In this document: positions 1 through 64,000 of the stretch, piece by piece
Position numbering within the stretch: the stretch's first letter is position 1
Layout of the letters: every line of letters begins with the position of its first letter
Origin: a virus
Direction: 5' to 3' (one strand)
DNA length: 64,000 bases
Virus record (IMG/VR): IMGVR_UViG_3300044641_001047
Location: 12,497-76,496 of that record
Made by a program: the position numbers and the translations under genes
The notes under the pieces: generated by a model
Told to the model about the DNA's origin: nothing
Database searches by the model: none
The model's input: the letters and a program-made list of their open reading frames with translations, nothing else

Positions 1-1868
1 GTCTCTCTACCAACTATCTTATTTTTAATCTGCTCTGTATTAAGTTTAACAACAGCAGCTTTAAATTCTTCTTTGGTTAATTTTTTATCTTCAAGTTGCT
101 TTTTTAACCTCTTATACCTATCATCTTTTCTTAGATTAAATGTCCGTTGATTGTCGGTCATGTTCTGAACAAGATCTTTAATCTCCTCGTTTATTCCATC
201 TGTCATGTAGTCAAGTAGAAGGTCAACTTGGAGGGGAATGGCTTCGTCTATATAAAATTTTTGCTGACGCTCTAGTTTATTTATAGATTCTAAAAGCTTC
301 TTTTCTACTACTGATAATGCAGAGTTAGACTTATTGCTTTTAGCAAGCTCTTCTTGCTTACTTATAATAATGTTCTTTAGTCTCCCTATAACACTATCTT
401 CAGCAAATGTCCCAGCTGTTAGATCTTTAATATTATTCCCAAGATTAAATAACTGATTAGATAATGCATGTTTTTCTGCTTCCTCTAATTTATCGTACTT
501 GCCATCAAATCTTTTTATTTTATCTACGATCTCTTGGTTCTTAGCTGTTACACGGCCTACATAGTTTACAAATCCTGCAAAAGCTTCTATCCTATTGAGG
601 GTTGTATATTTGTTTTTAGATTGTTCATCTTTAAACTTATAACGTAACTCTTTGAATTTCTCAAGCTGAGCCTTTAGTTCTATAACATCCTCATCACTCT
701 TGAAAGGATTAGACTCAAGTTTATCTAGCTGTTGTTGTAAAGTTTCACTTGTTACTTCAAGGAAGTCATTAAACTCCCTCATCTTTTTATCGAGTTCTCT
801 ACTTTGCTGAGTTTCCTTTGAAAGCTCCCCTACAAGTTCTTCTTTAGATAATCTACGACTAAGAAGTTTGGTAACCAGCTGATCTACTGCAGAGTCTGAT
901 ATCCCGAATATCTCTTTAATTCTTCTGATCAGTTTGTTAACAGCTGTCTGCAATTTGTTACTAGGCTTAGCAACTCTTTTAGCCCCTTCTCTTCCCAACA
1001 TAGTTATAAGAGTTTCTTTTGCCGCAGCCTCATCTGTAAATCCATAGACTTCTTTAACCTCTTCAAACAATGCAGACTTTTTTGCAATCTCCATTGCTTG
1101 TTTAACCAATGGGTTGTCTACCCCAAGAAGGTCTATAAGTATATGACTGAACTCGTGTATGTGAGTATCAGCTGTCATCTTCAGAGGGTTAAGAACTACC
1201 TTAGCAGTATTCTGATCTACTCTGCTAACCTCTCCCTTACTGTCTATATCGGTGCTAAACTCTACCTCGACAGTCATACCTACCTCAGCAAATGTTTCTT
1301 TAAGATGCTGTAGCTGTTCCTCAAGGTTTGGAATGTCTTCAAATGGAGCATCACTCTTAAGAGCCTTAGATTTATCAATAGGTTTTTGCTCAAACAATGC
1401 CAGCTGCTTCCCTTCTCTAAGAGATTTAATCTGAGAGAGTATAATATTCTCATCCTTAGTAGGAATAACAGCTTGCCTTGAAACAGATATAGCTCCTTCA
1501 TAATAAGACGGATTAATAGACAGTTTTGCTGAATACCCCCCTAATTTAGTATGTCTTATAGAATCAGGGATAAGAAAATTTTGAGACATCGATTTAAGTG
1601 AATTCCCAAAATGCAGTAGTACTGTATTGTTTATTCTCTCAACTATGGTTCCTTTTCCATTTGGGTGCCCTTTATATATAATGCTTCCGTCATTATCGTA
1701 TTTAAAGTGTTGTGGGAATCCATCTACCAAAGCATCTTTGATAATTCTGTTTGCCTTATCTAAAGGAACAGATGAGTCTAAGCTCTCAATTGCACTGAAA
1801 ACTTTTTCATATGCTGGAGATGGCTCTGGATATTGACTTAAATATGTTTCGTAAACTTTACAGCCCAT
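1..1868 (-). CDS. Giant ejected virion protein (third of the vRNAP cluster), N-terminal part, with zincin-like HExxH motif; truncated by window edge
   Basis: Absent from the ORF track (no stop inside the window). Manual translation from ATG 1868: MGCKVYETYLSQYPEPSPAYEKVF...VVLNPLKMTADTHIHEFSHILIDLLG; HEFSH at ~1143-1157. Directly follows the vRNAP gene. Confidence 0.85.
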   Translation of the reverse strand, partial: MGCKVYETYLSQYPEPSPAYEKVFSAIESLDSSVPLDKANRIIKDALVDGFPQHFKYDNDGSIIYKGHPNGKGTIVERINNTVLLHFGNSLKSMSQNFLIPDSIRHTKLGGYSAKLSINPSYYEGAISVSRQAVIPTKDENIILSQIKSLREGKQLALFEQKPIDKSKALKSDAPFEDIPNLEEQLQHLKETFAEVGMTVEVEFSTDIDSKGEVSRVDQNTAKVVLNPLKMTADTHIHEFSHILIDLLGVDNPLVKQAMEIAKKSALFEEVKEVYGFTDEAAAKETLITMLGREGAKRVAKPSNKLQTAVNKLIRRIKEIFGISDSAVDQLVTKLLSRRLSKEELVGELSKETQQSRELDKKMREFNDFLEVTSETLQQQLDKLESNPFKSDEDVIELKAQLEKFKELRYKFKDEQSKNKYTTLNRIEAFAGFVNYVGRVTAKNQEIVDKIKRFDGKYDKLEEAEKHALSNQLFNLGNNIKDLTAGTFAEDSVIGRLKNIIISKQEELAKSNKSNSALSVVEKKLLESINKLERQQKFYIDEAIPLQVDLLLDYMTDGINEEIKDLVQNMTDNQRTFNLRKDDRYKRLKKQLEDKKLTKEEFKAAVVKLNTEQIKNKIVGRE

Positions 1869-1878
1869 GTTATTTATT

Positions 1879-4800
1879 TTAAAGCATACATATTTGGGTG
1901 ATGTCCCCTTTTTTCTCTTCGTCCATTGTGTTATCTAAGAAGACATCTAACTTCTCTATTACAGAATCTATTGGCTTACTTTTTCCTACAACTCTTGGGT
2001 AAAGAGTAGCTCCCCCAACAAGGTGTTTTTTTTCGTTAGTAGTTTTACCTAACACCATATACTTTCCTATTTTTCCATCTTTTGATATACTACCAAGAAT
2101 ATAAACATCAGAGTCTGTTTTAGTTCTAACTACAAGAGCTGAAGGAATAGATGAGTATTCTTCTAAATTGATATCAATTTCTTTATCAGGCTTTCCTACT
2201 TCATCAAAGTTTTTACGTTGTAAAAGGTTACTTCCACCAGGTCTCATCTCCCCAAATATTCTTAGGAATCTAAGCATATCCTCCCCCTCAAAGTACCTAC
2301 CATTAGCCATTTTCATTGCCTGCTCATGAAGATAATCAGAAATGCTTATAGGTTCTAGATCTTCAGCGGTTCTATCCATAGGTTGGGTAAGGAATCTTGG
2401 GGGTAACAAGTCTGCAAAGTTAAATGGAGTTTGCTTAAATCCATTGGCAATAAGTGTATGCATTGCTAATTTATTACCTAAAGTCTTGATATCTTCAACT
2501 CCTTTCTTACGTTCAGCTATTTCTTTTTCTGTTGCCCCCTTTCTAAGTCTTGGTAAAAACTTCTCAGGTCTGTACAACATATCAGTAAGGTCATTGATGA
2601 TTCTATCCTTCTCATTTACTGTATACTGTTGCTGAGCATCAAACTGCAAGCTTCTAAAAGTCTTACTATTCTTGTTATCAGGATCTTCAGTAATCTTTAC
2701 AAAGAACTCATTACCTGCAAGCTTAGGGTATTTCTTTAAAATCATGGACATCTGCTTAAGCAGTGTTGACTTGTTTTTACTTGTACGATAGTTCTCATCA
2801 CTATACCCTTTACCAAAAAATGCTTTGAGTGGAGAGTCCTGCCTTGTAAGAATTGTGAATATTATTGCAGAGTTTATATCTCTGTGCTGATCACTTGTAA
2901 ATGTATTAGTAGGTGGAGCTGCTATCTTTCTCAAAGTATTCTTAAATCCTATGAACTCAGATGATAATGTCATTGGGAACAGTATTGATGCTACCCCTAA
3001 TGTTTCAGATATCATTTTATAGTAGCCTCTCTGTAATCCATATGGAGAATCTTCATCAAGAACTTGTTCGATTATACTCTCTGACATATTTCTTCCGTAT
3101 AGAGCTATAGGGGCATTGTCTACAAATCCATCTTTAGGGTTTGCAAACTTTTCCATTCTCTCCATATAGGCCTGCATAGCTTCTACTCTATTCAAACCAT
3201 CCATGCTATCAGGAGTAATGACCTTAAACATTTCTACAATCTGTCTTCCTCCAGAGTACATCTTCATAAAGTTTCTTAAAGCTACTGCAGGGGGTAGAGT
3301 AAAATTCATTATATCCTCTCTAGACATTGCAGTAGTCCTTTCAATTCTTTTATAATTATTTGCTATCTCAGTCTCTGGGTTTATACCGTGTAGAGCAGCA
3401 GCTTGACGATACCCATTGTTAACCATTGCAAGGTTATTGTTGTACTTATCAGACATTATGTTTACAAAATCTCTGATGATAGGCTGGTTAAGGAAGAAGT
3501 GCATTAACTCTGTATCACCGTAGAAATTAATCCATAGAACTTCTACAGGGAAAGTAACTTCATTATCATTGATGATGTAGTGGAATGGATTCTTAGAAGC
3601 ATCCACGGCAGCATTAAGATATCGAGAGATAATTTTATCTGTAAATTCCAAGTGATCGTATGCTGCAAATGGGTTATCTACTTGAGTAAGAAACTTAGTA
3701 TTTATTTTCTCTCCTGCTATCTTAACAGCAAATGAGTCAAATAGATTTATGTCTAAGTGTTGAGCTACATTCCTTCCTGCAAGAGCATTAGACCACTTAC
3801 CTCTCAGCTTGTTACCAAGAAGGTTTCTAACAGCACTGTTGGTATGGTACATACCCCCTGTAAACATTGGGATATCTTCAAGGTCAGGCATTTTTTCAAG
3901 GATACTGTCTTTGATATTACCAAGTGCAGCTGTGTCCAAAGGGCTAAGAGTTTCAGAGAAGTGAATAGGGCTACTGAGTACAGCCTCCATTGTATCAATG
4001 AAGATATTATTAAGCTGCTTCTCATTTAGTTTTGTAACCAATTCAGGATTGCTGGCAAGTTCTGCATAATTAGCAGATTCTTTAACCATAACCCCATCCT
4101 TCATGCTAACCTCAGGGAAAAGCAAAAACATTTTATCGACGTCAAAGTCAGATCCCATAAGCTTAACAAGCTGTGGTGGGACTACAATTGCTTTAGCATA
4201 ATTATCAGGTAGGACAGCTTTAATCTTTAGAATAACCATAGATGCCTTATCCTGGTTGGGGATACGATAACCAATAATTCTTCTAAGCTCTTCTGGGATG
4301 TTATCTAAATTGATCTCCCCTTCAGGTAAGTTAAACTTTCTAAGTACATCAGCTCTTATCATTATCTCTGCATGTGCCAATCTGACTCCATACTTTGTAT
4401 TGTTTGGATCATCTTCAATCTCCAAGAACTTAAGGGTTTCATTAGTCTCAAACCCACCAAGAGCTGCAGTCTGCACAGCCTCTGTCCCAGATAGCCTTTG
4501 CTTAAATACATTGTTGTTGTATATGCTAAGCAAAGCTGATTGAAACTTTTTACCAAATACAGGGTAGTCAAGTGGAATTGCAAATCTTGGGATAAGAGTA
4601 TCAGGATCTATAGTGATATCAAGAGCATCTAGATAGTTCTGGCTCATATCTCTTTCGATAGCCTGCTTCTCAAGAATGGTACGTATATTTTTAAGCAGTT
4701 CTAGCTTAGCATTTATAAAATCTTCTGAGCTCTTAAGGTGACTGATATTAACCTTACCCTTAACCTTATGCCCTTCTACAAGATTAGCAATTGCTTTACG

Positions 4801-7800
4801 GAATTTATCTAATCCAATCTCCTTATCTACACTTTCCATATCCCGTCGAATCTTCTCTTCGATGGCATTGTGGTAGATTTGAGTCATTACATCTCCGACA
4901 ACTTCTACAGAACCTTCTAGACCTGAGTTATAGTAATAGAGTCCAGCAGGATCTACGTTAGCAATAGAGTTTTTCTTAGCCTGTCTGTTAAAGATTACAT
5001 CACTTGTACCTTTAGGATCAGGTATTATCTGTGGGAATCTTAGTTTAGAAGAGTCTTGTTTAATGATTACAACGTCTTCCATCATACCAGGTCTGTACCT
5101 TTCTACCTCTTGTCCATTCTCATAAACAATCTCAGTATTCTTTGACAGATTGTAAGGCTCAGTCTTTAAACTCTTCTTAGTACTGAATGCATTAAATACA
5201 TGGACAGGCTGCAGATCATTTCTTCCTGCATAAGCCCCAGACAACTCCATACGTTGTCTTACATCATCCATGATTGGGAAGCTTCTTGTATAATCTTCTA
5301 CAAGTGGGAAGTAGGCATTCTTCTGAATCTCTGTCAGAAGTACTCCACCTACACTTTTAACATCTTCATAGTAAGGCTTAAGAGGTTTAATGATTACAGG
5401 ATCTCCAGCTTTCATTCCTTTAGGGACAAAGTTTTCTTGATATACAATACCTCCAATACTTCCTCTTTTCTTATATGCTCTGAATGCTTCTATCTCATTT
5501 TCTCCCCACTCTCCTAATCCTTCAGCTATGTATCGATACATATCAATACTGATAATAGCCAGACCATCGGTATCTTCAAAGGTGCCAGGGTTATAGCCTA
5601 GCATGAATGCTATGTCATCATCTGTATATGGGTCTCCAGTCTTAGGGTTAATTATAGATTTAAGTTTTCCCATAGTACGAGATACATACGATTTTGAAAA
5701 CTCTTCTATTGCTTTAGTTATATTACCCCTTGGGTCAAGGAATGTAGATTCATTGAATTCTGGGATCATACCATACTCTTCAACTCCGTCAGCTGGTTTT
5801 ACTCCGAGTGTACCTCTGATAGCAGTCAATGTACCTGGAGTTCCAAGTAGTCGTTGACGTTTAGTAAAGGCATCTAGAGAAGCAAAAGCAGCTCTGTTAC
5901 CACGAGTAAGCTTTATAATTTCTGCAGTCCCTACATCCTCATGAATAATAAACTCTTTTAGAAGACCTTTTATTGTAAGGACTTTCTTCATCACAGCAGT
6001 ATCTTCTTTACTCAGTCCTTCCAAAGCTTCTGCTTCATCAGCTTCCTTTAACTTTGAAAACCTTTTAGCTTCTTTAAGATCTACATCCCCATATCTTCCA
6101 GACTGTATAATCTTTTTTGCCATTACTTCTGCAGCTTGATCGTAGAATAGAGTAAGATTTGAAATCATCTGTGACATTAAATTCTCAAACTGCTTTAAAT
6201 CTCCAGTAGGAGTTTCACCAGCTTTTTTAACTTTAATGTAATCTTCTACATAGTCAGACATTTTCATCTGAACCCCATTAGATTTAATCATATAGTCCTG
6301 GACAATCCTTTCACCAGTCTTACTATTAATTCCATCTAATTGCATGTACTTACCTGACCCGTCTATACCAAGCATTTTACCTGTATGATAATCAATAGCT
6401 TTAGTAGCATTTGGATCATCAATAGTCCTTTGAGCTTGTCTGATTCTCAATAGGTCTTGAAGAATCATATCTCTAAATACCAGAGAATTAGTCTTATAGT
6501 CTAGTTTAGTGTTACCATGGCCTCTAAGTCTAGGCATAAGCATAAACTCTAGATCCTCACGGTCTGCTTGAGTTGGAATAGCACAATAGAAATAATCTTC
6601 TTTTCCATTATTTATAAAGTGATACAGCCTTGTAAATATGTGGTCAATAGTATTGAAGTTTCCATATGCTTCTCCCTCTGCCTCATCAGCTCTTTTGATT
6701 ACGTCTGCACTTACAGTACGTAGATCACTGAGATATTGAGGGTTTAGGATCATATGTCTATAGATCATACTATATCCATCCGTACCACTTTTATGATCAT
6801 GAATGTGAAATGGGTCAGTCTTTTGCAACTTAAGTGCATTCTCCCCATTCTTCTCTACATCGGTTTTAATATTAATAATTATGTCGTCAACAGGAGTTCT
6901 ATGTTGAATAGGCCATATAGCCTTCCCTTCTCCATTAACGTGGCTCTCTGCAGAGTTAGACATAAACAGTGGGGCCAAGCTTCCTAGGAACTTTACACCA
7001 GATTTCTCTGTATCAAAGAATGGTGTTATATCCTTTTTAGTGTCTCCAAAAAGAGGAACCCCTTTAGAGTCTGTCTCAACTTCAACAAAAGAACTAATTA
7101 TCGAGTAAAGACCAGAGTTTTCTACGATATAATCGAAGAGGCCTTTACCATTTAATTTTTCAAGACCCTTTTTCTTCTGCCTTACATACATACCTGCACT
7201 CATAAGACTCTGCAGGTTGTCAATTGTCTCATCTATATTGTAGTCATTCCCAAAGTTAATTCCTAAATTCCATAAAGTGTTAGCTAAAGCTATCACTGCT
7301 ACTGATGGCTCCCCTTCTTTACTAGGAAGAAAGTCTTTGTCCTGACTTGATCTCTTCTTACGAATCTCTGAAAGAGTTTTAAATGACTCTTTTACTGCTT
7401 CAAGTTTACTTTTATTTACAGTAAATGTAGATTTATCTTCTCCCTGTTCATTTTCTTCTACATTTTTATTGTATAGGGCTCTACTTTCAGAGTTTTCAAT
7501 TGCCTGCCCATCTACTTGTATTGCATTATTTCTCCATTTTCTTACAGCTTTCTGCTCTGTAGTAGTAACATTAGAGTCAAAGATTTTACTCTTCTTCCCC
7601 ATAATTACAATATGTGTCTTATTTACTGTAGTAGCAAAGTTGCTGAACAGTGCAGACTTCTCCTTAGGACTCATTCTTCTTATGCCACGAGCAATAGATT
7701 TATAGTCATCTCTATGCAGGGCAAAGTTTTCAAGCTTTATCATCATTTCCTCAAACGTCCCTGTATCTGACCACAGTTCTAATAGCTGCTTGTATACAAA

Positions 7801-9327
7801 ATTAGGATCATGGTATTTAGGACGATTGCTAAATATTGCATTCTTCTTTTCTGTTGTGATAACTTTCCCACCAGACTGCACTGTCTCTGTAATAGGGAAA
7901 CGACGTAGCATTATCTTGACAGCTTGAGATAATCTTTCTTTGTGAGGTCTCTCAATTCTTTGCTGATTATGCAAGTGCTCTTGAGCTTCTTTGGCATCCA
8001 GCTCTCTAATTTCATCGTCCCCTTCTTCAATGTCTACAAGGGTGACTTTTCCACTTTTGATTATATAGCCATAGTTTCTGAGGTTTCTTTCAACCTCATC
8101 TCTCCATGCTCTGGTTATTACGTTGCCTGTCTTAGCCTCATACTTACCCCTCCAGTTATCAATAACTTTGTAGATATACTCTCGAATCTGTCTTTGGTTC
8201 TTTGCAGCAGCCAGATCTTCTTCTGACATACCTTCTACAATTGGAGGGAAGTTGTTTAACTTAAGTCCAAACTTAGCTTTGTGCTCTTTAAAAACTTTAG
8301 CAGCCTCATCCATCTTATCTTTGAACTCAGGCCTCTTAGTATTCTCATAAGCAATTCTGTACTTATTGTATTCTTTTTCTAAAGTAAGTGCCTCTCTGAG
8401 TGGAGTGATATCTTTTCCCTTAGCTTCTCTTCCATCCTTGTATCTATAAAGATGGCTAAGCAATCCATGTACAATAGTTCCAGCAGTTTTATTATCCCCA
8501 AGTATGAGATTGATATCTGGGTTCTTCCAGTTTTGAATATCCTGAACCACCATATCAGAGATACCTTCTATGATCTCCTCTACAACTTCAGATGGCATTC
8601 CCTGTACGTGCATTTCAGGACTAATGTCACTCTTCATAAGCTCAGGGTTACGAAGAATCTTTCTCCCCAAAAGGTCGTAGTTGGTTTTGCTATTTCTAAG
8701 AAGAGAGTAAGTCTGCTTAAGAGTTACATTATCTGTAAGCATAGCTTTTATGAAATCAAATAGGTCACTAAACCACTGCTTAATCTTCTGTGGAATAGTC
8801 TTACTGCTTTCTCCCTCTGTAAGCATGTGCATTCTGAATCCTTCAGCCATCTTCTCCTCGAGTACAAGGTTGTAGGCTTCTTCATCAGATATATCGGGGA
8901 ACTGATTCTTTCTAGCTGTTACTTCTTCATCGGTTGGCTTACCAAATTCTCTCGATGTCTCAGCATATAGGAGAGATCTCTGAGCATCAGACAGCATTGT
9001 ACGGAACATCAAGTGATATCCCTCGTGGAACTCAGCACCAACCTCTGCAGCCTTCCATACATTAATTGCCCCGTTGGTTACGTGGCCATGCACAATTCTG
9101 TTACCAATTTGCTTTATGTAGTCGTAATAAAATATTTTATCCTCACCAAAGGTGTTTTTAACCCATGCAGTAGCTTTTTCTCTTCCTATACTTTCTGGAG
9201 TTTGGCCATAAAATTCAAGGGGCACTTCTCCGTTATATATACTCCATAGAGTATACGGATTTTCTACACCAGATTCTACCAGCTCTTTCCATTCAGGAAG
9301 ACTTTCAATAGGACAAGATATACCCAT
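1879..9327 (-). CDS. Virion-packaged DNA-dependent RNA polymerase (crAss-like), with N-terminal zincin-like domain
   Basis: 2482 aa. GYRIPNQ...MGSDFDVDKMF carries the catalytic DxDxD motif (4135-4149); TDG motif upstream; HEGYH (9013-9027) followed by EEKMAE. Confidence 0.92.
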   Translation of the reverse strand: MGISCPIESLPEWKELVESGVENPYTLWSIYNGEVPLEFYGQTPESIGREKATAWVKNTFGEDKIFYYDYIKQIGNRIVHGHVTNGAINVWKAAEVGAEFHEGYHLMFRTMLSDAQRSLLYAETSREFGKPTDEEVTARKNQFPDISDEEAYNLVLEEKMAEGFRMHMLTEGESSKTIPQKIKQWFSDLFDFIKAMLTDNVTLKQTYSLLRNSKTNYDLLGRKILRNPELMKSDISPEMHVQGMPSEVVEEIIEGISDMVVQDIQNWKNPDINLILGDNKTAGTIVHGLLSHLYRYKDGREAKGKDITPLREALTLEKEYNKYRIAYENTKRPEFKDKMDEAAKVFKEHKAKFGLKLNNFPPIVEGMSEEDLAAAKNQRQIREYIYKVIDNWRGKYEAKTGNVITRAWRDEVERNLRNYGYIIKSGKVTLVDIEEGDDEIRELDAKEAQEHLHNQQRIERPHKERLSQAVKIMLRRFPITETVQSGGKVITTEKKNAIFSNRPKYHDPNFVYKQLLELWSDTGTFEEMMIKLENFALHRDDYKSIARGIRRMSPKEKSALFSNFATTVNKTHIVIMGKKSKIFDSNVTTTEQKAVRKWRNNAIQVDGQAIENSESRALYNKNVEENEQGEDKSTFTVNKSKLEAVKESFKTLSEIRKKRSSQDKDFLPSKEGEPSVAVIALANTLWNLGINFGNDYNIDETIDNLQSLMSAGMYVRQKKKGLEKLNGKGLFDYIVENSGLYSIISSFVEVETDSKGVPLFGDTKKDITPFFDTEKSGVKFLGSLAPLFMSNSAESHVNGEGKAIWPIQHRTPVDDIIINIKTDVEKNGENALKLQKTDPFHIHDHKSGTDGYSMIYRHMILNPQYLSDLRTVSADVIKRADEAEGEAYGNFNTIDHIFTRLYHFINNGKEDYFYCAIPTQADREDLEFMLMPRLRGHGNTKLDYKTNSLVFRDMILQDLLRIRQAQRTIDDPNATKAIDYHTGKMLGIDGSGKYMQLDGINSKTGERIVQDYMIKSNGVQMKMSDYVEDYIKVKKAGETPTGDLKQFENLMSQMISNLTLFYDQAAEVMAKKIIQSGRYGDVDLKEAKRFSKLKEADEAEALEGLSKEDTAVMKKVLTIKGLLKEFIIHEDVGTAEIIKLTRGNRAAFASLDAFTKRQRLLGTPGTLTAIRGTLGVKPADGVEEYGMIPEFNESTFLDPRGNITKAIEEFSKSYVSRTMGKLKSIINPKTGDPYTDDDIAFMLGYNPGTFEDTDGLAIISIDMYRYIAEGLGEWGENEIEAFRAYKKRGSIGGIVYQENFVPKGMKAGDPVIIKPLKPYYEDVKSVGGVLLTEIQKNAYFPLVEDYTRSFPIMDDVRQRMELSGAYAGRNDLQPVHVFNAFSTKKSLKTEPYNLSKNTEIVYENGQEVERYRPGMMEDVVIIKQDSSKLRFPQIIPDPKGTSDVIFNRQAKKNSIANVDPAGLYYYNSGLEGSVEVVGDVMTQIYHNAIEEKIRRDMESVDKEIGLDKFRKAIANLVEGHKVKGKVNISHLKSSEDFINAKLELLKNIRTILEKQAIERDMSQNYLDALDITIDPDTLIPRFAIPLDYPVFGKKFQSALLSIYNNNVFKQRLSGTEAVQTAALGGFETNETLKFLEIEDDPNNTKYGVRLAHAEIMIRADVLRKFNLPEGEINLDNIPEELRRIIGYRIPNQDKASMVILKIKAVLPDNYAKAIVVPPQLVKLMGSDFDVDKMFLLFPEVSMKDGVMVKESANYAELASNPELVTKLNEKQLNNIFIDTMEAVLSSPIHFSETLSPLDTAALGNIKDSILEKMPDLEDIPMFTGGMYHTNSAVRNLLGNKLRGKWSNALAGRNVAQHLDINLFDSFAVKIAGEKINTKFLTQVDNPFAAYDHLEFTDKIISRYLNAAVDASKNPFHYIINDNEVTFPVEVLWINFYGDTELMHFFLNQPIIRDFVNIMSDKYNNNLAMVNNGYRQAAALHGINPETEIANNYKRIERTTAMSREDIMNFTLPPAVALRNFMKMYSGGRQIVEMFKVITPDSMDGLNRVEAMQAYMERMEKFANPKDGFVDNAPIALYGRNMSESIIEQVLDEDSPYGLQRGYYKMISETLGVASILFPMTLSSEFIGFKNTLRKIAAPPTNTFTSDQHRDINSAIIFTILTRQDSPLKAFFGKGYSDENYRTSKNKSTLLKQMSMILKKYPKLAGNEFFVKITEDPDNKNSKTFRSLQFDAQQQYTVNEKDRIINDLTDMLYRPEKFLPRLRKGATEKEIAERKKGVEDIKTLGNKLAMHTLIANGFKQTPFNFADLLPPRFLTQPMDRTAEDLEPISISDYLHEQAMKMANGRYFEGEDMLRFLRIFGEMRPGGSNLLQRKNFDEVGKPDKEIDINLEEYSSIPSALVVRTKTDSDVYILGSISKDGKIGKYMVLGKTTNEKKHLVGGATLYPRVVGKSKPIDSVIEKLDVFLDNTMDEEKKGDITQICML

Positions 9328-9329
9328 GT

Positions 9330-12300
9330 TTATTTTTTCTTTTTATTACAAAGTTTATTTACAACTTCCTCTTGTATTTTTTTAGCTTCTTTTTCATTAA
9401 TATCTATATCCAACATTTGTTTTACAAAAAATACAAAAGAGGCATTGTCCATAGCACCCATTTGAATTATTTGAGCTTTTAATTGAGCAGCACCATCACC
9501 CGATGGGCCATTTGAAGCTTTTGCAGATATTATAGATTTTGCAATATTATCCTTAGTAATCTCACCTCCGTCCTCAGTTGAAGTATCTTCATCCTCATCT
9601 TCATCTTCTTCAACTTCTCTTACCTTCTTAGTAATATTCTTTACAGGACTCTTCTTTTTAGAGTGGTTGGCAATAGCTGGATCGGAGCTTTTCTTAGCCT
9701 CTTTGTAGGCAAAGCTTACTTTTTTGTCTAGTACGTCTCCAAAATTAAGATTCAAAGTAAACTTCTTTTCTACAAAGTTACTAACTTTTAAGATAGTTCC
9801 ATCATCATCATACCTTAAAGGTATAAGTAAGGTACTTCCTTTTCTAACCATTGTAGATACATTGTTCTGTTTAGCATGCCCGTTGAACATATAAGCATAA
9901 ACACTTAGCTGTGCACCATGCTGGTCTCTCTTTGATCTACCATACTTAGTCTCCTCGTAGTTTTCAAGTCCAGAAGCTGTAAGAGTTTTTATATCATATA
10001 TACGGTACTCCCCTTTTCTATCCTTAGTAAGAATGTCAAAGGTTCCAGCTATGTTTGGGTAGTTAGGATCAGTGTTGTATACAACCATCTCTACAGCAAT
10101 TACTGTTTCTCCTCTTCCCCTTAGCATGCTTTGGATAGCTTTAGCTTGAGTTATAAGGTCGAGATAAGCTACTGAGGACACACCAGCTGGTTTAGTAGCA
10201 GGCTTACCCATAAGTAGGTTTTCAACTAAAGAGTGTACTAACTTACCAGCAGATGATGAGGCTTTCTGAGTTTCAGCAGATCCAGTAAATGGTTCTGATG
10301 TCATCTTGGATGCCCTTTCGTATTCCTCCCCATTGATAATGTAATGAGTTTCCTCCCCTGTCACGGGATCTTTTTTCATTTCTTCACGGTGTTGATTCTT
10401 CTTTATATCAGTAAGAATCTCTACCATAGGATCCCCTTTCTCCTCTTCTACCTCAGCAATAGTTCCACTAAGTCCTTGGCTTTTAATCTTTTTGCCAACA
10501 ACTACTTTTTCGTCATCTTCTTCTGTCTCTACAGTTTTAGTTCTTCTACGATTGATAGCCTTTTCCAGAGAGCTTGAATTGCTATCAGTATCTTCTTGTT
10601 CTTCTTCCTCTTCCTCCTCTATTCTCTTAGCTACTTCTCCAATTTCGTCATCATCTAGCAAAGCATTAGTAGAGTCAACTTGGTTGTCCTCCTCATCCAT
10701 ATCGGATTCGTTTGTATAATCCTCCTGCTCTTTAACTAAAGGTTCTTGTTTGGTAATCTTAGCTTTAGTTACTGTTCTAGAAGTTGTTGGCTTTTCATTT
10801 TCTGCAGCCTGTGCCTTGAATCCTTTTTCATCTGTAATCTCCCCAAAGTTCATCACCACATCAAAGTATGGGGAGAATGTTTTAGGGTTAAGATACACAT
10901 CAGAGCTAAGTATACCTGAGTGTCCCTGATCTTTTTCCATATCAGAGATTTCATCAGGGTGAGTTAAATAGTCTAAGTAAGAAGCATATACTAAGCCAGT
11001 TACTTTACTTTCGTATTCGGGGTTTTCAGTTAGAAGGTTAATATCTACTTGATACCTTCTCTTCATTATAGCCTCTTTAAATGCAGAAGCTATTGATCCC
11101 ATATGAGCAGTCCAGTCACTTCTTCCTTCTATTGGTTCAAAGTTTAGACCTCCTTCTTCACCTCTTACTGCTTCTACAAATTGGAATTTAACAAAGCTAT
11201 CAGGTTCAGTTAAAGCTAGAGCTAATTGGTCAGAGCTAATAGTAATATAAGTTTCTGCAGAAGGTAGCCAGAAGGTATAGCCTCTTGGAGCTTCTGGGTC
11301 AGACTTCTCACCATATACTTGTTCAAAAATTAGGTTCCTATTTGCATCATCAATAGCAGCTTCTGCAACTTCGTTGAAACCTACAATCTCTGCTACATCT
11401 CCAGCTCTATCATCTGTAATAGCTTCTACTACTGCATTGTATCCAACCTCAGTCATTTTCTTGGTAGTAGCCCTTATATAAGACAGATCTCCATTTGGGG
11501 TACGAACCAAGATTGCCACTTTACCTAAGTCAGCAGTTGACAATCGTGACAGCAAGTCACCTGGGATTGTTTCATCCTCTTTAAGAACATCCCCTCGGTT
11601 TGTCACCTCCCACTTTGGTTCTTTTTTGTAGGTTCTAGCAACAAGCAATGTAGGGGTATAAAGTATATTCCCATCTTCATCTACTGGGACAGGATCAAAG
11701 AAGAATACATTGCCATCCTCAGTCGCTGCATTAGCAATGTTCTGAGAGTCTACATATTTATTAGTAAGAATGGTTGTAGGAATTTTGCCGTTATCCCAAA
11801 GATTGTAGATAGTCTCCCTATCCATAGATCTGCTAGGATTAGAAGGGTTATAACCTTCAAGCAATCCAACTCTTTTAAATCCATCTTTTGTTCTAACTGC
11901 TACAAATATTGGAATGTTTTTCCAGTATTCTGACTCAGATACATTTGGATTATTTTTTACAAATTTCTGCCACCACTCAGTTTCTGGATTAACTTCAAAT
12001 CGTACTTCTGCACCATTTTCTACTATGTCAGAATCAGTCAATAGCTCAGGGAAAATTTGAATTGGAACCCATTTACCATTTTTTAATTCAAACTGTTGTC
12101 TTCCATCTTTGCCATTAGTTCCATAGTAAGAACTATTAGGAATCGGAGTACCATCCTCGTCAACAAGAATATTATCATAACCGTTAGCATACTCATGTTG
12201 GGTTTTAATTACTGCGATGCTACTCTGGTTCTCTGAATTTTTAACTTCTTCATGAACCGTTTTCTTTCTAAATTGAATGTTACCCTCATCCTCTTCTGGA

Positions 12301-15300
12301 TCTGAATCATCAGGCGTCTCTTCTTCTTCCGTTTCAAAACTTTTTGAATTGAATATATCTTGTGTTTCTCCAGTTTCTATGAATACTGGGTTGTCAATTA
12401 TTTCAGGGAGTAATGGTGCTACTTCATTTACGTCCACTGTTTCGCCTTCAGGTACTTGAACAGCTCCTTGATTCGTTGTTCCAGATCCTTGTTCTTGAGC
12501 AAGTTGCGAAGCTCTTTGGGAGTCTTGTACATCTTTGCTAGCTTGACTTGATTTTCTATATTCATACTCTTCGGTTAACTTGTTTTTATGACTCTGTTGA
12601 ATTTCTCTTTCAGCTCTTGCAACTTCTAAATCTTTTGTAAGCTTTTCAATCTTTTCTCCGTTTACAGGAGAAGCCATTCCTAGTTTTATACTTGCATCTA
12701 ATGCTGCAATTTGCTGCTCAAGCCCTATAATAGTTTCGTTTGCAAGATCGATTAAAAGTTCAGCTTCCCCAATTTTATTTTTAATTTCATTCTCAGCTTC
12801 CTCAGACATTTGACCACCTTGATCTTCCGTAGGTTCACTAACAGGAGACAACTGTGTTCTTTTAAAGTAATCTTTAGTTATGGCTTGGAATGCTTTAAGA
12901 GTTGTAGAATACATTGCTCTTGCTCTCTGCACATCTGGATCTTGGTTCATTTCGGCCATGGTCTTACCCTGCCTCATGAACTTCTCCTTAGCCATATTAT
13001 AAACAGAAAGGATGTCAAGAAGATGAGTTCTATGACTATCCATCAACTTCTGTAAAGCTTTATCAGTTATAACATTAGGATCGTACTTAGCCTTACTTCT
13101 TAATGCCTCAGATAAATTTTGCAATGCATTAAGTCTAGATTGAATCTGCTTTCTAAGTTCTACTTCACTAAGTCCTAAGCTTTCTATAGTTCCTTGAGAC
13201 TGATAAGCCATCAGGATTATCTCTGCAAGTTCTTTTGCAACAGTATCTTTAAACTCAACTGTTTGGTTTTGCTCATTGTGCAGTACTACTTGAGATACTA
13301 TAATAGAACCTGTAAGAGCACTAGCGGGTTTATATTCTGTTATACCCTCTGTCTTAATATCTTCTAGCATCTGTGGATAAGATGCAGCATGCCTATCTAT
13401 TGTCTCATCGGATACATTTGCTCTGTTAACTCCTGCTGCGATATCTGCTTTTATTCTTTGTTTAGCTAATTCAGCATTTAAAGGCATTAACTTATACTGA
13501 ATATTAGCACCAGGTATTGCTTTTTTAACAGCCTCTATAAACGGTCTTCTTTTTTCTTTAGTTAAATTGGTGGTATCAAATACCACCTGTTTACCATTCT
13601 TCACAGCTTCTACTGCTCTTTTAGCAGCTTCAATGTAAATTTCTTTATCTTTAGATTTATCATTTATATCTCCTGTAAACTCAGCTCTCATATCATCAGG
13701 AGAAATAACTACTAAATTTTCTTGAGGTAAACTTTTTATAAAAGTAGATTTCCCACTTCCAGAAGTTCCTATAGGTAAAATAATATCAGCTTTAGTAGTC
13801 GTAGAGGTGCTGCTTGTTTTAGGTTTAGAAGAAGTAATCTTTTTACCTAATTGTTGTTCTACATGCTTTCCAATTATGTCAACAAATTCATTTGCTAACT
13901 GATTAGTAAGTGCAGCATATCTTTTTTCTACAGCTACAGTTCTTCTATCAGCAGAAGATATATCAGTAGTATTTATTTTACTTAACTCTCCTGCTAAAGG
14001 TCTTAATGCATCTAGTCTTTTTTTATCCTCTTCACTAAGAAAATCAAACTCATTAAGATTTAAGTCTGCTAATACAATTAAATTATCAGCAACTTTTCCC
14101 ATTGAAGCTTTAAAAGCATTTAATCTACCTTTAGGCCTAGCTCCTTCATAAAAATCAGATGGCAATACTACTTTAGCATTTCCATAGCCATCTAATCTTT
14201 CATTAAGTCCTTCTATAGGTGTTTTTGTGTTATCATCTGCAGCAGGAGTTTCAGACTGCATGTCCCATTCATAGCCATACCTAATAGCATCTACTGGGTT
14301 TTCATTAAGGTTCTGATATACTGTCCCGTTAACTCTTATTGTTCTTCCATCGGTACTAAGTAATGCAAAGCTATTTTCATAAACCTTCCCACTTAAATCT
14401 GGATCTGCTTTCTCATCAGCTTCTTCAGAGAATCCTTTCTTAAGTGCATCTTCTGCTTCTTTCTTAGCAGCTGCTTCAGCAGGAGTTAACTCTCCTTCTT
14501 TTATATCTTTCTGCTCAAGACTTTCATTTTTCTTAGCTTCAAGAACAGCAAGTAGTGCTGCAGCTTTAGCAGGAGATTCTTCTTCAATACTTTCAATATC
14601 TGCAACTAACTCTTCAAGAACCTCCAGTGGGATGTCTTGATAGTCTTTCATGTACTTATCCTCTATAGCCTTAAGCTCTTTATATTTCTTTCTAACCTTA
14701 GCTTTCATTTCAGGACTAAGGTTTTCATGATCTATAAGTTCATCAAGTTCTCTAGTAGAATCTGCATTGTCAACAATTGAGTCAGCTTCTTTATTTGACT
14801 TTGCTACTTTAGCTCGTTGCTCAGCAGCTTGTTTAGCAGCTAGAACAATTTCTCTTTTTTCTGGAGATTTTATCAGCTCGTCAAATGCAGTAGATGCAAG
14901 TTCTCTTGTATATATTCCTGTAATAAAGTCAGCAAGAGCCTTATCAAAGTCCATCTTCTGCAGCTTATCTAAGGTTTCAGATTCTTCTACTGCTGTCCTA
15001 AGAGCTCCAGTTAAACTTTCATTCTCTTTAATATTCTTCTTCTTTGCAGCCTCTTCCGTGGTTGGGTCAGGCTTTGGTTCCCCTTCTTTCTTCTCTTGCT
15101 CCTCTACATCACTAACACTTACGTCAACCAAAGATTTAGGGAGAACTAGATTACCCTGTGCATCTGCTGTTATTTGGTTTCTTTTTATTAGAGTTACAAG
15201 TTTATTTCTGTCAAAATTTTTAAGAGCTGGAGATAGAGATACTAGTTTTTCATATGCATCGTTAATCTCCTCATCTCTAGTCTCCATACTAATCATGTTA

Positions 15301-17270
15301 GTAAGGAGTATATTTTTAAGTCTTTGATTGTATAGATCTTGGGCAGCTTTTTGAATTTTCTGCTCTTTGTTCATGGTTAGTTTAGCAAGTCCAGATTGAT
15401 TAGGGCTCATAAATTGAATAATGTTATCCAATCTTTTCCCCATATCTGAATACTTCTTCATCTCTCCTTTCCACTCTTCTACAATCCCTGACTGAGTTTT
15501 ACCTCCTGATTGCTCCAGTAATGGCTTAGACTTATCATAGCCATTTAAATCCATGAAGTCAGCTTCAGGCATTTTGGCCATGTCATCTAGTTTCTCATAA
15601 GCTAGATCTATAGCATCGAGATTATCAAACATGATTGCATGCTGAGCCATGAAGTTTTTACGTAGCTCGTTTGCAAGCTTGTAGTTACCAAGATCAGTAG
15701 CAGCTTTTAGAGCAGCAGAGAATTGTGCTAATTCCTTTTTCTGCTCAAAGCTCTTTCTCATGTTTAAGAAAGTCTCAGAGTTTGTAATGGCCAACAGCTT
15801 TTCTGTATTAGCTTTAACCATTGCTCTTTGTTTAGCAGCTGTTCCAAATGATGTGCTGGTTGCACCCATACCTCCACCAATAAGAGCACCTAGCAGCATG
15901 CTCTCTATTCCATCTGCAGTTCCAAAGGTTTTAGATAGCCCTCTTACTGCAGCTCCTGTCATATCTTCTACCCCAGAATCAAATTTATTCTTGTAGTAAT
16001 CTATTGCAGTCTCTCCAATCATGAACTGAGCACCTTCTTGGAAAGCCTCTGTTAAAGAATTCTCATAGATAGGGGCTGTATATTTTTGAGCTCTATTTAA
16101 AAATCTTCCAACTCCCGTTGTTGGAAGAGATACTATTCTTTTACCTGCTTGGTCTAAAACAGTTTCTGCTGTAGCTCTTTCCCCAATTTTAACTCCTCTT
16201 GCAGCATTGCCAAACATTAAAAGATTGCTAGTCATAAGAACAGGCATATTCCACCCAAAAGTAAAGTTCTCTACAGCTCTAGCTTCTTCATTTATCCTCT
16301 CTCTATCACTAGCAGGCATATCCTCTAATGACATTCCTGGGTTATTCTCAAGCCACTCAGACTCTCTTTCCTGAATAAATTGTTTAGACTTTTCTCTAGC
16401 TTCTACAGAAGACTCAGCAAGAGACATCATGGCCCCTACTTCTAGAGTTTTAGCAGCATTTAAGGTTCTAGCTATATTCCCATATTTAGCAATATCAGCG
16501 GTAAGTTTTGTACCAGTAGCTATCATTTTAGAGGCAGCATATATATTCTTCATAGCCTCCCCTGTAGACACAAGTTTACCTACTTGTCCTGCTCTTCCTG
16601 CTGCAGCCATAGCTTTACCAGCTAAATTAACACCTCTTCCTAATAGCCCAGCTCCACCACTCATCCATGCAGTTGCTAATGATCCTAGTGAATATCCTAA
16701 TCCATTGGCAAATTTATCTGTCCAAAAGTTAGCACTTCCTAAGTTATCCAGCATGCTACGGTCTGGATCTAACTCTGCTTTAGTGTAGTAGTGTGGAAGG
16801 TTTTCACTCATCCATTCATTTGCACTATCTACACTTCTTCCTACAGGATTATTTGCATATGTACCTCCAGCAAGCATAGAGCCTATTCCCCCGATAATAC
16901 CTATGGTATTTTCTGCTACTGCCCCTACTATAGTGGCCCCCATTTTAAGAGCACCGTATCCTAACTTTTGACCAATGCCTTGGTTCTCTGCTCGAATCTC
17001 ATTCCAGTCTGCATATGGACTAAGAGGGACTTTATAGCTAGCATAGTTAGCTATTGGATCAGTATAGACATTTGTAAGATCTATAGATCGTGCTTGTAAG
17101 TCTAGACCAGAAAGTTCGTATGGAGATTCCTTAGCCTTAGGGGCAAGTGGTTCACCTACAAATTCTGAGAAGCTACTTAGAGCATCTTTTGGCTTAGATA
17201 ATTCTTTTACTGGTAGTCCAGTAAACTTACTAAAACTTTCTAATGGTGCACTTTCTGTTGGTTCTGCCAT
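9330..17270 (-). CDS. Giant ejected (cargo) protein with N-terminal hydrophobic Gly/Ala helices, inserted P-loop kinase domain and C-terminal PD-(D/E)xK nuclease domain
   Basis: 2646 aa. GTSGSGKST...SPDDMR...VVFDTTNL (13330-13790); GKLVH...IAGTFD...IYDIKT...HGAQLSVY (~9750-10350). Position matches the crAss ejection cluster. Confidence 0.85.
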   Translation of the reverse strand: MAEPTESAPLESFSKFTGLPVKELSKPKDALSSFSEFVGEPLAPKAKESPYELSGLDLQARSIDLTNVYTDPIANYASYKVPLSPYADWNEIRAENQGIGQKLGYGALKMGATIVGAVAENTIGIIGGIGSMLAGGTYANNPVGRSVDSANEWMSENLPHYYTKAELDPDRSMLDNLGSANFWTDKFANGLGYSLGSLATAWMSGGAGLLGRGVNLAGKAMAAAGRAGQVGKLVSTGEAMKNIYAASKMIATGTKLTADIAKYGNIARTLNAAKTLEVGAMMSLAESSVEAREKSKQFIQERESEWLENNPGMSLEDMPASDRERINEEARAVENFTFGWNMPVLMTSNLLMFGNAARGVKIGERATAETVLDQAGKRIVSLPTTGVGRFLNRAQKYTAPIYENSLTEAFQEGAQFMIGETAIDYYKNKFDSGVEDMTGAAVRGLSKTFGTADGIESMLLGALIGGGMGATSTSFGTAAKQRAMVKANTEKLLAITNSETFLNMRKSFEQKKELAQFSAALKAATDLGNYKLANELRKNFMAQHAIMFDNLDAIDLAYEKLDDMAKMPEADFMDLNGYDKSKPLLEQSGGKTQSGIVEEWKGEMKKYSDMGKRLDNIIQFMSPNQSGLAKLTMNKEQKIQKAAQDLYNQRLKNILLTNMISMETRDEEINDAYEKLVSLSPALKNFDRNKLVTLIKRNQITADAQGNLVLPKSLVDVSVSDVEEQEKKEGEPKPDPTTEEAAKKKNIKENESLTGALRTAVEESETLDKLQKMDFDKALADFITGIYTRELASTAFDELIKSPEKREIVLAAKQAAEQRAKVAKSNKEADSIVDNADSTRELDELIDHENLSPEMKAKVRKKYKELKAIEDKYMKDYQDIPLEVLEELVADIESIEEESPAKAAALLAVLEAKKNESLEQKDIKEGELTPAEAAAKKEAEDALKKGFSEEADEKADPDLSGKVYENSFALLSTDGRTIRVNGTVYQNLNENPVDAIRYGYEWDMQSETPAADDNTKTPIEGLNERLDGYGNAKVVLPSDFYEGARPKGRLNAFKASMGKVADNLIVLADLNLNEFDFLSEEDKKRLDALRPLAGELSKINTTDISSADRRTVAVEKRYAALTNQLANEFVDIIGKHVEQQLGKKITSSKPKTSSTSTTTKADIILPIGTSGSGKSTFIKSLPQENLVVISPDDMRAEFTGDINDKSKDKEIYIEAAKRAVEAVKNGKQVVFDTTNLTKEKRRPFIEAVKKAIPGANIQYKLMPLNAELAKQRIKADIAAGVNRANVSDETIDRHAASYPQMLEDIKTEGITEYKPASALTGSIIVSQVVLHNEQNQTVEFKDTVAKELAEIILMAYQSQGTIESLGLSEVELRKQIQSRLNALQNLSEALRSKAKYDPNVITDKALQKLMDSHRTHLLDILSVYNMAKEKFMRQGKTMAEMNQDPDVQRARAMYSTTLKAFQAITKDYFKRTQLSPVSEPTEDQGGQMSEEAENEIKNKIGEAELLIDLANETIIGLEQQIAALDASIKLGMASPVNGEKIEKLTKDLEVARAEREIQQSHKNKLTEEYEYRKSSQASKDVQDSQRASQLAQEQGSGTTNQGAVQVPEGETVDVNEVAPLLPEIIDNPVFIETGETQDIFNSKSFETEEEETPDDSDPEEDEGNIQFRKKTVHEEVKNSENQSSIAVIKTQHEYANGYDNILVDEDGTPIPNSSYYGTNGKDGRQQFELKNGKWVPIQIFPELLTDSDIVENGAEVRFEVNPETEWWQKFVKNNPNVSESEYWKNIPIFVAVRTKDGFKRVGLLEGYNPSNPSRSMDRETIYNLWDNGKIPTTILTNKYVDSQNIANAATEDGNVFFFDPVPVDEDGNILYTPTLLVARTYKKEPKWEVTNRGDVLKEDETIPGDLLSRLSTADLGKVAILVRTPNGDLSYIRATTKKMTEVGYNAVVEAITDDRAGDVAEIVGFNEVAEAAIDDANRNLIFEQVYGEKSDPEAPRGYTFWLPSAETYITISSDQLALALTEPDSFVKFQFVEAVRGEEGGLNFEPIEGRSDWTAHMGSIASAFKEAIMKRRYQVDINLLTENPEYESKVTGLVYASYLDYLTHPDEISDMEKDQGHSGILSSDVYLNPKTFSPYFDVVMNFGEITDEKGFKAQAAENEKPTTSRTVTKAKITKQEPLVKEQEDYTNESDMDEEDNQVDSTNALLDDDEIGEVAKRIEEEEEEEQEDTDSNSSSLEKAINRRRTKTVETEEDDEKVVVGKKIKSQGLSGTIAEVEEEKGDPMVEILTDIKKNQHREEMKKDPVTGEETHYIINGEEYERASKMTSEPFTGSAETQKASSSAGKLVHSLVENLLMGKPATKPAGVSSVAYLDLITQAKAIQSMLRGRGETVIAVEMVVYNTDPNYPNIAGTFDILTKDRKGEYRIYDIKTLTASGLENYEETKYGRSKRDQHGAQLSVYAYMFNGHAKQNNVSTMVRKGSTLLIPLRYDDDGTILKVSNFVEKKFTLNLNFGDVLDKKVSFAYKEAKKSSDPAIANHSKKKSPVKNITKKVREVEEDEDEDEDTSTEDGGEITKDNIAKSIISAKASNGPSGDGAAQLKAQIIQMGAMDNASFVFFVKQMLDIDINEKEAKKIQEEVVNKLCNKKKK
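12428..12565 (-). CDS. Putative overprinted 45-aa basic helical protein nested in the 2646-aa gene
   Basis: Alternative frame MNIENQVKLAKMYKTPKELRNLLKNKDLEQRIKELFKYLKAKQWT*; A-rich upstream sequence with A at -3; the host frame here is an S/Q-rich linker. Confidence 0.45.
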   Translation of the reverse strand: MNIENQVKLAKMYKTPKELRNLLKNKDLEQRIKELFKYLKAKQWT

Positions 17271-17271
17271 G

Positions 17272-19563
17272 TTAAAACTTTATTTTTCCTGTTCCTACTA
17301 TTTGCTGTACATCTGGATCGTCGATTGCTCTAAACATTGTACTTGGGTTTCCATTTGCACTTTGGAATATAGGAGCACCTAAGTCATCAGAGAAACTTAT
17401 TGTTGGATTATTATCTCCAACACTTCTAATAGTTAGTTTTCCAGGTACCTCTCTTGTATAAGTTTGATTCGTAAGCCTGTCTACTTCAGATTTTTCTATA
17501 TAGATATCTCTAGTGTAAATTTTAGGATTATTTACATTCCCACCTCTTGGGGCTTCCATTTGAACTACACTAGCAAGTATAACAGTTGGGTCACTAAGCT
17601 TTCTTAAAATTGGCAAGTTAGCAGTTAAGTAAGCCCCATCTACGTGTACTGTCTTGAATTTATTAACAGCATCTGGATTTTTAGTTTCTAGGATCATTTC
17701 CCACGTATTGGTATTTGGATCCCATCCGTAATCTTTAACTACGAATCCATCTAGTATAGCAGGATTTGTTATCTTTTGTCCTGCAGATACGTCGTAAGCA
17801 GTAGGAATTGCTACAGCACTTATTGACTTTCCTAGTAAAAAGTCATCTAGAGCTTTTGTAATGGCTATATTTTCCTGGGCATTACCAGTTTGAATTGTTC
17901 CATAGTTGAATACAGAAGATGTTTTAATCTCTGCAAACTTTGCATCAATTTTATCTTTATATACAGATTTAAATTTGTCTACAACTACTTCCGAAGTATT
18001 TAGTTGTTCACCTATAGTTGCATCATAGTTATAGGTTCCTGTACCATATAAGTGAGCTTCAAGTGCTGTAGCACCGTATTTACTATTAAATATTTTCTCG
18101 AAGTCTTTATAATCTTGATCGTCTTTATTATCAAAGGTCGTTAAAATTCTCTGGTATATTTCACCTGGAGATGCCCCTTGCATTTGATCTTTAAATATAC
18201 TTACAATTTTAGGATCTTGTTTTTCCAAATCATCCATAGAAATAGAAGAGCCAGAGGCTTCATTTATTAAGTATTTCTGGTGATTTATCTTTGCAGTATT
18301 TGCTCTTTTTTCGGCAAGCAAGTTTTCTTTTTGTTTTTGAGATAGATTACTTCCTGGACCTACTTCTATGTCGATGTCCCTATTTCTAGCTTCTAGAGAG
18401 GAAATGGTTTGCATTTTTTCACTAAGTGTTGCCCCACCTACCATATTTGCTGTTACCTCAGAATTTTTATAGATTGGTACATTGTTCTTAGCTGCCTCCA
18501 TAGCTTCTTTTCTACGTTCCATGTAAATAGGATCATACTCGTATATAGTACTAGACTTAGTATTTTTATATGCATACTGCATTGCTAAATCCCTTGTAGG
18601 ATTAATTATCTCCTGTTCTATTTTGGATTTTACGTAATTATAAGATGTAGTAGGATCTTTAGCTGCTTCTGTGGCACTGTTTATCTCAGACTGCATTATA
18701 TTTATAGCCTTTTGATACTGTGCTTTTTCAGAAGCAGACATCGTTTTAGAAGCCATCTCTTTCTTATAACCTTCTATTATTTTACCATACTGGTCAATTG
18801 TAGCCTGTATGGTTTGTGGCATAGCTCCTGATTTTTGAATATCATATGTCCTCATATCAGCTTTTTGCTGAACGGCCATTTTAACATCAGGATCAGCCAT
18901 TACATAGTCAAAAGCTTTTTGAACCTCTTCTGGGGTAACCTGTTCAACTCCGTATTCGTTAGTTACTGTATACTTTCCGTCAGGTCCTACCGAAAGTTTG
19001 TTACTTTTATTGTCGTACTTATCTGGTTTTATAATAGCTAAAGCTTTTGTTAGCTTATCCATTACATCTACATCATTGTAGATGGTAGGGGCAGAAAACA
19101 TTGAACCCTCTTTTACTCTTCCAGTATTAGGATCCATCTCGAATCCTTTATAGTCTCTGGTTATATATGAACCAGATCTAGCATAGGTTTCAGCATCAAT
19201 GCTTTTCTTATCATACCTATCTTGTAGATCCTTTAGAGCAGCTTGATATCTATCGTAGTTTTCTTTTATAGGGGCATACTTTTTACTAAAATCTTTTGCT
19301 GCTCTGTGTACAGCAAACCCAAGATTCTCATAGTCACCTCTCTCTGATAGAGATGTTAGAGTTTTATCTATCTCACCCTGCAGTTCTTTTTTTCTATTAA
19401 CATCATTCTCAAATGGCAAAGCAGCCTGCATTTGATCTACTGCCAAGGCTAACTCATCATTTGCTTTAAAATTATCTAGATACCTATTACGTAGTATTTC
19501 AGAGATCTTTACAGATTGAGGATCTACATAAGTACTGACATACTCACCAAACTGATACGGCAT
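17272..19563 (-). CDS. Virion cargo/ejection protein
   Basis: 763 aa, helical N-terminal half; lies between the cargo-1-like gene and the giant ejected proteins as in crAss-like phages. Confidence 0.65.
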   Translation of the reverse strand: MPYQFGEYVSTYVDPQSVKISEILRNRYLDNFKANDELALAVDQMQAALPFENDVNRKKELQGEIDKTLTSLSERGDYENLGFAVHRAAKDFSKKYAPIKENYDRYQAALKDLQDRYDKKSIDAETYARSGSYITRDYKGFEMDPNTGRVKEGSMFSAPTIYNDVDVMDKLTKALAIIKPDKYDNKSNKLSVGPDGKYTVTNEYGVEQVTPEEVQKAFDYVMADPDVKMAVQQKADMRTYDIQKSGAMPQTIQATIDQYGKIIEGYKKEMASKTMSASEKAQYQKAINIMQSEINSATEAAKDPTTSYNYVKSKIEQEIINPTRDLAMQYAYKNTKSSTIYEYDPIYMERRKEAMEAAKNNVPIYKNSEVTANMVGGATLSEKMQTISSLEARNRDIDIEVGPGSNLSQKQKENLLAEKRANTAKINHQKYLINEASGSSISMDDLEKQDPKIVSIFKDQMQGASPGEIYQRILTTFDNKDDQDYKDFEKIFNSKYGATALEAHLYGTGTYNYDATIGEQLNTSEVVVDKFKSVYKDKIDAKFAEIKTSSVFNYGTIQTGNAQENIAITKALDDFLLGKSISAVAIPTAYDVSAGQKITNPAILDGFVVKDYGWDPNTNTWEMILETKNPDAVNKFKTVHVDGAYLTANLPILRKLSDPTVILASVVQMEAPRGGNVNNPKIYTRDIYIEKSEVDRLTNQTYTREVPGKLTIRSVGDNNPTISFSDDLGAPIFQSANGNPSTMFRAIDDPDVQQIVGTGKIKF

Positions 19564-19568
19564 AGCTT

Positions 19569-22568
19569 TTAGATATTAAATGTTTTTTTACCCTTTGATA
19601 ATTGGCCGAGACGACTTGTATATTTTCTAGCTCCCCCCATCTTTTGAGTATTCTTATCCTCTTCTTCTTTTTTACCAAACATGCTTTGATTAACAGTATT
19701 AGAAGCAATCTTTTTCAATTTATCATCACTCATACCATAGTAAGGAGAGTCTTTTCTTTTAGATTCTCTTTTAAGATTCTCGTAAACAGTCCTACGATTG
19801 TATGATCCTGTTTCATCAAGTGCATCAGCAAGACGTTCTTGAGCTCTATAGGATCTCTCATCTTTAACAATACCAGCAATACGGCCTGCTGCTTTATCTA
19901 AAGCACCAAGAATCTCTTCCCTCTTATATCTCTTCTCATCAATCTTCAATTTAGCTTCTTGAATACCAGCTTCAAGATTAGCTTTATTAACTGCAAGTCT
20001 ATTTTCTACATTAGCCATGTTAGCTCTTTGGGCCATAGCTGCATTAGTTGTAGATGCCTCTTGTCCAAGCTTTGCTTCTTCTGCAGCAAGTTGCTTATTA
20101 GCTTCTTGCTCTTGATTAGCAATTGTAAGCATCTGAGTATTTTGTGCTGTATTAGCAGCCATCATAGCAGCTATACCTCCAGGACCTGCATTGGTATTTT
20201 GAATTGCATTTTTAATTGCTACAGTATTTCTTTCTGCTGCAGCTCTTTCAGCATTCATATTAACTCTAGGAAGAATGGCACCTCTAACACTACCAGCTCC
20301 AACATTTCCTCCACCTACCATTCTAGGGAGATTACCTTCGGTCTTATATTTATTAAATAATGCATATCCTACAGGAACTAATTGTCCAAGACCTGCAAGT
20401 AAAGAACCGTTAATTCCTCTTCTAGTATCTGCTACTTGTAAATCAGTAGTTTTTTCAGATTTTGGTAAGCCTGTATCTTTAGTTAAGTCTATTTCAGCTT
20501 TTTTAATAGGCTCGTCTAATCCTCCTTTTGTTGGTATATCTTTTAGATTTGCTACATAAAGTCTAGATGTAGCAGTCTGCTCACCAAATTTACCATCTTC
20601 TTTAAGTTTTTCCCCACTTCTAACTCGGCTATTATATTCTTTTTGGAAGTTTAGAACTTGATCTTTATTAGAAGGATCAAAGTTTGAAAAGTCAAACCAA
20701 GGATTAGCAGCCTTCATATCTGCATATTGTGCCTCAGTAACATTTCCGTAGAATTTAGCACCTTCATGTTGACCACTAGGAACTCCCTGCATAGATGTAC
20801 TTGTACCATATTCACCTGCTGCAAGAGGTCGTGTTCCTTCTGGGAATCCTGCAGTTTGGTATGTTTTAACCATACCACTATTAGTAGTACGTTTGCCAGG
20901 AGCAGCAGACTGTTGATCACGTGGAGCCATAGCATTAGCTTTATTAACATCTCTAAGTGTTACATTAGCTGCATCCATGTTAGATTGGGCCATAGCTGAT
21001 TGTTCTGGTCCAGCCATTTTGTAATGGTGAATACCACCATAAGCTGCTATTTGCTCAGGGCCTCTATCTGGTTCTTTCTTGCTAGCTACAGCTTCTTGCA
21101 TTTTAGCAAGTCTTTGGATGTCTGCCTGACTGCCACCAGATTTTAGAATCTCTTTATGTCTTTTAGCAAATGACTTACCACCAAGTTTAAGGTAAGATGA
21201 GAAGAAGTAATCATTAGGCTTACCACCATTCATCATTACCTGATCCATAGTCTCTCCACCTTCTACTTCAGTTTTAGGATCAATCATTATTCCTCCTTGA
21301 GAGTGTTTTCTTCCAACAAACTCTACTGCATCAGAACCTTTGATAGGGACAATTTGTCCCCCTGGAACTTTTCTAGCTCCACCAGTTTCTCCATAGAAAG
21401 AACTAGTAGGCTGCATGTTCATATTAGTTGAAGTATTGTACCCAAAGCCAGTTTGCATTCCCATAAGTCTAGATCCAGTAAATGCTTGATTATATCTTTG
21501 GGCTAAGATATCTTTCTGCTTTGTAAGCTCTGCTTTTCTTTTTCTTTCAGCTTCTGCTCTTTCTGCTTCAAGTCTTCTTTGCTCTTCAGCGTATTCATCA
21601 GCAATTCTTTTAGACTCTTTGTTTTCTTTTCTTGCCTTAATCAATCCACCTATTGCTCCTACTGCTCCACCAATTATTGCTCCTCCTACTGTTCCTATTG
21701 GACCACCAGCACTACCGATTATAGATCCCAGTGCTGCTCCTCCTCCAACTCCCGCACCAGCAACTTTCATTGCTTCTCCTAGTGTATTTCTTCTCCCTTC
21801 TTTTCCAGTAAATGTAGTAGGGTCATTATCGTCTCCACTTTTTTCAACTAACATTCCCCCAATATTTAAACCTAGGCCAATACCTGCAGTTGCTAATCCA
21901 GTTCCTATGCTAGCTCCTGTACCAGCTACATTTGCACCTGTACTAGCGGCAGTTGAACCTGCTGTATTAGTTAGTCCAGGTACAATTACATTTCCAACAT
22001 CATCCACAAGTTGGGTAGCCGCTGCACTTGCCATTCCAGAACCACTTGCTGCAGCTGTTGATAAAGCAGGAGTAGCTGCATTAATAGCTGTAGGGGCTGC
22101 TGAACTTACTCCACTAGCTATTGCAGAGGTGGCTCCAGTAGTTAGTGCATTAGTAGCAGTTTTTGTAGCAGCTTCCTCTGCAGCTTTTTGTGCAGCTTTT
22201 TGTTTAAAGTAGCTTGTAGTTAACTCTAGTCCTGAGGTTAGCCCAGATGAAAGAGAGGAATTAACTTCTTGTTGATTAGCAAGTTTTGTCTCAGCTTTAA
22301 CTTGATCTAAAGCTGCTTTTTCACTTGCTTCTCTTGCTTTTCTATCTGCATCTACTTTAATTTGTTCAGCAGCTGCAAAGTCCCCTAAGGATATAGCTTC
22401 TTTATAAGCTCTGTCAGCCTCTTGTGCAGATTGCTCAGAGAAAGTACCACTTATATAGTAAGGATTGGCTACTTGTTGATAGGTTGAAGAGTTAGCTCCA
22501 GCGAACTGATACTTCTTAACTAATTGTTTAGTAGCTGGTTTAGATTTAGTTATGGTTTTTCTAGCCAT
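19569..22568 (-). CDS. Cargo protein 1-like internal virion protein with transmembrane Gly/Ala-rich segments
   Basis: 999 aa. Hydrophobic GLATAGIGLGLNIGG and GAIIGGAVGAIGG segments; GRKHSQGGI...EVEGGET motif; directly downstream of the muzzle-like gene. Confidence 0.7.
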   Translation of the reverse strand: MARKTITKSKPATKQLVKKYQFAGANSSTYQQVANPYYISGTFSEQSAQEADRAYKEAISLGDFAAAEQIKVDADRKAREASEKAALDQVKAETKLANQQEVNSSLSSGLTSGLELTTSYFKQKAAQKAAEEAATKTATNALTTGATSAIASGVSSAAPTAINAATPALSTAAASGSGMASAAATQLVDDVGNVIVPGLTNTAGSTAASTGANVAGTGASIGTGLATAGIGLGLNIGGMLVEKSGDDNDPTTFTGKEGRRNTLGEAMKVAGAGVGGGAALGSIIGSAGGPIGTVGGAIIGGAVGAIGGLIKARKENKESKRIADEYAEEQRRLEAERAEAERKRKAELTKQKDILAQRYNQAFTGSRLMGMQTGFGYNTSTNMNMQPTSSFYGETGGARKVPGGQIVPIKGSDAVEFVGRKHSQGGIMIDPKTEVEGGETMDQVMMNGGKPNDYFFSSYLKLGGKSFAKRHKEILKSGGSQADIQRLAKMQEAVASKKEPDRGPEQIAAYGGIHHYKMAGPEQSAMAQSNMDAANVTLRDVNKANAMAPRDQQSAAPGKRTTNSGMVKTYQTAGFPEGTRPLAAGEYGTSTSMQGVPSGQHEGAKFYGNVTEAQYADMKAANPWFDFSNFDPSNKDQVLNFQKEYNSRVRSGEKLKEDGKFGEQTATSRLYVANLKDIPTKGGLDEPIKKAEIDLTKDTGLPKSEKTTDLQVADTRRGINGSLLAGLGQLVPVGYALFNKYKTEGNLPRMVGGGNVGAGSVRGAILPRVNMNAERAAAERNTVAIKNAIQNTNAGPGGIAAMMAANTAQNTQMLTIANQEQEANKQLAAEEAKLGQEASTTNAAMAQRANMANVENRLAVNKANLEAGIQEAKLKIDEKRYKREEILGALDKAAGRIAGIVKDERSYRAQERLADALDETGSYNRRTVYENLKRESKRKDSPYYGMSDDKLKKIASNTVNQSMFGKKEEEDKNTQKMGGARKYTSRLGQLSKGKKTFNI

Positions 22569-22579
22569 TTCGTTAAAGG

Positions 22580-25500
22580 TTATCTAGGTGATACTCTCAG
22601 GGCAGCCGTCACAGTATACAAATTTATCAAATTTTTCGATAAGTTGTTAGCTATTAAACGAATTCCTAAAAATTTATCTACGAACTTTCTTTGTTCGTAC
22701 CAAGGTTTATTAGAGTCTATATAATTTGAGTTTATAATTCCTTCAGATAGGAACATAGGTTCAGTTGCAATTGGAGCAGAAGTACTTGTGTAAGGAGTTC
22801 CTTGTACGTTAATCTGTCCTACAGCTAATCCACTGTTACTTACTATTTTAGAAAGGTCCCTGAATGCATTCACATTCCAAGTGTTATCTGTCTTCCTGAT
22901 ATTATTCAAATAAACAAAGTCTATCTCTCCAGATATCTGAGTAGTATTGTATACATAGAAGCTTGTGAATCCAGGGCTGAATTGTTGTTCTACAGGAAGA
23001 GATGTGTTAAACTTAGTAAACACATCAGCCGTATACTTAAATCCTGAGTATACAGCATTTACTGGAGCTGTAAAGATACAGTCTATTTCAAAGTTGTAGA
23101 CTGTACCATAAAATCTTCCAGGGTTACTTATATCACTATGTTCATATATACTTGAGGTAAGTCCACCAGGGCTAAGTACTGTACTAAAGCTATACATGTA
23201 TTTAGAGTTATAGCCATACAATAGAGGTATATAAGAGTGTCTACTAGCCCATACTGATAGGCTATTAGAGAACGATATTGTCCATCCACCTCTTTCAAAG
23301 TATAGTCCTACCTCTAATGGAATCAATACTCCTCCTGGTAAATTAAAAGTAGCCTTGCCCCTTGAGTATGTTATTGACCCTTGAGTAAACTCATCTATAA
23401 ATAGTTGAGTAGGTACAAGTTCTCTTTTAGTAATAAGAGTACGTTTAAACAGAGGATCATAACTAACAAGAAATCCAAAGTCTCCCGTAGGAGCATCGGT
23501 AGGTATTCCTGCATAATCTGGATCCCATCCATAAGCTTCTAAAGCAAATGGAATGTTCTCCCTAGCCCAAGCATTTATTCCTAGCTGAGTTAAGTCAATA
23601 ACTTCATCTTTGACTAAGAAGATTTTACGAGACTTTCTAGCTACAAAGATATACCCATCCTTGGTTACCAATGATCCCATCTTGTTGTATAGGCCGTTGT
23701 AACCTTCTATACTCTGTATGAATTCATCAGGTTCTTGAGCAAACAAGTCTCCAGATCCAATGTAAGCCTGAGTAGCATCCCCAAGTTCAATGTTCTGTTT
23801 ACCCTTAGTTCTAAATAAGCTTCTCTCAGTGTGGATGTAAAGGAGAGCTTTTAAGTTGAAGATGTTGGTGATAGGCCCTTTGTTAACTGCAAAGTCTTTG
23901 TATTGAATACCAAGGAAGTATCTATAGGTATCATTAAAGTTACCATCTTGAGTGGCAGATCTAATTACTCTATTAGGGTAAGCAATAGTAACAGTAGTTT
24001 CTTTTGGGAATGCTATTGGTACTCTAATGTCTTGAAGAGCTGAGTAATGATCTTCATACAAGATATTGTCCATTTTAGTTAAGTCTCCGAGAGGGCTTCT
24101 ATACAATACGTCAGCTGCTACATATTTATCGAAGAACATACTGTTTATTTCACTGACTCCTAGTTCAGGATCTCCTGCATGTCGGTAGTTAATGTTATCA
24201 TCAGATTCTACCATATATTGGTAAACTGTAGTGAAGACTTCGAATCCTGATGTACTCCAGTTGTTGTTGTTAAAAATAGAGTTTTTTCTAGCTCCATTAA
24301 ATTCATTTCCAGCTCCTTCTATGACAGAGGGAGTAGCAGTAGAATCAGGAGCTCCTCCCCACCAAAGTACATTGTAATCTACTGCAGTTTGATCGTAGAT
24401 GTTGTTTAGATAGCTAGGAGTTTTACCAGTATTCATATCTAGAGGGATATCCCCCCATAGATATGCCATATAGGTTCTTAGATTTATCAAAGTTGAATTC
24501 GATGTTGCTTGGTAAACAGCTTCATTATTTACCCCTTTTTTAAATCTTCCTAGACCATAGAGGTTAGATGTGGTTCTATAGCTATATCTGCAGATATAGG
24601 TATCTCCTCCAAGGATATCTCCAGATTCTGAAGAAGACGATGCATCTCCATAATAATAGTTGCCATCAGCATCTATTCCAGTTGTTATATCTGCAGTTGA
24701 GAGACTTTTATAGTAACCAGTCCAAACCAGCTGCTGCTTATCAAATGGTTCGAATACATCAGTTTTATTTGAACACAGATTGATTAAATAGGTATTAGGT
24801 CTAGCTTTAGGATTGTTATTTGCGTTTCCTGGAGCATTTGAAACAGCTCCACCTACAACCTGATAATGGTACTGGCCAGCTGGGGGAATAGTAGATAGTA
24901 CTAGATATCCATCATGATCATTTTGACTAAGATTATAAGTATTTAGTACTGTGGCACTAAATGTTGGTCCATCTACTGAATTAACGGTATGTCCTGGAAT
25001 TATATTATTAATATTCCCAGGAGGGTTACTCCATTGAATATCTAACACAAACTGGCCATATGCACTAGCTAGTCTTCCTACTATATTTGCTATAACACTT
25101 GAACCAGAAGATATAGGAGGAGTTTGAATATTAAATGGTTGTCTAAGACTGCTGTGCCCAGACATCATTACTTTAAGAAATTCATTTTCTACAAAGTACC
25201 AATACCCATCACCTGTGTTAGTACTACTAACACTACTACTCCATACATTTCCTCTTCTAAAGTTTATATCATGACCGCCAACTAATGTATAAGATGAGCT
25301 TGCAATAGTATTATCAAGTACATCACCACTACTTATGTTAAATTGTGGATATATTCTTAGACTCCAAATTAAGTTACTTAATCCTACATAGCTCCACTCG
25401 TTAGTTATATATCCCCCTAGCATCGGAAGACCTGAAGCCAAGCTAATAGCTATACAGCTTTCCCCAAATGAATTGTATAAATATGTGGCACCTTTAAATC

Positions 25501-28447
25501 CAGTAGCTGTAGTTGATTTTAAAATACTTAGACCATTAACATAGGTAGCCCCATCTTGCTCAATCATTAATACAGTCTGAGTATTAGATAAAAGAGAAGA
25601 TTGGGAGGCTGCTAAGCTAGGATATTGGTTTATATCCCCTATATATCTTTCTGCACCTGAACCTGGTTCTGTCCACAGTATTCCTCTGTCTACTTGATTA
25701 CCAGTAGAGTCATTAAAAGCTCCTGGGGTGTAATATCTAGCTGCTATAAAGACATTTCCCCAAAGAAGTTTAGGACCTGGGTTGTCAAAGTAATCACTTT
25801 CAGGGTTATCTATATTAAAATCGAACATGTTGCCTAGGTCTTCATGTATCCAAGCAAATGTGTCTTCTCCTATCCCAGATCTAAATGCCCTGTAATATTG
25901 ATTACGAGTATCACTGTTAGTAGCATCTGGAGTGTGAAATCTTAGTGCTCCTTTATACCCACCTCTCCAGCTCTCCATTAAACATATGTATTGTATGTCA
26001 ATGTGAGTAGCAGTAGCAATTGTAGGACGTTTTCTTAAAAGATTGAAATCATGGAACTTAAATACAGGGTTGCCTATATAGTTCATTTGAGGAGTATCGT
26101 CATCAAAATTCCTCATCTCAGAAGTATACCCATATATTCGTAGAGTATCAGGGACTTGTGTCCATAAACTATCTGATATTGCTAATCCTCCATACTTAAG
26201 GTGTCCGTCTAGTGACCATATATTAAAGAATGGTCCAGTCCTTGCATTTTTAGTTGAGTTTGATAAGTTAGAGGCTAAGTGTGAGGTTGCAGGGTGTGCC
26301 CCACTTTGACCAATGATTGTTTTATTACCTTGAGTTCTCTTAGCGTAGTAAACCTTATAACCTTGAACCTGGTTAAGTATAAACTTTGGAATTTTTAAAT
26401 TCGTAAGTTTAATTCCAAGTATTCTAACCTGATCATTAAATACCCTATATCCATCTGCATTAGATAAGTAATTAGGATCATCTAATGGAATATCTCCAAA
26501 GTAAGTATCTCTAACCATATGGCTATATGCACTATTGTGGTTAGAAGGCATTTTATGATGCCTAATATTGCTATTAATTAGTGATGACAGATAAACAGAT
26601 TGCCCAGAAGCATCTACTCCCCATACTTCAAAGTTTTTGTTATCTGGATAGAATTCATTTAAGTTTTGCCAATATCCCATGTTAGAAACAGTAGGCACTG
26701 TCCCCATGTAACTTGTATCAAAGTATTGGTATACTCTAGAGTTAGGATCGTAGCTTTTTATTTCTCCTGTTTTTATGCCTAATCCTATAGCTCCTAAATT
26801 AAATCCTACCCCTGTTTCAAAAGTTGTCCAATCATCTTCAAATGCATCTACTTTATCCCTCCCAGGAATATGATAAGCAAATGATTCACTTCCATCTTTT
26901 AAAATAAACGAAATATAAAATGCATAGACTTCTCCTCTTCTGTATCCTTTTTTCTTAAATAAGTTATTAGGATCTCTATATCCTGCAGACTTACCTTGTT
27001 GAATAGGCATAATAACACTAGTTACATAAGCTTCTGATACCCCATCTAATGCTTGAAATTGAGTATGCCTTATATTAGTTGTTAACTCTCCCATTGGTCC
27101 AACAATTGCACCATTTACTGTACTACTTAATGAATTCCAAGTAGTCGGAGAGCTGCCAGGATAACTAGATGCATCAGGATAAACTAACTGAGAGTAACCC
27201 TCATTTAAGGTGTAGATATCATATCTTCTAGGATCAAATGGGCTTACTAATTCTACTACAGGTTCTATCTTAATATTATTAGCAAATCTCTGATATCCTA
27301 AATCTGGACGACTAGTGAGATTAGCAGCATATAACATATTATCTAATTGGGTAATTGACTTAGCAGTTAAGAATCTAACTTTATCAATTACTGCCTCTCT
27401 AATATCAGATGCTGCGACTTTCTCTAGGCCACTGTATACAACATTTACTGTGCTCCCTGTGATATTTACATTTTCTAACTTATAGACAAATTGAGATTTA
27501 CCACTATATTGAACTACGTAAGGTACTAAATACTTGTATTCTTGATTGATATTAGTCAATCTCCACTGAATTGACTTATCAGTTTGTGTTCCGTTAGGGG
27601 CTCCAGTTATTGTCTCTCTAGGAAAGCTATCATCATTAGCTGGGACAATGTAAACTGGGTTAGATACAGTAAGTACATTGGTCTCTGTCCTATCATCATC
27701 AGCATATCCTACCCCTAGATAGTATGCTCCTGTAATTACCCCTCCACCTTTTAATATAACAATATCGTCAAATTCTGGTATTCTCCCAGAATCCATAAAT
27801 AGATTCAAAAACTCTACTCTACTAAAATTACCATATAAGTTAGTTGGATCTAATGTTGTAACTAAAGATGCTTCTTGTTTAGTTATATTAAATACTCGTG
27901 GAGGATTATATTCAGATACATATTCTATGCTAGTAGCAGGATCAGCAATAAATGTATACTTATTGTCTGTAAAGTATATAATCTCCTCTTGAGTTGGAGA
28001 CTCTCTTAATTCAGCTGTAACTGGATGATTAACATCAAAGTTTAAGTGACCTAAGGGGTTTATGGTACCTGGAGATGTAGATACAACATTAGTTGTATAG
28101 TAAAGTATTGTAGCTAATCTTGTAGCTACGTTCACTTTATGAATTGTAGATACTGTTACTACTATACCACCAATAGTGGTAAATTCCCCAGCTCCAAATA
28201 TTATGAAGTTGTCATCTAGCAATGCTATTTGTCCAACAGCATTTATTGGTACACTTGTAAAAGCTCCACCAAATGTTGGGACAGTTACATTAAGTGTTCC
28301 TACAGAAATAGTTCCATACTCATTGGCTACATTAAGCTTTAAATCGTCTACAATAAGATTGAGGGCATCTCTGTAAGTGCCATCTACCTGGTCCATACGA
28401 CCAGTATCTTTTAACATACCTTTTAAAGGCTTAAATGAATCTGCCAT
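22580..28447 (-). CDS. Tail muzzle / stabilisation protein (crAss-like)
   Basis: 1955 aa beta-rich. N-terminal KGMLKD...YRDALN, KGYRRGEVYAFYI and GGDTYI motifs, C-terminal WTISF...WASRHSY; syntenic position. Confidence 0.75.
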   Translation of the reverse strand: MADSFKPLKGMLKDTGRMDQVDGTYRDALNLIVDDLKLNVANEYGTISVGTLNVTVPTFGGAFTSVPINAVGQIALLDDNFIIFGAGEFTTIGGIVVTVSTIHKVNVATRLATILYYTTNVVSTSPGTINPLGHLNFDVNHPVTAELRESPTQEEIIYFTDNKYTFIADPATSIEYVSEYNPPRVFNITKQEASLVTTLDPTNLYGNFSRVEFLNLFMDSGRIPEFDDIVILKGGGVITGAYYLGVGYADDDRTETNVLTVSNPVYIVPANDDSFPRETITGAPNGTQTDKSIQWRLTNINQEYKYLVPYVVQYSGKSQFVYKLENVNITGSTVNVVYSGLEKVAASDIREAVIDKVRFLTAKSITQLDNMLYAANLTSRPDLGYQRFANNIKIEPVVELVSPFDPRRYDIYTLNEGYSQLVYPDASSYPGSSPTTWNSLSSTVNGAIVGPMGELTTNIRHTQFQALDGVSEAYVTSVIMPIQQGKSAGYRDPNNLFKKKGYRRGEVYAFYISFILKDGSESFAYHIPGRDKVDAFEDDWTTFETGVGFNLGAIGLGIKTGEIKSYDPNSRVYQYFDTSYMGTVPTVSNMGYWQNLNEFYPDNKNFEVWGVDASGQSVYLSSLINSNIRHHKMPSNHNSAYSHMVRDTYFGDIPLDDPNYLSNADGYRVFNDQVRILGIKLTNLKIPKFILNQVQGYKVYYAKRTQGNKTIIGQSGAHPATSHLASNLSNSTKNARTGPFFNIWSLDGHLKYGGLAISDSLWTQVPDTLRIYGYTSEMRNFDDDTPQMNYIGNPVFKFHDFNLLRKRPTIATATHIDIQYICLMESWRGGYKGALRFHTPDATNSDTRNQYYRAFRSGIGEDTFAWIHEDLGNMFDFNIDNPESDYFDNPGPKLLWGNVFIAARYYTPGAFNDSTGNQVDRGILWTEPGSGAERYIGDINQYPSLAASQSSLLSNTQTVLMIEQDGATYVNGLSILKSTTATGFKGATYLYNSFGESCIAISLASGLPMLGGYITNEWSYVGLSNLIWSLRIYPQFNISSGDVLDNTIASSSYTLVGGHDINFRRGNVWSSSVSSTNTGDGYWYFVENEFLKVMMSGHSSLRQPFNIQTPPISSGSSVIANIVGRLASAYGQFVLDIQWSNPPGNINNIIPGHTVNSVDGPTFSATVLNTYNLSQNDHDGYLVLSTIPPAGQYHYQVVGGAVSNAPGNANNNPKARPNTYLINLCSNKTDVFEPFDKQQLVWTGYYKSLSTADITTGIDADGNYYYGDASSSSESGDILGGDTYICRYSYRTTSNLYGLGRFKKGVNNEAVYQATSNSTLINLRTYMAYLWGDIPLDMNTGKTPSYLNNIYDQTAVDYNVLWWGGAPDSTATPSVIEGAGNEFNGARKNSIFNNNNWSTSGFEVFTTVYQYMVESDDNINYRHAGDPELGVSEINSMFFDKYVAADVLYRSPLGDLTKMDNILYEDHYSALQDIRVPIAFPKETTVTIAYPNRVIRSATQDGNFNDTYRYFLGIQYKDFAVNKGPITNIFNLKALLYIHTERSLFRTKGKQNIELGDATQAYIGSGDLFAQEPDEFIQSIEGYNGLYNKMGSLVTKDGYIFVARKSRKIFLVKDEVIDLTQLGINAWARENIPFALEAYGWDPDYAGIPTDAPTGDFGFLVSYDPLFKRTLITKRELVPTQLFIDEFTQGSITYSRGKATFNLPGGVLIPLEVGLYFERGGWTISFSNSLSVWASRHSYIPLLYGYNSKYMYSFSTVLSPGGLTSSIYEHSDISNPGRFYGTVYNFEIDCIFTAPVNAVYSGFKYTADVFTKFNTSLPVEQQFSPGFTSFYVYNTTQISGEIDFVYLNNIRKTDNTWNVNAFRDLSKIVSNSGLAVGQINVQGTPYTSTSAPIATEPMFLSEGIINSNYIDSNKPWYEQRKFVDKFLGIRLIANNLSKNLINLYTVTAALRVSPR

Positions 28448-28449
28448 AT

Positions 28450-29346
28450 TTATAGAATTCCGTAGTTAGTATATCTTCCTCTATCTAAAGTCTCTCTAGT
28501 TCCAAGGTTTTCAAAGAAGTTAGCATGTCTGTTGAGGTTAGGAACAAGACGAACCCACTGGTTCATGAATGATTCGTACTTATCAATGCTTGGGAAGTTA
28601 GATTGGTTTCTAGCTTGTGAGCAGTAGAACTTCCACTTGTTATCAGCAAAGTCATACCCGATACCGTTCATAGATGGGGTATATCCTCCAAGCAACATCT
28701 GCTTGTATACATACCAGAATAAAGCTTCTTTAAAGCTTACATTATCTGGGATCATTGGGTAGCAGTCTTCATCAATTGGGAATGCAGTGTAGCTTAAGCA
28801 TACAGCTCCGTCTTGGAATGAAGTCTTAATGTAATCCCCATCGATGGTATAGTTAGGCTTAACTACACCGTATAGGTTCTTACAATCTTCACATTCTAAA
28901 CTGTTAGAGAATGTGGTAGTTCCATATTGCAATGGAGTAAGTGGTTGACCTGTATTCATGTACAGGTTCTCAAGCACAACTATCCTAGAGTTTAACTCTC
29001 TAAGTTGATAGTTATATGCAATCTTATCGTTTGGGTCAGATACGATTTGAGCATTTAAAGTCTTTACTTGATCTAATAGTTCAGTAAGCTCTACAGATAT
29101 AGAAGGGTTAACAGAGTTGTTAACTGCTACTTGCTGTACATAGTAGAGGTCCATTGGGAGTAGAGCCTTAAAGTTCTTAATAGGCAAAACACAGCCCTTT
29201 TGACTGAGCTGTGGTGCAGAGCCTATATGCTCTAATGCTTCCCCCATCCATTCTACTGCATCATCAATCCAGTTATCTCCAGGAGGTTTTAAGTCCCTCA
29301 TAACTTTTCTGATAATGACCTTACTTGATATTAGTTTGTACAGCAT
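28450..29346 (-). CDS. Tail ring / head-tail adaptor protein
   Basis: 298 aa. IEW-like DAVEWMGEALEHIG, YIKTSFQDGAVCLSY and YPMIPD motifs; immediately upstream of the muzzle-like gene. Confidence 0.7.
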   Translation of the reverse strand: MLYKLISSKVIIRKVMRDLKPPGDNWIDDAVEWMGEALEHIGSAPQLSQKGCVLPIKNFKALLPMDLYYVQQVAVNNSVNPSISVELTELLDQVKTLNAQIVSDPNDKIAYNYQLRELNSRIVVLENLYMNTGQPLTPLQYGTTTFSNSLECEDCKNLYGVVKPNYTIDGDYIKTSFQDGAVCLSYTAFPIDEDCYPMIPDNVSFKEALFWYVYKQMLLGGYTPSMNGIGYDFADNKWKFYCSQARNQSNFPSIDKYESFMNQWVRLVPNLNRHANFFENLGTRETLDRGRYTNYGIL

Positions 29347-29349
29347 CTT

Positions 29350-29856
29350 TTAATGTTTATGAAACCCAGGTACGTATTTCTTAAACCGTAAGTAGGCTAG
29401 GTCATCAGTGTGTAAAAGGGCAGTAAGCTTTTCCTTATTGCCCTTCACACCTCTAGTAGCATCAAACCTATATGCGGTTTTATTTTTAATCTTAGCACGG
29501 CTCTTGGTCCAGTGGAACTTACAGTAGAATTTATCTGTATAGTAAATGTGCCACTTTTCCCCTTCCCCTGTTCGGCTATCATAAAGCTCTACACCTTTGT
29601 CAAGTAGTTCCTTCTTGTATTTCGTAGTCTCTCCCCAGTCAATCTGTGGTTTTCTTGGGTCCCTTTCTACTCTTCTAACTGATACTGTACCTAGGTTATT
29701 CTGCAAATTGAATTCGTATCCGTTAAGTAACTCATTAAATATTGCAATGTTAAACTCAGAACATATGTCAGAAAATACTCGGTAATCTATCTTGTCTTCA
29801 GTGTTTTCGTCGTAGTCTTTAAATATAGCTCTAATTGTATGTGATTTGGTTTGCAT
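29350..29856 (-). CDS. crAss-type IHF/HU-like protein
   Basis: 168 aa. NGYEFNLQNNLGTVSV (HU-like), IDWGETTK, YRFDATR; conserved position between ring genes. Confidence 0.65.
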   Translation of the reverse strand: MQTKSHTIRAIFKDYDENTEDKIDYRVFSDICSEFNIAIFNELLNGYEFNLQNNLGTVSVRRVERDPRKPQIDWGETTKYKKELLDKGVELYDSRTGEGEKWHIYYTDKFYCKFHWTKSRAKIKNKTAYRFDATRGVKGNKEKLTALLHTDDLAYLRFKKYVPGFHKH

Positions 29857-29861
29857 AAGTA

Positions 29862-30434
29862 TTAATCAAAGCATATCTCTCCTCTGTTGCATTTACCAAT
29901 GTTCTTTCTAGCTTTTTTGGTACGTTTAACATTAGGCCCTGTATCACGAGTTCCTGATGAACCCTTCTTCGGTTTCTTTGGACCCATAGCCTCCATCATA
30001 TCCATACCAGCATCGTTAGCACTAGTAGAATCAGACATGCCACCAAGACCTTTTTTGCCTGCAGCAGCCATTTCTTGAAACTTAGATTTGCCATACTTTT
30101 TTCTTCCTATAGAAGCAGCAATAGCTTTAGCAGAATCTTCCGATTTACCTTTACCTTTAAGTTTGCTAACCATAGCAGCAAATCTTCCACCACCACCTGG
30201 CTCCATAGACTTGCCACCAGACTTCTTCATATCTACACCTCTACCTTTCAATACGTCTGCTTTGGTTACTTTACCATCACCAGTAAGGTCAGGGAATCCA
30301 CCTGCTTTATACTTCATTCCACCATAGCCTTTTTTCATCAGCTTGTTTCCAAAAGTAATTTCTTTTGACTCCTCCATGAAGGAGCTTTTCTTTTTAGAGG
30401 ACTTCTTGCCTCCCTTTTTATACATTGGTACCAT
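29862..30434 (-). CDS. Lys/Gly-rich basic protein, probable internal DNA-condensing protein
   Basis: 190 aa; many K-x-GG motifs; FPDLTGDGKVTKADVL EF-hand-like motif. Confidence 0.55.
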   Translation of the reverse strand: MVPMYKKGGKKSSKKKSSFMEESKEITFGNKLMKKGYGGMKYKAGGFPDLTGDGKVTKADVLKGRGVDMKKSGGKSMEPGGGGRFAAMVSKLKGKGKSEDSAKAIAASIGRKKYGKSKFQEMAAAGKKGLGGMSDSTSANDAGMDMMEAMGPKKPKKGSSGTRDTGPNVKRTKKARKNIGKCNRGEICFD

Positions 30435-30445
30435 CTTATTCTTTA

Positions 30446-30685
30446 TTAACAGTTTTTACCACCCATTCTTTTCTTAGACTTACCTCCGAACTTAAGTTCC
30501 TTGGATTCCTCTAGAAAATTATACATTGATTTACCACCAGTCTTTTTAGAGGAGGCTTTAATTTTCTTTTCTTGTTTAAGCATCTCTTTAGTTGGTTCTT
30601 TACCAGAGCCTTTGTTTGCCCTGATATTATCCCATAGACCTCTTTGACTAGTAGAGCCATCAGCTCTTTTAAGCATTTTCTTCAT
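30446..30685 (-). CDS. Small basic hypothetical protein
   Basis: 79 aa; GLWDNIRANKGSGK; overlaps the upstream gene end. Confidence 0.6.
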   Translation of the reverse strand: MKKMLKRADGSTSQRGLWDNIRANKGSGKEPTKEMLKQEKKIKASSKKTGGKSMYNFLEESKELKFGGKSKKRMGGKNC

Positions 30686-30899
30686 TTTCTGTAAGTTTTT
30701 TATCGTACATGGCTCTCTGCTTTCTTGCAGTCAAAGCACGTTCTATGTTAAACCAAATAAGGGTAATACCCCCTACTATTCCTAATCCCCAGGTTATAGC
30801 ATTGGACATCATTGCTACAGTCCATCCAGCCCATACAGCATTAAGTCCGATCCATTCAAGTTGGTGAGTCATATTGTCATCAAATTCTAAGTTTCTCAT
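30669..30899 (-). CDS. Small membrane protein (holin-like)
   Basis: 76 aa; two short hydrophobic segments and a charged C-terminal tail. Confidence 0.45.
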   Translation of the reverse strand: MRNLEFDDNMTHQLEWIGLNAVWAGWTVAMMSNAITWGLGIVGGITLIWFNIERALTARKQRAMYDKKLTENEENA

Positions 30900-30902
30900 T
30901 GT

Positions 30903-31169
30903 TTACCAGTTTGAGCAGCTCCCACATCTCCAGACACGAAGAGCTTTGTTTATTCTTGAATTTGGGTCGTTTGCAGTTTTGCTTGATGTCAGCTTAGACT
31001 TCATCCCACACATCCTGTTACAGAATGAGTTACGTCGTTTTCCACCCTTAGGTTGTGGGGCCCCTAGTTTAGATCCAGGGTTAGCGGCACGGTAAGAAGC
31101 TCTGCCTTTTGCATTTAATCCTCCTTTTGGATTCTTACCTTCTGATCGTTGCCAAGCTGGTGATGCCAT
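30903..31169 (-). CDS. Conserved basic phage protein (DUF6321-like)
   Basis: 88 aa; PAWQRSEGKNPKGGLNAKGRASY...SFCNRM...DPNSRINKALRVWRC pattern recognised from aquatic phages. Confidence 0.6.
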   Translation of the reverse strand: MASPAWQRSEGKNPKGGLNAKGRASYRAANPGSKLGAPQPKGGKRRNSFCNRMCGMKSKLTSSKTANDPNSRINKALRVWRCGSCSNW

Positions 31170-31174
31170 CGTTA

Positions 31175-31182
31175 CAAAGTTA
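31175..31182 (-). promoter_or_regulatory. Bacteroidota sigma70 -7 element (TAACTTTG)
   Basis: Matches TAnnTTTG; intergenic; 5 nt before ATG 31169. Confidence 0.6.
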
Positions 31183-31190
31183 ATTTAAAA

Positions 31191-31913
31191 CTACTGAGGT
31201 TGGTTATCGTAGTTAGAATTTTGTTGAGCTGTTTGTGGAGCCTGAGGAGTTAAGTCCTGAGTTCTATCTGCAGTGGTATCTGTAAATGTACCAGCAAGTA
31301 ATCTTAGTTCTCCAGCCATCATGCCTTGGGTAATGGCTTGTACCATGTCCATCGGCATAGGAAAGGGAGTGTCATCAGTATAACAAGGCAAACCATTACA
31401 ATCACTAAATTTAGCAACTTCCTCTGGATTTTCGAATATACCTCTGACATTGACATAGTCTGCACCTTTATTATTTAGAATGTATAAGTAATCTTCAATC
31501 ATGTAAGCCTTCATGTTCTTCCCAGTGAATTTATCAGCTGAGATATAAGCTACTTCAAAAGGCTTAATCATCTGCACCCTTGCAGTTCCTGTGATATCTC
31601 CTACGTAGGTAATAGCTTCTTCGAAGTTAAACCTTACAGTTCTAGGGATAGGCTTAACACTTCTCCAGGCTGGGCAGTCTATATTAATGTTACAACACTT
31701 AGATAAGTCAACTCTCTCAAGTTGCACACATCTTAAATCTTGCTCTAAATGCCTTGTTACCAGTCCATTTCTGGCATAGTCTCTACGAATGAATACAGCA
31801 CGGTAGTGCTTAATATTAAACTTAATCTGATCGAGAGAGACGTTATCATCGTTTGAGGACCTACCCCCTCGAAAGGCATTTAGAAGGTTATATGCAATCT
31901 CATCTAAGGTCAT
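31191..31913 (-). CDS. Tail ring protein
   Basis: 240 aa; MTLDEIAYNLL...SNDDNVSLDQIKF...YRA, VRGIFENPEEV and FPMP motifs of crAss-like ring proteins. Confidence 0.7.
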   Translation of the reverse strand: MTLDEIAYNLLNAFRGGRSSNDDNVSLDQIKFNIKHYRAVFIRRDYARNGLVTRHLEQDLRCVQLERVDLSKCCNINIDCPAWRSVKPIPRTVRFNFEEAITYVGDITGTARVQMIKPFEVAYISADKFTGKNMKAYMIEDYLYILNNKGADYVNVRGIFENPEEVAKFSDCNGLPCYTDDTPFPMPMDMVQAITQGMMAGELRLLAGTFTDTTADRTQDLTPQAPQTAQQNSNYDNQPQ

Positions 31914-31924
31914 CTATGAATGTT

Positions 31925-32224
31925 TTAATTACTTATTTTATTAGTCATTTCTTCCTTAGCTTTCACCAGGTCGATACATTTTTCGTATTCTTCGTTCTGT
32001 TCAAAATAACTTATCATAAGGTCTGCAACATTCAAAAAGTCCTCGAGCCTGCTAGGGTTAAATGGAAATATAACCACAAGCTTCTCGGCAGTTAATTCAG
32101 CTAATGTTCTTTTAGCTGTGATTAACTTGTATCCATTGTTGTAACAAGCATCTATTGATGCTACTTTATCGAAGAACTCTTCCATATCCTGGTCGAATTC
32201 TTCGTCGTATTCATCTTGACTCAT
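31925..32224 (-). CDS. Hypothetical protein (C-terminal UVR-like helix pair)
   Basis: 99 aa; YFEQNEEYEKCIDL; ATGA-coupled to the phosphoesterase gene. Confidence 0.6.
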   Translation of the reverse strand: MSQDEYDEEFDQDMEEFFDKVASIDACYNNGYKLITAKRTLAELTAEKLVVIFPFNPSRLEDFLNVADLMISYFEQNEEYEKCIDLVKAKEEMTNKISN

Positions 32225-33372
32225 TTTACAATAGTTTGTAGATAACCCTCCAGCCCATTAGTTTTACTCCAGATATAAGCCTGGCCTGTTCTAAGAGCTG
32301 AGTATCCCATTGTTCTGTGCCAGTCATCATTAGCACAGATGGAGGGGATAAATCTTACTTTAATTCCACGGTATTCATTAACCATTTCCTTGTGTAAGTG
32401 CCCACAGTGCACCTCTCTAACTGAGCATCTGGCAAACATCTCTGGTTGCTCAGTTGCCATAATCAGTGGCATTTCACTTGGCTTCTCCTTATCCCCGTGA
32501 GTATACATTATCATGTTTACCCCGTACTCTACATACTTCCTACTTTCCATGCTGTTATCTACAACGACATTTTTATCGTTACGATACCATCCTTTGATGA
32601 CATCCCCAGCATAGAACATTCTTTCAAAATCGTGATTCCCTGATATAACTACTACATGAACTGGAGCTTTAGTCTTTAGAAAGTCTATAGCTTTAGTCAT
32701 CAAGTTGCAATATCCCTGGAAGCTTTCTCTCCATCCTATTGCATCATGCTGAAAAGTTCCTTTGGTTGTAGTCAACCTCAGTCCTTCAGAATTCATTCCG
32801 TCATTCCCGATAGGAAGAATGAATTTCTCAATATTCAATCCTTTTGCTTTATCTACTAAGTTGTAGACTGTGCTCATGAATTGTTCTTCAACTGCCTGCA
32901 TGGATAGCTCCGTTAGCTTACCATAGTGTATATCAGGAAGAGAAATCTCGTAGGCTACTCCTTCATCTCCTGCTTGGAATGGGGCTGACTGCTTGTATAC
33001 AGTTGGACTAAATATAGCAGCAAACTCCTCAATCTCCATCTTTATCTCAGCCATTGAGATTTTATCACCCTTTGTAACTACAGAGAACCGTTGTTCTCCT
33101 CCCATTGTTTGCCAGAATTTAACAGATGATACATCATCTCTGTTAATTCCGTTTTCTAACAGATAGCTTTCAAACTCAGTTATTACACTGTCGTTTTCGT
33201 TAGAGTTATCAGTGAGGCCAAGTCTAGCTTGCTTAAGCAGTTTCTTAGCCTCCCTGATTGCCTCTAATGCTATCTTTTCTTCAACATCGAACGTGGTAGA
33301 TACTCTGCTAGGGCCACTTTTAAGGTAACCTGGTTTTAGCTTTAGTATGTCTACCAGTTCTTTTAAACTCAT
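32221..33372 (-). CDS. Calcineurin-like metallophosphoesterase
   Basis: 383 aa with all five motifs: PDIHYG, GNDG, SGNHD, THGD, GHLH. Confidence 0.85.
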   Translation of the reverse strand: MSLKELVDILKLKPGYLKSGPSRVSTTFDVEEKIALEAIREAKKLLKQARLGLTDNSNENDSVITEFESYLLENGINRDDVSSVKFWQTMGGEQRFSVVTKGDKISMAEIKMEIEEFAAIFSPTVYKQSAPFQAGDEGVAYEISLPDIHYGKLTELSMQAVEEQFMSTVYNLVDKAKGLNIEKFILPIGNDGMNSEGLRLTTTKGTFQHDAIGWRESFQGYCNLMTKAIDFLKTKAPVHVVVISGNHDFERMFYAGDVIKGWYRNDKNVVVDNSMESRKYVEYGVNMIMYTHGDKEKPSEMPLIMATEQPEMFARCSVREVHCGHLHKEMVNEYRGIKVRFIPSICANDDWHRTMGYSALRTGQAYIWSKTNGLEGYLQTIVK

Positions 33373-33797
33373 TAATGTACGATTTTGATTAGAGCTTCTA
33401 ACTGCTCAGCTGATAAATCTTCTGGCAGATGAGCTTCGTTAACCATTTTCAATTCCAAAGTAGCAGTCTCATCTAGCTTTGAATTAACTAGTTCCATCTG
33501 CTTCTTTCTTTCTTCAATTACCTCTGAATGCTCTTCTTCAAATTTCTTCAAGCCTTCTCCGTCCTCAGCTTGAATGTACTTTTGAGCTTCCAAAGAGAGT
33601 AACATAAATGCTTCTGAGGGTTTAGCTTGCTCTTCAATTGGATCTAAATGAGCTTTGATAACCTCAGAGTTTTTAACTACTGCCTTAGCATAAGCTACTC
33701 CTTTAGTTGATCTTGTCTCATTCAGAGTTTTAAAGATGTTCAAAAACTCTCTGTTCGTCGCTGTTACGTGTACTCCGTACTTCTCTGTCTGGTTCAT
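33372..33797 (-). CDS. Hypothetical helical protein (possible tail-fibre chaperone)
   Basis: 141 aa coiled-coil protein downstream of the fibre genes. Confidence 0.5.
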   Translation of the reverse strand: MNQTEKYGVHVTATNREFLNIFKTLNETRSTKGVAYAKAVVKNSEVIKAHLDPIEEQAKPSEAFMLLSLEAQKYIQAEDGEGLKKFEEEHSEVIEERKKQMELVNSKLDETATLELKMVNEAHLPEDLSAEQLEALIKIVH

Positions 33798-33824
33798 TTA
33801 TATTTGGTTTTAAAAAATTTGCAA

Positions 33825-34262
33825 TTATTGGTTATATATCTCTGCAGTTAGTTTATATCTTGCCGAGCTATTAGCAGGCGGTACTACTGCTGCTGTCATT
33901 AAATATTCAACTTCTACTTTTTTTATTATAAAAAATGCTCTGTTACCTCCAGTAATAGCTAAATAATCTGTAGCCGCTGTTCTTACTAATGTTCCTAGTG
34001 CCTCGTCTATATCGGTTGTAAATTTGCCGTCAGTTACACCCACTAACAGAAATCCAACTATTTCTTTCATTGAAACACCACTAGCACCTGTATAAACAGA
34101 TGCTCCAGCCGCAGCAAATTCTTGAGGAGTTTTTATTAAAAAATTTGACCCAGTAGAAGAAATTATCATTCCACATACACTTGGGAAATCTCCTTGATCT
34201 ATAGAATTAGTATTAGTAACTATGTTACTTAGTAAATTATCGGTTGTTGAATTATAAGCCAT
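33825..34262 (-). CDS. Hypothetical protein (tail-fibre associated)
   Basis: 145 aa intact ORF in the tail cluster. Confidence 0.55.
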   Translation of the reverse strand: MAYNSTTDNLLSNIVTNTNSIDQGDFPSVCGMIISSTGSNFLIKTPQEFAAAGASVYTGASGVSMKEIVGFLLVGVTDGKFTTDIDEALGTLVRTAATDYLAITGGNRAFFIIKKVEVEYLMTAAVVPPANSSARYKLTAEIYNQ

Positions 34263-34280
34263 TATTTTAAATTTTAAAGT

Positions 34281-35564
34281 TTATTCTGCTGTGGCGTATA
34301 CTCTAATCCAAGCATCTACACCGTTAATTTTAACTTTGATAGCTCCAGTCTTAGCAGCAGCTGATGCTGTAGAACTAGAGAGTGAGTTAGCACTAGCTGC
34401 TCCACTAGTTCCGACAAAGTTAATGAAAGATTCGTCTGTGTCAAGTTGCTCAATTACGGCTACGGGAATATTAGCAGTAGTACCATCTTGTTTAGCATGT
34501 AAAGGACTTGAAGGTGCATCTGTATTAATACCTACACGTCTGCTTGCCCCTTTAAGAGTCATAATTTTTTGAGCAACTGCTGATGAATCGTATCCCCAGA
34601 AAGTATAATCTCCTGATGAACCTGTACCATCATGGTTACCTACATAAAATTCTACTTCTCCACCTGCATTAGCTCCTTGAGAGTTACCAGCTTTAATATA
34701 CAATGCTCCACCTTTGTTAGATGCGTTAGCAGTTCCACCTTGTACGTACAATGGAGCAGGAGCACCGCTAGATGTTAGCAACATTCCAATTACCTGGGCA
34801 GAGTTACCATTTAAAAATATATTGCTAGATACGTTTAAATCTCCTGAGAAGAATGGAGTTGGGCTACCGCTACCAATAAATGTTTGACCATTAGTATTTA
34901 CTTTAATACCTCTATTACCACTATCTCCATTTAACCATCCAAATCCATAGATGTTGTATGTAGATGCATTCAAAGCATTTGCTAGAGTAGCTATAGTAGC
35001 AGCAATTGTTATTGTTCCAGATCCGTTAGTAATAGTGATATTAGAACCAGCTGTTAAGTTAGCCATTACTGGAGCTAGACCAGTTCTTCCTATTATAATT
35101 TGACCGTTAGTTCCAAATGCCAAAGATGTTAGAGCCCCTAAGCTATTAGCATATAAGAAGGTGTTAGTTCCTAGAGTACTTACTCCAGTACCTCCATTAG
35201 CAATTGGTAGAACTCCTGTAACATCAGAAGTTAGATTAGCTGTAGTTAAGAAACCAGCCGTACTATTATCACAGTTAGCAAGATCTATATTAGCCTCATT
35301 AACCTGAAGAGTGATGTTATTACTAGCTGTAGCAACAGTTAGAATATTATTTAGAGATTTAATCCCTTTGAAGTTAAGTGTGTTTTTGCTAGTAATGTTT
35401 ACAAACAAAGACTCACTGCTAGTTCCAAGTGTGTTGACAATTGGGAATAGATCTTGAAGCAAGAACTTATTATTAGCAGGGGTAGATGCATTTGCTGTTA
35501 ACAAGTAGTCATTAGCAGTTACACTTGTTTTGGCTAAGGCTGTTAGGCTGGTTATAGTTGCCAT
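34281..35564 (-). CDS. Tail fibre / spike protein
   Basis: 427 aa, T/S/N/G-rich; TGVLPIANGGTG, RVGINTDAPSSPLH and terminal IKVKINGVDAWIRVY fibre motifs. Confidence 0.75.
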   Translation of the reverse strand: MATITSLTALAKTSVTANDYLLTANASTPANNKFLLQDLFPIVNTLGTSSESLFVNITSKNTLNFKGIKSLNNILTVATASNNITLQVNEANIDLANCDNSTAGFLTTANLTSDVTGVLPIANGGTGVSTLGTNTFLYANSLGALTSLAFGTNGQIIIGRTGLAPVMANLTAGSNITITNGSGTITIAATIATLANALNASTYNIYGFGWLNGDSGNRGIKVNTNGQTFIGSGSPTPFFSGDLNVSSNIFLNGNSAQVIGMLLTSSGAPAPLYVQGGTANASNKGGALYIKAGNSQGANAGGEVEFYVGNHDGTGSSGDYTFWGYDSSAVAQKIMTLKGASRRVGINTDAPSSPLHAKQDGTTANIPVAVIEQLDTDESFINFVGTSGAASANSLSSSTASAAAKTGAIKVKINGVDAWIRVYATAE

Positions 35565-35566
35565 TT

Positions 35567-37093
35567 TTATATAGTAATTTTTTGATTAAACTCAGTGGTT
35601 ATATCTATTCCTGTCTCACTCTTTAAGTCTGATGTTGCAATATCCAATCCTACACCTCCTGTAGAACCACTAGTTGATCCAGATGATCCAGTTGTGCTGC
35701 TAGTAATTGATGTAGATGCTGAACAGTCTGCACAGAATCTATTTGCAAAGTTTATAAAAGTCTCTAAGTAAGTTGTAGTACTTTCTGCATCTTGAACTAA
35801 GCAGATATCATATCCAGTATAAGTTGTAGAAAATGCAGAGTCTAGAAGTATTGTACTTTGGCTAGTTCCAGAGTCAAATGTTACATCTATCATTTTTCTA
35901 GAAGCAAGTACCACTGAAGTAGATGGGTTTACTACTTGAAGATTAAATGTTTCAAATGGAGTGTAATCCCCATTAATAGTTAATGGATTGGCAGTGTTTA
36001 TAGTTAAGCCACTAACACTACACGGGATAGGCTCGTAAGTAGCTGTTACCACATCCTTTCTATCGTAAATGCAATCCAGGGCTCTGTCTTTATCTTTTTG
36101 AGCTAATAGCTCTGTGATAAGTTTAAGTTTAGTGAGCTCTCTATAGTCACAGTTAACTCCCCCAATAACTTTATTGTAGAATGTAGTTCCTTTTTCTGCT
36201 AAGCAGTTTTGATATTGAGAAAGCTTAGTATTGTAATCTACCCCGTTAAGTGTAAGTGGAACTTCAGCTATTTCTGAGTATGGGATTACAACAATTGGAT
36301 CTCCCCCAACAGCTGTACGATATGCACATACATTATCAATGAATCTACCTTTACCTCCAGATGTGGAACCGTAGCATTGGTTTGGATCATACATCTCTAT
36401 TTTAAGAGTAGTATTTCCTTCACAGGTAAGCTCTACTTCTAAGTTTTGTAAAGCCGCTCCAGTGTCATCTAGTAGATGCGTATAAACTTTTGTACCAGCA
36501 TATATTTTTAAATATGCTTGAGAAATTTGAAATGGGGTGCAATAGCCTGCTCTTGTACTTGTAGCATAGTCAAGACTTATTACAAAGGTATCTCCTACAG
36601 TTAATACATTTGTTTGAGTTATGGAGCTTAAAAGAGCAGTATTAAATTTTACTGATCCTCCGTAGTCTCCAGCCCATGCCCCATTTGCAACAGTCCAACC
36701 TGTAGGATCTGAGTCAAAAGTCCCGTTACTATTAAGACAAGTTAAAGAAGGCCCTTGATCAATTGCAACATCTATAGCAAAAGATGTAAATGCTCTTCCA
36801 ACTTCTACCCACCCAGTTGTAGGTGGGCATATATTATTGGCTGTCCCAGTATCTACAGAGTAAGCCTCTTTAATTCCTGAGTTATTTAGTACAACCCATT
36901 GAGAGCCTGTATAAGTGATAGTATATGTATCTCTCCCTACAGCAAAGACGTAGTCATATCCTGTTAAAGAGTTTACATTAACTACTGCAGTAGCAGAGAC
37001 TGTTATTAATTCACCAGTAGAAACTAATTTAACAGTTACTTCTACTCCATTGCATGGAATATTATCTTGTATACAATCTAAACAAATTGGCAT
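35567..37093 (-). CDS. Tail hub-like protein with inserted beta-sandwich (CBM-like) domain
   Basis: 508 aa, Cys-rich; NGTFDSDPTGWTV; YLETFINFANRFCADC; follows the short Cys-rich hub-like gene. Confidence 0.5.
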   Translation of the reverse strand: MPICLDCIQDNIPCNGVEVTVKLVSTGELITVSATAVVNVNSLTGYDYVFAVGRDTYTITYTGSQWVVLNNSGIKEAYSVDTGTANNICPPTTGWVEVGRAFTSFAIDVAIDQGPSLTCLNSNGTFDSDPTGWTVANGAWAGDYGGSVKFNTALLSSITQTNVLTVGDTFVISLDYATSTRAGYCTPFQISQAYLKIYAGTKVYTHLLDDTGAALQNLEVELTCEGNTTLKIEMYDPNQCYGSTSGGKGRFIDNVCAYRTAVGGDPIVVIPYSEIAEVPLTLNGVDYNTKLSQYQNCLAEKGTTFYNKVIGGVNCDYRELTKLKLITELLAQKDKDRALDCIYDRKDVVTATYEPIPCSVSGLTINTANPLTINGDYTPFETFNLQVVNPSTSVVLASRKMIDVTFDSGTSQSTILLDSAFSTTYTGYDICLVQDAESTTTYLETFINFANRFCADCSASTSITSSTTGSSGSTSGSTGGVGLDIATSDLKSETGIDITTEFNQKITI

Positions 37094-37102
37094 GTTTATA
37101 TA

Positions 37103-37588
37103 TTAGCAACCACATGCACAGGTCTCTATGCAGAAGTCTTTTGCTTTATTGTATTTGTTAATAGCGTCAGTTATATTAGTAGCTGAGTAAGTAGCATGTT
37201 GTGCTGACTTAATCAACAGATCAATCTTCTCGGCCTTTCTTAGGTCTTCATCACATCTATCACAGTGACAGTGACAGTCAATGGCAGATTGAACTAGAGC
37301 TGCAATGCAGCAGTAAATTTCACAAGCTCCTACTGAATAGCTTGTAGGATTAGAACTATCTACGGTATCTGTAATGCTAATTACCCCATTAAACAACTCT
37401 CCAGCTGTCTCGTTATCTAGAATCCAGGTGTAGGCTCCTCCAGTTGTGGATACAGTACCTGAATCTTTTGTAGTTTCAGTTATAAAGTTGTAGTATACAA
37501 GCTTAGCAGTTGCTGCAGCTCCAGAGATTACAACAGTTAGCTTTTTACAATCAGGGGAGATAGTTATTGAGTCTATTACTGTAGCCAT
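37103..37588 (-). CDS. Tail hub-like protein (Cys-rich C-terminus)
   Basis: Start revised to MATVIDS (37588), downstream of the terminator; ends CIETCACGC; syntenic with crAss hub genes. Confidence 0.6.
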   Translation of the reverse strand: MATVIDSITISPDCKKLTVVISGAAATAKLVYYNFITETTKDSGTVSTTGGAYTWILDNETAGELFNGVISITDTVDSSNPTSYSVGACEIYCCIAALVQSAIDCHCHCDRCDEDLRKAEKIDLLIKSAQHATYSATNITDAINKYNKAKDFCIETCACGC

Positions 37589-37611
37589 TAGATAGTTTTT
37601 GTAAAGATAGT

Positions 37612-37641
37612 AAAAAGCAGGGGATTGCTCCCCCACTTTTT
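37612..37641 (-). terminator. Rho-independent terminator
   Basis: Minus strand GTGGGG-GAGCAAT-CCCCTGC hairpin followed by TTTTT, after the auxiliary capsid gene. Confidence 0.7.
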
Positions 37642-37657
37642 AATGATTAATTTTAGA

Positions 37658-38671
37658 TTAGAACAATCTTTCAACTGCAGCAGTGCCCCAGTCTGAAGTG
37701 TCGCTATTCAAGAACACCAAGTCAGCCTTAGTAGATCCTTCTGCAGCTACTTTGCTGTAGATCTTAATAGTGTTCAATTCACCTGCACGGGCAATACCTG
37801 TGTCAGCTGGGTGATTGTGTACGTACTGAATTTGAACAACTTCGTAAGTATTTCCACTAACTGCAAACTCAGGGAATGCAAATGGGAAGTACATACGGTT
37901 GAAGTTTCCGTAACGAGCACGTTGTGATTTCTCGTCAGACAAAACCTGCCAGTAGTTACCAGCTCCATCATTGTAACCAGTCATAGTTGGTGCAGCCAAA
38001 GTACCAGACTTGTCGCTGTAAGCAAGAGTGATATCAAATACAACTCCAGCATGACGAGCAGTCAATACCATGTCAGTACCATTATCAGTGGTAGTAAACA
38101 AAGAATTCAAAGTAGGATTAGCTGCAATTTTAGCAATAATCTGATCGTACAAAGTAGCCTCTGTTCCACCATGTTCAGAACTACCAACTTCAATGTTGAA
38201 GATCATACGACCTGCAGAGAAGTTACCGAGCAATGGAAATTCTTTACCACCACCAGACAAATCTAATGCAGTACCATTTTGATAGTAGTTAGCATAAGCA
38301 GTTGGAGCAGTACGAAGTGCAATACGTACCATTACATCTTTGGTAGATGTCGGAGCTCCTACATTAATAGCTGCTGAATGTCTAACTGATGCAGCGTAGA
38401 TATCATACTTAATTCTCTTTATATCTTTGATATCGATAATAGGAGAAGCAATAGGATTTCCAGAAGGCATAGTTTGCACAATTTGGATAGGACCAACTGC
38501 TGCTGTCAAAGAAGTTGTCAGGTATGCTCCAGTAGCAAGATCCCACACACCAACTTTAGAAGCAGACGCTGCTGCATTAACTGAAAAAGTAGAGCCTGTG
38601 ATCAAGCTTCCGTTGGTAGTATCGCTAATGTCGTTAGCTACAAATACCTGATTTAAATTAGAAGGTGCCAT
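37658..38671 (-). CDS. Auxiliary capsid (decoration) protein
   Basis: 337 aa; codon style like the MCP gene; followed by a terminator; position matches the crAss auxiliary capsid gene. Confidence 0.6.
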   Translation of the reverse strand: MAPSNLNQVFVANDISDTTNGSLITGSTFSVNAAASASKVGVWDLATGAYLTTSLTAAVGPIQIVQTMPSGNPIASPIIDIKDIKRIKYDIYAASVRHSAAINVGAPTSTKDVMVRIALRTAPTAYANYYQNGTALDLSGGGKEFPLLGNFSAGRMIFNIEVGSSEHGGTEATLYDQIIAKIAANPTLNSLFTTTDNGTDMVLTARHAGVVFDITLAYSDKSGTLAAPTMTGYNDGAGNYWQVLSDEKSQRARYGNFNRMYFPFAFPEFAVSGNTYEVVQIQYVHNHPADTGIARAGELNTIKIYSKVAAEGSTKADLVFLNSDTSDWGTAAVERLF

Positions 38672-38706
38672 TTTTTATTAATTTAGGCGTTAAACATTGA
38701 TTTTAG

Positions 38707-39876
38707 TTATTCACTTTCGAGGTTTTCCATCGATTGCGAGTTATACCTTTGGGATTCGATACCCTCCAGTATGCTTTTAATAGTCATTTCTACAATCTCC
38801 TGGTGAGTGTGCTCAGCAAGCTCACATCCAACCCCTGAAGTTATAGAGATGGCTTTTGGTTTTCTTATATAAACGATGAATACTTTAGGGACAATGAATG
38901 TATTGTCTGAGTAAACATCGATAAAGTTCTCTTTTACAGAATAAGGGATATAGTCGAAAGATGTTCTATTAAAGGGATCTTTCATGATAGTTGGGATGTC
39001 ATCACTTTGAGCAAACCAACATTGACTTATTCTTTCTAATGGTCTTGGGGCAGCTATACCTTTTATATCTCTTGTAGTTACCCCAAAAGTCTTTAAATTA
39101 TCTTCTTCTCTATATGTCCATCCAGTACCTGATGGAGTTGTCCAGCTAGTTCTGATATATCCTCCAGTTAAGGGGTCTGGGTACATATCATTTAAAGTCC
39201 CAATATAGATGTGATTACTATCTACAGGGGGATCAAGTGCAGCTCCTGTATCATTTAAGGTTTCTACTACATTAGCATTATAAGATGGGAAGAAGTTATT
39301 TAAGTAGTTATTAGTCTTAATTAACTCATCTCTAGATATCTCCTGACCTGCTGGGGTATTCATCATACTTACCCACACTGATCCATCATAATAAGCTATG
39401 TCTGTAAGAACGTGTCCTGCAACTGGGGGAGTTAAATCTAACTTAACCCAACTGTAGTTATTCTTATTTAGGGCTATTGCATATGCTATATTCCCGTTAC
39501 ATACGTAATTAACTTGAGCAGAAACAGATACAAGGAAAAGGTAATCCAAAGGTAGGGTTGCCCTTTCCACGTAAATGTTAGTATTGCTAGTATTATAAAT
39601 GTAAGTACCTATTGCATCAGTGAGGAATCCTCCAGAAGAGATAGTACTAGAACTAGTAGTAACTACTAGATTTCTTAAGTCATCTATTCTCTTCTGAGAT
39701 TGCTCAAAGCCCTTACCTTGTCTGTTAGATGATGGGTTATACCGTTGCTTAATGAATCTCATCATAGCAATGTTTAACTCAAAATCTATCTCTTGAGGTA
39801 AGAGTACGTCAGCCTGGAAGGATGCAATCTTTTGCACCCCCAGGTTGACAGCTATATGCATTTCGTTTACAGTCAT
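38707..39876 (-). CDS. Tail ring protein
   Basis: 389 aa; GFEQSQKRIDDLRNLV, LPLDYLFLV, YIRKP and CELAEHTHQEIVEM motifs. Confidence 0.75.
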   Translation of the reverse strand: MTVNEMHIAVNLGVQKIASFQADVLLPQEIDFELNIAMMRFIKQRYNPSSNRQGKGFEQSQKRIDDLRNLVVTTSSSTISSGGFLTDAIGTYIYNTSNTNIYVERATLPLDYLFLVSVSAQVNYVCNGNIAYAIALNKNNYSWVKLDLTPPVAGHVLTDIAYYDGSVWVSMMNTPAGQEISRDELIKTNNYLNNFFPSYNANVVETLNDTGAALDPPVDSNHIYIGTLNDMYPDPLTGGYIRTSWTTPSGTGWTYREEDNLKTFGVTTRDIKGIAAPRPLERISQCWFAQSDDIPTIMKDPFNRTSFDYIPYSVKENFIDVYSDNTFIVPKVFIVYIRKPKAISITSGVGCELAEHTHQEIVEMTIKSILEGIESQRYNSQSMENLESE

Positions 39877-39883
39877 CTAGTAA

Positions 39884-40690
39884 TTAAGATACTTCTTTGA
39901 GCCTTGCTCTCATTGTATTTACTTGACCAGAGTTCTTCTTATTCTTGAAGTAAACAATTGCATCTTTCATATCTTCTCCGATTGTTTCGTCTTGGAAAAT
40001 AACTTGATTTCCAATTCGACGGAGGATATCCTTTGCAACCATTTCTTCAATCTCTGCCTGAACTTCTAAGTTGTCGTCCATGCAGTATTTCAAGAATTTC
40101 TCTGGGTTACTTCCTTTGTAATCGTACAGGGTATTTTCGATTTCCATGTCTGAGAGTCTTTCTGGATCTCCGTCCACAAGTACTCTAAGCAACATTTTCA
40201 TCTTCTCGACGTTGCCAGTGAGTTTAATAAACTCTTTGTCAGCATCTTTTCTAACCTGCACTTTAGCATTCTTCTTAAGAAGGTCTTTCTGTGGATCGTA
40301 GATATAAAATCTTTTATTCGAATCCAGTTTCATTTCTTCTTCAGAAGTTGCCACATGTCTGTGCTTGAGGCACCACTTATAATAAATGTAATCCATTGCA
40401 TTAATTGGACTGCCATCATCATAAGTACCGATCTCAAGTTCTGCCCCTTCAAAAGGAACTTTAAGGCTAAGGCTAGCCCAGAAGTCTTTTGTTTTTGAAG
40501 GCCAATCTTGATGACCAGCTGGTACATCAATAAAGTTTTTCAATAATTTTGCTTCTTCTTCTCCGTCAACTCCTTTGAGTGGGAGACGATCTACATACAT
40601 AGATCCAAGTTTAACTTTTGCTCCAGCTCTGATTTCCTTTGGAAGGTGATTCAGAACTTCTTTGCGTCTAATAATAACTTTACGTTCCAT
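39884..40690 (-). CDS. Conserved crAss-like protein downstream of the major capsid gene
   Basis: 268 aa; FWASLSLKVP...PINAMDYI...RFYIYDP; conserved position. Confidence 0.65.
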   Translation of the reverse strand: MERKVIIRRKEVLNHLPKEIRAGAKVKLGSMYVDRLPLKGVDGEEEAKLLKNFIDVPAGHQDWPSKTKDFWASLSLKVPFEGAELEIGTYDDGSPINAMDYIYYKWCLKHRHVATSEEEMKLDSNKRFYIYDPQKDLLKKNAKVQVRKDADKEFIKLTGNVEKMKMLLRVLVDGDPERLSDMEIENTLYDYKGSNPEKFLKYCMDDNLEVQAEIEEMVAKDILRRIGNQVIFQDETIGEDMKDAIVYFKNKKNSGQVNTMRARLKEVS

Positions 40691-40753
40691 AATTTTAGTT
40701 CTTTTTATTAGTTAAGCTTAGGAAAAGAATAACCTAAGGTTTTATATATTTTT

Positions 40754-40780
40754 AAAAGGGGGCTTTAACACCCCCTTTTT
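40754..40780 (-). terminator. Rho-independent terminator after the MCP gene
   Basis: AAAAGGGGG-N8-CCCCCTTTT inverted repeat. Confidence 0.75.
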
Positions 40781-40799
40781 ATTGCAAACCAAACACAAA

Positions 40800-42224
40800 T
40801 TACGATGCAGTACATTGAAGGTCAAGGCTAGTATCGAAACGACGAAGTAGGATACCAGCAGTCTTCAACATATGAACAGAAGCACCGTCTATGTCACTTG
40901 CACGAGTGTCAGTTTCTGTGAATCCTTTTGGAACAACAGAACCTGCTACACACCAGCGCAGAAGTTCACGACCTTTCTTATTTACCATTTGCAGGTTGTT
41001 CTCACCATCATAAGTAGACTGGTCAACAAAAGTCATACGGTAAGACTCAAGTGGAAGACCAGTTACTGGGTGCTTCTTAGAAGCTTGAGCCACAGGACCG
41101 TGATCGAACAAAGGAGATTTAACTACATTAACTCTGTGACCATCTACGTGATCGTAGCTAGTGAAGTAACCAGTAATACCGAGGTTACGACCGCTACCAG
41201 TGATGAACGTAGGTTGAGTGGTCTGGAGGTAAGTGTTTGCACCATAGTATGACTTAAGTGCTTTATCGAATTCACGAGCACCACCAATACCAGTGTACAA
41301 AGTAACTTGCTTGTCAGTAGCATCAGTCATACCATAGAACAAGTCTCCGATAGTCTCCTCAAGTTTAGCTTGAGTAAGAGTAGAGTAAGTGTCTTTGTTG
41401 ATGATCTGCTCAAACAAACCAGGACCAGAGATTACAGGTTGACCGTTCTCATCGAGCATAGTGCTAACACCATTAGCATCGTGAGTCTTCTGGCCATACC
41501 AGTAGTACATTTCACACTCTTCTTTAAACTTAAGCATGTGACGGTACTCTTCGTAATCCATCCACAACTTAGTCTTAGAACCCTCTTTCAAAGGCAATTC
41601 GAACTGAGCTACATAGTCTTTAGCATTTCCAGAGAAGTGGTAAGACTTACGTACAGTACCAATCTTAGAACGAACAAGACCTGGAGCAGTCCAGTTAGAT
41701 GCATTACCACGTGAGAAGTCAATACCCACGTTAGCATACAACATACCCCAAAGAGCACCTGGAGAAGCATCTGCAACAGATACTGAAGCAGTATCAGGAG
41801 ATACAATCTTCAAAGTGTATTTCCAACCAGCACCATCAGCTACTGGCTCGTTCATAATACGAGCAAGAACACCAGACTGAGATACCAAGGTGTAAGGGAA
41901 AATGAACCACTTATCAGGGAAGGTAAGGGTGAATGGGGCACCACCTGCACCAACTGCAGCACCAGGTGCAGCAGAGACAACAGGACGAACATTGATTTCG
42001 TGTGTTTTAACACGATACTCATACTCGAAACGGTCGATAGAACGAGTATTGCCGACACCTTCAGTCAAGAAGGAGAGTGGGAATTTCTTTTCTTCACGAC
42101 CTGCCAAGTGAGTGATAATCGGAGACAACTCCGCTGGACGTTCCATAAGTGCATTTGCCAACGAGTTACTGTCGGTCATCTGCGAATCGTTATAGTACGT
42201 CTTAAGTACTTGCATTAATGACAT
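40800..42224 (-). CDS. Major capsid protein (HK97 fold, crAss-type)
   Basis: 474 aa; TDSNSLANAL, LSFLTEG, GPGLFEQI and TLYTGIGG motifs; follows the acidic scaffold gene and precedes a terminator. Confidence 0.9.
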   Translation of the reverse strand: MSLMQVLKTYYNDSQMTDSNSLANALMERPAELSPIITHLAGREEKKFPLSFLTEGVGNTRSIDRFEYEYRVKTHEINVRPVVSAAPGAAVGAGGAPFTLTFPDKWFIFPYTLVSQSGVLARIMNEPVADGAGWKYTLKIVSPDTASVSVADASPGALWGMLYANVGIDFSRGNASNWTAPGLVRSKIGTVRKSYHFSGNAKDYVAQFELPLKEGSKTKLWMDYEEYRHMLKFKEECEMYYWYGQKTHDANGVSTMLDENGQPVISGPGLFEQIINKDTYSTLTQAKLEETIGDLFYGMTDATDKQVTLYTGIGGAREFDKALKSYYGANTYLQTTQPTFITGSGRNLGITGYFTSYDHVDGHRVNVVKSPLFDHGPVAQASKKHPVTGLPLESYRMTFVDQSTYDGENNLQMVNKKGRELLRWCVAGSVVPKGFTETDTRASDIDGASVHMLKTAGILLRRFDTSLDLQCTAS

Positions 42225-42262
42225 GATTCTATAATTTTAAAAAGTTAATTGTTGTTTAAATC

Positions 42263-43411
42263 TTATTCAAACAGCTTCTTCATATCCAGTTGGTCTGGAT
42301 CAAATTTCTTTGCTTTGCCTTTTTCAATCTTTCCGTAGTTCTTAACTCTCTCTTCGTTACGTTGGATTTTATCTCTCAAGCTCTTTACACTTTCGGTCTT
42401 AGCCTTAGTAGTGATGATATCTTGAAGATTCATTCCTTTGTACATCAAGTAGTCAATAGCCAGTTTAACATCGAGCTCTGAATTAGCATAATCCATGTCT
42501 CTACGTGTTCTGCCTGATTTATCTACAGGTGCGGAAATATAATCAAAGAACTTAGCTTTCTCTTTTTCAGGAATTCTGATTCCAGCAAACTCTTTACCTT
42601 GGTCAATTGTAGAGGCTACATTCTCCCAAAATTCTTGTTGCTGTTTTTCTTGCTCCTGTCTTTCACGTTTCTGTTGCTCTACTATCTGTTCTCTTTCTTT
42701 AGACTGAATAGTAGCTAATTGTTTTTGAGCAACTATTGCTTTGTCATAGAGTTTACCAGAGTCCTCGTAGTCCTCGAGCATATCTTTAATGAACTCTTCA
42801 TCGTGTCCTTTAGTTTTAAAGTATTCAGACACAAATGCTTTTTGAGTTCTTGCATCATTCTGATCGATCTCATATTGAGAGTAATCCAAATTTGGATTAT
42901 AAGCTTGGAAGAACTTTTCAGAATCTCCACCTGCAAGTACAAAGTCAAGATGCTTTTGTACTAGTGGGAATTGCTGAAACAACTCATTAAGCTGATCCTC
43001 TGCAATATTCTGAGCAATGTCTTTAGTAAATTCTACTAAACCTTCCTCAGTATCAGCATACGTATTTTCAATATCGTAACCCAGTGCCTTTGCAATGGAT
43101 TCTGCTACAGACCCAGACTCTTCTGAATCTTCTTCATCAGATTCATCATCATCTTCTTGGTCTTCTCTAGCATACTTTTTTGATTGGAGTTCTTCATCGT
43201 CTTCGTCGTCTTCGTCTGTACGTTTTCTACTGGACTTGGACTCGGGTTCGGACTCGGACTCTGAATCGTCTGATTCTTCTTCTGATTCTTCTTCATTTTC
43301 AAGTTCGTCTTTTGTTGTTTCCTCTTTTTCATCAAGAGTGTTCAGACCATCACCAATAAAATCGTCGAAGGTGATGTCTGCAATGTTCAATTTTTGTTCT
43401 TTGGTTGCCAT
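42263..43411 (-). CDS. Capsid scaffolding protein (acidic)
   Basis: 382 aa; D/E-rich N-terminal third plus coiled coil; immediately upstream of the MCP gene. Confidence 0.7.
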   Translation of the reverse strand: MATKEQKLNIADITFDDFIGDGLNTLDEKEETTKDELENEEESEEESDDSESESEPESKSSRKRTDEDDEDDEELQSKKYAREDQEDDDESDEEDSEESGSVAESIAKALGYDIENTYADTEEGLVEFTKDIAQNIAEDQLNELFQQFPLVQKHLDFVLAGGDSEKFFQAYNPNLDYSQYEIDQNDARTQKAFVSEYFKTKGHDEEFIKDMLEDYEDSGKLYDKAIVAQKQLATIQSKEREQIVEQQKRERQEQEKQQQEFWENVASTIDQGKEFAGIRIPEKEKAKFFDYISAPVDKSGRTRRDMDYANSELDVKLAIDYLMYKGMNLQDIITTKAKTESVKSLRDKIQRNEERVKNYGKIEKGKAKKFDPDQLDMKKLFE

Positions 43412-43416
43412 ATTTA

Positions 43417-43424
43417 CAAAGGTA
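43417..43424 (-). promoter_or_regulatory. Bacteroidota sigma70 -7 element (TACCTTTG)
   Basis: TAnnTTTG match, 5 nt before the scaffold ATG. Confidence 0.6.
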
Positions 43425-43454
43425 TTGGTTTACTTATAGTTAAAAAGTATAAAT

Positions 43455-46400
43455 TTATCTTTTATACTTAGCTTTATTGTATAGCACTCTGTTCTTTAAT
43501 CCCCCCTTAATGTACCTCTTTCTAGAGTCCTCTGGGAGCCCAGATTTCCATTCGTACATAGCTGTTTCTTGTTTAGTTTGGTATGATCCACCCATCTGCT
43601 TTACTGTATAGTTGTCTGCATCTTGATACTCACGTACTCCCCCATCTTTCTTTTTAATAGCCTCAAAAGAGTTATTAAGTTTCTCAACACCATATTGAGG
43701 TAGCATTATATCATTTGTAGCTGGATCTATGTACGGAGGATTAGTTCCTAGATTTAAAGATGTTTTATTCTTACGTTGAATTCTATTCAAGTTTGAGTTT
43801 ACGAACTTCAACACGTCCTCTGTAGACTGTCCAGATTGAGATAAAAATCCAGCACTATTCATTGGTTTATAACCTAGAAATACAGGTTTAGATAAACCTT
43901 GTGTACCAGCATTTTTAAATACAAAGTCCATTTGAGGTAGATATGAGTTATAACTTGTATTTGTAGAACCTGTTATAACCGAACCTACTGGAGCATCTTT
44001 AATATGAGTTTCAATTTGATTCTTTACAAATGAAAGCATATCTTTTTTGTTACTAAAAGATCTAGCATCTAACGAAGGTACTGCCTTAATACTAGCATTA
44101 CTTTCACGTTGTTTAAACAAACCTTTTGCACTTTTATATACATCCCTTAGAGATACGGGATCAAGTTGAATATCTGCAATATTTTGATCTATCCCATACC
44201 AACCATAATCCACCAATCTTTCCAATCTTTCCATGTCTCGATCTGAAATTGTTCTTACAACTTGTGGATTATCAATGGTATTGTTTAGAGTAACATTTCT
44301 TCTAATATATGCAGGAACACTATAATCAGGTCCACCCTCTACACTACTCCATCCAGTTCCAGTTATATCAATCTCTGGCGGAGGAGGGGGGAGCTCTTCA
44401 TTCATATTGATCATATCCTCAAAGTTTGCATCGTAGTCAGCTTCTGACATCCTCTGTGGTTGTATTTCAGATCTATTACTAAATCTACGTAGATCTATTC
44501 TCCGTGGATCTGGGCTAGATACTATATTTTCTATTTTTTCTGGCTCTGCCTGGTGTGGATGGTGAATTATTTCTTCTCTACTTACTCCAAAAATCTGACG
44601 AATCTCGTCATCTGTCAGTGATGATTTTGTTACAAATTGCTTAATAGCTTCTTCTTTATTAGCACTATTGTACGCTGTTAATGACATCCCTTCATCTATT
44701 TGCTTTAATCTTGAAAATTCTTCAGGGGTAAGAACATTAGTTAACTCAGCTTTTTTAGGAGATGCTGCAAAAATTCCTTGTTTATATTTTAAAAAATCAT
44801 CTAAGCCTCTTATTCCTTTTTTGTAAGTCTTTTTTGTAGCATTTCCTATGCCCCCAAATATTTCATCTCCAGTAAGAAATAAAGGATCTGTACCAGCAGT
44901 CATTACCCCGCTAGCAATGGAAGCTTCTGTAGGAGATGTACCTGCAAGATCACTACTTACAAAATAGGGAGAGGGTGTACGTCCTTTAACTGCATCTAGA
45001 AATTCTCCTTTCACTGCTCCTCTTACTAAGTTTCCAGGGTATTCAAAAGGAGCAGCTAAGTTTCCAAGAGTCTCAAGATTAAGGTCAAGATTAAGTTTTG
45101 GGGAACTTGATGGTGTAGGTACTAAGTCTTTAAGGCCTGTAACAAATCTTGCTCCTACAGAAGGCTCAAATCTGTTAGCATACTCAGACTTTTTTATAAA
45201 CTTTATTTGCTCAGGAGTAAGATTTTCTGGATCTTCTTTTAGATATTGTTTAGCTAATGTATTATAGGCAAATTGATTTGCTCTTTTAATTACATTCTTT
45301 CTATCATATCCTAGCTTATCATACCAATGTCTAAAGAACTTTTTATCTTTAGCAATATACTCATCCCGTAACTTATTCCTTTCTATTTCTTCAGCTGTCC
45401 AGTCAGGAGTTATAGTTACTTCTGGCTGACTGTATTGTGCCTCATATGTACCTTCCTCAGTCTCTGATTCAAAGAAAGGTTGGTCAGGATCTCTTCTTTT
45501 ACTCCCAGTTTGATACTTACGTATTCCTCCAGAGTTAAATTTTATTTTTTTAGACACATATAAATCAGATGGAACTCCTTCAATAGGTCTCCACACTCCT
45601 GAAAGTTTTTCATCTTCTTTTGCATAGTGTGTAAACTTTCCCTCAGGCCCATATTCCTTTACACTGTAAGGAGACTTATCATAGACTTTTCGGTATTTAG
45701 GATTTAAATCTGATACTGTGTACTCACGAACAAGTTTATCTTTTGATTGGTCAGCTTTAGTTAAATCTACATCCTTATAAGCAATAGGTTTTAATTGCTC
45801 ATATACTGGCTCCTCTGTCGGTTTTTTATATTTTTTTAAACTATAATCACTCCCACTTGCAGTTTTAAATCTGTAAACTCCTACTGATCTAGCATTTTTA
45901 GCATCGAAGTTATAATACTGGTCTTCTACATCTTTTCTGCTAATATTTAATCCAAAACTCTTCCATTTTTTATAATCTTCATCTATAGCTTGGTCATTAG
46001 TAAGCTCTCTATATGGCGTCGAAGTATCTATTAGTGTCCCTAAGTCTGTTTTCTTTTCTTTTAATATTTTTTTAAGCCCTTTTGTTGTAAAATTATAAGT
46101 ATCTAAACTATCATTATAAGCTCGATTAGCTTCTGCAAATTTTAAGGGATCGTTATAGATTTTTTGATGAAATCCTCCTTTCTGCATTCTAGCAGGAGAT
46201 TCAATTACTGTTCCTTCGTAAGGCCCAGTAGGAAGATTAGCTATCCCAGGAGGGACAGCTTTATAAGACTCTACTAAGTTACCTTGATTATCAATCTTAT
46301 CTATATTGATAGGGACTTTCATCCCCATAGTATTAAAACTCTGCCCAGGTTGCACATTAGGGAAGGCCATAGATTGGTTAATTTGCCCTTGTTCGTGATA

Positions 46401-46601
46401 CGGGCGTAATCCTTGCCCTTGTTCTTCTGGAGTTTGAGCAACTTGCATTTGAGGCTGCATAGCAGCTTGTTGTTGCTGATTTACAAACTCCCCAATTAAA
46501 TCTCTACCTTGCTCGTAAGCAGTAAAAGCATCTAAGATACTACCAGGATATCCAGTAGATCTAGCTCTATCTAATAACTGTCTTCTGGTAGAGTTATCCA
46601 T
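43455..46601 (-). CDS. Large mosaic protein, probably internal virion, punctuated by x-x-GG motifs
   Basis: 1048 aa; RMQKGG, KFNSGG, KKDGG, KQMGG, YIKGG; located between the portal and scaffold genes. Confidence 0.6.
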   Translation of the reverse strand: MDNSTRRQLLDRARSTGYPGSILDAFTAYEQGRDLIGEFVNQQQQAAMQPQMQVAQTPEEQGQGLRPYHEQGQINQSMAFPNVQPGQSFNTMGMKVPINIDKIDNQGNLVESYKAVPPGIANLPTGPYEGTVIESPARMQKGGFHQKIYNDPLKFAEANRAYNDSLDTYNFTTKGLKKILKEKKTDLGTLIDTSTPYRELTNDQAIDEDYKKWKSFGLNISRKDVEDQYYNFDAKNARSVGVYRFKTASGSDYSLKKYKKPTEEPVYEQLKPIAYKDVDLTKADQSKDKLVREYTVSDLNPKYRKVYDKSPYSVKEYGPEGKFTHYAKEDEKLSGVWRPIEGVPSDLYVSKKIKFNSGGIRKYQTGSKRRDPDQPFFESETEEGTYEAQYSQPEVTITPDWTAEEIERNKLRDEYIAKDKKFFRHWYDKLGYDRKNVIKRANQFAYNTLAKQYLKEDPENLTPEQIKFIKKSEYANRFEPSVGARFVTGLKDLVPTPSSSPKLNLDLNLETLGNLAAPFEYPGNLVRGAVKGEFLDAVKGRTPSPYFVSSDLAGTSPTEASIASGVMTAGTDPLFLTGDEIFGGIGNATKKTYKKGIRGLDDFLKYKQGIFAASPKKAELTNVLTPEEFSRLKQIDEGMSLTAYNSANKEEAIKQFVTKSSLTDDEIRQIFGVSREEIIHHPHQAEPEKIENIVSSPDPRRIDLRRFSNRSEIQPQRMSEADYDANFEDMINMNEELPPPPPEIDITGTGWSSVEGGPDYSVPAYIRRNVTLNNTIDNPQVVRTISDRDMERLERLVDYGWYGIDQNIADIQLDPVSLRDVYKSAKGLFKQRESNASIKAVPSLDARSFSNKKDMLSFVKNQIETHIKDAPVGSVITGSTNTSYNSYLPQMDFVFKNAGTQGLSKPVFLGYKPMNSAGFLSQSGQSTEDVLKFVNSNLNRIQRKNKTSLNLGTNPPYIDPATNDIMLPQYGVEKLNNSFEAIKKKDGGVREYQDADNYTVKQMGGSYQTKQETAMYEWKSGLPEDSRKRYIKGGLKNRVLYNKAKYKR

Positions 46602-47008
46602 TAAGACAAGAATTTAAGTTTATATTTAGCAGAGTTAAGAGCAGACTTGATGTTATCTAAATCGTTAACTATCTCAGAGAACTCACATCCGTCTTGAACT
46701 CTAGTTATTTTAGTATGCAATTGATCAATATAATTAATTGCATCTTTTACTGACCTCATAGTTGGGGCAGATATATTATCTGGGTAATCTGGAATTGTAC
46801 CAGTTGCTCCTTGATATCCTTCGGCTACTGCATCTGCAAGTCCTGGGAGTGCATCATAAAGTTCGTTAAGTGCTTTGTGTGCAGCATAAGAACCTGCCCC
46901 TGTTACTGTTAGATGTAAAACGTGGAACTTAGTTGCAGCATCCATCAATTCTACGGCTAATGCTGGGATAGATTCTTTTTTAGATTTCATCTTTTCTATA
47001 TAGCTCAT
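46601..47008 (-). CDS. Ferritin/Dps-like four-helix protein (DUF5856-like)
   Basis: 135 aa; FHVLHL...SYAAHKALNELYD...DAVAEGYQG...KYKLKFL. Confidence 0.7.
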   Translation of the reverse strand: MSYIEKMKSKKESIPALAVELMDAATKFHVLHLTVTGAGSYAAHKALNELYDALPGLADAVAEGYQGATGTIPDYPDNISAPTMRSVKDAINYIDQLHTKITRVQDGCEFSEIVNDLDNIKSALNSAKYKLKFLS

Positions 47009-49212
47009 TCTGCTAGATTTTGGTTAGCCTTCATTTCAATTTCTTTTTCTTTTAAGGCTAATTGTTGTTGTTTAATTTGAAAGTCCTGCATCATCTTTTC
47101 AAGATTATTGCTAGTTGACTTATCTTGTGCTTCAGCTGCAATCAAAGCTTTCTCAATCTCTAGCTGTCTATCTTTTTCTTTATCTAAAGCTGCTTGCTGA
47201 ACTTGTTGTTGTTGTAGCTGTAACTCTGCTTGCTGTTGTTGCTGTTGAGCTTGCTCTTGTGCCTTTCTCAATTCGTCAGCTTGCTTTTCAGCTTGCTTAA
47301 TCTTATCCTTAATTTGAGAGAAGCTATCACTTTCAAATATAGATATAACTGTTGACATAGGTACACCGTTCTGTACAGCTGCTTGTGCCAAGCCTTCAAT
47401 CTTCTGTTTCTTCTCTGCATCTTTCCCTGCATCAGAAACAAATATTCCGTACTCTGCCTCCATGTGAGTTACTGGTTCTACATCAATCTCGTCCATACTG
47501 CCATCAGGCATTACGTACATAGCCTTCTTTCCATTGAGCCAAGCCTCCTTTGAGTAATCCAAAAGTCCTTGGAGCTCTCTTCTTTCAAAGTTAGCAAATT
47601 TTCTAAAGATATCCTCTGTAATGTGAGAAGACTGCACAATGCTCTGCTGAGACGTAGCTTTTCCTTCATAAGAACTCATTTGGCCCTGTCTCTGCCTAGT
47701 CACTCCACTAACTTTCTCCCACTCGACCATAATAGACTCTAGCAAGGTAAGGTATTGAGATATCGTCTTAATAGACATATCTAATACTGACTGATGCTGA
47801 GGAGATAACTGAATTCCTTCTTTGTTGTAATCTACCCAAGCTATACCTGTACCCTCTACAAAATACATGAACTTATCCATGTCCCAGTTCTTAGGGATCA
47901 TGTTAATGTCGAACTGAGCAATGATATCTTTACTACGTGCAATAGCTAGTTCAAGACGGTATTTGTAAATATTGTAATTGAGCTGATAAGCTATTCCTAA
48001 GCTTACCAAAGAAATACTCTGAGAGTTAATGTCAGAGTATTTTCTTCCATTGATTGGGAGTTTACATCTAGAAGGATTGTCTAAGCTGCTTCGTTGGTTC
48101 TTATATGGACGAACATTGATGAAGAATCTTCTATCAATTCTAGTTCCCTCCCATACTTCGTTTACCCACTCCCATTCCATCTTAGCATTAAGATCTTTGA
48201 GTTCTTGAGGTAATTTGTATCCCTCTTCTACGTCAAACATCTCAGTATTTCCTGTATTAGGATCGTCATAAGTCACAAATCCAATACGCTTCCTACTCTT
48301 CCAGTAAACCGTTATTATCTCAATTAACCTATTACGGTATATGTTGTCATCTGCTCCACTTGCTTCTGCTCTATACAAGAGATAAGCTTCAGCTGATGTA
48401 TGTGTTGGAGATTCTAACTCAAGAACCTGCTCATCAGATAAGTATTCCCCAAATATGTCAATGATGGTAGATGCGTGAGAATATTTTCTAATGATGGCCC
48501 AGTCGGCATCTTCAACAAAATCGATGTCAGGATCTTTGTCATAGTCGATATCTAAAGGATTAACTACTTCGTAAAATACTTCATCTCTTCTTACCCCCTT
48601 ATGTGAATATGTCTCCCCTGTAACCAGGAAGTGGAAGAACAGCTTTTGAAATTTATCATATACTTCATTGTAGTACATCATATAATTCAAGGCCGCCTGC
48701 CCCATCACTGCTCTGTGGTCTACATAACTTCTTTCAAATTCCTCTGCTACTTGTTTTGGGAGAGGGGGCTCTTGCTGCTCTGGGAGTTCTACCTCTTGTT
48801 GTTTAGCTAGCTCAGCTAGGAACTTAGCCTTAAGGTTAGATAAGATTAAGTTCTTCAATGCCTCTTCTTTCATACTGATTGAATCAGCATTCTGCACAGT
48901 AACCGTGTACTCTAAAGGACGTTTAGACTTCTCCCCAAGCAACAGATCGATGATGGGCTTAATGATCGGGTAGTTACGGAGCTTTGATGGAAAGTGGCTT
49001 CTAGTTTTGCCATAGGGTTTAAGGACATAGTTGTAGTCCTCCTCGTCGATTACCCCGTTATAGTAATCATATAGAGATTTAAGGTAGCTGCGTCGTTCGC
49101 TAATGCCAAACTTAGATAGGTTAATAAAGGCATTGACACAGTCTTCTTTCCACTTGTCATCTTTCTGAGAGAAGGGGATTCGTTGCTTGGGGATTGTAGC
49201 TTGTCCGAACAT
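47005..49212 (-). CDS. Portal protein
   Basis: 735 aa; NYPIIKPIIDLLLGE, WEWVNEVWEG and SGVTRQRQG motifs; Q-rich coiled-coil tail; downstream of terL. Confidence 0.9.
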   Translation of the reverse strand: MFGQATIPKQRIPFSQKDDKWKEDCVNAFINLSKFGISERRSYLKSLYDYYNGVIDEEDYNYVLKPYGKTRSHFPSKLRNYPIIKPIIDLLLGEKSKRPLEYTVTVQNADSISMKEEALKNLILSNLKAKFLAELAKQQEVELPEQQEPPLPKQVAEEFERSYVDHRAVMGQAALNYMMYYNEVYDKFQKLFFHFLVTGETYSHKGVRRDEVFYEVVNPLDIDYDKDPDIDFVEDADWAIIRKYSHASTIIDIFGEYLSDEQVLELESPTHTSAEAYLLYRAEASGADDNIYRNRLIEIITVYWKSRKRIGFVTYDDPNTGNTEMFDVEEGYKLPQELKDLNAKMEWEWVNEVWEGTRIDRRFFINVRPYKNQRSSLDNPSRCKLPINGRKYSDINSQSISLVSLGIAYQLNYNIYKYRLELAIARSKDIIAQFDINMIPKNWDMDKFMYFVEGTGIAWVDYNKEGIQLSPQHQSVLDMSIKTISQYLTLLESIMVEWEKVSGVTRQRQGQMSSYEGKATSQQSIVQSSHITEDIFRKFANFERRELQGLLDYSKEAWLNGKKAMYVMPDGSMDEIDVEPVTHMEAEYGIFVSDAGKDAEKKQKIEGLAQAAVQNGVPMSTVISIFESDSFSQIKDKIKQAEKQADELRKAQEQAQQQQQQAELQLQQQQVQQAALDKEKDRQLEIEKALIAAEAQDKSTSNNLEKMMQDFQIKQQQLALKEKEIEMKANQNLAE

Positions 49213-49217
49213 TAATA

Positions 49218-49225
49218 CAAAAGTA
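49218..49225 (-). promoter_or_regulatory. Bacteroidota sigma70 -7 element (TACTTTTG)
   Basis: TAnnTTTG match, 5 nt before the portal ATG. Confidence 0.6.
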
Positions 49226-49298
49226 GGTTTGTTTTACAGCGGGTCTTTAAAATAAGTTGATTTGTGATGTTGTTTATTATATCACACTCTTACTTCTC

Positions 49299-51266
49299 TT
49301 ATTTATACATCTTATCAAACCAATCATTGCTAGAGTTATCAGTGTCATTAAAGCTTAACTCCTTGTTGTACAGTTCTCTAGTGTGGTACATCCCCACCAT
49401 CAAAGCCATAACACGGTCAAAGTTACCTTTCCTATTAAACTTGATTAACTCTTGCAGCAATGCAAGGTCGTAAATCTTTTGCAAGTTAAGGGTAATATTG
49501 CCTTCTTCGTCAGCTCCCCTACCAGAAATTAACCAGTCTCTGATATAAAGTTCTCCCTGAGACTTTCTCTGCTCGGTCATGTGCATACCAAACTGACGTT
49601 TAACATTCTTACTTCGTAGTTCTTTCTTATCCAGCATTTCGAATTCCTCTTGCAGCAAGTGCATTTTACGAAATCTTTTGGCATAAGCTATTACTTCTCC
49701 TCGGTCATTTTCAAATCCTATCTTAGCATTGTAGTATTCTGCTAGCATAAATAGAGTTCTATTGTACTCATCCTGAGTCTGAGGACGGCCTACGTAAGAT
49801 GCTACGATTAAGTCATCTGGCTTAGACATGTTGTTGGGTACCTTAATAACATAAGCTGCTCCAAGAGAGCTCGAGCTTTCTGCCTTTCCCTGTGCATAGG
49901 GGTCATGGCAAATAACGTAGAGATTCTTTGGGGTTACTTCTTCTACCTCTGTTTTAAATGGAGGTTCGTAGATTACTACAGCCCCAGTTAAGTCATCATC
50001 TTTTCTATGAGGGAATTTAGATATAGGACGTAGATTATTGTTAGGGGTGAAGTCAGCTTTCCCTTTAGAGTTGTAATACATCTCTCCTACTACCCCGATA
50101 CTATCCAGATTACCAGATATGACTTTGTTGTACTGTTCTTTCAGGGAGTTAACGTCAAATGTATTGGCTGTTACTTGAAGTGTTGCTTCTTGAGGAGTAA
50201 AAGGATGTTCAGCTATATACTGATCGTAGGACTTAGGGTCATTCCCTTTCTTTTTCTTTTCTCTCTGCTCTTCTTCGTACTCAACTGCTTCGTTAACTAA
50301 GCTATTCCCATTCTCGTCTATAAATCCATCTAGATTCTTGTAGATTGGAACGAAGTAACCACAGATTGTCCCCATAGCCCCAGCATCCCAGTCGTTCTCA
50401 AACCCTAAACAGTTGTAAGCATCAGGGTGATAGAACAATTCTTCTAATCCCTCGAATCCAGGGCCCTCTTCTCCACCAGTTCCAAAGGCAATCATAGTTC
50501 CCAGTGTCTTAGAACCCTGTCTCATTGTAGGCATAGCTACCTCCCAAGCTTTAAGTAAGCCTGAGAATGAACCTGATTCTTCAAAGAAGATTAATTCCCC
50601 TGCTTTACCACGTATCTTGTCTGGGTCATCCTTTAGAGATACCCCAATTATCTGTGATTTAAACCCTAGAGTTACGTCAGCTCCGTTTACATTCTTCTTA
50701 TACCCTGATTGCTTGTGCATCTCACGGTCAATCAGACGTGGCTGTGTCCAAGCTGTGTTATCGTCTATGAAAGATATGATATCCCAAGCCTTAGACAGCA
50801 TTCCATCCCCAGTTAAGTACTGCTTATCCGATGCAAATACGAAGTTCTTACTATTCCGTAGGTGAAAGTAGTTCCTACATAGCATAGCTGCAGCTTTATA
50901 AGAGAATCCCTTACGTCTAGCCTTTAATACAACCATGTGTTTGTTCTCTCTTCTAGCCTTATCTACAGCATTAAAGTATTCAAAATCCCCATCATAAAAG
51001 GCTGGAAATGTCCTATCTCTCCTAGATATTATCTCCCCATCTGGCTGCTCTTCATCTATAATCCTGTCAATAGGACAGTAGTTAAGGTAGAAATAGTGGA
51101 ATCCTGATATCTTAACCCCATTTACCTCATAGCCATGCATGCATCTAAACTGTTCCCTATCCCAATAGTCGTAGTATTGCTTAGTTCCAGGTAGGGCATC
51201 AGTATAATGCCCATATTCGATATAGTGCTTAGCAACTTCTGAGAATAGATGGGTATCCTTTAACAT
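49299..51266 (-). CDS. terL: Terminase large subunit
   Basis: 655 aa; HYFYLNY, Walker A LKARRKGFSYK, Walker B LIFFEESG, FGTGG, nuclease HDPY and NFDRVMA. Confidence 0.93.
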   Translation of the reverse strand: MLKDTHLFSEVAKHYIEYGHYTDALPGTKQYYDYWDREQFRCMHGYEVNGVKISGFHYFYLNYCPIDRIIDEEQPDGEIISRRDRTFPAFYDGDFEYFNAVDKARRENKHMVVLKARRKGFSYKAAAMLCRNYFHLRNSKNFVFASDKQYLTGDGMLSKAWDIISFIDDNTAWTQPRLIDREMHKQSGYKKNVNGADVTLGFKSQIIGVSLKDDPDKIRGKAGELIFFEESGSFSGLLKAWEVAMPTMRQGSKTLGTMIAFGTGGEEGPGFEGLEELFYHPDAYNCLGFENDWDAGAMGTICGYFVPIYKNLDGFIDENGNSLVNEAVEYEEEQREKKKKGNDPKSYDQYIAEHPFTPQEATLQVTANTFDVNSLKEQYNKVISGNLDSIGVVGEMYYNSKGKADFTPNNNLRPISKFPHRKDDDLTGAVVIYEPPFKTEVEEVTPKNLYVICHDPYAQGKAESSSSLGAAYVIKVPNNMSKPDDLIVASYVGRPQTQDEYNRTLFMLAEYYNAKIGFENDRGEVIAYAKRFRKMHLLQEEFEMLDKKELRSKNVKRQFGMHMTEQRKSQGELYIRDWLISGRGADEEGNITLNLQKIYDLALLQELIKFNRKGNFDRVMALMVGMYHTRELYNKELSFNDTDNSSNDWFDKMYK

Positions 51267-51763
51267 TATTCACTGTATTTGTTAGTCTTAACCCCTGCTC
51301 TGTTAGGATTGTCCTTAGCCTGTTGCTTCTGTACCAGTTCTTCTAGTCTATCTAATCCTTCGATTACCTCTCCAATCTTAGATAGGTTAGCAACAAGGTC
51401 TTTTGCTTGGTAGAGAAGCTTCCCGTTCTCATCCATAGCTGTTAAGTCTATGTCTTTGAAGTACTTTTCTAGCTTGTTAACTGCAGACCTAGCAGACTTA
51501 AGTAGTTTGATAGCATGTGTATCGGCTAGTTCCCTATACTTCTGCAATCCTGCATGTAAGTTAGGGGTTGACTTGACTTTTAAGTCTTCAAGTAGCTTAT
51601 CTTTTCTCTCATTTTCATCATAGGCTGCGTAGCTGGACCTATGATCTGCAAAAAAGTAGATAAATGCTAACTCTTTAGTAGTTAACTTCTCGAATTCAGG
51701 GATAGTCAGCGCATAAGCTGACGGGATAACTACGTTATTATTTACTGTTAGCAAGTCTTTCAT
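51266..51763 (-). CDS. Conserved protein upstream of terL (candidate terminase small subunit)
   Basis: 165 aa, helical; stop codon overlaps the terL start. Confidence 0.5.
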   Translation of the reverse strand: MKDLLTVNNNVVIPSAYALTIPEFEKLTTKELAFIYFFADHRSSYAAYDENERKDKLLEDLKVKSTPNLHAGLQKYRELADTHAIKLLKSARSAVNKLEKYFKDIDLTAMDENGKLLYQAKDLVANLSKIGEVIEGLDRLEELVQKQQAKDNPNRAGVKTNKYSE

Positions 51764-51974
51764 TTTTACGCCTGGTTTTCTCGTTTAGATGGGCTATTCT
51801 TTCTGATTTAGCAGAGAATGCCCCAAAATATGGGAGTCTGATTGTAGCAAACCCCCCTTCTTTCATGATTTTAGCTACGTACTTAAACTGATAGTAGATA
51901 ATCTCCTCTACTTTCTGTAGTGGGAGGTTATGCTTGGTAGCTAACTTCTGAATGATTACTTTTTCTTTGTTCAT
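51738..51974 (-). CDS. HU/IHF-like DNA-binding protein
   Basis: 78 aa; IIQKLATKHNLP...VEEII...TIRLPYFGAF. Confidence 0.7.
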   Translation of the reverse strand: MNKEKVIIQKLATKHNLPLQKVEEIIYYQFKYVAKIMKEGGFATIRLPYFGAFSAKSERIAHLNEKTRRKNERLANSK

Positions 51975-52261
51975 TTCCGAAGATTAATCGGTTTTCCCGA
52001 CTTTCCTACTGAGACAGGCTTCCATCTAGAAGGTTCATCAGGACATTTGGCTGTTTGCCAGCTAGCTTTCTGCTCAATGTAGCATCCACATAGGCCACAC
52101 TGCTTAGTTTCTTCTTTCAAGTGTGGACATTCGTGACATGTTACTACTCTTTCCTCGTACTCTTCTTGAGTTACTGAGGGCATTCCAGCTGCAATGTACT
52201 CTGCAGATGCTTTTGCAAAGTTTGAAGCCATTTTAAGAAATGATGGGGTCTTTTTACTCAT
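51971..52261 (-). CDS. Cys-rich zinc-binding protein
   Basis: 96 aa; R..TCHECP...CGLCGC...KA......CP....W pattern. Confidence 0.65.
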   Translation of the reverse strand: MSKKTPSFLKMASNFAKASAEYIAAGMPSVTQEEYEERVVTCHECPHLKEETKQCGLCGCYIEQKASWQTAKCPDEPSRWKPVSVGKSGKPINLRK

Positions 52262-52404
52262 TCTTCTTCGATAATTGGTTCTACTAATTCTGTTAAATGC
52301 ATTCCTTCTACGTTCCCATATCCATCTTGTATCACCATTAGGGAGTAATACCCTATATAAAAGAAGGTGAGTACCTTAGTTGGGGGGATAAATACTGGAT
52401 TCAT
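52258..52404 (-). CDS. Small hypothetical protein (48 aa)
   Basis: Below the ORF-track cutoff: MNPVFIPPTKVLTFFYIGYYSLMVIQDGYGNVEGMHLTELVEPIIEEE*; ATGA overlaps with both neighbours fill the gap exactly. Confidence 0.65.
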   Translation of the reverse strand: MNPVFIPPTKVLTFFYIGYYSLMVIQDGYGNVEGMHLTELVEPIIEEE

Positions 52405-52730
52405 ACTGGGAGGATGTGTAATTCAACTGGCTCTCTCTTTAAGATAGCAGCTAATTCATACCCGTTCTTAGTTTGCGTGATTGCTCCCTTATCTTTCAAT
52501 CTTTTCACGTAGTTATTAAGGGTATTGTGGTCCTTAATTCCTAGCTTTTCCGATATCTTCTTCTTATTTGCTGGGGAGCATAGGTTGACAGTCTCGCTTG
52601 AATCAATGAATTCAGCTAAGACTTTAAGCTCAGTGTCTGTCAGCTCTAGTATCCCGTTAAATATCTGGAGAAATTTCTGGGTCGTATCCGTCTTGATTAC
52701 GATTCTCCGTACTTTCTGTTGATTCTTCAT
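52401..52730 (-). CDS. Winged-helix DNA-binding protein (RepL-like)
   Basis: 109 aa; LTDTELKVLA...KKISEKLGI...TLNNYVKRLKDKGAI. Confidence 0.7.
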   Translation of the reverse strand: MKNQQKVRRIVIKTDTTQKFLQIFNGILELTDTELKVLAEFIDSSETVNLCSPANKKKISEKLGIKDHNTLNNYVKRLKDKGAITQTKNGYELAAILKREPVELHILPV

Positions 52731-52962
52731 TTGTAATTTGGATTTTAGCTCGTCCTTCGACTATCTTAATCTTACATCTTTTAGAGTAACTGTTGAATTC
52801 CTCAACATGATCGTCAATATTCTCTCTAGTTATTAGAAAAGAGAGAAAAACCTCCAATTCCTTGGCGGCTTTTACGATCTCATCCGTTACTTTATTCCCT
52901 GATTCTGCTTGTTTACGAAGGGCTTCAAAGTCAGCTAGGGAAATTGTTACTGTCCCTACCAT
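52657..52962 (-). CDS. Hypothetical protein
   Basis: 101 aa; GTVTISLADFEAL N-terminus. Confidence 0.6.
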   Translation of the reverse strand: MVGTVTISLADFEALRKQAESGNKVTDEIVKAAKELEVFLSFLITRENIDDHVEEFNSYSKRCKIKIVEGRAKIQITNEESTESTENRNQDGYDPEISPDI

Positions 52963-52966
52963 TCTT

Positions 52967-53236
52967 TTACTTGTTAATTACCCCAAGAAGCATGAATTCA
53001 TTTACCATTACATACTCGTTGCCATCTACTTCGATGAGTACTCCTGTAGTTTCAGGGTGTACGTACACGGTATCTCCTTGCTTGACTTGCTTGCACTCAG
53101 GGCCAGCCTTTAGTACTTCAAGGATGTTAGACTTAAGTGAACTAGCAGCTTGCTCTGATAAAAGAATTCCGCTGTCTGTTACTTTCTTGTTTGGGATTGG
53201 GAGAACTACCCAATCTCTGGTAGGATTAAAGTTCAT
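52967..53236 (-). CDS. groES: Co-chaperonin GroES (Cpn10)
   Basis: Start revised to MNFNPTRDWVV; mobile loop TDSGILL, VLKAGP, VKQGDTV, EVDGNEYVMVNE..LLGV. Confidence 0.85.
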   Translation of the reverse strand: MNFNPTRDWVVLPIPNKKVTDSGILLSEQAASSLKSNILEVLKAGPECKQVKQGDTVYVHPETTGVLIEVDGNEYVMVNEFMLLGVINK

Positions 53237-53254
53237 ATTACGTTTGGTTTTATG

Positions 53255-53262
53255 CAAATGTA
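53255..53262 (-). promoter_or_regulatory. Bacteroidota sigma70 -7 element (TACATTTG)
   Basis: TAnnTTTG match in the gap upstream of groES. Confidence 0.6.
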
Positions 53263-53292
53263 ATAAGACTTTTTATATAGTCAATACTTTTA

Positions 53293-53748
53293 TTAAAAAA
53301 TTGCAAAATAAGCTGTAGTTAAGGCTAGGCCTCCTACTCCGATAGTCAGGATGGTGTTTTCTAGCTTAAGAACCTTAACTTGCTTCTTAAGATCATTGAC
53401 TTTATTCTCGTTTTCAGTCTTAAGTTTAGTCTCAACTGCTACTTTGTTTTCATATACGATTTGTAGGTCTTGGACACTAGTAGCCTGTACCCCTGTTATC
53501 TTGGAGTAGTAGTCAATCTTTTCCTTTTGGATGTTGTACAGCCTCTCCATCCTGGAGGCGGCATCGTACCAGTACATCATCGAGTTAAAGTTGAGGTTAA
53601 TTAAGCTCGTTTGGTATGTTGATAGTGCGGGAAAAGAATCCAGCTTTGAGGAGGGAGTCTGAAACTTTAAGGACTTCTGCGAGCTTGCGGTTAGCACCAC
53701 GAGCATCAGCACTAAGGATATTGTAAACCTCTTGATTGTAGTATTCAT
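53293..53748 (-). CDS. Spanin-like component (signal peptide, coiled coil, C-terminal TM)
   Basis: MNTTIKRFTISLVLMLVVLTASS signal; terminal ILTIGVGGLALTTAYFAIF; overlaps the upstream gene by ~150 nt. Confidence 0.5.
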   Translation of the reverse strand: MNTTIKRFTISLVLMLVVLTASSQKSLKFQTPSSKLDSFPALSTYQTSLINLNFNSMMYWYDAASRMERLYNIQKEKIDYYSKITGVQATSVQDLQIVYENKVAVETKLKTENENKVNDLKKQVKVLKLENTILTIGVGGLALTTAYFAIF

Positions 53749-53998
53749 TGACAACTGATTGTTTGTTAATTATCGTATCTGATAGTAGATCTAGTGAGTC
53801 TATCTTAAGGTATAGAGAATCTATCTTAATTGAGTTCTCCATTACCTCTTGCATTAAGCTATCATTGATCTCCTCTAGTCTATCCTGCAGTGGATCGCTA
53901 TCCTCCTTCTTACAAGTTTTAACTGTGATAGCAATTGCTATAAGAAGCAGTGTAGCTGATAACGCTTGAATTACTTTGATTGTTACGCTTTTTTCCAT
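53597..53998 (-). CDS. Spanin-like component (N-terminal TM/lipoprotein-like Cys, coiled coil)
   Basis: 133 aa; LLLIAIAITVKTC followed by a coiled coil; downstream of the endolysin. Confidence 0.5.
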   Translation of the reverse strand: MEKSVTIKVIQALSATLLLIAIAITVKTCKKEDSDPLQDRLEEINDSLMQEVMENSIKIDSLYLKIDSLDLLSDTIINKQSVVNEYYNQEVYNILSADARGANRKLAEVLKVSDSLLKAGFFSRTINIPNELN

Positions 53999-54552
53999 CT
54001 GGTTATGTGTAAGTTTCGTGACAATGGACGTACTTTTCTAAATACCCCATCCCCTGTTCTTGAGTCTCTAGTCCCTCTTTCGTTAGTATTCCCTTCTATG
54101 GTTCTAACTGAGTGTTTCCCTATTAGTTCTACTACGCCTGTATGCCCGATACCTTTGTATCTAGTCCTGTCATACCCATAGCTTAAAGTCATGATTAACA
54201 CGTCAGCTGGATTATAGTTTTGCTTAAACTTTCCATCCGTGAATATCACATCTTTTCTATTGTACGCAGTTGGGGCCCACCCAGTTATAGTGTTAGGGAT
54301 GTCACACTCATCTAGTACCCCCATGACAAAGAAGCTACACCAAGCATAACCTGGTTTCCATCCTTGCTTCTCCATTAGTCTACGAAAATACTTATCCGTA
54401 AACCCCTTGTTATTCCCACCTTTCTCGCTAATTCCAATGAAAGCTTCTGCAGTTAATCTTACGCAGTAGCCGTCATTACTAACCAAAGGATTAGTAGGAA
54501 GGATAAGAGAAATCCAAAGTAAACAAGCAGATATAATTTTATTTTTTGCCAT
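53983..54552 (-). CDS. CHAP-domain endolysin with N-terminal signal/anchor
   Basis: 189 aa; AWCSFFV, GHTGVV and TIEGNT catalytic motifs. Confidence 0.85.
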   Translation of the reverse strand: MAKNKIISACLLWISLILPTNPLVSNDGYCVRLTAEAFIGISEKGGNNKGFTDKYFRRLMEKQGWKPGYAWCSFFVMGVLDECDIPNTITGWAPTAYNRKDVIFTDGKFKQNYNPADVLIMTLSYGYDRTRYKGIGHTGVVELIGKHSVRTIEGNTNERGTRDSRTGDGVFRKVRPLSRNLHITRWKKA

Positions 54553-54839
54553 GTGGTTAGCTCTGTCTTTGCATAGTACTTCAAGTCTTTCGAGTAGAAG
54601 TCCTTTTGCAATTGTCTAAAGTTAAAGTTAATTCCAAGGAATACTACAAAGTTAGCAAATACAAGGATTAATGCAGCCATTAAAACTTGTTGCAAGTACT
54701 CGATAGATATAAGTGGATCCCCAAAGTAGACTGAGCTTATGTACCCAAACGCTGTGAAGGCTACGAAAGCCAGTGGGATGGACCACAATCCGTCAAAGAG
54801 TTGTAGTTTATACTTGATTGCTTTTATTAAATCTTTCAT
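54459..54839 (-). CDS. Holin (three TM segments)
   Basis: 126 aa; three hydrophobic segments; overlaps the endolysin start. Confidence 0.6.
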   Translation of the reverse strand: MKDLIKAIKYKLQLFDGLWSIPLAFVAFTAFGYISSVYFGDPLISIEYLQQVLMAALILVFANFVVFLGINFNFRQLQKDFYSKDLKYYAKTELTTWQKIKLYLLVYFGFLLSFLLILWLVMTATA

Positions 54840-55897
54840 ATGAATAAGTCTTTGGTCATTGTATCTAAATATAGCTGTGAACCGTTAGTCTCGTTCTTTC
54901 CTTGAGCAGGAAGGAACTCATAGTCAAACACTAGTCTGCTATTTGGGGGATAAGTTAAAGTGTTAGTTATTGCATCATACACAACTTTGTCCCCCTTCTG
55001 CAAGTTTAAGGTTGAATCCTGATTTGATGCAAATGTTTTATCCCACGCAGTCCCGAATACGTTGGTTCCGGTCTTTGTGAACTTATCATTGTACAGCTTC
55101 CACCTACACACGAAGTCCGGGAGTTTTTGAAAGTACGAGCTAATAAGAGTTGTGTACGGAATATCTTTGCTAAGTATCCCGTTAATGTACGCTTCTCCCT
55201 TCACCGTATCTTCATCTACAATCACAATATCTGAGGCTATATTTAAGCAGTGAGTATCATGACTCTTAAACTCTACATGCCATGTAGTCCCAAACGCTGC
55301 AGCTAACTGTAAGTCAGTAAACCCTGTTTTTCTTTTAAGTTCAGCTATTGTGTACTTAGGGTACGATTTGCTGAATCGGGTGGGATTGGGTGTAGATGTG
55401 GTTTTGATAAATGTTTTTCTTAAGATAGACCTCCACGTGATGTTCTCATCGTGTGGGTAGTACACCCCGAAGTAGTTGTTAAAGCCCTGCTCGTAGTAGA
55501 AGTTGTAGTTATATCCATTAGCTGTTGGAACGATAGATATTTCATTCCATCCTACCCAACTTGTCTGTGTATCAGATATAGTTATCTCCTGGAATGGCCG
55601 ATAGAGAGTAAATGAATTATTCTCCATGCTAACCAATTCCATATTACTAGAATGCAAGTGAATAGCAACTAAGTTTAGTGGGTAAGCCCCGAATAAAGAT
55701 TCAGATGACTCGATGACATAGCTAAATGTAGTCGTAGGTTCAGACTTCCCAGTTGTGGGATTCTTCACCATCTTAGTAAAATCCATTAAGCAGTGTTCAA
55801 TTAGAGTCTTAGTTGTTCTCTTGTTGATCTGTCCGTTAATCGCTCCTAGCTCTGTTGGGAGGTTAAGGAGTCTTAGTGATTTTTCTAAATTTTGCAT
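54836..55897 (-). CDS. Hypothetical protein
   Basis: 353 aa intact ORF coupled to both neighbours; no motif recognised. Confidence 0.6.
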   Translation of the reverse strand: MQNLEKSLRLLNLPTELGAINGQINKRTTKTLIEHCLMDFTKMVKNPTTGKSEPTTTFSYVIESSESLFGAYPLNLVAIHLHSSNMELVSMENNSFTLYRPFQEITISDTQTSWVGWNEISIVPTANGYNYNFYYEQGFNNYFGVYYPHDENITWRSILRKTFIKTTSTPNPTRFSKSYPKYTIAELKRKTGFTDLQLAAAFGTTWHVEFKSHDTHCLNIASDIVIVDEDTVKGEAYINGILSKDIPYTTLISSYFQKLPDFVCRWKLYNDKFTKTGTNVFGTAWDKTFASNQDSTLNLQKGDKVVYDAITNTLTYPPNSRLVFDYEFLPAQGKNETNGSQLYLDTMTKDLFI

Positions 55898-56094
55898 TAT
55901 TCTGGATTTATTGGTTCTTCTGGAATTATAGGTTCGGGATCTGGAATAGGTTCTATTGGACTATTTAGATCGGGAACCAAATTGTTGCATACTTTACAAA
56001 TATAAGTTCTATATAAGTCAGGAGTTACTACCTCAACATCTATATACCCTATCTCTGTTGAGCATACGCTACAAGTCATTATTATCCTTTCCAT
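55897..56094 (-). CDS. Small Zn-ribbon protein (possible fibre assembly factor)
   Basis: Start revised to MERIIMTC, 1 nt after the fibre gene stop; CxxC...CxxC with a P/E-rich tail. Confidence 0.55.
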   Translation of the reverse strand: MERIIMTCSVCSTEIGYIDVEVVTPDLYRTYICKVCNNLVPDLNSPIEPIPDPEPIIPEEPINPE

Positions 56095-56095
56095 A

Positions 56096-58477
56096 TTATG
56101 ATGAGAATGTACAGGTTCCACCAGCCCCACCCGCACTACCAGCTGTAGTTGTCGGTATAGCTGGGATAGCCCCTGAGTTACCTGTTCCGTTTACTTGAGT
56201 AATTGTATTATTTCCTAAGCATATAGCGGTTATTCTTCCACCACTTCCACCTTGTCCTCCTTGCCCACCAGTACCAGTTCCAAGACCATTACCTCCGTTA
56301 CCACCTGTTCCTCCGTTAGCTGAAACAAAAGTAAACGATCCCCCTGTTATAGTTCCATAAACAAGATAGACGTATCCACCTCCTCCAGCTCCTGCACCAC
56401 CAGATCCAGCTGTATTGTTAAATGTAACAGAAAATCCAGAACCACCATTTCCACCTCTTGATGCAATAGCATTTGAAGCTGTACTTGCCCCAACTATAAT
56501 GTTTCTTGCATAAACAATAGTGTTTCCACCTCCACCGCCTCCGGCTCCTCCTCCCCCACCACTAGCAACTGCTGACGAACCTCCCCCGCCACCACCACCA
56601 CCGTGTCTTCCTCCTACGGCATTTGTTGTAGTCGGTGTACCTAATGTATTCTGTGTAGTTCTAGATAAAAATGCAAGACTTTGTACAAATGTCCTAACAA
56701 CAAAAGTACCTGCTGCAATTGCTTGTCCAGCTCCTCCCACAGCTCCTGTACCAATAGCGCTATCTCCCCCTTCTCCTCCTGATCCCCCAGCTCCTCCTGT
56801 TACTGGAGATGTAGCTTGTGCAGTTTGAATACCTGCTGCGGCATTGTTTAAATTAGCCTGTGCCCCATTTCCTCCATTACCTCCTCTGTAGAGCAGGTTA
56901 CTTCCACTACCTCCTGAATAATATCCTGAAGTAGTTACTCCATATCCGCCTCTTCCAAAAGTCCCCGGACTTCCATTAGATGCTCCTGTAGCACCAGTTG
57001 AAGAAGCCCCCACATACCCATTATTAGATATTGCATTAGACCCTGCATTAGATAAATCTAAAGTACCATTTACAAATAGTCTATAACCAGCAAGGTCTAT
57101 AGCTCCTGCACCACTAATGGTAAGGTCGGTGTAGTATGTATCTTCAGTTAAACTTATTGCTCCTGTAATAGTACCAGCTCCATTTGATCCATCCCCAAAT
57201 ACACTTATCTGTGATAATGCTGTTTGGTTAGCTGGGGTATAGCCAAGTATAGTTGAGATACTCTTAGGCTTCCATAAGTCAGGAGTTGTACTAGTATCAA
57301 AAACAAGTACGTCGTTATTTACAGGGGCAGTAGATACTAAGTCTACATTGTGTATTTCGTCTAGCTCATACCCATTCTGTGGTTTGATATAGATCTGACC
57401 ATTCCCTGCGTTTGCCCTCTCTACAATCCCGATATATACTAAGTGGTTTGGGGCATAAGGCTTTATCTTTGTCAGTGTCCCAGCTGTTGCCCCTAAGTAC
57501 AACTGATCCCCAGGGTTATAAGCTGCTGTGTTTACCCCTGAGATAACTCCTTGAGTAATTATAAATCCTCTTTGGTTTGGGGCAATTGATGTAGAGAACA
57601 CAACCCCAACTGTTTGTGCTGATGTAGCATCTGATGAGTTATTGGCTAGCTTAACACTCATCCTATTCCCAGCTGCCCCAAAGGCATACACAGGTTGTCC
57701 CTTGTTTATCGTAACTGAGTCATCGTTAGTTACATAAGCAAAGAGTTGGTTAGGGGCTACCCCAAGAGTTTGGAAGTTAGTCCCATCATAGATGATAATC
57801 AAATCTTGCCCCGATACGATATCTCCCCCAGTAAGCTGAACATTAAACTCTTTAACTAGGGTTTTAACCCCCAACCCATTGATGTTGATATCAGAGTCTG
57901 CATCATTCCCGTTAGTAAACTTGATGATGTAAGCATCCCCATCTGTGTAACTAGTTACTCCTGAGATAGTTACAGTATAGTTATTGGTTCCAGAGGCAAC
58001 TCCATAAGGCATTCCACCACTAGTTCCAGTAGCGTTAATAGTAAAGTTAGGGTAAGTCCCAGTTACATTTATCCCCGTTCCGTTGTTTAAAACGACAGTT
58101 TGGTCTGGGGCTGTGTTGGTTACAGTGAATGTTCCCGACGTGGTTATAGGCCCAGCAGGAGATACTGATATACCTGTTCCCCCATCTACATCTATAGAGG
58201 ATACCCCACCCCCACCTCCTCCTGTAGCAGCAATGGTTAATATCCCTGAGTTATTAGTGATAGTAACCCCACTCCCAGCTACAATAAGATCAGTTAGGTA
58301 CTTAAATCTAAATGCATCTCTACGTAGTTTGTTAGTATAAGATGTAAGGACTTGGTTAGGATAGATGTTATCTGTCCTTTTGTAATACAGCTCATTAGTT
58401 GTATCTACATCAAGAAGCTGCTTAAGGCTAATATCAACCTTAACTATCTTACTTTGTTTATAAAACGGGGATTGCAT
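56096..58477 (-). CDS. Tail fibre / receptor-binding protein with glycine-rich C-terminal domain
   Basis: 793 aa; AGSGVTIT, TNTAPDQTVVL and GQIYIKPQNGYELDEIHNV motifs; poly-Gly repeats. Confidence 0.8.
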   Translation of the reverse strand: MQSPFYKQSKIVKVDISLKQLLDVDTTNELYYKRTDNIYPNQVLTSYTNKLRRDAFRFKYLTDLIVAGSGVTITNNSGILTIAATGGGGGGVSSIDVDGGTGISVSPAGPITTSGTFTVTNTAPDQTVVLNNGTGINVTGTYPNFTINATGTSGGMPYGVASGTNNYTVTISGVTSYTDGDAYIIKFTNGNDADSDININGLGVKTLVKEFNVQLTGGDIVSGQDLIIIYDGTNFQTLGVAPNQLFAYVTNDDSVTINKGQPVYAFGAAGNRMSVKLANNSSDATSAQTVGVVFSTSIAPNQRGFIITQGVISGVNTAAYNPGDQLYLGATAGTLTKIKPYAPNHLVYIGIVERANAGNGQIYIKPQNGYELDEIHNVDLVSTAPVNNDVLVFDTSTTPDLWKPKSISTILGYTPANQTALSQISVFGDGSNGAGTITGAISLTEDTYYTDLTISGAGAIDLAGYRLFVNGTLDLSNAGSNAISNNGYVGASSTGATGASNGSPGTFGRGGYGVTTSGYYSGGSGSNLLYRGGNGGNGAQANLNNAAAGIQTAQATSPVTGGAGGSGGEGGDSAIGTGAVGGAGQAIAAGTFVVRTFVQSLAFLSRTTQNTLGTPTTTNAVGGRHGGGGGGGGSSAVASGGGGGAGGGGGGNTIVYARNIIVGASTASNAIASRGGNGGSGFSVTFNNTAGSGGAGAGGGGYVYLVYGTITGGSFTFVSANGGTGGNGGNGLGTGTGGQGGQGGSGGRITAICLGNNTITQVNGTGNSGAIPAIPTTTAGSAGGAGGTCTFSS

Positions 58478-58484
58478 TCTATTA

Positions 58485-58715
58485 CTAGTTCTTCTTAACT
58501 TGAGCTTGTATTCTAAGGTGTGTCTTTTCTTGTTCTGCAGCCATTATCCCCATAATCCCCCTGAGTTCTTCGTAGCTAAATTGGCATACAAACTTCTCAT
58601 CCTCATCTAGGAACTGCACAACTTTATCGTCTATGTACACTAGCATATAAGTTAGAGACTCATCCCCTTCGGTAAACGGAGGTTGGTACATCCCTGCTTT
58701 AATGTTAGTTGCCAT
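58485..58715 (-). CDS. Hypothetical protein
   Basis: Start revised to MATNIKAG (58715); preceded by promoter-like TACCTTTA at 58731-58738. Confidence 0.6.
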   Translation of the reverse strand: MATNIKAGMYQPPFTEGDESLTYMLVYIDDKVVQFLDEDEKFVCQFSYEELRGIMGIMAAEQEKTHLRIQAQVKKN

Positions 58716-58789
58716 TTCTGAAAATTTAGATAAAGGTAAGGATAATTTCCCAAATGGGCACACCTATCCCCTTAGAGATTTTTTTGTTT

Positions 58790-59012
58790 AAAATTGATTT
58801 TCAGTTCTGCCGTCTTTAGCCTTCGGTGGGACATTTCTTTCAGCCTATAGTCTTGATCCACCCCAGAACCTTATGTCAATTCCATTTCAGCAACTATCGG
58901 GGACAACTTTCATACTCTATGTAGTTGAGAATGAGTATGATAGAACCCAACGTCTGACCCCTTACTTACCTTCGGCCCTCAGGGGTGATCATCCAAAGTG
59001 GATGGTTGCTAT
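58790..59012 (-). ncRNA. Candidate structured ncRNA (~220 nt), class unknown
   Basis: Starts just after TACATTTG (59016-59023); at least seven complementary stems; G-U pairs favour the minus strand; no >=60-aa ORF on the transcribed strand. Confidence 0.55.
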
Positions 59013-59028
59013 CTGCAAATGTAACAAA

Positions 59029-59169
59029 TTAACCTTGCCCTCTAGAAACTTTTTTGTAAAGTTTTGAACTTTTTAGTTTTGAGAACTTCTTCTTAGAATG
59101 CACCTCTGGTCTCTTTCTTCTAGGGTTTGGACTGAATGAATTCGACGTACCTGCTTTAATCTTAGACAT
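59029..59169 (-). CDS. Small very basic protein (46 aa, ends RGQG)
   Basis: MSKIKAGTSNSFSPNPRRKRPEVHSKKKFSKLKSSKLYKKVSRGQG*; TAACTTTG promoter at 59201-59208. Confidence 0.7.
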   Translation of the reverse strand: MSKIKAGTSNSFSPNPRRKRPEVHSKKKFSKLKSSKLYKKVSRGQG

Positions 59170-59200
59170 TTTACTAGTTTGTTTCGTTTCTTATTTATCC

Positions 59201-59239
59201 CAAAGTTAGTATAAAATGGAATTGGATTTAGTATCTTCG
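59201..59239. promoter_or_regulatory. Divergent sigma70-type promoter pair
   Basis: TAACTTTG on minus (59201-59208) and variant TATCTTCG on plus (59232-59239). Confidence 0.5.
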
Positions 59240-59272
59240 TACCTTAATTTAAATTTTAAAATCTTAAATCAC

Positions 59273-59593
59273 ATGTTTCCAATTTCATCAACCAACGAAG
59301 AGAAAGTTCTCGTATCTATTAACCCAACAACTGCTGCTGGTAATCCTGCAACTGTTGACGGAGTTCCAACCTGGACTGTTGTGTCTGGTGACTGCACTGT
59401 TGAGCCTGCTGCTGACGGTCTTTCTGCCTACATCGTTTCAGGTCAACCTAACGTAGCTAACTTGATTGAAGTTTCAGCTGATGCTGATCTTGATGCTGAG
59501 GAAGTTCGTACTATTACTGAGACTATCGTTTACACAGTAGTAGCTGCTGAAGCTCAAGCTCTCGGAATTGTATCTGCTGTTGAACCTAAGTAA
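59273..59593 (+). CDS. Ig-like domain protein
   Basis: Start revised to MFPISS; beta-rich VDGVPTWTVVSG...VEPAADGLSA. Confidence 0.6.
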   Translation: MFPISSTNEEKVLVSINPTTAAGNPATVDGVPTWTVVSGDCTVEPAADGLSAYIVSGQPNVANLIEVSADADLDAEEVRTITETIVYTVVAAEAQALGIVSAVEPK

Positions 59594-59605
59594 TCTTAAA
59601 CTGAG

Positions 59606-59911
59606 ATGAATCTTAACGTATACTTCGACAATGCTTCTGTTTACAACTTTGAAAAACTCGACGTTAGTGTTGGGGAGAAATTCAAGGTAGAAGCAGTTAA
59701 TGCTCCTAGTGGAGTTGCATGGTTCTTCGATAATGACCCAGTCGTAGAGGCTGAGACTATGGAGAATCAAGCAATCATTACGGCAGCTAAAGAGGGGATG
59801 ACTACCGTACTATTTGTAGTTAACAATAGTCAAGTTATCCACAAGTTTACTATTAACGTAGTAAATCCCGTAAATTTGAACCCTGTAGTTCTAAACGTAG
59901 AGCTAAAATAA
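59606..59911 (+). CDS. Ig-like domain protein
   Basis: 101 aa; VSVGEKF...WFFDNDPVV...ITAAKEGMTTV (Big_2-like pattern). Confidence 0.6.
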   Translation: MNLNVYFDNASVYNFEKLDVSVGEKFKVEAVNAPSGVAWFFDNDPVVEAETMENQAIITAAKEGMTTVLFVVNNSQVIHKFTINVVNPVNLNPVVLNVELK

Positions 59912-59933
59912 ATCCGTTTTAACCCTAAGAACT

Positions 59934-59963
59934 AGCCTCAAGCAATTGGGGCTTTTTCTTTTT
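59934..59963 (+). terminator. Rho-independent terminator
   Basis: AGCCTCAA-GCAA-TTGGGGCT followed by a T-tract. Confidence 0.75.
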
Positions 59964-60026
59964 ACCTATGTTATGTAAACTCGTATTAAAATTTGGAAAA
60001 ATTCATGCAGCTTAAATCATTCACTA

Positions 60027-60130
60027 AAACCACATTATAGTGTGAATCTAGCTGTATCCTATATCTGATAAGGAGTTTATTACCCTTAAACCACATTATA
60101 CTGTAACAAATCTGTGTAAAATTTGTTACA
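60027..60130. repeat. Direct repeat (AAACCACATTATA x2) and 10-bp perfect inverted repeat
   Basis: Direct repeats at 60027-60039 and 60088-60100; TGTAACAAAT (60102-60111) / ATTTGTTACA (60121-60130). Confidence 0.7.
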
Positions 60131-60256
60131 AAAAATTTTTTAAAATCTGGGAAAATTTTGTGGGAGTGAGGCCCTACGTATTCAAAGACCCCCGCTAAGT
60201 TTTGGGCATTGGAAATGTCCCCTATTTAATCGTAAACTCTTAAATTTATATAAGCA

Positions 60257-60589
60257 ATGTCAACGAAAGTTAAAGCTTCCAGTACAACCCAAGAGGCTTG
60301 GTTTGTACCCGTTCATGCAACTTTGTACAAGAACGATGCCAACACTAAGGTGGTTGGTGTTTACGTTACTGACACCCTTCCGCAGCAAGCTGCTGTTCAG
60401 GGTACCAGAAACAAACAGGGCAAAATAACCTTAAAGGTTAAAGCCCTTGCTGTAGATCCTAAGAAGACTAAGTCTTCAAGGCTCTTCAACTTTGTAAACA
60501 CAACCAATCCTGAGTGGAACATCACGATTGAGTTTCTCGTGCAAGAAGGTATTCTTGACGAGTCTGCCTTAGAGTTGCTCGTAGAGTAA
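60257..60589 (+). CDS. Hypothetical protein (first early-strand gene)
   Basis: 110 aa ORF followed by a strong terminator. Confidence 0.65.
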   Translation: MSTKVKASSTTQEAWFVPVHATLYKNDANTKVVGVYVTDTLPQQAAVQGTRNKQGKITLKVKALAVDPKKTKSSRLFNFVNTTNPEWNITIEFLVQEGILDESALELLVE

Positions 60590-60592
60590 GGC

Positions 60593-60622
60593 AAAAGGGG
60601 AACATTCGTTCCCCTTTTTTTT
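60593..60622 (+). terminator. Rho-independent terminator
   Basis: AAAAGGGGAAC-ATTC-GTTCCCC followed by T8. Confidence 0.8.
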
Positions 60623-60830
60623 ATTGTAAATTAGGCTTCATGTAGCACGTACGATTAAATAGTGACTAGCAGTGATTAAATAAAAATAATATTTGTGGTC
60701 ATAGTGAAGGACAGATGATTGTGTCCCAACTACTATCCCCACAATAAGTGTGGTATCATGATGACTGTGTAATCAGTTGTATAACATGGTATCACACTTT
60801 ATTCCTTTGTAATCAATACCTATATATACA

Positions 60831-61067
60831 ATGGATTCTTTAGATGCAGTTATTATTCCAGTTACAATACTGGAATATGATACCTATGATGATGCTATGC
60901 TACACTTAAATGACCAAGGTGTTACTCACTTGGGTTGGCTTAACAGTGGTATTAGTATCCCTGAACATTATACATTTGAAAAAGTGTATTCTAATTGGTC
61001 AGGTTCTTCGTGTCTTTATTGTGATCCTATCTATAGAGTATCATACTCTGTAGACATGGGTGACTAG
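60831..61067 (+). CDS. Hypothetical protein
   Basis: 78 aa; preceded by TTTGTAATCAATA. Confidence 0.55.
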   Translation: MDSLDAVIIPVTILEYDTYDDAMLHLNDQGVTHLGWLNSGISIPEHYTFEKVYSNWSGSSCLYCDPIYRVSYSVDMGD

Positions 61068-61241
61068 CAGAGGAGATAACCAAACGTAACGTGGAACAAC
61101 TCATGAAAGCATAATGAGCCACACATAACAGGAGTTAGGCATTTGGAATCTACGGTTTTATACCTGGGGATTTTACGACTTTATACTGTTATTTATATTT
61201 GTAATCAATAACTTAAATCAATAACAAACACTTAAATCATC

Positions 61242-61511
61242 ATGAGTTACACTCTTAACTTCATCAAAGTAATTACTCAGATTGCAGTAGTTGCTACACT
61301 TACATTCATTACTCCTGCTGCATTACATGCAGTAGTTGCATTCAATCTCGATTGCTATTTCACTGACATTACTAGTGGTGACTACCAATTCGGGATGGGC
61401 TTTGCAACTGTAATCATCACCATCATCTATATTGTAGCATACAGTATGGAGATGGAGGAACGTGCTGAACGTAGACGTGCTGAACATATTAAAACTCTTA
61501 CTAAGTTCTAA
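61242..61511 (+). CDS. Small membrane protein (2 TM)
   Basis: 89 aa; two hydrophobic segments and a charged tail. Confidence 0.6.
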   Translation: MSYTLNFIKVITQIAVVATLTFITPAALHAVVAFNLDCYFTDITSGDYQFGMGFATVIITIIYIVAYSMEMEERAERRRAEHIKTLTKF

Positions 61512-61523
61512 TACTATAGCACT

Positions 61524-61718
61524 ATGAAAGAGAACAAGCACAAATTTGCAGAAGATATCACAGCCTTCGGGTTGTTTATCATAGGGATTATCTTAGTTGT
61601 AATCTTCATGACATCATGTTCTACATCTAGAGGATATGGATATCATGACCATCTAAGGACTACACATCACAAGAACTTTATCTCTAAAGATAATGGTGGT
61701 TGTGGTTGGAATAGATAA
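61524..61718 (+). CDS. Small lipoprotein
   Basis: 64 aa; hydrophobic segment then FMTSC lipobox-like Cys. Confidence 0.55.
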   Translation: MKENKHKFAEDITAFGLFIIGIILVVIFMTSCSTSRGYGYHDHLRTTHHKNFISKDNGGCGWNR

Positions 61719-61814
61719 GGACTTTAACTATTGGACTTCATACAATAGTAGCTTGACGGTGAGGCTTAAACCGTTACTTTTATTTTGTAATCAATAACAA
61801 ACACATATAAAATC

Positions 61815-62384
61815 ATGACAAGAGAAAGAGCTAAAGAACTTATCCCTGTATATACTGCATGGGTTGAAGGCAAGACCGTAATGTACCAAGATCATCACGG
61901 AGAATGGAGAGAGATAGATCACTCCATTGGATTAGGTATGCATCCCTCTAAGTATAAAGTAGTAGAGGACGAAGGTGATGGCATCATGCCTGAAGAACCT
62001 GTGGAGTCTTACAAAGATGAACAGTGGTTCATTGATATGGTTAATGAAGATGCTAAATCAGATGCTGAATACTACGGCAATGATTCTCGCGAACGTGCTG
62101 ATGTACCAGAGTACATCGTTGCATCTACTAGTTATGATGCTCGTGAGACATATGTATTCGAAGCTACTGCTGATGGTAAGATAGTAACTTATGATGAGTA
62201 TGGTGGATTAGCAGAAAGATGGGGTGATACTAATTGGTATAATCCTGAAGCTGCTGTTAAATCATGCATGCCGAATACATACCATGCAGTATCTTCTAAA
62301 GGTAACTCTGTCTTATTCAAGATAGTTACACCTGATGAGTGCACTTATTTCGATGGTGATGAATCAGATAGAATCAGCTACTAA
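61815..62384 (+). CDS. Hypothetical protein
   Basis: 189 aa, acidic; MTRERAKELIPVYTAWVEGKTV N-terminus. Confidence 0.65.
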   Translation: MTRERAKELIPVYTAWVEGKTVMYQDHHGEWREIDHSIGLGMHPSKYKVVEDEGDGIMPEEPVESYKDEQWFIDMVNEDAKSDAEYYGNDSRERADVPEYIVASTSYDARETYVFEATADGKIVTYDEYGGLAERWGDTNWYNPEAAVKSCMPNTYHAVSSKGNSVLFKIVTPDECTYFDGDESDRISY

Positions 62385-62385
62385 T

Positions 62386-62754
62386 ATGAAGACACTTACC
62401 TACATCAAGAGAGTTGAGATAGAAGAAACAATACCGTTTCCTATCATCACATTTGTTGCTGAGAAAGTGCGAGTTTGTACAGGAGATAGCTCATGGTTTG
62501 ACATGGGCTATACTCCTAGACTCGATGGTCTAACACTACATCAGTATCGTAAACTTCATAATGCTTGGGATAGAGATATCGAGAAAGCCTTAGAAGAATA
62601 TGTAAAGACTACATATAATCTAAGTAGTGGATGGGGTTATATAGATCACCATGTTTATTCAGCTAAACAACTTGGGATGCCTGACCTCCCCAAAGTTGAT
62701 CCAAAGTTTAACGATGATCATGCTGATCTAGTTAGAATGTTTAAAGGGGCTTAG
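62386..62754 (+). CDS. Hypothetical protein
   Basis: Start revised to MKTLTYIK, immediately after the upstream stop. Confidence 0.6.
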   Translation: MKTLTYIKRVEIEETIPFPIITFVAEKVRVCTGDSSWFDMGYTPRLDGLTLHQYRKLHNAWDRDIEKALEEYVKTTYNLSSGWGYIDHHVYSAKQLGMPDLPKVDPKFNDDHADLVRMFKGA

Positions 62755-62763
62755 TCCCCTTTT
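62743..62763 (+). terminator. Terminator-like hairpin overlapping ribozyme P1
   Basis: AAAGGGG-CTTAGT-CCCCTTTT. Confidence 0.55.
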
Positions 62764-62820
62764 ACTAATGCAGCCAGGTAACACTGAAGGTCACAAGCCC
62801 TTTAATGCAGAGTGGTAAAA
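62760..62820 (+). ncRNA. Twister self-cleaving ribozyme, type P1
   Basis: P1 TTTTAC/GTAAAA; U|AA site (62766/62767); P2 TGCA/TGCA; GC; P3 CAG/CTG; P4 AAGG/CCTT with loop TCACAAGC; GA then GTG pairing with CAC (T1); GC/GC (T2). Confidence 0.88.
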
Positions 62821-62860
62821 CAATTTATTCATTTAATTTATTATTTAAATCATCAAAATC

Positions 62861-63466
62861 ATGATGAACAACACAATCAACAGTGGCTCGTTGCAGGGAT
62901 TGCAAGCGGGTCAAACCCTTTTACTCCAAGCTCGTAAGGTTAATGGAGACAAGATTCAATTGGAATTTGCTGAGATTGTCAAAACACAATCTAATGCAGC
63001 AAATCCACTTGCTCTATTTAACAAGTCAGACGACCGTTTCTCACAAGGCAATGGTGCACGTCGTGCTTGGTTAACTGCTGAAGCTAAGGATGCTTCAGTT
63101 TATCTCAACATCAACCTGATGGATGATGCTGACTGGCAAGTTGACCAAATGGGAAGAGAGATTCTCCCACTGAATGTCATCAATCCAGTAGCTCACATCA
63201 ATGGTGAAGCATTCCCATTGAAGGTGCAAGTTGAGGAGACTGTTACTCCTACGGATTGGCAGGCAAACAACATCCCAACTGCGGCTAAACGTCGTGGTAA
63301 AGATGGGGACTTCATCACTCACCAAGGTATGTATATCTTTGCTAACACTCGTGTAGTGTTTAACAAAGCTACTCACGTATTCCTTGAGGCTGATGCTGTT
63401 AAGTCTACTACAACTGGAGGTATCCGTGTAGGTGAAGACTTTGACTCTAGTCCGTTCTTCAGCTAA
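62861..63466 (+). CDS. Putative single-stranded DNA-binding protein
   Basis: 201 aa, beta-rich; acidic/aromatic C-terminus EDFDSSPFFS; early region. Confidence 0.45.
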   Translation: MMNNTINSGSLQGLQAGQTLLLQARKVNGDKIQLEFAEIVKTQSNAANPLALFNKSDDRFSQGNGARRAWLTAEAKDASVYLNINLMDDADWQVDQMGREILPLNVINPVAHINGEAFPLKVQVEETVTPTDWQANNIPTAAKRRGKDGDFITHQGMYIFANTRVVFNKATHVFLEADAVKSTTTGGIRVGEDFDSSPFFS

Positions 63467-63479
63467 TCATAGCTGAGTA

Positions 63480-63562
63480 AATCAGGTAGCTCAACTGGTA
63501 GAGCATAACGAGTTTTGTACTATTCTCGTTAAGGTGTGGGTTCGAATCCCACCCTGATTTCA
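63480..63562 (+). tRNA. tRNA-like RNA with enlarged, non-canonical anticodon arm (isotype undetermined)
   Basis: Acceptor AATCAGG/CCTGATT; D-arm GCTC-AACTGGTA-GAGC; T-arm GTGGG-TTCGAAT-CCCAC; anticodon arm 26 nt (7-bp stem, 12-nt loop). Confidence 0.7.
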
Positions 63563-63564
63563 TT

Positions 63565-63680
63565 AGTTGTAATAGTTTAATTGCTGGTAAACAAACAAGC
63601 CAGATTCAGGTGAAAAACTAATCCTGACAATTAAGTAGGAGTGAGATCCTATTATCCTACTCAAGGATACTATTGCAACT
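63565..63680 (+). ncRNA. Candidate multi-junction structured RNA
   Basis: 12-bp closing stem, nested three-way junction, additional hairpin and possible pseudoknot. Confidence 0.5.
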
Positions 63681-63832
63681 TACCTTATAAATCCTCCACA
63701 TTGCTTAGAGTTTAATTAAAGACAACGAACTATAATGAGTCTGAGGATGCTCATTGTTCGTTGTTTTTAATCAGGATGTTTTGTGTATGTACAGCTTACG
63801 GAACAATTTAATTTAATCTAAATCAATAACTT

Positions 63833-64000
63833 ATGTCAAGAATGAAATTAGTATTTGACTTGATGGAGTCTGGGACTTATCAAGCGTTTGAATGTCAGGC
63901 TATGTTAGCTGCTGAACGTGGGGAAAAGCACTTTCAGTTTGGTAATGCATCGTATGATGTAGAGTTTGCTGCCAATGTGATGGCTTATATTTACCACAAA
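63833..64000 (+). CDS. Hypothetical protein, truncated by window end
   Basis: MSRMKLVFDLMESGTYQAFEC... is open to 64000; preceded by AATCAATAAC. Confidence 0.6.
   Translation, partial: MSRMKLVFDLMESGTYQAFECQAMLAAERGEKHFQFGNASYDVEFAANVMAYIYHK

Follow-up and report, generated by a model that had tools for sequence, protein, structure and literature searches.

A tRNA look-alike with an aberrant anticodon arm, a candidate RNase P/Z cutting mark behind a conserved gene of crAss-like phages

The phage DNA analysed here encodes, 13 nt beyond the stop codon of a conserved 201-residue protein gene, a tRNA look-alike with intact acceptor, D, and T arms and an anticodon arm of abnormal length. We propose, with a probability of roughly 0.55, that it is a non-decoding mark for cutting by RNase P and RNase Z, probably derived from a gene for tRNA-Thr(UGU). 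The window, by which we mean the whole 64,000-nt stretch of DNA, makes up the right-hand 64 kb of an IMG/VR virus record of 76.5 kb. The phage is crAss-like, since the window codes for a major capsid protein of the crAss type (PF23898, E 1.5e-82). The other nameable neighbour is an endolysin; PHROG and Pfam searches on eight and nine neighbouring ORFs returned the endolysin and the crAss capsid only, with no RNA-processing family among these ORFs and no defence or counter-defence gene identified adjoining the look-alike.

The GenBank phage collection contains no DNA match to positions 62000-64000 and no protein match to the 201-residue ORF. An exact-pattern search of IMG/VR for the look-alike gave no match, and the window's own record was perhaps outside that search. 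A looser pattern, with an identical D arm and T loop and a long middle, matched tRNAs of unrelated phages, which have long variable arms or other inserts and belong to a different family. Relatives were retrieved with the 201-residue ORF as the anchor, which yielded 27 viral and 80 metagenome loci, with some contigs present in both sets. Most of these contigs originate from lakes and rivers, and the more distant group is marine.

Table 1. Positions of the look-alike, its parts, and the flanking elements in the window
Feature	Position	Strand	Evidence
Hairpin AAAGGGG / loop CTTAGT / CCCCTTT; loop holds the TAG stop of ORF 62335-62754	62743-62762	+	sequence; terminator-like match 62746-62758
Twister-P1-type ribozyme candidate	62762-62818	+	Rfam RF03160, 48.1 bits, E 8e-9
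Conserved 201-residue early gene, flanked by RNA elements	62861-63466	+	410 homologues, all named 'hypothetical'
8-bp hairpin TTCAGCTA / loop ATCA / TAGCTGAG; holds the TAA stop (63464-63466) and ends 2 nt before the look-alike	63458-63477	+	ViennaRNA, -9.0 kcal/mol
Putatively non-decoding tRNA look-alike	63480-63562	+	ARAGORN, Rfam, fold, conservation, covariation
Acceptor stem AATCAGG : CCTGATT, 7 bp	63480-63486 : 63553-63559	+	sequence
U8-A9 (TA)	63487-63488	+	sequence
D arm GCTC / loop AACTGGTA / GAGC, GG in loop	63489-63504	+	sequence
Aberrant anticodon arm TAACGAG/CTCGTTA, 7 bp, 12-nt loop TTTTGTACTATT	63506-63531	+	sequence
Variable region AGGT, 4 nt		+	sequence
T arm GTGGG / TTCGAAT / CCCAC	63536-63552	+	sequence
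3′ end: discriminator U63560 (T in DNA), then CA; CCA not encoded		+	sequence
Putatively folded insert of ~116 nt with the closing helix GTTGTAATAG/CTATTGCAAC, adjoining the look-alike on its 3′ side	63565-63680	+	spacer comparison
Pseudoknotted terminator; ATCCTC (63691-63696) pairs with GAGGAT (63744-63749) in the hairpin loop (63722-63765), then U-tract	63691-63769	+	sequence and covariation

Structure and conservation of the look-alike

The paired stems, U8-A9, the GG of the D-loop, TTCGAAT, the 7-bp anticodon stem with its 12-nt loop, and the T-CA end described in an earlier, sequence-only reading of the window are all present (Table 1). The anticodon arm has a length of 26 nt instead of the normal 17 nt. 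ARAGORN, which that reading had named as a check, calls a tRNA at 63480-63561, assigns no amino acid to it ('tRNA-???'), and reads odd 'anticodons', tttg in the window and ttt, ata, or agt in relatives. The Rfam tRNA model (RF00005) matches positions 63480-63560 with 57 bits (E 7e-11) against a gathering score of 29, and its alignment places a 16-nt insert in the position of the 7-nt anticodon loop. The look-alike shares with this family the cloverleaf with an acceptor stem, a G18G19 D arm, and a T-loop, and lacks the 5-bp stem with a 7-nt loop and an assignable isotype. Minimum-energy folding yields the cloverleaf (-26.6 kcal/mol, z -3.6), and none of 200 shuffled sequences folds as well.

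The look-alike is the only tRNA-type match in the whole 76.5-kb record. Its topology is that of an ordinary, unpermuted tRNA, unlike that of YrlA. ARAGORN detected no tmRNA, and the Rfam searches gave no tmRNA or YrlA match at a threshold of E 0.1 for the entire window or of E 1 for positions 60000-64000. The idea of an integration site (attP) was rejected, since the whole tRNA body is present, and the acceptor stem covaries rather than matching a host tRNA.

The position of the look-alike behind the 201-residue gene is fixed: it starts 10-52 nt past the stop codon in 42 loci, which contain 29 distinct sequences. None of the 29 has a canonical anticodon arm with a 5-bp stem and a 7-nt loop. 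The arm ranges from a 16-nt hairpin with a tetraloop up to 37 nt, or is absent, and its length differs from the normal one by -1 to +20 nt. The 15 distinct sequences of the freshwater clade (protein identity 70-100%) have the look-alike 13-23 nt past the stop codon. The freshwater anticodon arms have stems of 7 bp with loops of 12, 22, 20, or 5 nt, a 6-bp stem with a tetraloop, or one of two further bulged or two-part designs, in which either 5 bp and a bulge precede a second 3-4-bp stem with a tetraloop, or stems of 4 and 6 bp carry a 6-nt loop. The acceptor, D, and T arms of the same clade are near-constant or compensated (acceptor pairs 1, 3, 4, 6, and 7; D pair 4; T pair 1). The marine relatives (46-57% identity) contain versions of 48-100 nt that keep the acceptor stem and T arm, and their middle parts are long closed hairpins or lack one arm. 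The minimal forms, found in loci L008, L021, and L104, consist of the acceptor stem and one or two hairpins only; in L008 the identical acceptor stem stands alone on a 6-bp hairpin and forms a minihelix.

A covariance model built from the 15 freshwater sequences recovered 39 elements. In the alignment of 37 distinct sequences, which is fitted to the model and includes seven true tRNAs among its rows, 96% of the cells are paired, and compensatory changes occur in 22 of the 23 pairs. None of 500 shuffles equals that pairing and compensation, and slid controls are 36-46% paired. The conserved parts of the elbow are G18G19, the T-loop, and the 15-48 pair. The acceptor/T-arm helix and the D/T elbow remain constant across the relatives, and the anticodon arm is the sole unconserved part. 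The acceptor/T-arm helix and the elbow are the parts of a tRNA that are read by RNase P, RNase Z, and the CCA-adding enzyme.

The flanking 201-residue proteins of the look-alike-bearing relatives are 46-100% identical, and independent assemblies from many lakes, rivers, and seas are concordant. The sequence-only reading had held that a normal 17-nt arm in relatives would mark the element as a recent pseudogene or an assembly error. Such an arm is absent from the close relatives, and a true tRNA-Thr is found only in a distant group with 53% protein identity. Since 29 distinct sequences lack a normal arm and retain a compensated cloverleaf, an assembly error and a recent pseudogene can both be dismissed. 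The relatives bear out the earlier view that its intact pairing is not that of simple decay, and they support a selected tRNA-like RNA that appears not to decode. With its tRNA-shaped fold, apparent lack of a working anticodon, and conserved acceptor/T helix and elbow, the look-alike seems to belong to the tRNA-like processing-signal type.

Elements flanking the 201-residue gene

The 201-residue protein has no Pfam or PHROG family. Its AlphaFold2 model, with a pLDDT of 79, gave nothing at E 0.001 or better in Foldseek and weak mixed rows with Z of 3 or less in VIA-align, a few OB-fold nucleic-acid binders among them. The ESM Atlas returned 'hypothetical' clusters only. A hairpin of 7-12 bp takes in the stop codon of the gene together with the codons just before it, and in each of the 15 distinct freshwater sequences it ends 0-3 nt ahead of the first nucleotide of the look-alike. 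The non-coding 3′ strand of the stop-codon hairpin adapts to the coding strand in the relatives. It appears that the look-alike borders another RNA, the new end of which would be guarded by this local structure.

A unit of the same kind, a stop-codon hairpin followed by a putative cutting element, stands also one gene upstream, where the U-tract of the hairpin runs into P1 of a twister candidate (Table 1). The twister of the window is below the gathering score of RF03160 (48.1 versus 67.2 bits), and the equivalent element in L008, L015, and L017 scores 57-59 bits. The conserved twister core blocks (UAA, P2, the GCC and AAGCC segments, and GAG-GG) are all present in the cmscan alignments, and a pairing covaries from CAC:GUG in the window to CCA:UGG in L015. 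Within the look-alike clade, a regular-expression search located the twister at more than 20 loci, 45-55 nt ahead of the 201-residue ORF; the distance in the window is 45 nt. The predicted cut lies between U62766 and A62767, a site placed by analogy with known twisters. In the marine loci L121, L023, and L106, a second tRNA look-alike occupies the upstream flank in which the freshwater phages have the twister, 66 nt from the start codon in L121 and about 500 nt from it in L023 and L106. Further long look-alikes, each positioned after a hairpin and ACAU, are present in L090 and L079.

Downstream of the look-alike, the window contains the putatively folded 116-nt insert, which is missing from L004, the closest relative shown; L055, L056, and L062 have different inserts with a similar kind of closing helix. 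The pairing between the terminator loop and the upstream segment covaries in the relatives (ATACCTC:GAGGTAT, AATCCC:GGGATT, AAACCC:GGGTTT, and AACCCT:GGGGTT). The upstream segment is 6-7 nt long and is located 5-8 nt downstream of the look-alike in the relatives, and in the window the 116-nt insert intervenes between the two.

Four river and lake metatranscriptome assemblies contain short contigs of relatives that are 88-97% like the two ORFs (over 62343-62660 and 62789-63396), and none of their contigs covers 63397-63990. Assembled contigs cannot show RNA ends or absence, and these data therefore have no bearing on processing either way. For the Bacteroidota -7 promoter motif TAnnTTTG, the 79 copies found against 66 expected amount to no enrichment. 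No promoter motif dedicated to the look-alike was found; the sole TAnnTTTG copy nearby falls inside conserved codons.

The slot behind the 201-residue gene was surveyed in 105 loci, comprising the window and 104 related loci around homologues of the 201-residue protein, of which 97 were classed. It is occupied by the look-alike in 42 loci (29 distinct sequences), by a fold designated B in 18 (13 distinct), by a fold C in 5 (4 distinct), by an element D that is twister-like in our hand reading in 4 (4 distinct), by the pseudoknotted terminator only in 7 (6 distinct), by a true tRNA-Thr in 4 (3 distinct), and by plain hairpins, including the L008 minihelix, in 20 (18 distinct). Fold B has the form CCCCUG...CAAGG-AGCGAAA-CCUUG-CAGGGGAAC, with 13 distinct variants, and fold C the form CUUCUG...CAAGG-GUUGUAA-CCUUG-CAGAAG, with 4; both are uncatalogued. 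Element D contains P1 and UAA, and covariation is seen in its P2 (UGCAC/GUGCA and UGUAC/GUACA), its P4, and its T1 pseudoknot (CCC:GGG and CCA:UGG); it has an additional stem beyond P4 but no stem ahead of P4. Searches of elements B and D in Rfam (slices of 121-171 nt, lax filters) matched no ribozyme family, and D matched none even at 171 nt, so that its reading as a twister variant depends on the hand alignment. About a fifth of the relatives have plain hairpins in the slot, and at least 18 distinct sequences have only hairpins or terminators; a cut at the slot is therefore not essential to the gene.

Proposed cutting and competing explanations

A tRNA body, a minihelix, and a twister each direct one precise cut in RNA, and we therefore read the look-alike as a cutting mark. 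It would be co-transcribed with the early 201-residue gene and fold into the L-shaped body of a tRNA. RNase P would cut between 63479 and 63480, and the upstream mRNA would end 2 nt after the 8-bp stop-codon hairpin, which at the new mRNA end would block 3′-exonucleases and presumably stabilise the message. On the 5′ side of the gene, the twister would cut between 62766 and 62767 and leave a 5′-OH at A62767. Trimming after U63560, by RNase Z or exonucleases, would release the folded RNA that lies downstream, along with the pseudoknotted terminator; the 116-nt insert would be the flanking RNA released by this 3′ processing. The look-alike itself, of ~81 nt, would be a by-product or at most a secondary player, retained as a substrate of host tRNA end-processing enzymes. 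The anticodon arm would be a mere spacer that must fold and would therefore be free to vary, in contrast to the elbow and the acceptor/T helix. Each of these cleavage steps is predicted. The chemistry of the RNA ends is summarised in a review (PMC6765202), and we infer its application to the look-alike locus. Punctuation by RNase P/Z was one of the roles suggested in the sequence-only reading; it is the one favoured by the comparative data, namely the slot exchange, the abutting hairpin, and the 5′ twister.

Several features count against a cutting mark. At the predicted RNase P site, A occupies position -1, the acceptor stem opens with A1-U72, CCA is not encoded, and a stable hairpin lies 0-3 nt upstream. 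This stop-codon hairpin lies where the protein of RNase P would normally bind a leader in single-stranded form, and by the rules of E. coli the site between 63479 and 63480 is a suboptimal substrate. The relatives with hairpins only, the score of the window twister below the cut-off, and the absence of an Rfam match for element D are further points against the proposal.

Minimal RNase P substrates do not need the elbow. The look-alike keeps the whole of it nonetheless, which leaves room for another tRNA-binding partner. The released look-alike may thus itself be the product and act as a decoy or sponge for a tRNA-targeting nuclease or toxin, a modification enzyme, the CCA-adding enzyme, or RNase P, which we consider unlikely. 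The conservation of the full L-shape, elbow nucleotides included, beyond the minimal needs of a cutting site would agree with such a role, as would the persistence of the look-alike where the flanking protein is merely 46-100% identical, and phage tRNAs that counter tRNA-cleaving defences are known. However, the anticodon arm, the target of most known tRNA-directed defences, is the only part that is unconstrained, being closed by tetraloops, extended to 37 nt, or deleted. For this reason, the decoy for anticodon nucleases suggested in the sequence-only reading is disfavoured. The minihelix of L008 and the lack of an identified defence or counter-defence gene alongside speak against a sponge as well, and a decoy does not predict exchange of the slot with a twister-like element or unrelated folds.

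A similarly unlikely alternative is that the look-alike stays uncut and acts in cis, as a bulky fold of the 3′-UTR that forms one composite with the stop-codon hairpin and the pseudoknotted terminator. It could block exonucleases, tune termination or read-through, or affect the release of ribosomes at the stop codon. Such a role is conceivable mainly because the segment of 6-7 nt after the look-alike pairs with the next terminator loop in a covarying manner, so that the look-alike is wedged between two structured neighbours, and the tRNA-like structures at the 3′ ends of plant viruses do act uncut. However, in the window the look-alike and the pseudoknot strand have the 116-nt insert between them, and the adjacency of the two is therefore not required. 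The swap for an element of a self-cleaving type in relatives fits cutting rather than a passive fold, and, as far as is known, almost any RNA that has an acceptor/T-arm helix of such quality is cut in bacteria.

The origin of the look-alike is indicated by the distant group of L019 and L099-L101, in which a genuine 72-nt tRNA-Thr(UGU) is located in the equivalent spacer, 120 nt after the stop codon. The D arm of the look-alike is identical to that of the true tRNA-Thr(UGU) of L019, L099, and L101, and the U73-CA tail is common to both. In addition, the 12-nt loop of the arm in the window contains TTTGTAC, which is the exact anticodon loop of the L019 tRNA-Thr(UGU). The look-alike therefore probably descends from a phage tRNA-Thr(UGU) gene. 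The same resemblances would suit a neutral relic, a drifting tRNA-Thr(UGU) pseudogene that has lost its anticodon arm, but this is very improbable. Drift would break the stems, whereas the 29 distinct variants hold the acceptor, D, and T stems by compensation, the arm has been rebuilt many times and always as a stable hairpin, and the independent assemblies from lakes, rivers, and seas agree.

Least probable of all is a working tRNA, from which a mini-intron would be spliced, as the sequence-only reading had considered, or which would decode through its expanded loop in the manner of quadruplet or suppressor tRNAs: the odd ARAGORN 'anticodons' and the Thr anticodon TGT in the loop would be in keeping with it, but we know of no protein-dependent tRNA splicing in bacteria or their phages nor of a self-splicing intron of 9 nt, the extra length of -1 to +20 nt leaves arms of 16 to 37 nt without a common, exon-like loop, the group I intron model (RF00028) has no match at the look-alike, where only 9 extra nt are present, the anticodon arm is a plain 7-bp stem without the 3-nt bulges of a bulge-helix-bulge motif, this 7-bp stem would put any anticodon out of register, the A1-U72 and A2-U71 pairs differ from G1-C72 and C2-G71, which we take to be the identity pairs of bacterial tRNA-Thr, and the long ORFs of the phage are open under code 11, so that there is no recoding for a tRNA to serve.

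Related systems and implications

A search of the open-access literature gave no account of crAss-like phages in which non-decoding tRNA look-alikes and ribozymes replace one another. The proposed cutting mark resembles the mascRNA of the mammalian MALAT1 and MEN-beta transcripts, which is likewise tRNA-shaped, has a defective anticodon arm, and is located directly 3′ of a longer functional RNA. There, a 5′ cut by RNase P makes the 3′ end of the upstream RNA, which is guarded by structure, and RNase Z frees an un-aminoacylated small RNA. The mascRNA is eukaryotic and nuclear, its protector is a triple helix rather than a stop-codon hairpin, and its cleavage was shown by experiment, whereas that of the phage look-alike is predicted; furthermore, the phage look-alike serves a protein-coding mRNA and is paired with a ribozyme. 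In mitochondria, tRNA-shaped marks for RNase P/Z similarly punctuate the transcripts between genes, and truncated tRNAs without an arm still serve. The mitochondrial tRNAs also decode, in contrast to the phage look-alike, which apparently does not and which swaps with a ribozyme-like element. The TMERs of murine gammaherpesvirus 68 are un-aminoacylated viral tRNA-like units as well, from which tRNase Z releases 3′-fused folded RNAs, comparable to the 116-nt insert. They differ in belonging to a eukaryotic virus, in being RNA polymerase III units with a cargo of microRNA hairpins, and in having no upstream mRNA.

Small cutting elements at gene borders of phages and prophages are also known in the form of twister and hammerhead ribozymes. 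According to a review, these may process polycistronic transcripts in the neighbourhood of phage genes, which is a suggestion rather than a demonstrated role, and their biological purpose is still undefined (PMC6765202). A twister candidate flanks the 201-residue gene too. The ribozymes cut themselves, whereas the look-alike, which has no ribozyme motif, would need the RNase P/Z of the host. Theta ribozymes, which are minimal and HDV-like, combine a phage gene of the tRNA type with a small ribozyme and a proposed function in end formation in a comparable way: they adjoin the 3′ end of functional tRNAs in gut phages, frequently suppressors, to trim the tRNA trailer (bioRxiv 10.1101/2023.06.13.544163). 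In the phage described here, by contrast, the tRNA is in all likelihood non-decoding, the twister lies ~700 nt upstream, and the apparent beneficiary is the mRNA in between.

A tentative extension of the cutting-mark proposal is that environmental crAss-like phages use modular RNA punctuation, in which look-alikes, twisters, and at least two uncatalogued folds may be interchangeable cassettes between a stop-codon hairpin and a pseudoknotted terminator. If position predicts function, one or both of the folds B and C would represent new self-cleaving ribozyme classes or else new substrates for RNases. The slot may be a practical hunting ground for new ribozyme classes, in which one asks what else fills it. 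Annotators should keep 'tRNA-???' or pseudo-tRNA elements of this type out of counts of decoding capacity and should not take them as signs of recoding.

If the cutting-mark reading is correct, the phage keeps a tRNA gene for its shape only. The most reliable RNA-cutting enzymes of the host would then be a free tool for mRNA maturation, interchangeable with self-cleaving ribozymes. Orphan phage ribozymes and 'broken' phage tRNAs would have a shared and testable purpose, the production of single-gene mRNAs with defined, hairpin-capped ends.

Alternative folds in the slot behind the 201-aa gene

The place behind the 201-aa gene, which in the window is filled by the non-decoding tRNA look-alike, is occupied by other folded elements in related viral and metagenome loci retrieved with the 201-aa protein as the anchor (L-numbers). 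Fold B, which takes exactly the slot of the look-alike, is approximately 47 nt long and shows almost no variation among its loci. A 15-nt internal loop separates CCCCTG from the hairpin CAAGG-AGCGAAA-CCTTG, which is followed by CAGGGGAAC. GAAC at the 3' end could base-pair with GTTC within this loop. Searches of fold B against Rfam, including one with a 121-nt slice, matched no family.

Fold C is located in the slot of the look-alike and fold B. In it, CTTCTG is separated by a 12-nt loop from the hairpin CAAGG-GTTGTAA-CCTTG, after which comes CAGAAG-TACA. Its 3' tail (TACAA) is able to pair with the hairpin loop (TTGTA). Fold C has no match in Rfam and may be kin of fold B.

The third, twister-like element retains the core of the twister, and its stems P2 and P4 and pseudoknot T1 covary. 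Stem P5 is present and P3 is absent, and P5 accommodates a long domain insertion in L093 and L095. The Rfam twister models do not match the element.

Positions of RNA features in the window and in related or unrelated (L041, L043, L046) viral loci
Feature	Locus	Position	Basis
Fold B	L011-L017, L069, L070, L072-74, L077, L078, L081-84, L086	~10-15 nt past stop of 201-aa homologue	
Fold C	L071, L075, L076, L085, L090	behind gene, 3' of terminator-like hairpin	
Twister-like element	L079, L093, L095, L096	~50 nt past stop, directly 3' of hairpin	
Folded insert	window; L055, L056, L059, L062/L064	63565-63680 (window); corresponding place in the others	
Pseudoknot strands	window	63691-63696 with 63744-63749; terminator hairpin 63722-63765	complementarity and covariation
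Further look-alikes	L090; L075; L079	2725-2818 and 2936-3037; 2645-2761; 3323-3439	
Further look-alikes	L121; L023; L106	1349-1434; 601-690; 50-126	
Other phage tRNA-type genes	L041; L043; L046	104-189; 11222-11307; 9806-9891	

Folded inserts and the predicted pseudoknotted terminator

The folded inserts directly 3' of the look-alike are 115-170 nt long, with a closing helix of the GTTGTAA...TTACAAC type and interiors that vary from phage to phage. As the otherwise close relatives L004 and L057 lack them, they resemble RNA modules that have been inserted, or small mobile elements.

A segment of 6-8 nt, positioned a few nucleotides 3' of the look-alike or fold B, and the loop of the terminator hairpin that follows are complementary to each other in the window, L002, L005/6, L009, L010, L027, L057, L011, and L013. 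The segment and loop covary as ATCCTC:GAGGAT, ATACCTC:GAGGTAT, AATCCC:GGGATT, AAACCC:GGGTTT, AACCCT:GGGGTT, TCCATTCA:TGAATGGA, and CCTATTCT:AGAATAGG. Loci with the terminator alone in the slot (L018, L091, L114-117, L128) have the same design immediately behind the gene, with CCGTGCA facing the loop TGCACGG. Together, the segment and hairpin form a conserved pseudoknotted terminator, as predicted from their complementarity and covariation.

tRNA look-alikes and a group I intron match at other positions

Related phages carry additional look-alikes of 77-117 nt, the central domains of which are oversized or irregular, at further gene borders. In L079 and the second copy in L090, the look-alike is preceded by a hairpin and ACAU, and in L121 the homologous gene is flanked by a look-alike on both sides. 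Approximately 1.8 kb downstream of the look-alike in the related phage L010, residues 3483-3698 match the group I intron family RF00028 with 53 bits, above the gathering score. The tRNA-type genes of the unrelated contigs share the D arm and T loop of the look-alike and carry 25-40 additional nucleotides in the anticodon arm or close to it; these genes may contain introns or may represent more non-decoding look-alikes.

Follow-up and report, generated by a model that had tools for sequence, protein, structure and literature searches.

A conserved 116-nt RNA domain beside a phage tRNA-like element: a twister P5 arm that stands free of its ribozyme

What is the compact, multi-junction RNA that lies 3 nt beyond the 3' end of a tRNA-like element in an uncultured virus? 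The window analyzed here, a stretch of 64,000 nucleotides, makes up the final 64 kb of a contig of 76.5 kb from an uncultured virus; lakes and other freshwater sites are the source of the sequencing runs that contain this stretch. The RNA, here called the module, sits in an intergenic stretch 320 nt from the end of the contig. A preliminary description made from the sequence alone had taken it for a novel ncRNA or an element that processes the tRNA trailer.

The locus

The neighborhood of the module contains the following features.

62762-62818, + strand: type-P1 twister ribozyme without P5 (Rfam RF03160, 48.1 bits, E 4e-10)
62861-63466: ORF of 201 aa, upstream of the tRNA-like element
63480-63561, + strand: tRNA-like element with an oversized anticodon arm (ARAGORN; Rfam tRNA model, 57 bits)
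63562-63690, + strand: indel segment, found in the window and run X3; a contig of run X5 has TAT in its place, and related loci lack it
63565-63680, + strand: the whole module ("W arm"), 116 nt (fold z -4.58; 135.4 bits to covariance model R1)
63718-63773, + strand: intrinsic-terminator-like hairpin followed by a U run (-23.2 kcal/mol, z -6.53)
63833: start of the next ORF, downstream of the terminator-like hairpin

The flanking genes are on the + strand, the same strand on which the module folds, and 37 unstructured bases separate the module from the terminator-like hairpin. The 201-aa ORF has no Pfam or PHROG match. Contigs of RNA run X15 cover only 62789-63394 of a relative, which corresponds to this upstream gene.

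Fold of the module

The module folds as a closing helix of 11-12 bp (P1) that leads into a four-way junction of P1, P2, P3, and P4 around one unpaired U.

63565-63575, + strand: P1 5' strand, AGTTGTAATAG, paired with 63670-63680 in 7/7 sequences
63670-63680, + strand: P1 3' strand, CTATTGCAACT, in which G63675 forms a U-G wobble
63577-63634, + strand: P2 domain, a three-way junction with P2a and P2b on a 7-bp stem (63577-63583 / 63628-63634)
63584-63603, + strand: P2a hairpin with an A-rich loop (CTGG/CCAG, 63584-63587 / 63600-63603)
63606-63627, + strand: P2b hairpin with an A-rich loop (TCAGG/CCTGA, 63606-63610 / 63623-63627)
63635-63652, + strand: P3 hairpin, GTAGGA-GTGAGA-TCCTAT (97.5% of cells paired, with double-sided changes at two pairs)
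63635-63640 / 63647-63652, + strand: P3 stem GTAGGA/TCCTAT, from the seven-sequence alignment
63653-63669, + strand: P4 hairpin, TATCCT-ACTCA-AGGATA (three pairs changed on both sides; 95% of cells paired)
63653-63658 / 63664-63669, + strand: P4 stem TATCCT/AGGATA, from the seven-sequence alignment

On the + strand the minimum free energy is -35.8 kcal/mol (z -4.58), a value equaled by 0 of 200 shuffles, and the - strand fold is weaker (z -2.43). When the window copy and its six homologues are aligned with guidance from a covariance model, R1, 98.9% of cells are paired and nine pairs are changed on both sides, the 98.9% being a figure for an alignment fitted to R1. A MAFFT alignment, unfitted to the model, gives 95.1%, with seven pairs changed in both partners. 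On the model-guided alignment the observed covariation and pairing are matched by 0 of 500 shuffles, and in controls with slid partners pairing falls to 27-47%. The seven copies represent about four lineages and hence few independent events.

These changes are unevenly spread over the helices. P3 and P4 together hold five pairs with changes on both sides. In the homologues at loci L170 and L181, the P2 stem TTAATTG/CAATTAA becomes TCAAATG/CATTTGA, a double-sided change at two pairs. In P2a and P2b the stems are invariant in all seven copies and give no covariation signal. P1 varies in two ways only: the pair numbered 6/117, UA in the other six sequences, is the U-G wobble of the window, and L181 has one additional pair. 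Almost none of the unpaired junction bases are conserved in the module. Both the G-U pair that closes P3, which is conserved, and the U-G pair of the window P1 form only on the + strand; because G-U pairs function on that strand alone, we take the + strand to be the folded one. The preliminary description had reached the same preference from the single T-G pair of the closing helix, which is indeed compatible with the + strand only.

Much of the earlier fold is retained. Its 12-bp closing helix, AGTTGTAATAGT (63565-63576) with ACTATTGCAACT (63669-63680), is present, T63576 being either the 12th P1 pair (with A63669) or the sole unpaired junction base. The inner helix TTAATTG (63577-63583) / CAATTAA (63628-63634) and the CTGG/CCAG and TCAGG/CCTGA hairpins inside it also lie where they had been placed. 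The covariation supports this nested P1-P4 fold but not the third hairpin with a pseudoknot that had been drawn: GTAGGA/TCCTAC and ATCCT/AGGAT are paired in 72% and 71% of cells across the seven homologues, versus 97.5% and 95% for separate P3 and P4 hairpins. The supposed ATCCT/AGGAT pseudoknot is thus the ordinary P4 stem.

A candidate tertiary contact joins the loops of P3 (UGAG) and P4 (CUCA), with 27/28 cells paired. In L170 and L181 these loops become UGAC and GUCA, one G-C to C-G swap. Since a single swap underlies it, a touching of the two loops is suggestive at most. Taken as a whole, the module is a discrete, conserved, structured RNA domain, read from the + strand.

Homologues in twister P5 arms

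The six homologues come from lake metagenomes and viral contigs, found by a metagenome scan with the 12-bp arms and a viral scan with an inner pattern.

L164:5858-5975: outer P5 of a live-looking twister (the L164 contig is also the L180 contig)
L174:693-810: outer P5 of a live-looking twister
L170:8-122: outer P5 of a live-looking twister
L181:2938-3054, - strand: outer P5 of a live-looking twister
L163:4748-4866, - strand: in a twister without the P4 catalytic hairpin
L171:4080-4201, - strand: in a twister without the P4 catalytic hairpin

In the four live-looking twisters the module is flanked by ...CCCAAGG-GAGC on the 5' side and GAGTGCAGAGGG on the 3' side. The L181 copy is the same as G028:39935-40049, where it lies inside a twister P5; an earlier, unchecked description of that genome had placed a 14-bp helix, CAGTTTGTAATAGT, with TAGC/GCTA arms at 39933-40051. 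The flanks in L163 and L171 are TTTGCAT-taat and aa-ATGCAAA, which keep a P2-like pairing, and the entire twister P4 hairpin and the GGG are missing. Because these parts are gone, the L163 and L171 twisters cannot make the catalytic pseudoknots; each locus also has another twister, an intact one, about 170 nt downstream. Between these two copies of the module 0/78 stem positions and 13/44 loop positions differ, and the flanks, in a block spanning some 300 nt, agree at about 99% of positions, so that their intact stems say little about conservation. Within that same block the P2a and P2b loops differ at about 12 of 27 positions, as a result of either local replacement or fast evolution.

R1 was built from all seven sequences, window copy included. 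They score 113-144 bits, and the 135.4 bits of the window copy are a match by construction. Among 80 loci searched with R1, scores above 110 bits occur in the seven training sequences alone, and other twister P5 arms reach about 20 bits, via P1 alone. The window copy has every part of the R1 definition: P1 AGUUGUAAUAG/CUAUUACAACU, the four-way junction, a P2 with two hairpins, P3, and P4. R1 found no further copy in 22 additional viral loci, nor was any found in 29 whole viral records. The module pattern is absent from the genomes of 185,579 prokaryote species, blastn with the module gave no match in the INPHARED phage records, blastn and nhmmer recovered no copy by sequence in the fetched loci, and the exact-arm pattern has no match in viral contigs. 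Those 22 additional loci were the new ones among 24 returned by a relaxed P2b pattern. Two other patterns were set aside: three matches to an inner-helix pattern lie inside a coding region and are unrelated to the module, and most of the 118 matches to a loose P5-arm pattern, which lack helix extension or twister flanks, look like chance.

The twisters that carry the module belong to a larger phage family. In many related contigs there is, once per genome, a pairing of GTTGTAATAG with its complement at a spacing of 50-120 nt, and most such pairs are flanked by ...TAATGCACCA-nnn-CTCACTTCCCAAGGGTGAGCA and TGAGTGCAGAGGGG. Typical features of a type-P1 twister are present in these flanks: the UAA cleavage motif, a P4 hairpin with the loop UCCCAAG, and a 3' GGG. 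The P4 helix is paired in 28/28 sequences, with changes at all five of its pairs, and pseudoknot T1 (3' GGG with loop CCC) is paired in 28/28, one CCA/UGG variant included. By eye, P2 changes from GCAC/GUGC to GCGU/ACGC, GUAU/AUAC, GUAC/GUAC, and GCAU/AUGC. Rfam RF03160 recognizes the same core motifs in the P5-less twister before the 201-aa gene, which lies about 750 nt upstream of the module on the same strand; its 48.1 bits fall below the gathering score of 67.2, and equivalent sites in relatives (L002:2899-2957 and L014:2895-2953) score 50-52 bits. Rfam gives no twister match for a P5-bearing member of the family (L018:25-160), and because of this the twister identity of the family rests on motifs and covariation.

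The type-P1 twister has an optional P5 (Rfam RF03160; Roth et al. 2014, reviewed in PMC6154101), which occurs in about 1% of catalogued twisters (PMC6154101). In the Rfam alignment the P5 stem comes after P4 and before the 3' strand of P2, and because of this placement the closing helix of the module corresponds to the P5-base sequence of the phage family. We conclude that the module in the window represents, in free-standing form, a conserved domain of 116 nt that elsewhere forms the outer P5 of a phage type-P1 twister. P5 in this family accepts many unrelated inserts of 40-150 nt, and most of the others are weakly structured in their interiors (median z -1.1), compared with z -3.8 for the interior of the module.

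Other P5-type arms were seen in the same collection. Free-standing stem-loops with the same closing helix and no twister core occur at L004:1180-1282 and L008:2184-2313, with unrelated, weakly structured interiors; the former occupies the genomic position of an intact P5-bearing twister in L005 and L002. At the site matching 60803-61191 of the window, relatives have a P5-bearing twister or a free-standing P5 arm, and the window has a 78-aa ORF (60831-61067) together with other, non-coding sequence of about 125 nt.

Presence and absence of the module

To place the module among relatives, 27 related viral loci were gathered via the 201-aa protein. In most of the closer relatives the 201-aa gene is followed by a tRNA-like element whose anticodon arm differs greatly from one to another, and none of the 27 has the module at this site. 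The closest, L004 (93% protein identity), shares the terminator-like hairpin with the window; at this site its sequence is TTTCA-TAATCCTC, compared with TTTCA-(about 125 nt)-TAAATCCTC in the window. In run X3, an independent lake sample, a contig is identical to the window over 63425-63691, module included. A lake contig from run X5, of another study (depth 15.7), skips 63562-63690 and has TAT instead, joining 63561 to 63691; its flanks show no differences in the tRNA-like element and two differences onward to 64000. The module is therefore a recent presence/absence polymorphism, with an indel of about 125 nt, and insertion is the simplest reading because every outgroup lacks the module.

The module is single-copy per genome. 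No integrase, Y1 transposase, reverse transcriptase, or HNH gene was found in the phage genome (PF00589, PF01797, PF00078, and PF01844 all without a match), and comparison of filled and empty sites shows no clear target-site duplication.

No ribozyme core at the window site

At the gathering thresholds, a search of the whole window with Rfam gave the tRNA model and noise, with no family at the module site. With E raised to 10 over 63440-63800, only the tRNA model and noise appear, with no ribozyme, riboswitch, or HDV-family match, and RF03160 gives no match in the same interval at that limit. The novelty claimed in the preliminary description is in this respect confirmed: the module is a discrete conserved RNA outside Rfam. 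The role in tRNA-trailer processing is not, since relatives have the tRNA-like element without the module.

The module was also considered as a twister in its own right and rejected, as neither flank contains a twister core. The U-A cleavage site (UAA-GC..C) is absent on the 5' side, where the flank is the 3' end of the tRNA-like element, ...CCTGATTTCATT; the twister-borne homologues, unlike the window copy, carry TAATGCACC there. The twister P4 hairpin (loop UCCCAAG) and the 3' GCAGAGGG needed for T1 are absent from both flanks of the window copy, whereas the three homologues with full flanks have them. Compared with a type-P1 twister, the window copy thus shares the P5 domain (as seen in four homologues) and the closing helix of the P5 base, but it is without P1/P2, the U-A site, the P4/L4 loop, and the T1/T2 partners.

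A theta-type trailer ribozyme is likewise rejected. Theta ribozymes are minimal HDV-like motifs beside phage tRNAs, known from gut phages (PMC10879173), and the module shares their position, directly 3' (3 nt) of a tRNA-shaped element in a phage. Their fold is a nested double pseudoknot of HDV type, cleaved at the ribozyme 5' end beside the tRNA, whereas the covariation supports a fully nested junction for the module, which fits no HDV-like architecture. The module also comes from lake water rather than the gut and is dispensable for the tRNA-like element, which persists without it in relatives. The homologues of the module occur as peripheral twister arms, not as catalytic cores.

Possible roles of the module

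Three kinds of site are now known for the module: inside a live twister, inside one whose catalytic hairpin is missing, and, in the window, in a non-twister spacer between a tRNA-like element and an intrinsic terminator. Constraint appears to act on the module itself, because an 11-bp stem alone would close P5, yet the junction is conserved with compensatory changes. Our preferred explanation, to which we assign a probability of about one half, is that the module is a portable, non-catalytic RNA with a structure-dependent role of its own, here released as an RNA of about 210 nt. The role would most likely be the binding of a protein or of another RNA. A processing element would stand just 5' of the module both in live twisters (self-cleavage) and in the window (the tRNA-like element), and it is because live settings place the processing element there that we propose release of the module as the 5' part of the RNA. 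In the window, RNase P/Z-type processing of the tRNA-like element by the host, probably one of the Bacteroidota, would free the module, and the released RNA would end at the terminator. Arrival at the site would have been by recombination rather than transposition. More tentatively, the module may be an autonomous RNA launched by 5' processing in both settings, with the twister P5 serving as a docking slot for RNA cargo that lake phages exchange. The compensatory changes of the window lineage may predate its free-standing state and have arisen inside an unsampled twister. No targets complementary to the P2a and P2b loops were found in the window above chance.

The main rival holds that the module is a neutral passenger whose fold was shaped inside a twister P5 and which reached the 3' spacer as a recent by-product of recombination, with no function there. 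The insertion is recent and polymorphic, no relative needs the module, the P5 slot accepts many unrelated inserts, and the module family is small, all of which fit such an account. It is possible, although we consider it rather doubtful: the conserved junction and the compensation in P2, P3, and P4 would need another reason when most P5 inserts are poorly structured, and the module recurs in three different settings. Mobile DNA of the MITE type, with the 12-bp closing helix as terminal inverted repeats and a transposase acting in trans, would account for the repeat, for the presence/absence polymorphism, and for identical ends that enclose different interiors. The Correia elements of Neisseria are MITEs with hairpin-forming ends, and the module resembles them in its size of about 120 bp, terminal inverted repeats, co-transcription, and insertion polymorphism. 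It differs from them in being single-copy, without target duplication or transposase, and in the covariation of its interior. Because the module is single-copy, with no evident target duplication and no mobile-element enzymes in the genome, a transposon-like origin is quite unlikely; moreover, the ends that recur around different interiors are a ribozyme P5 stem, and the G-U pairs and compensatory changes indicate selection on RNA.

Three further functional readings have still less in their favor. An arm sensing a ligand or factor, in effect an aptamer adjusting the cleavage of twisters elsewhere and termination in this phage, would suit the compact junction, the possible loop-loop contact, and the terminator downstream. 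We regard it as very improbable, given that L004 and the X5 contig have the same terminator without the module, that no alternative pairing between P1 and the terminator is seen by eye, and that few unpaired junction bases are conserved and no Rfam riboswitch matches. A new class of self-cleaving or trailer-processing ribozyme is suggested by the placement 3 nt from the tRNA-like 3' end, as in theta ribozymes (PMC10879173). The chance of this is slight indeed: there is no family match at E 10, the helices are perfect with one junction base unpaired, the loops vary between copies, the tRNA-like element of relatives persists without the module, and the usual place of the module is a peripheral arm of another ribozyme. 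It would be equally surprising if the free module acted as a helper in trans by docking on the P5-less twister at 62762-62818, even though that twister lies about 750 nt upstream on the same strand and the genome lacks the P5-bearing twister that relatives have. Relatives pair the same P5-less twister with unrelated P5 arms or with none, and no complementarity or docking motif was identified. A CRISPR-repeat mimic (GUUG...CAAC arms) was rejected as well: across 185,579 species the pattern GTTGTAATAG-N10-40-CTATTACAAC occurs at 44 single sites, in no arrays, and none of the 44 is a twister.

Two further known systems resemble the module. P5abc of the Tetrahymena group I intron is an independently folding peripheral domain that can act in trans. 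Like it, the module is a self-contained accessory domain on a helix of a catalytic core, but the module also occurs without any core, and any effect of it on catalysis is putative. Small stable RNAs are co-transcribed with the tRNAs of phage T4 (species 1 and 2, or RNAs C and D), and the module may be likened to them as a structured RNA beside a tRNA-like gene, bounded by processing signals. Unlike RNAs C and D, it has a tRNA mimic as its neighbor and is a polymorphic insertion of recent date.

The usual view of small self-cleaving ribozymes is of minimal units, and the module is a conserved accessory arm with a defined junction fold. This twister arm outlasts the loss of its ribozyme and has recently entered an unrelated site next to a tRNA mimic. 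Should the arm prove to have an independent role, the P5 of phage twisters would carry functional RNA cargo, released by ribozyme or tRNA-like processing, which would give a handle on the abundance of structured RNA in the early regions of lake phages. If it is a passenger, it would still be a clear case of a modular RNA domain shuffling between phages.

Further observations on twisters and tRNA-like elements

Other P5 inserts in the twister family contain pieces that resemble a tRNA T arm: CTGG-TTCGATT-CCAG in L176:7486-7594 and GATGG-TTCAAGT-CCATC in L161:4846-4970 (- strand). Judged by their sequence, these suggest that P5 also carries tRNA-like fragments. A second form of the twister 5' half, ..TAATCAG(T/C)CTCCCAAGGGTGAGCA with 3' TGAGT(T)GCAGAGGG, occurs in L159, L150, L062, L081, L103:8424-8578, L176, and L169; without the TAATGCACC motif, it may be a distinct twister sub-variant. 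L103:8424-8883 contains tandem P5-bearing twisters about 275 nt apart, one with each form of the 5' half and with unrelated P5 inserts.

The tRNA-like element itself varies widely among relatives. The acceptor, D, and T arms are kept in L002:3622-3713, L005:3620-3701, L009:3626-3700, and L027:3620-3708, and the anticodon arms of relatives are 7-bp stems with loops of 12-22 nt or long hairpins. In L008 (about 3620-3660) the element is reduced to a simple hairpin with the acceptor stem retained. In the more distant L011:3600-3650, L013, L015, and L017 the place of the tRNA-like element is taken by a conserved hairpin some 45 nt long, CCCCTG-TAACTGAGTTCA(A/T)AG-CAAGG-AGCGAAA-CCTTG-CAGGGG, which has a 15-nt asymmetric bulge and matches no Rfam family. 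A 105-nt match to the Rfam tRNA model at L163:1848-1952 (- strand; 40.9 bits), uncalled by ARAGORN, may be another expanded tRNA-like element.
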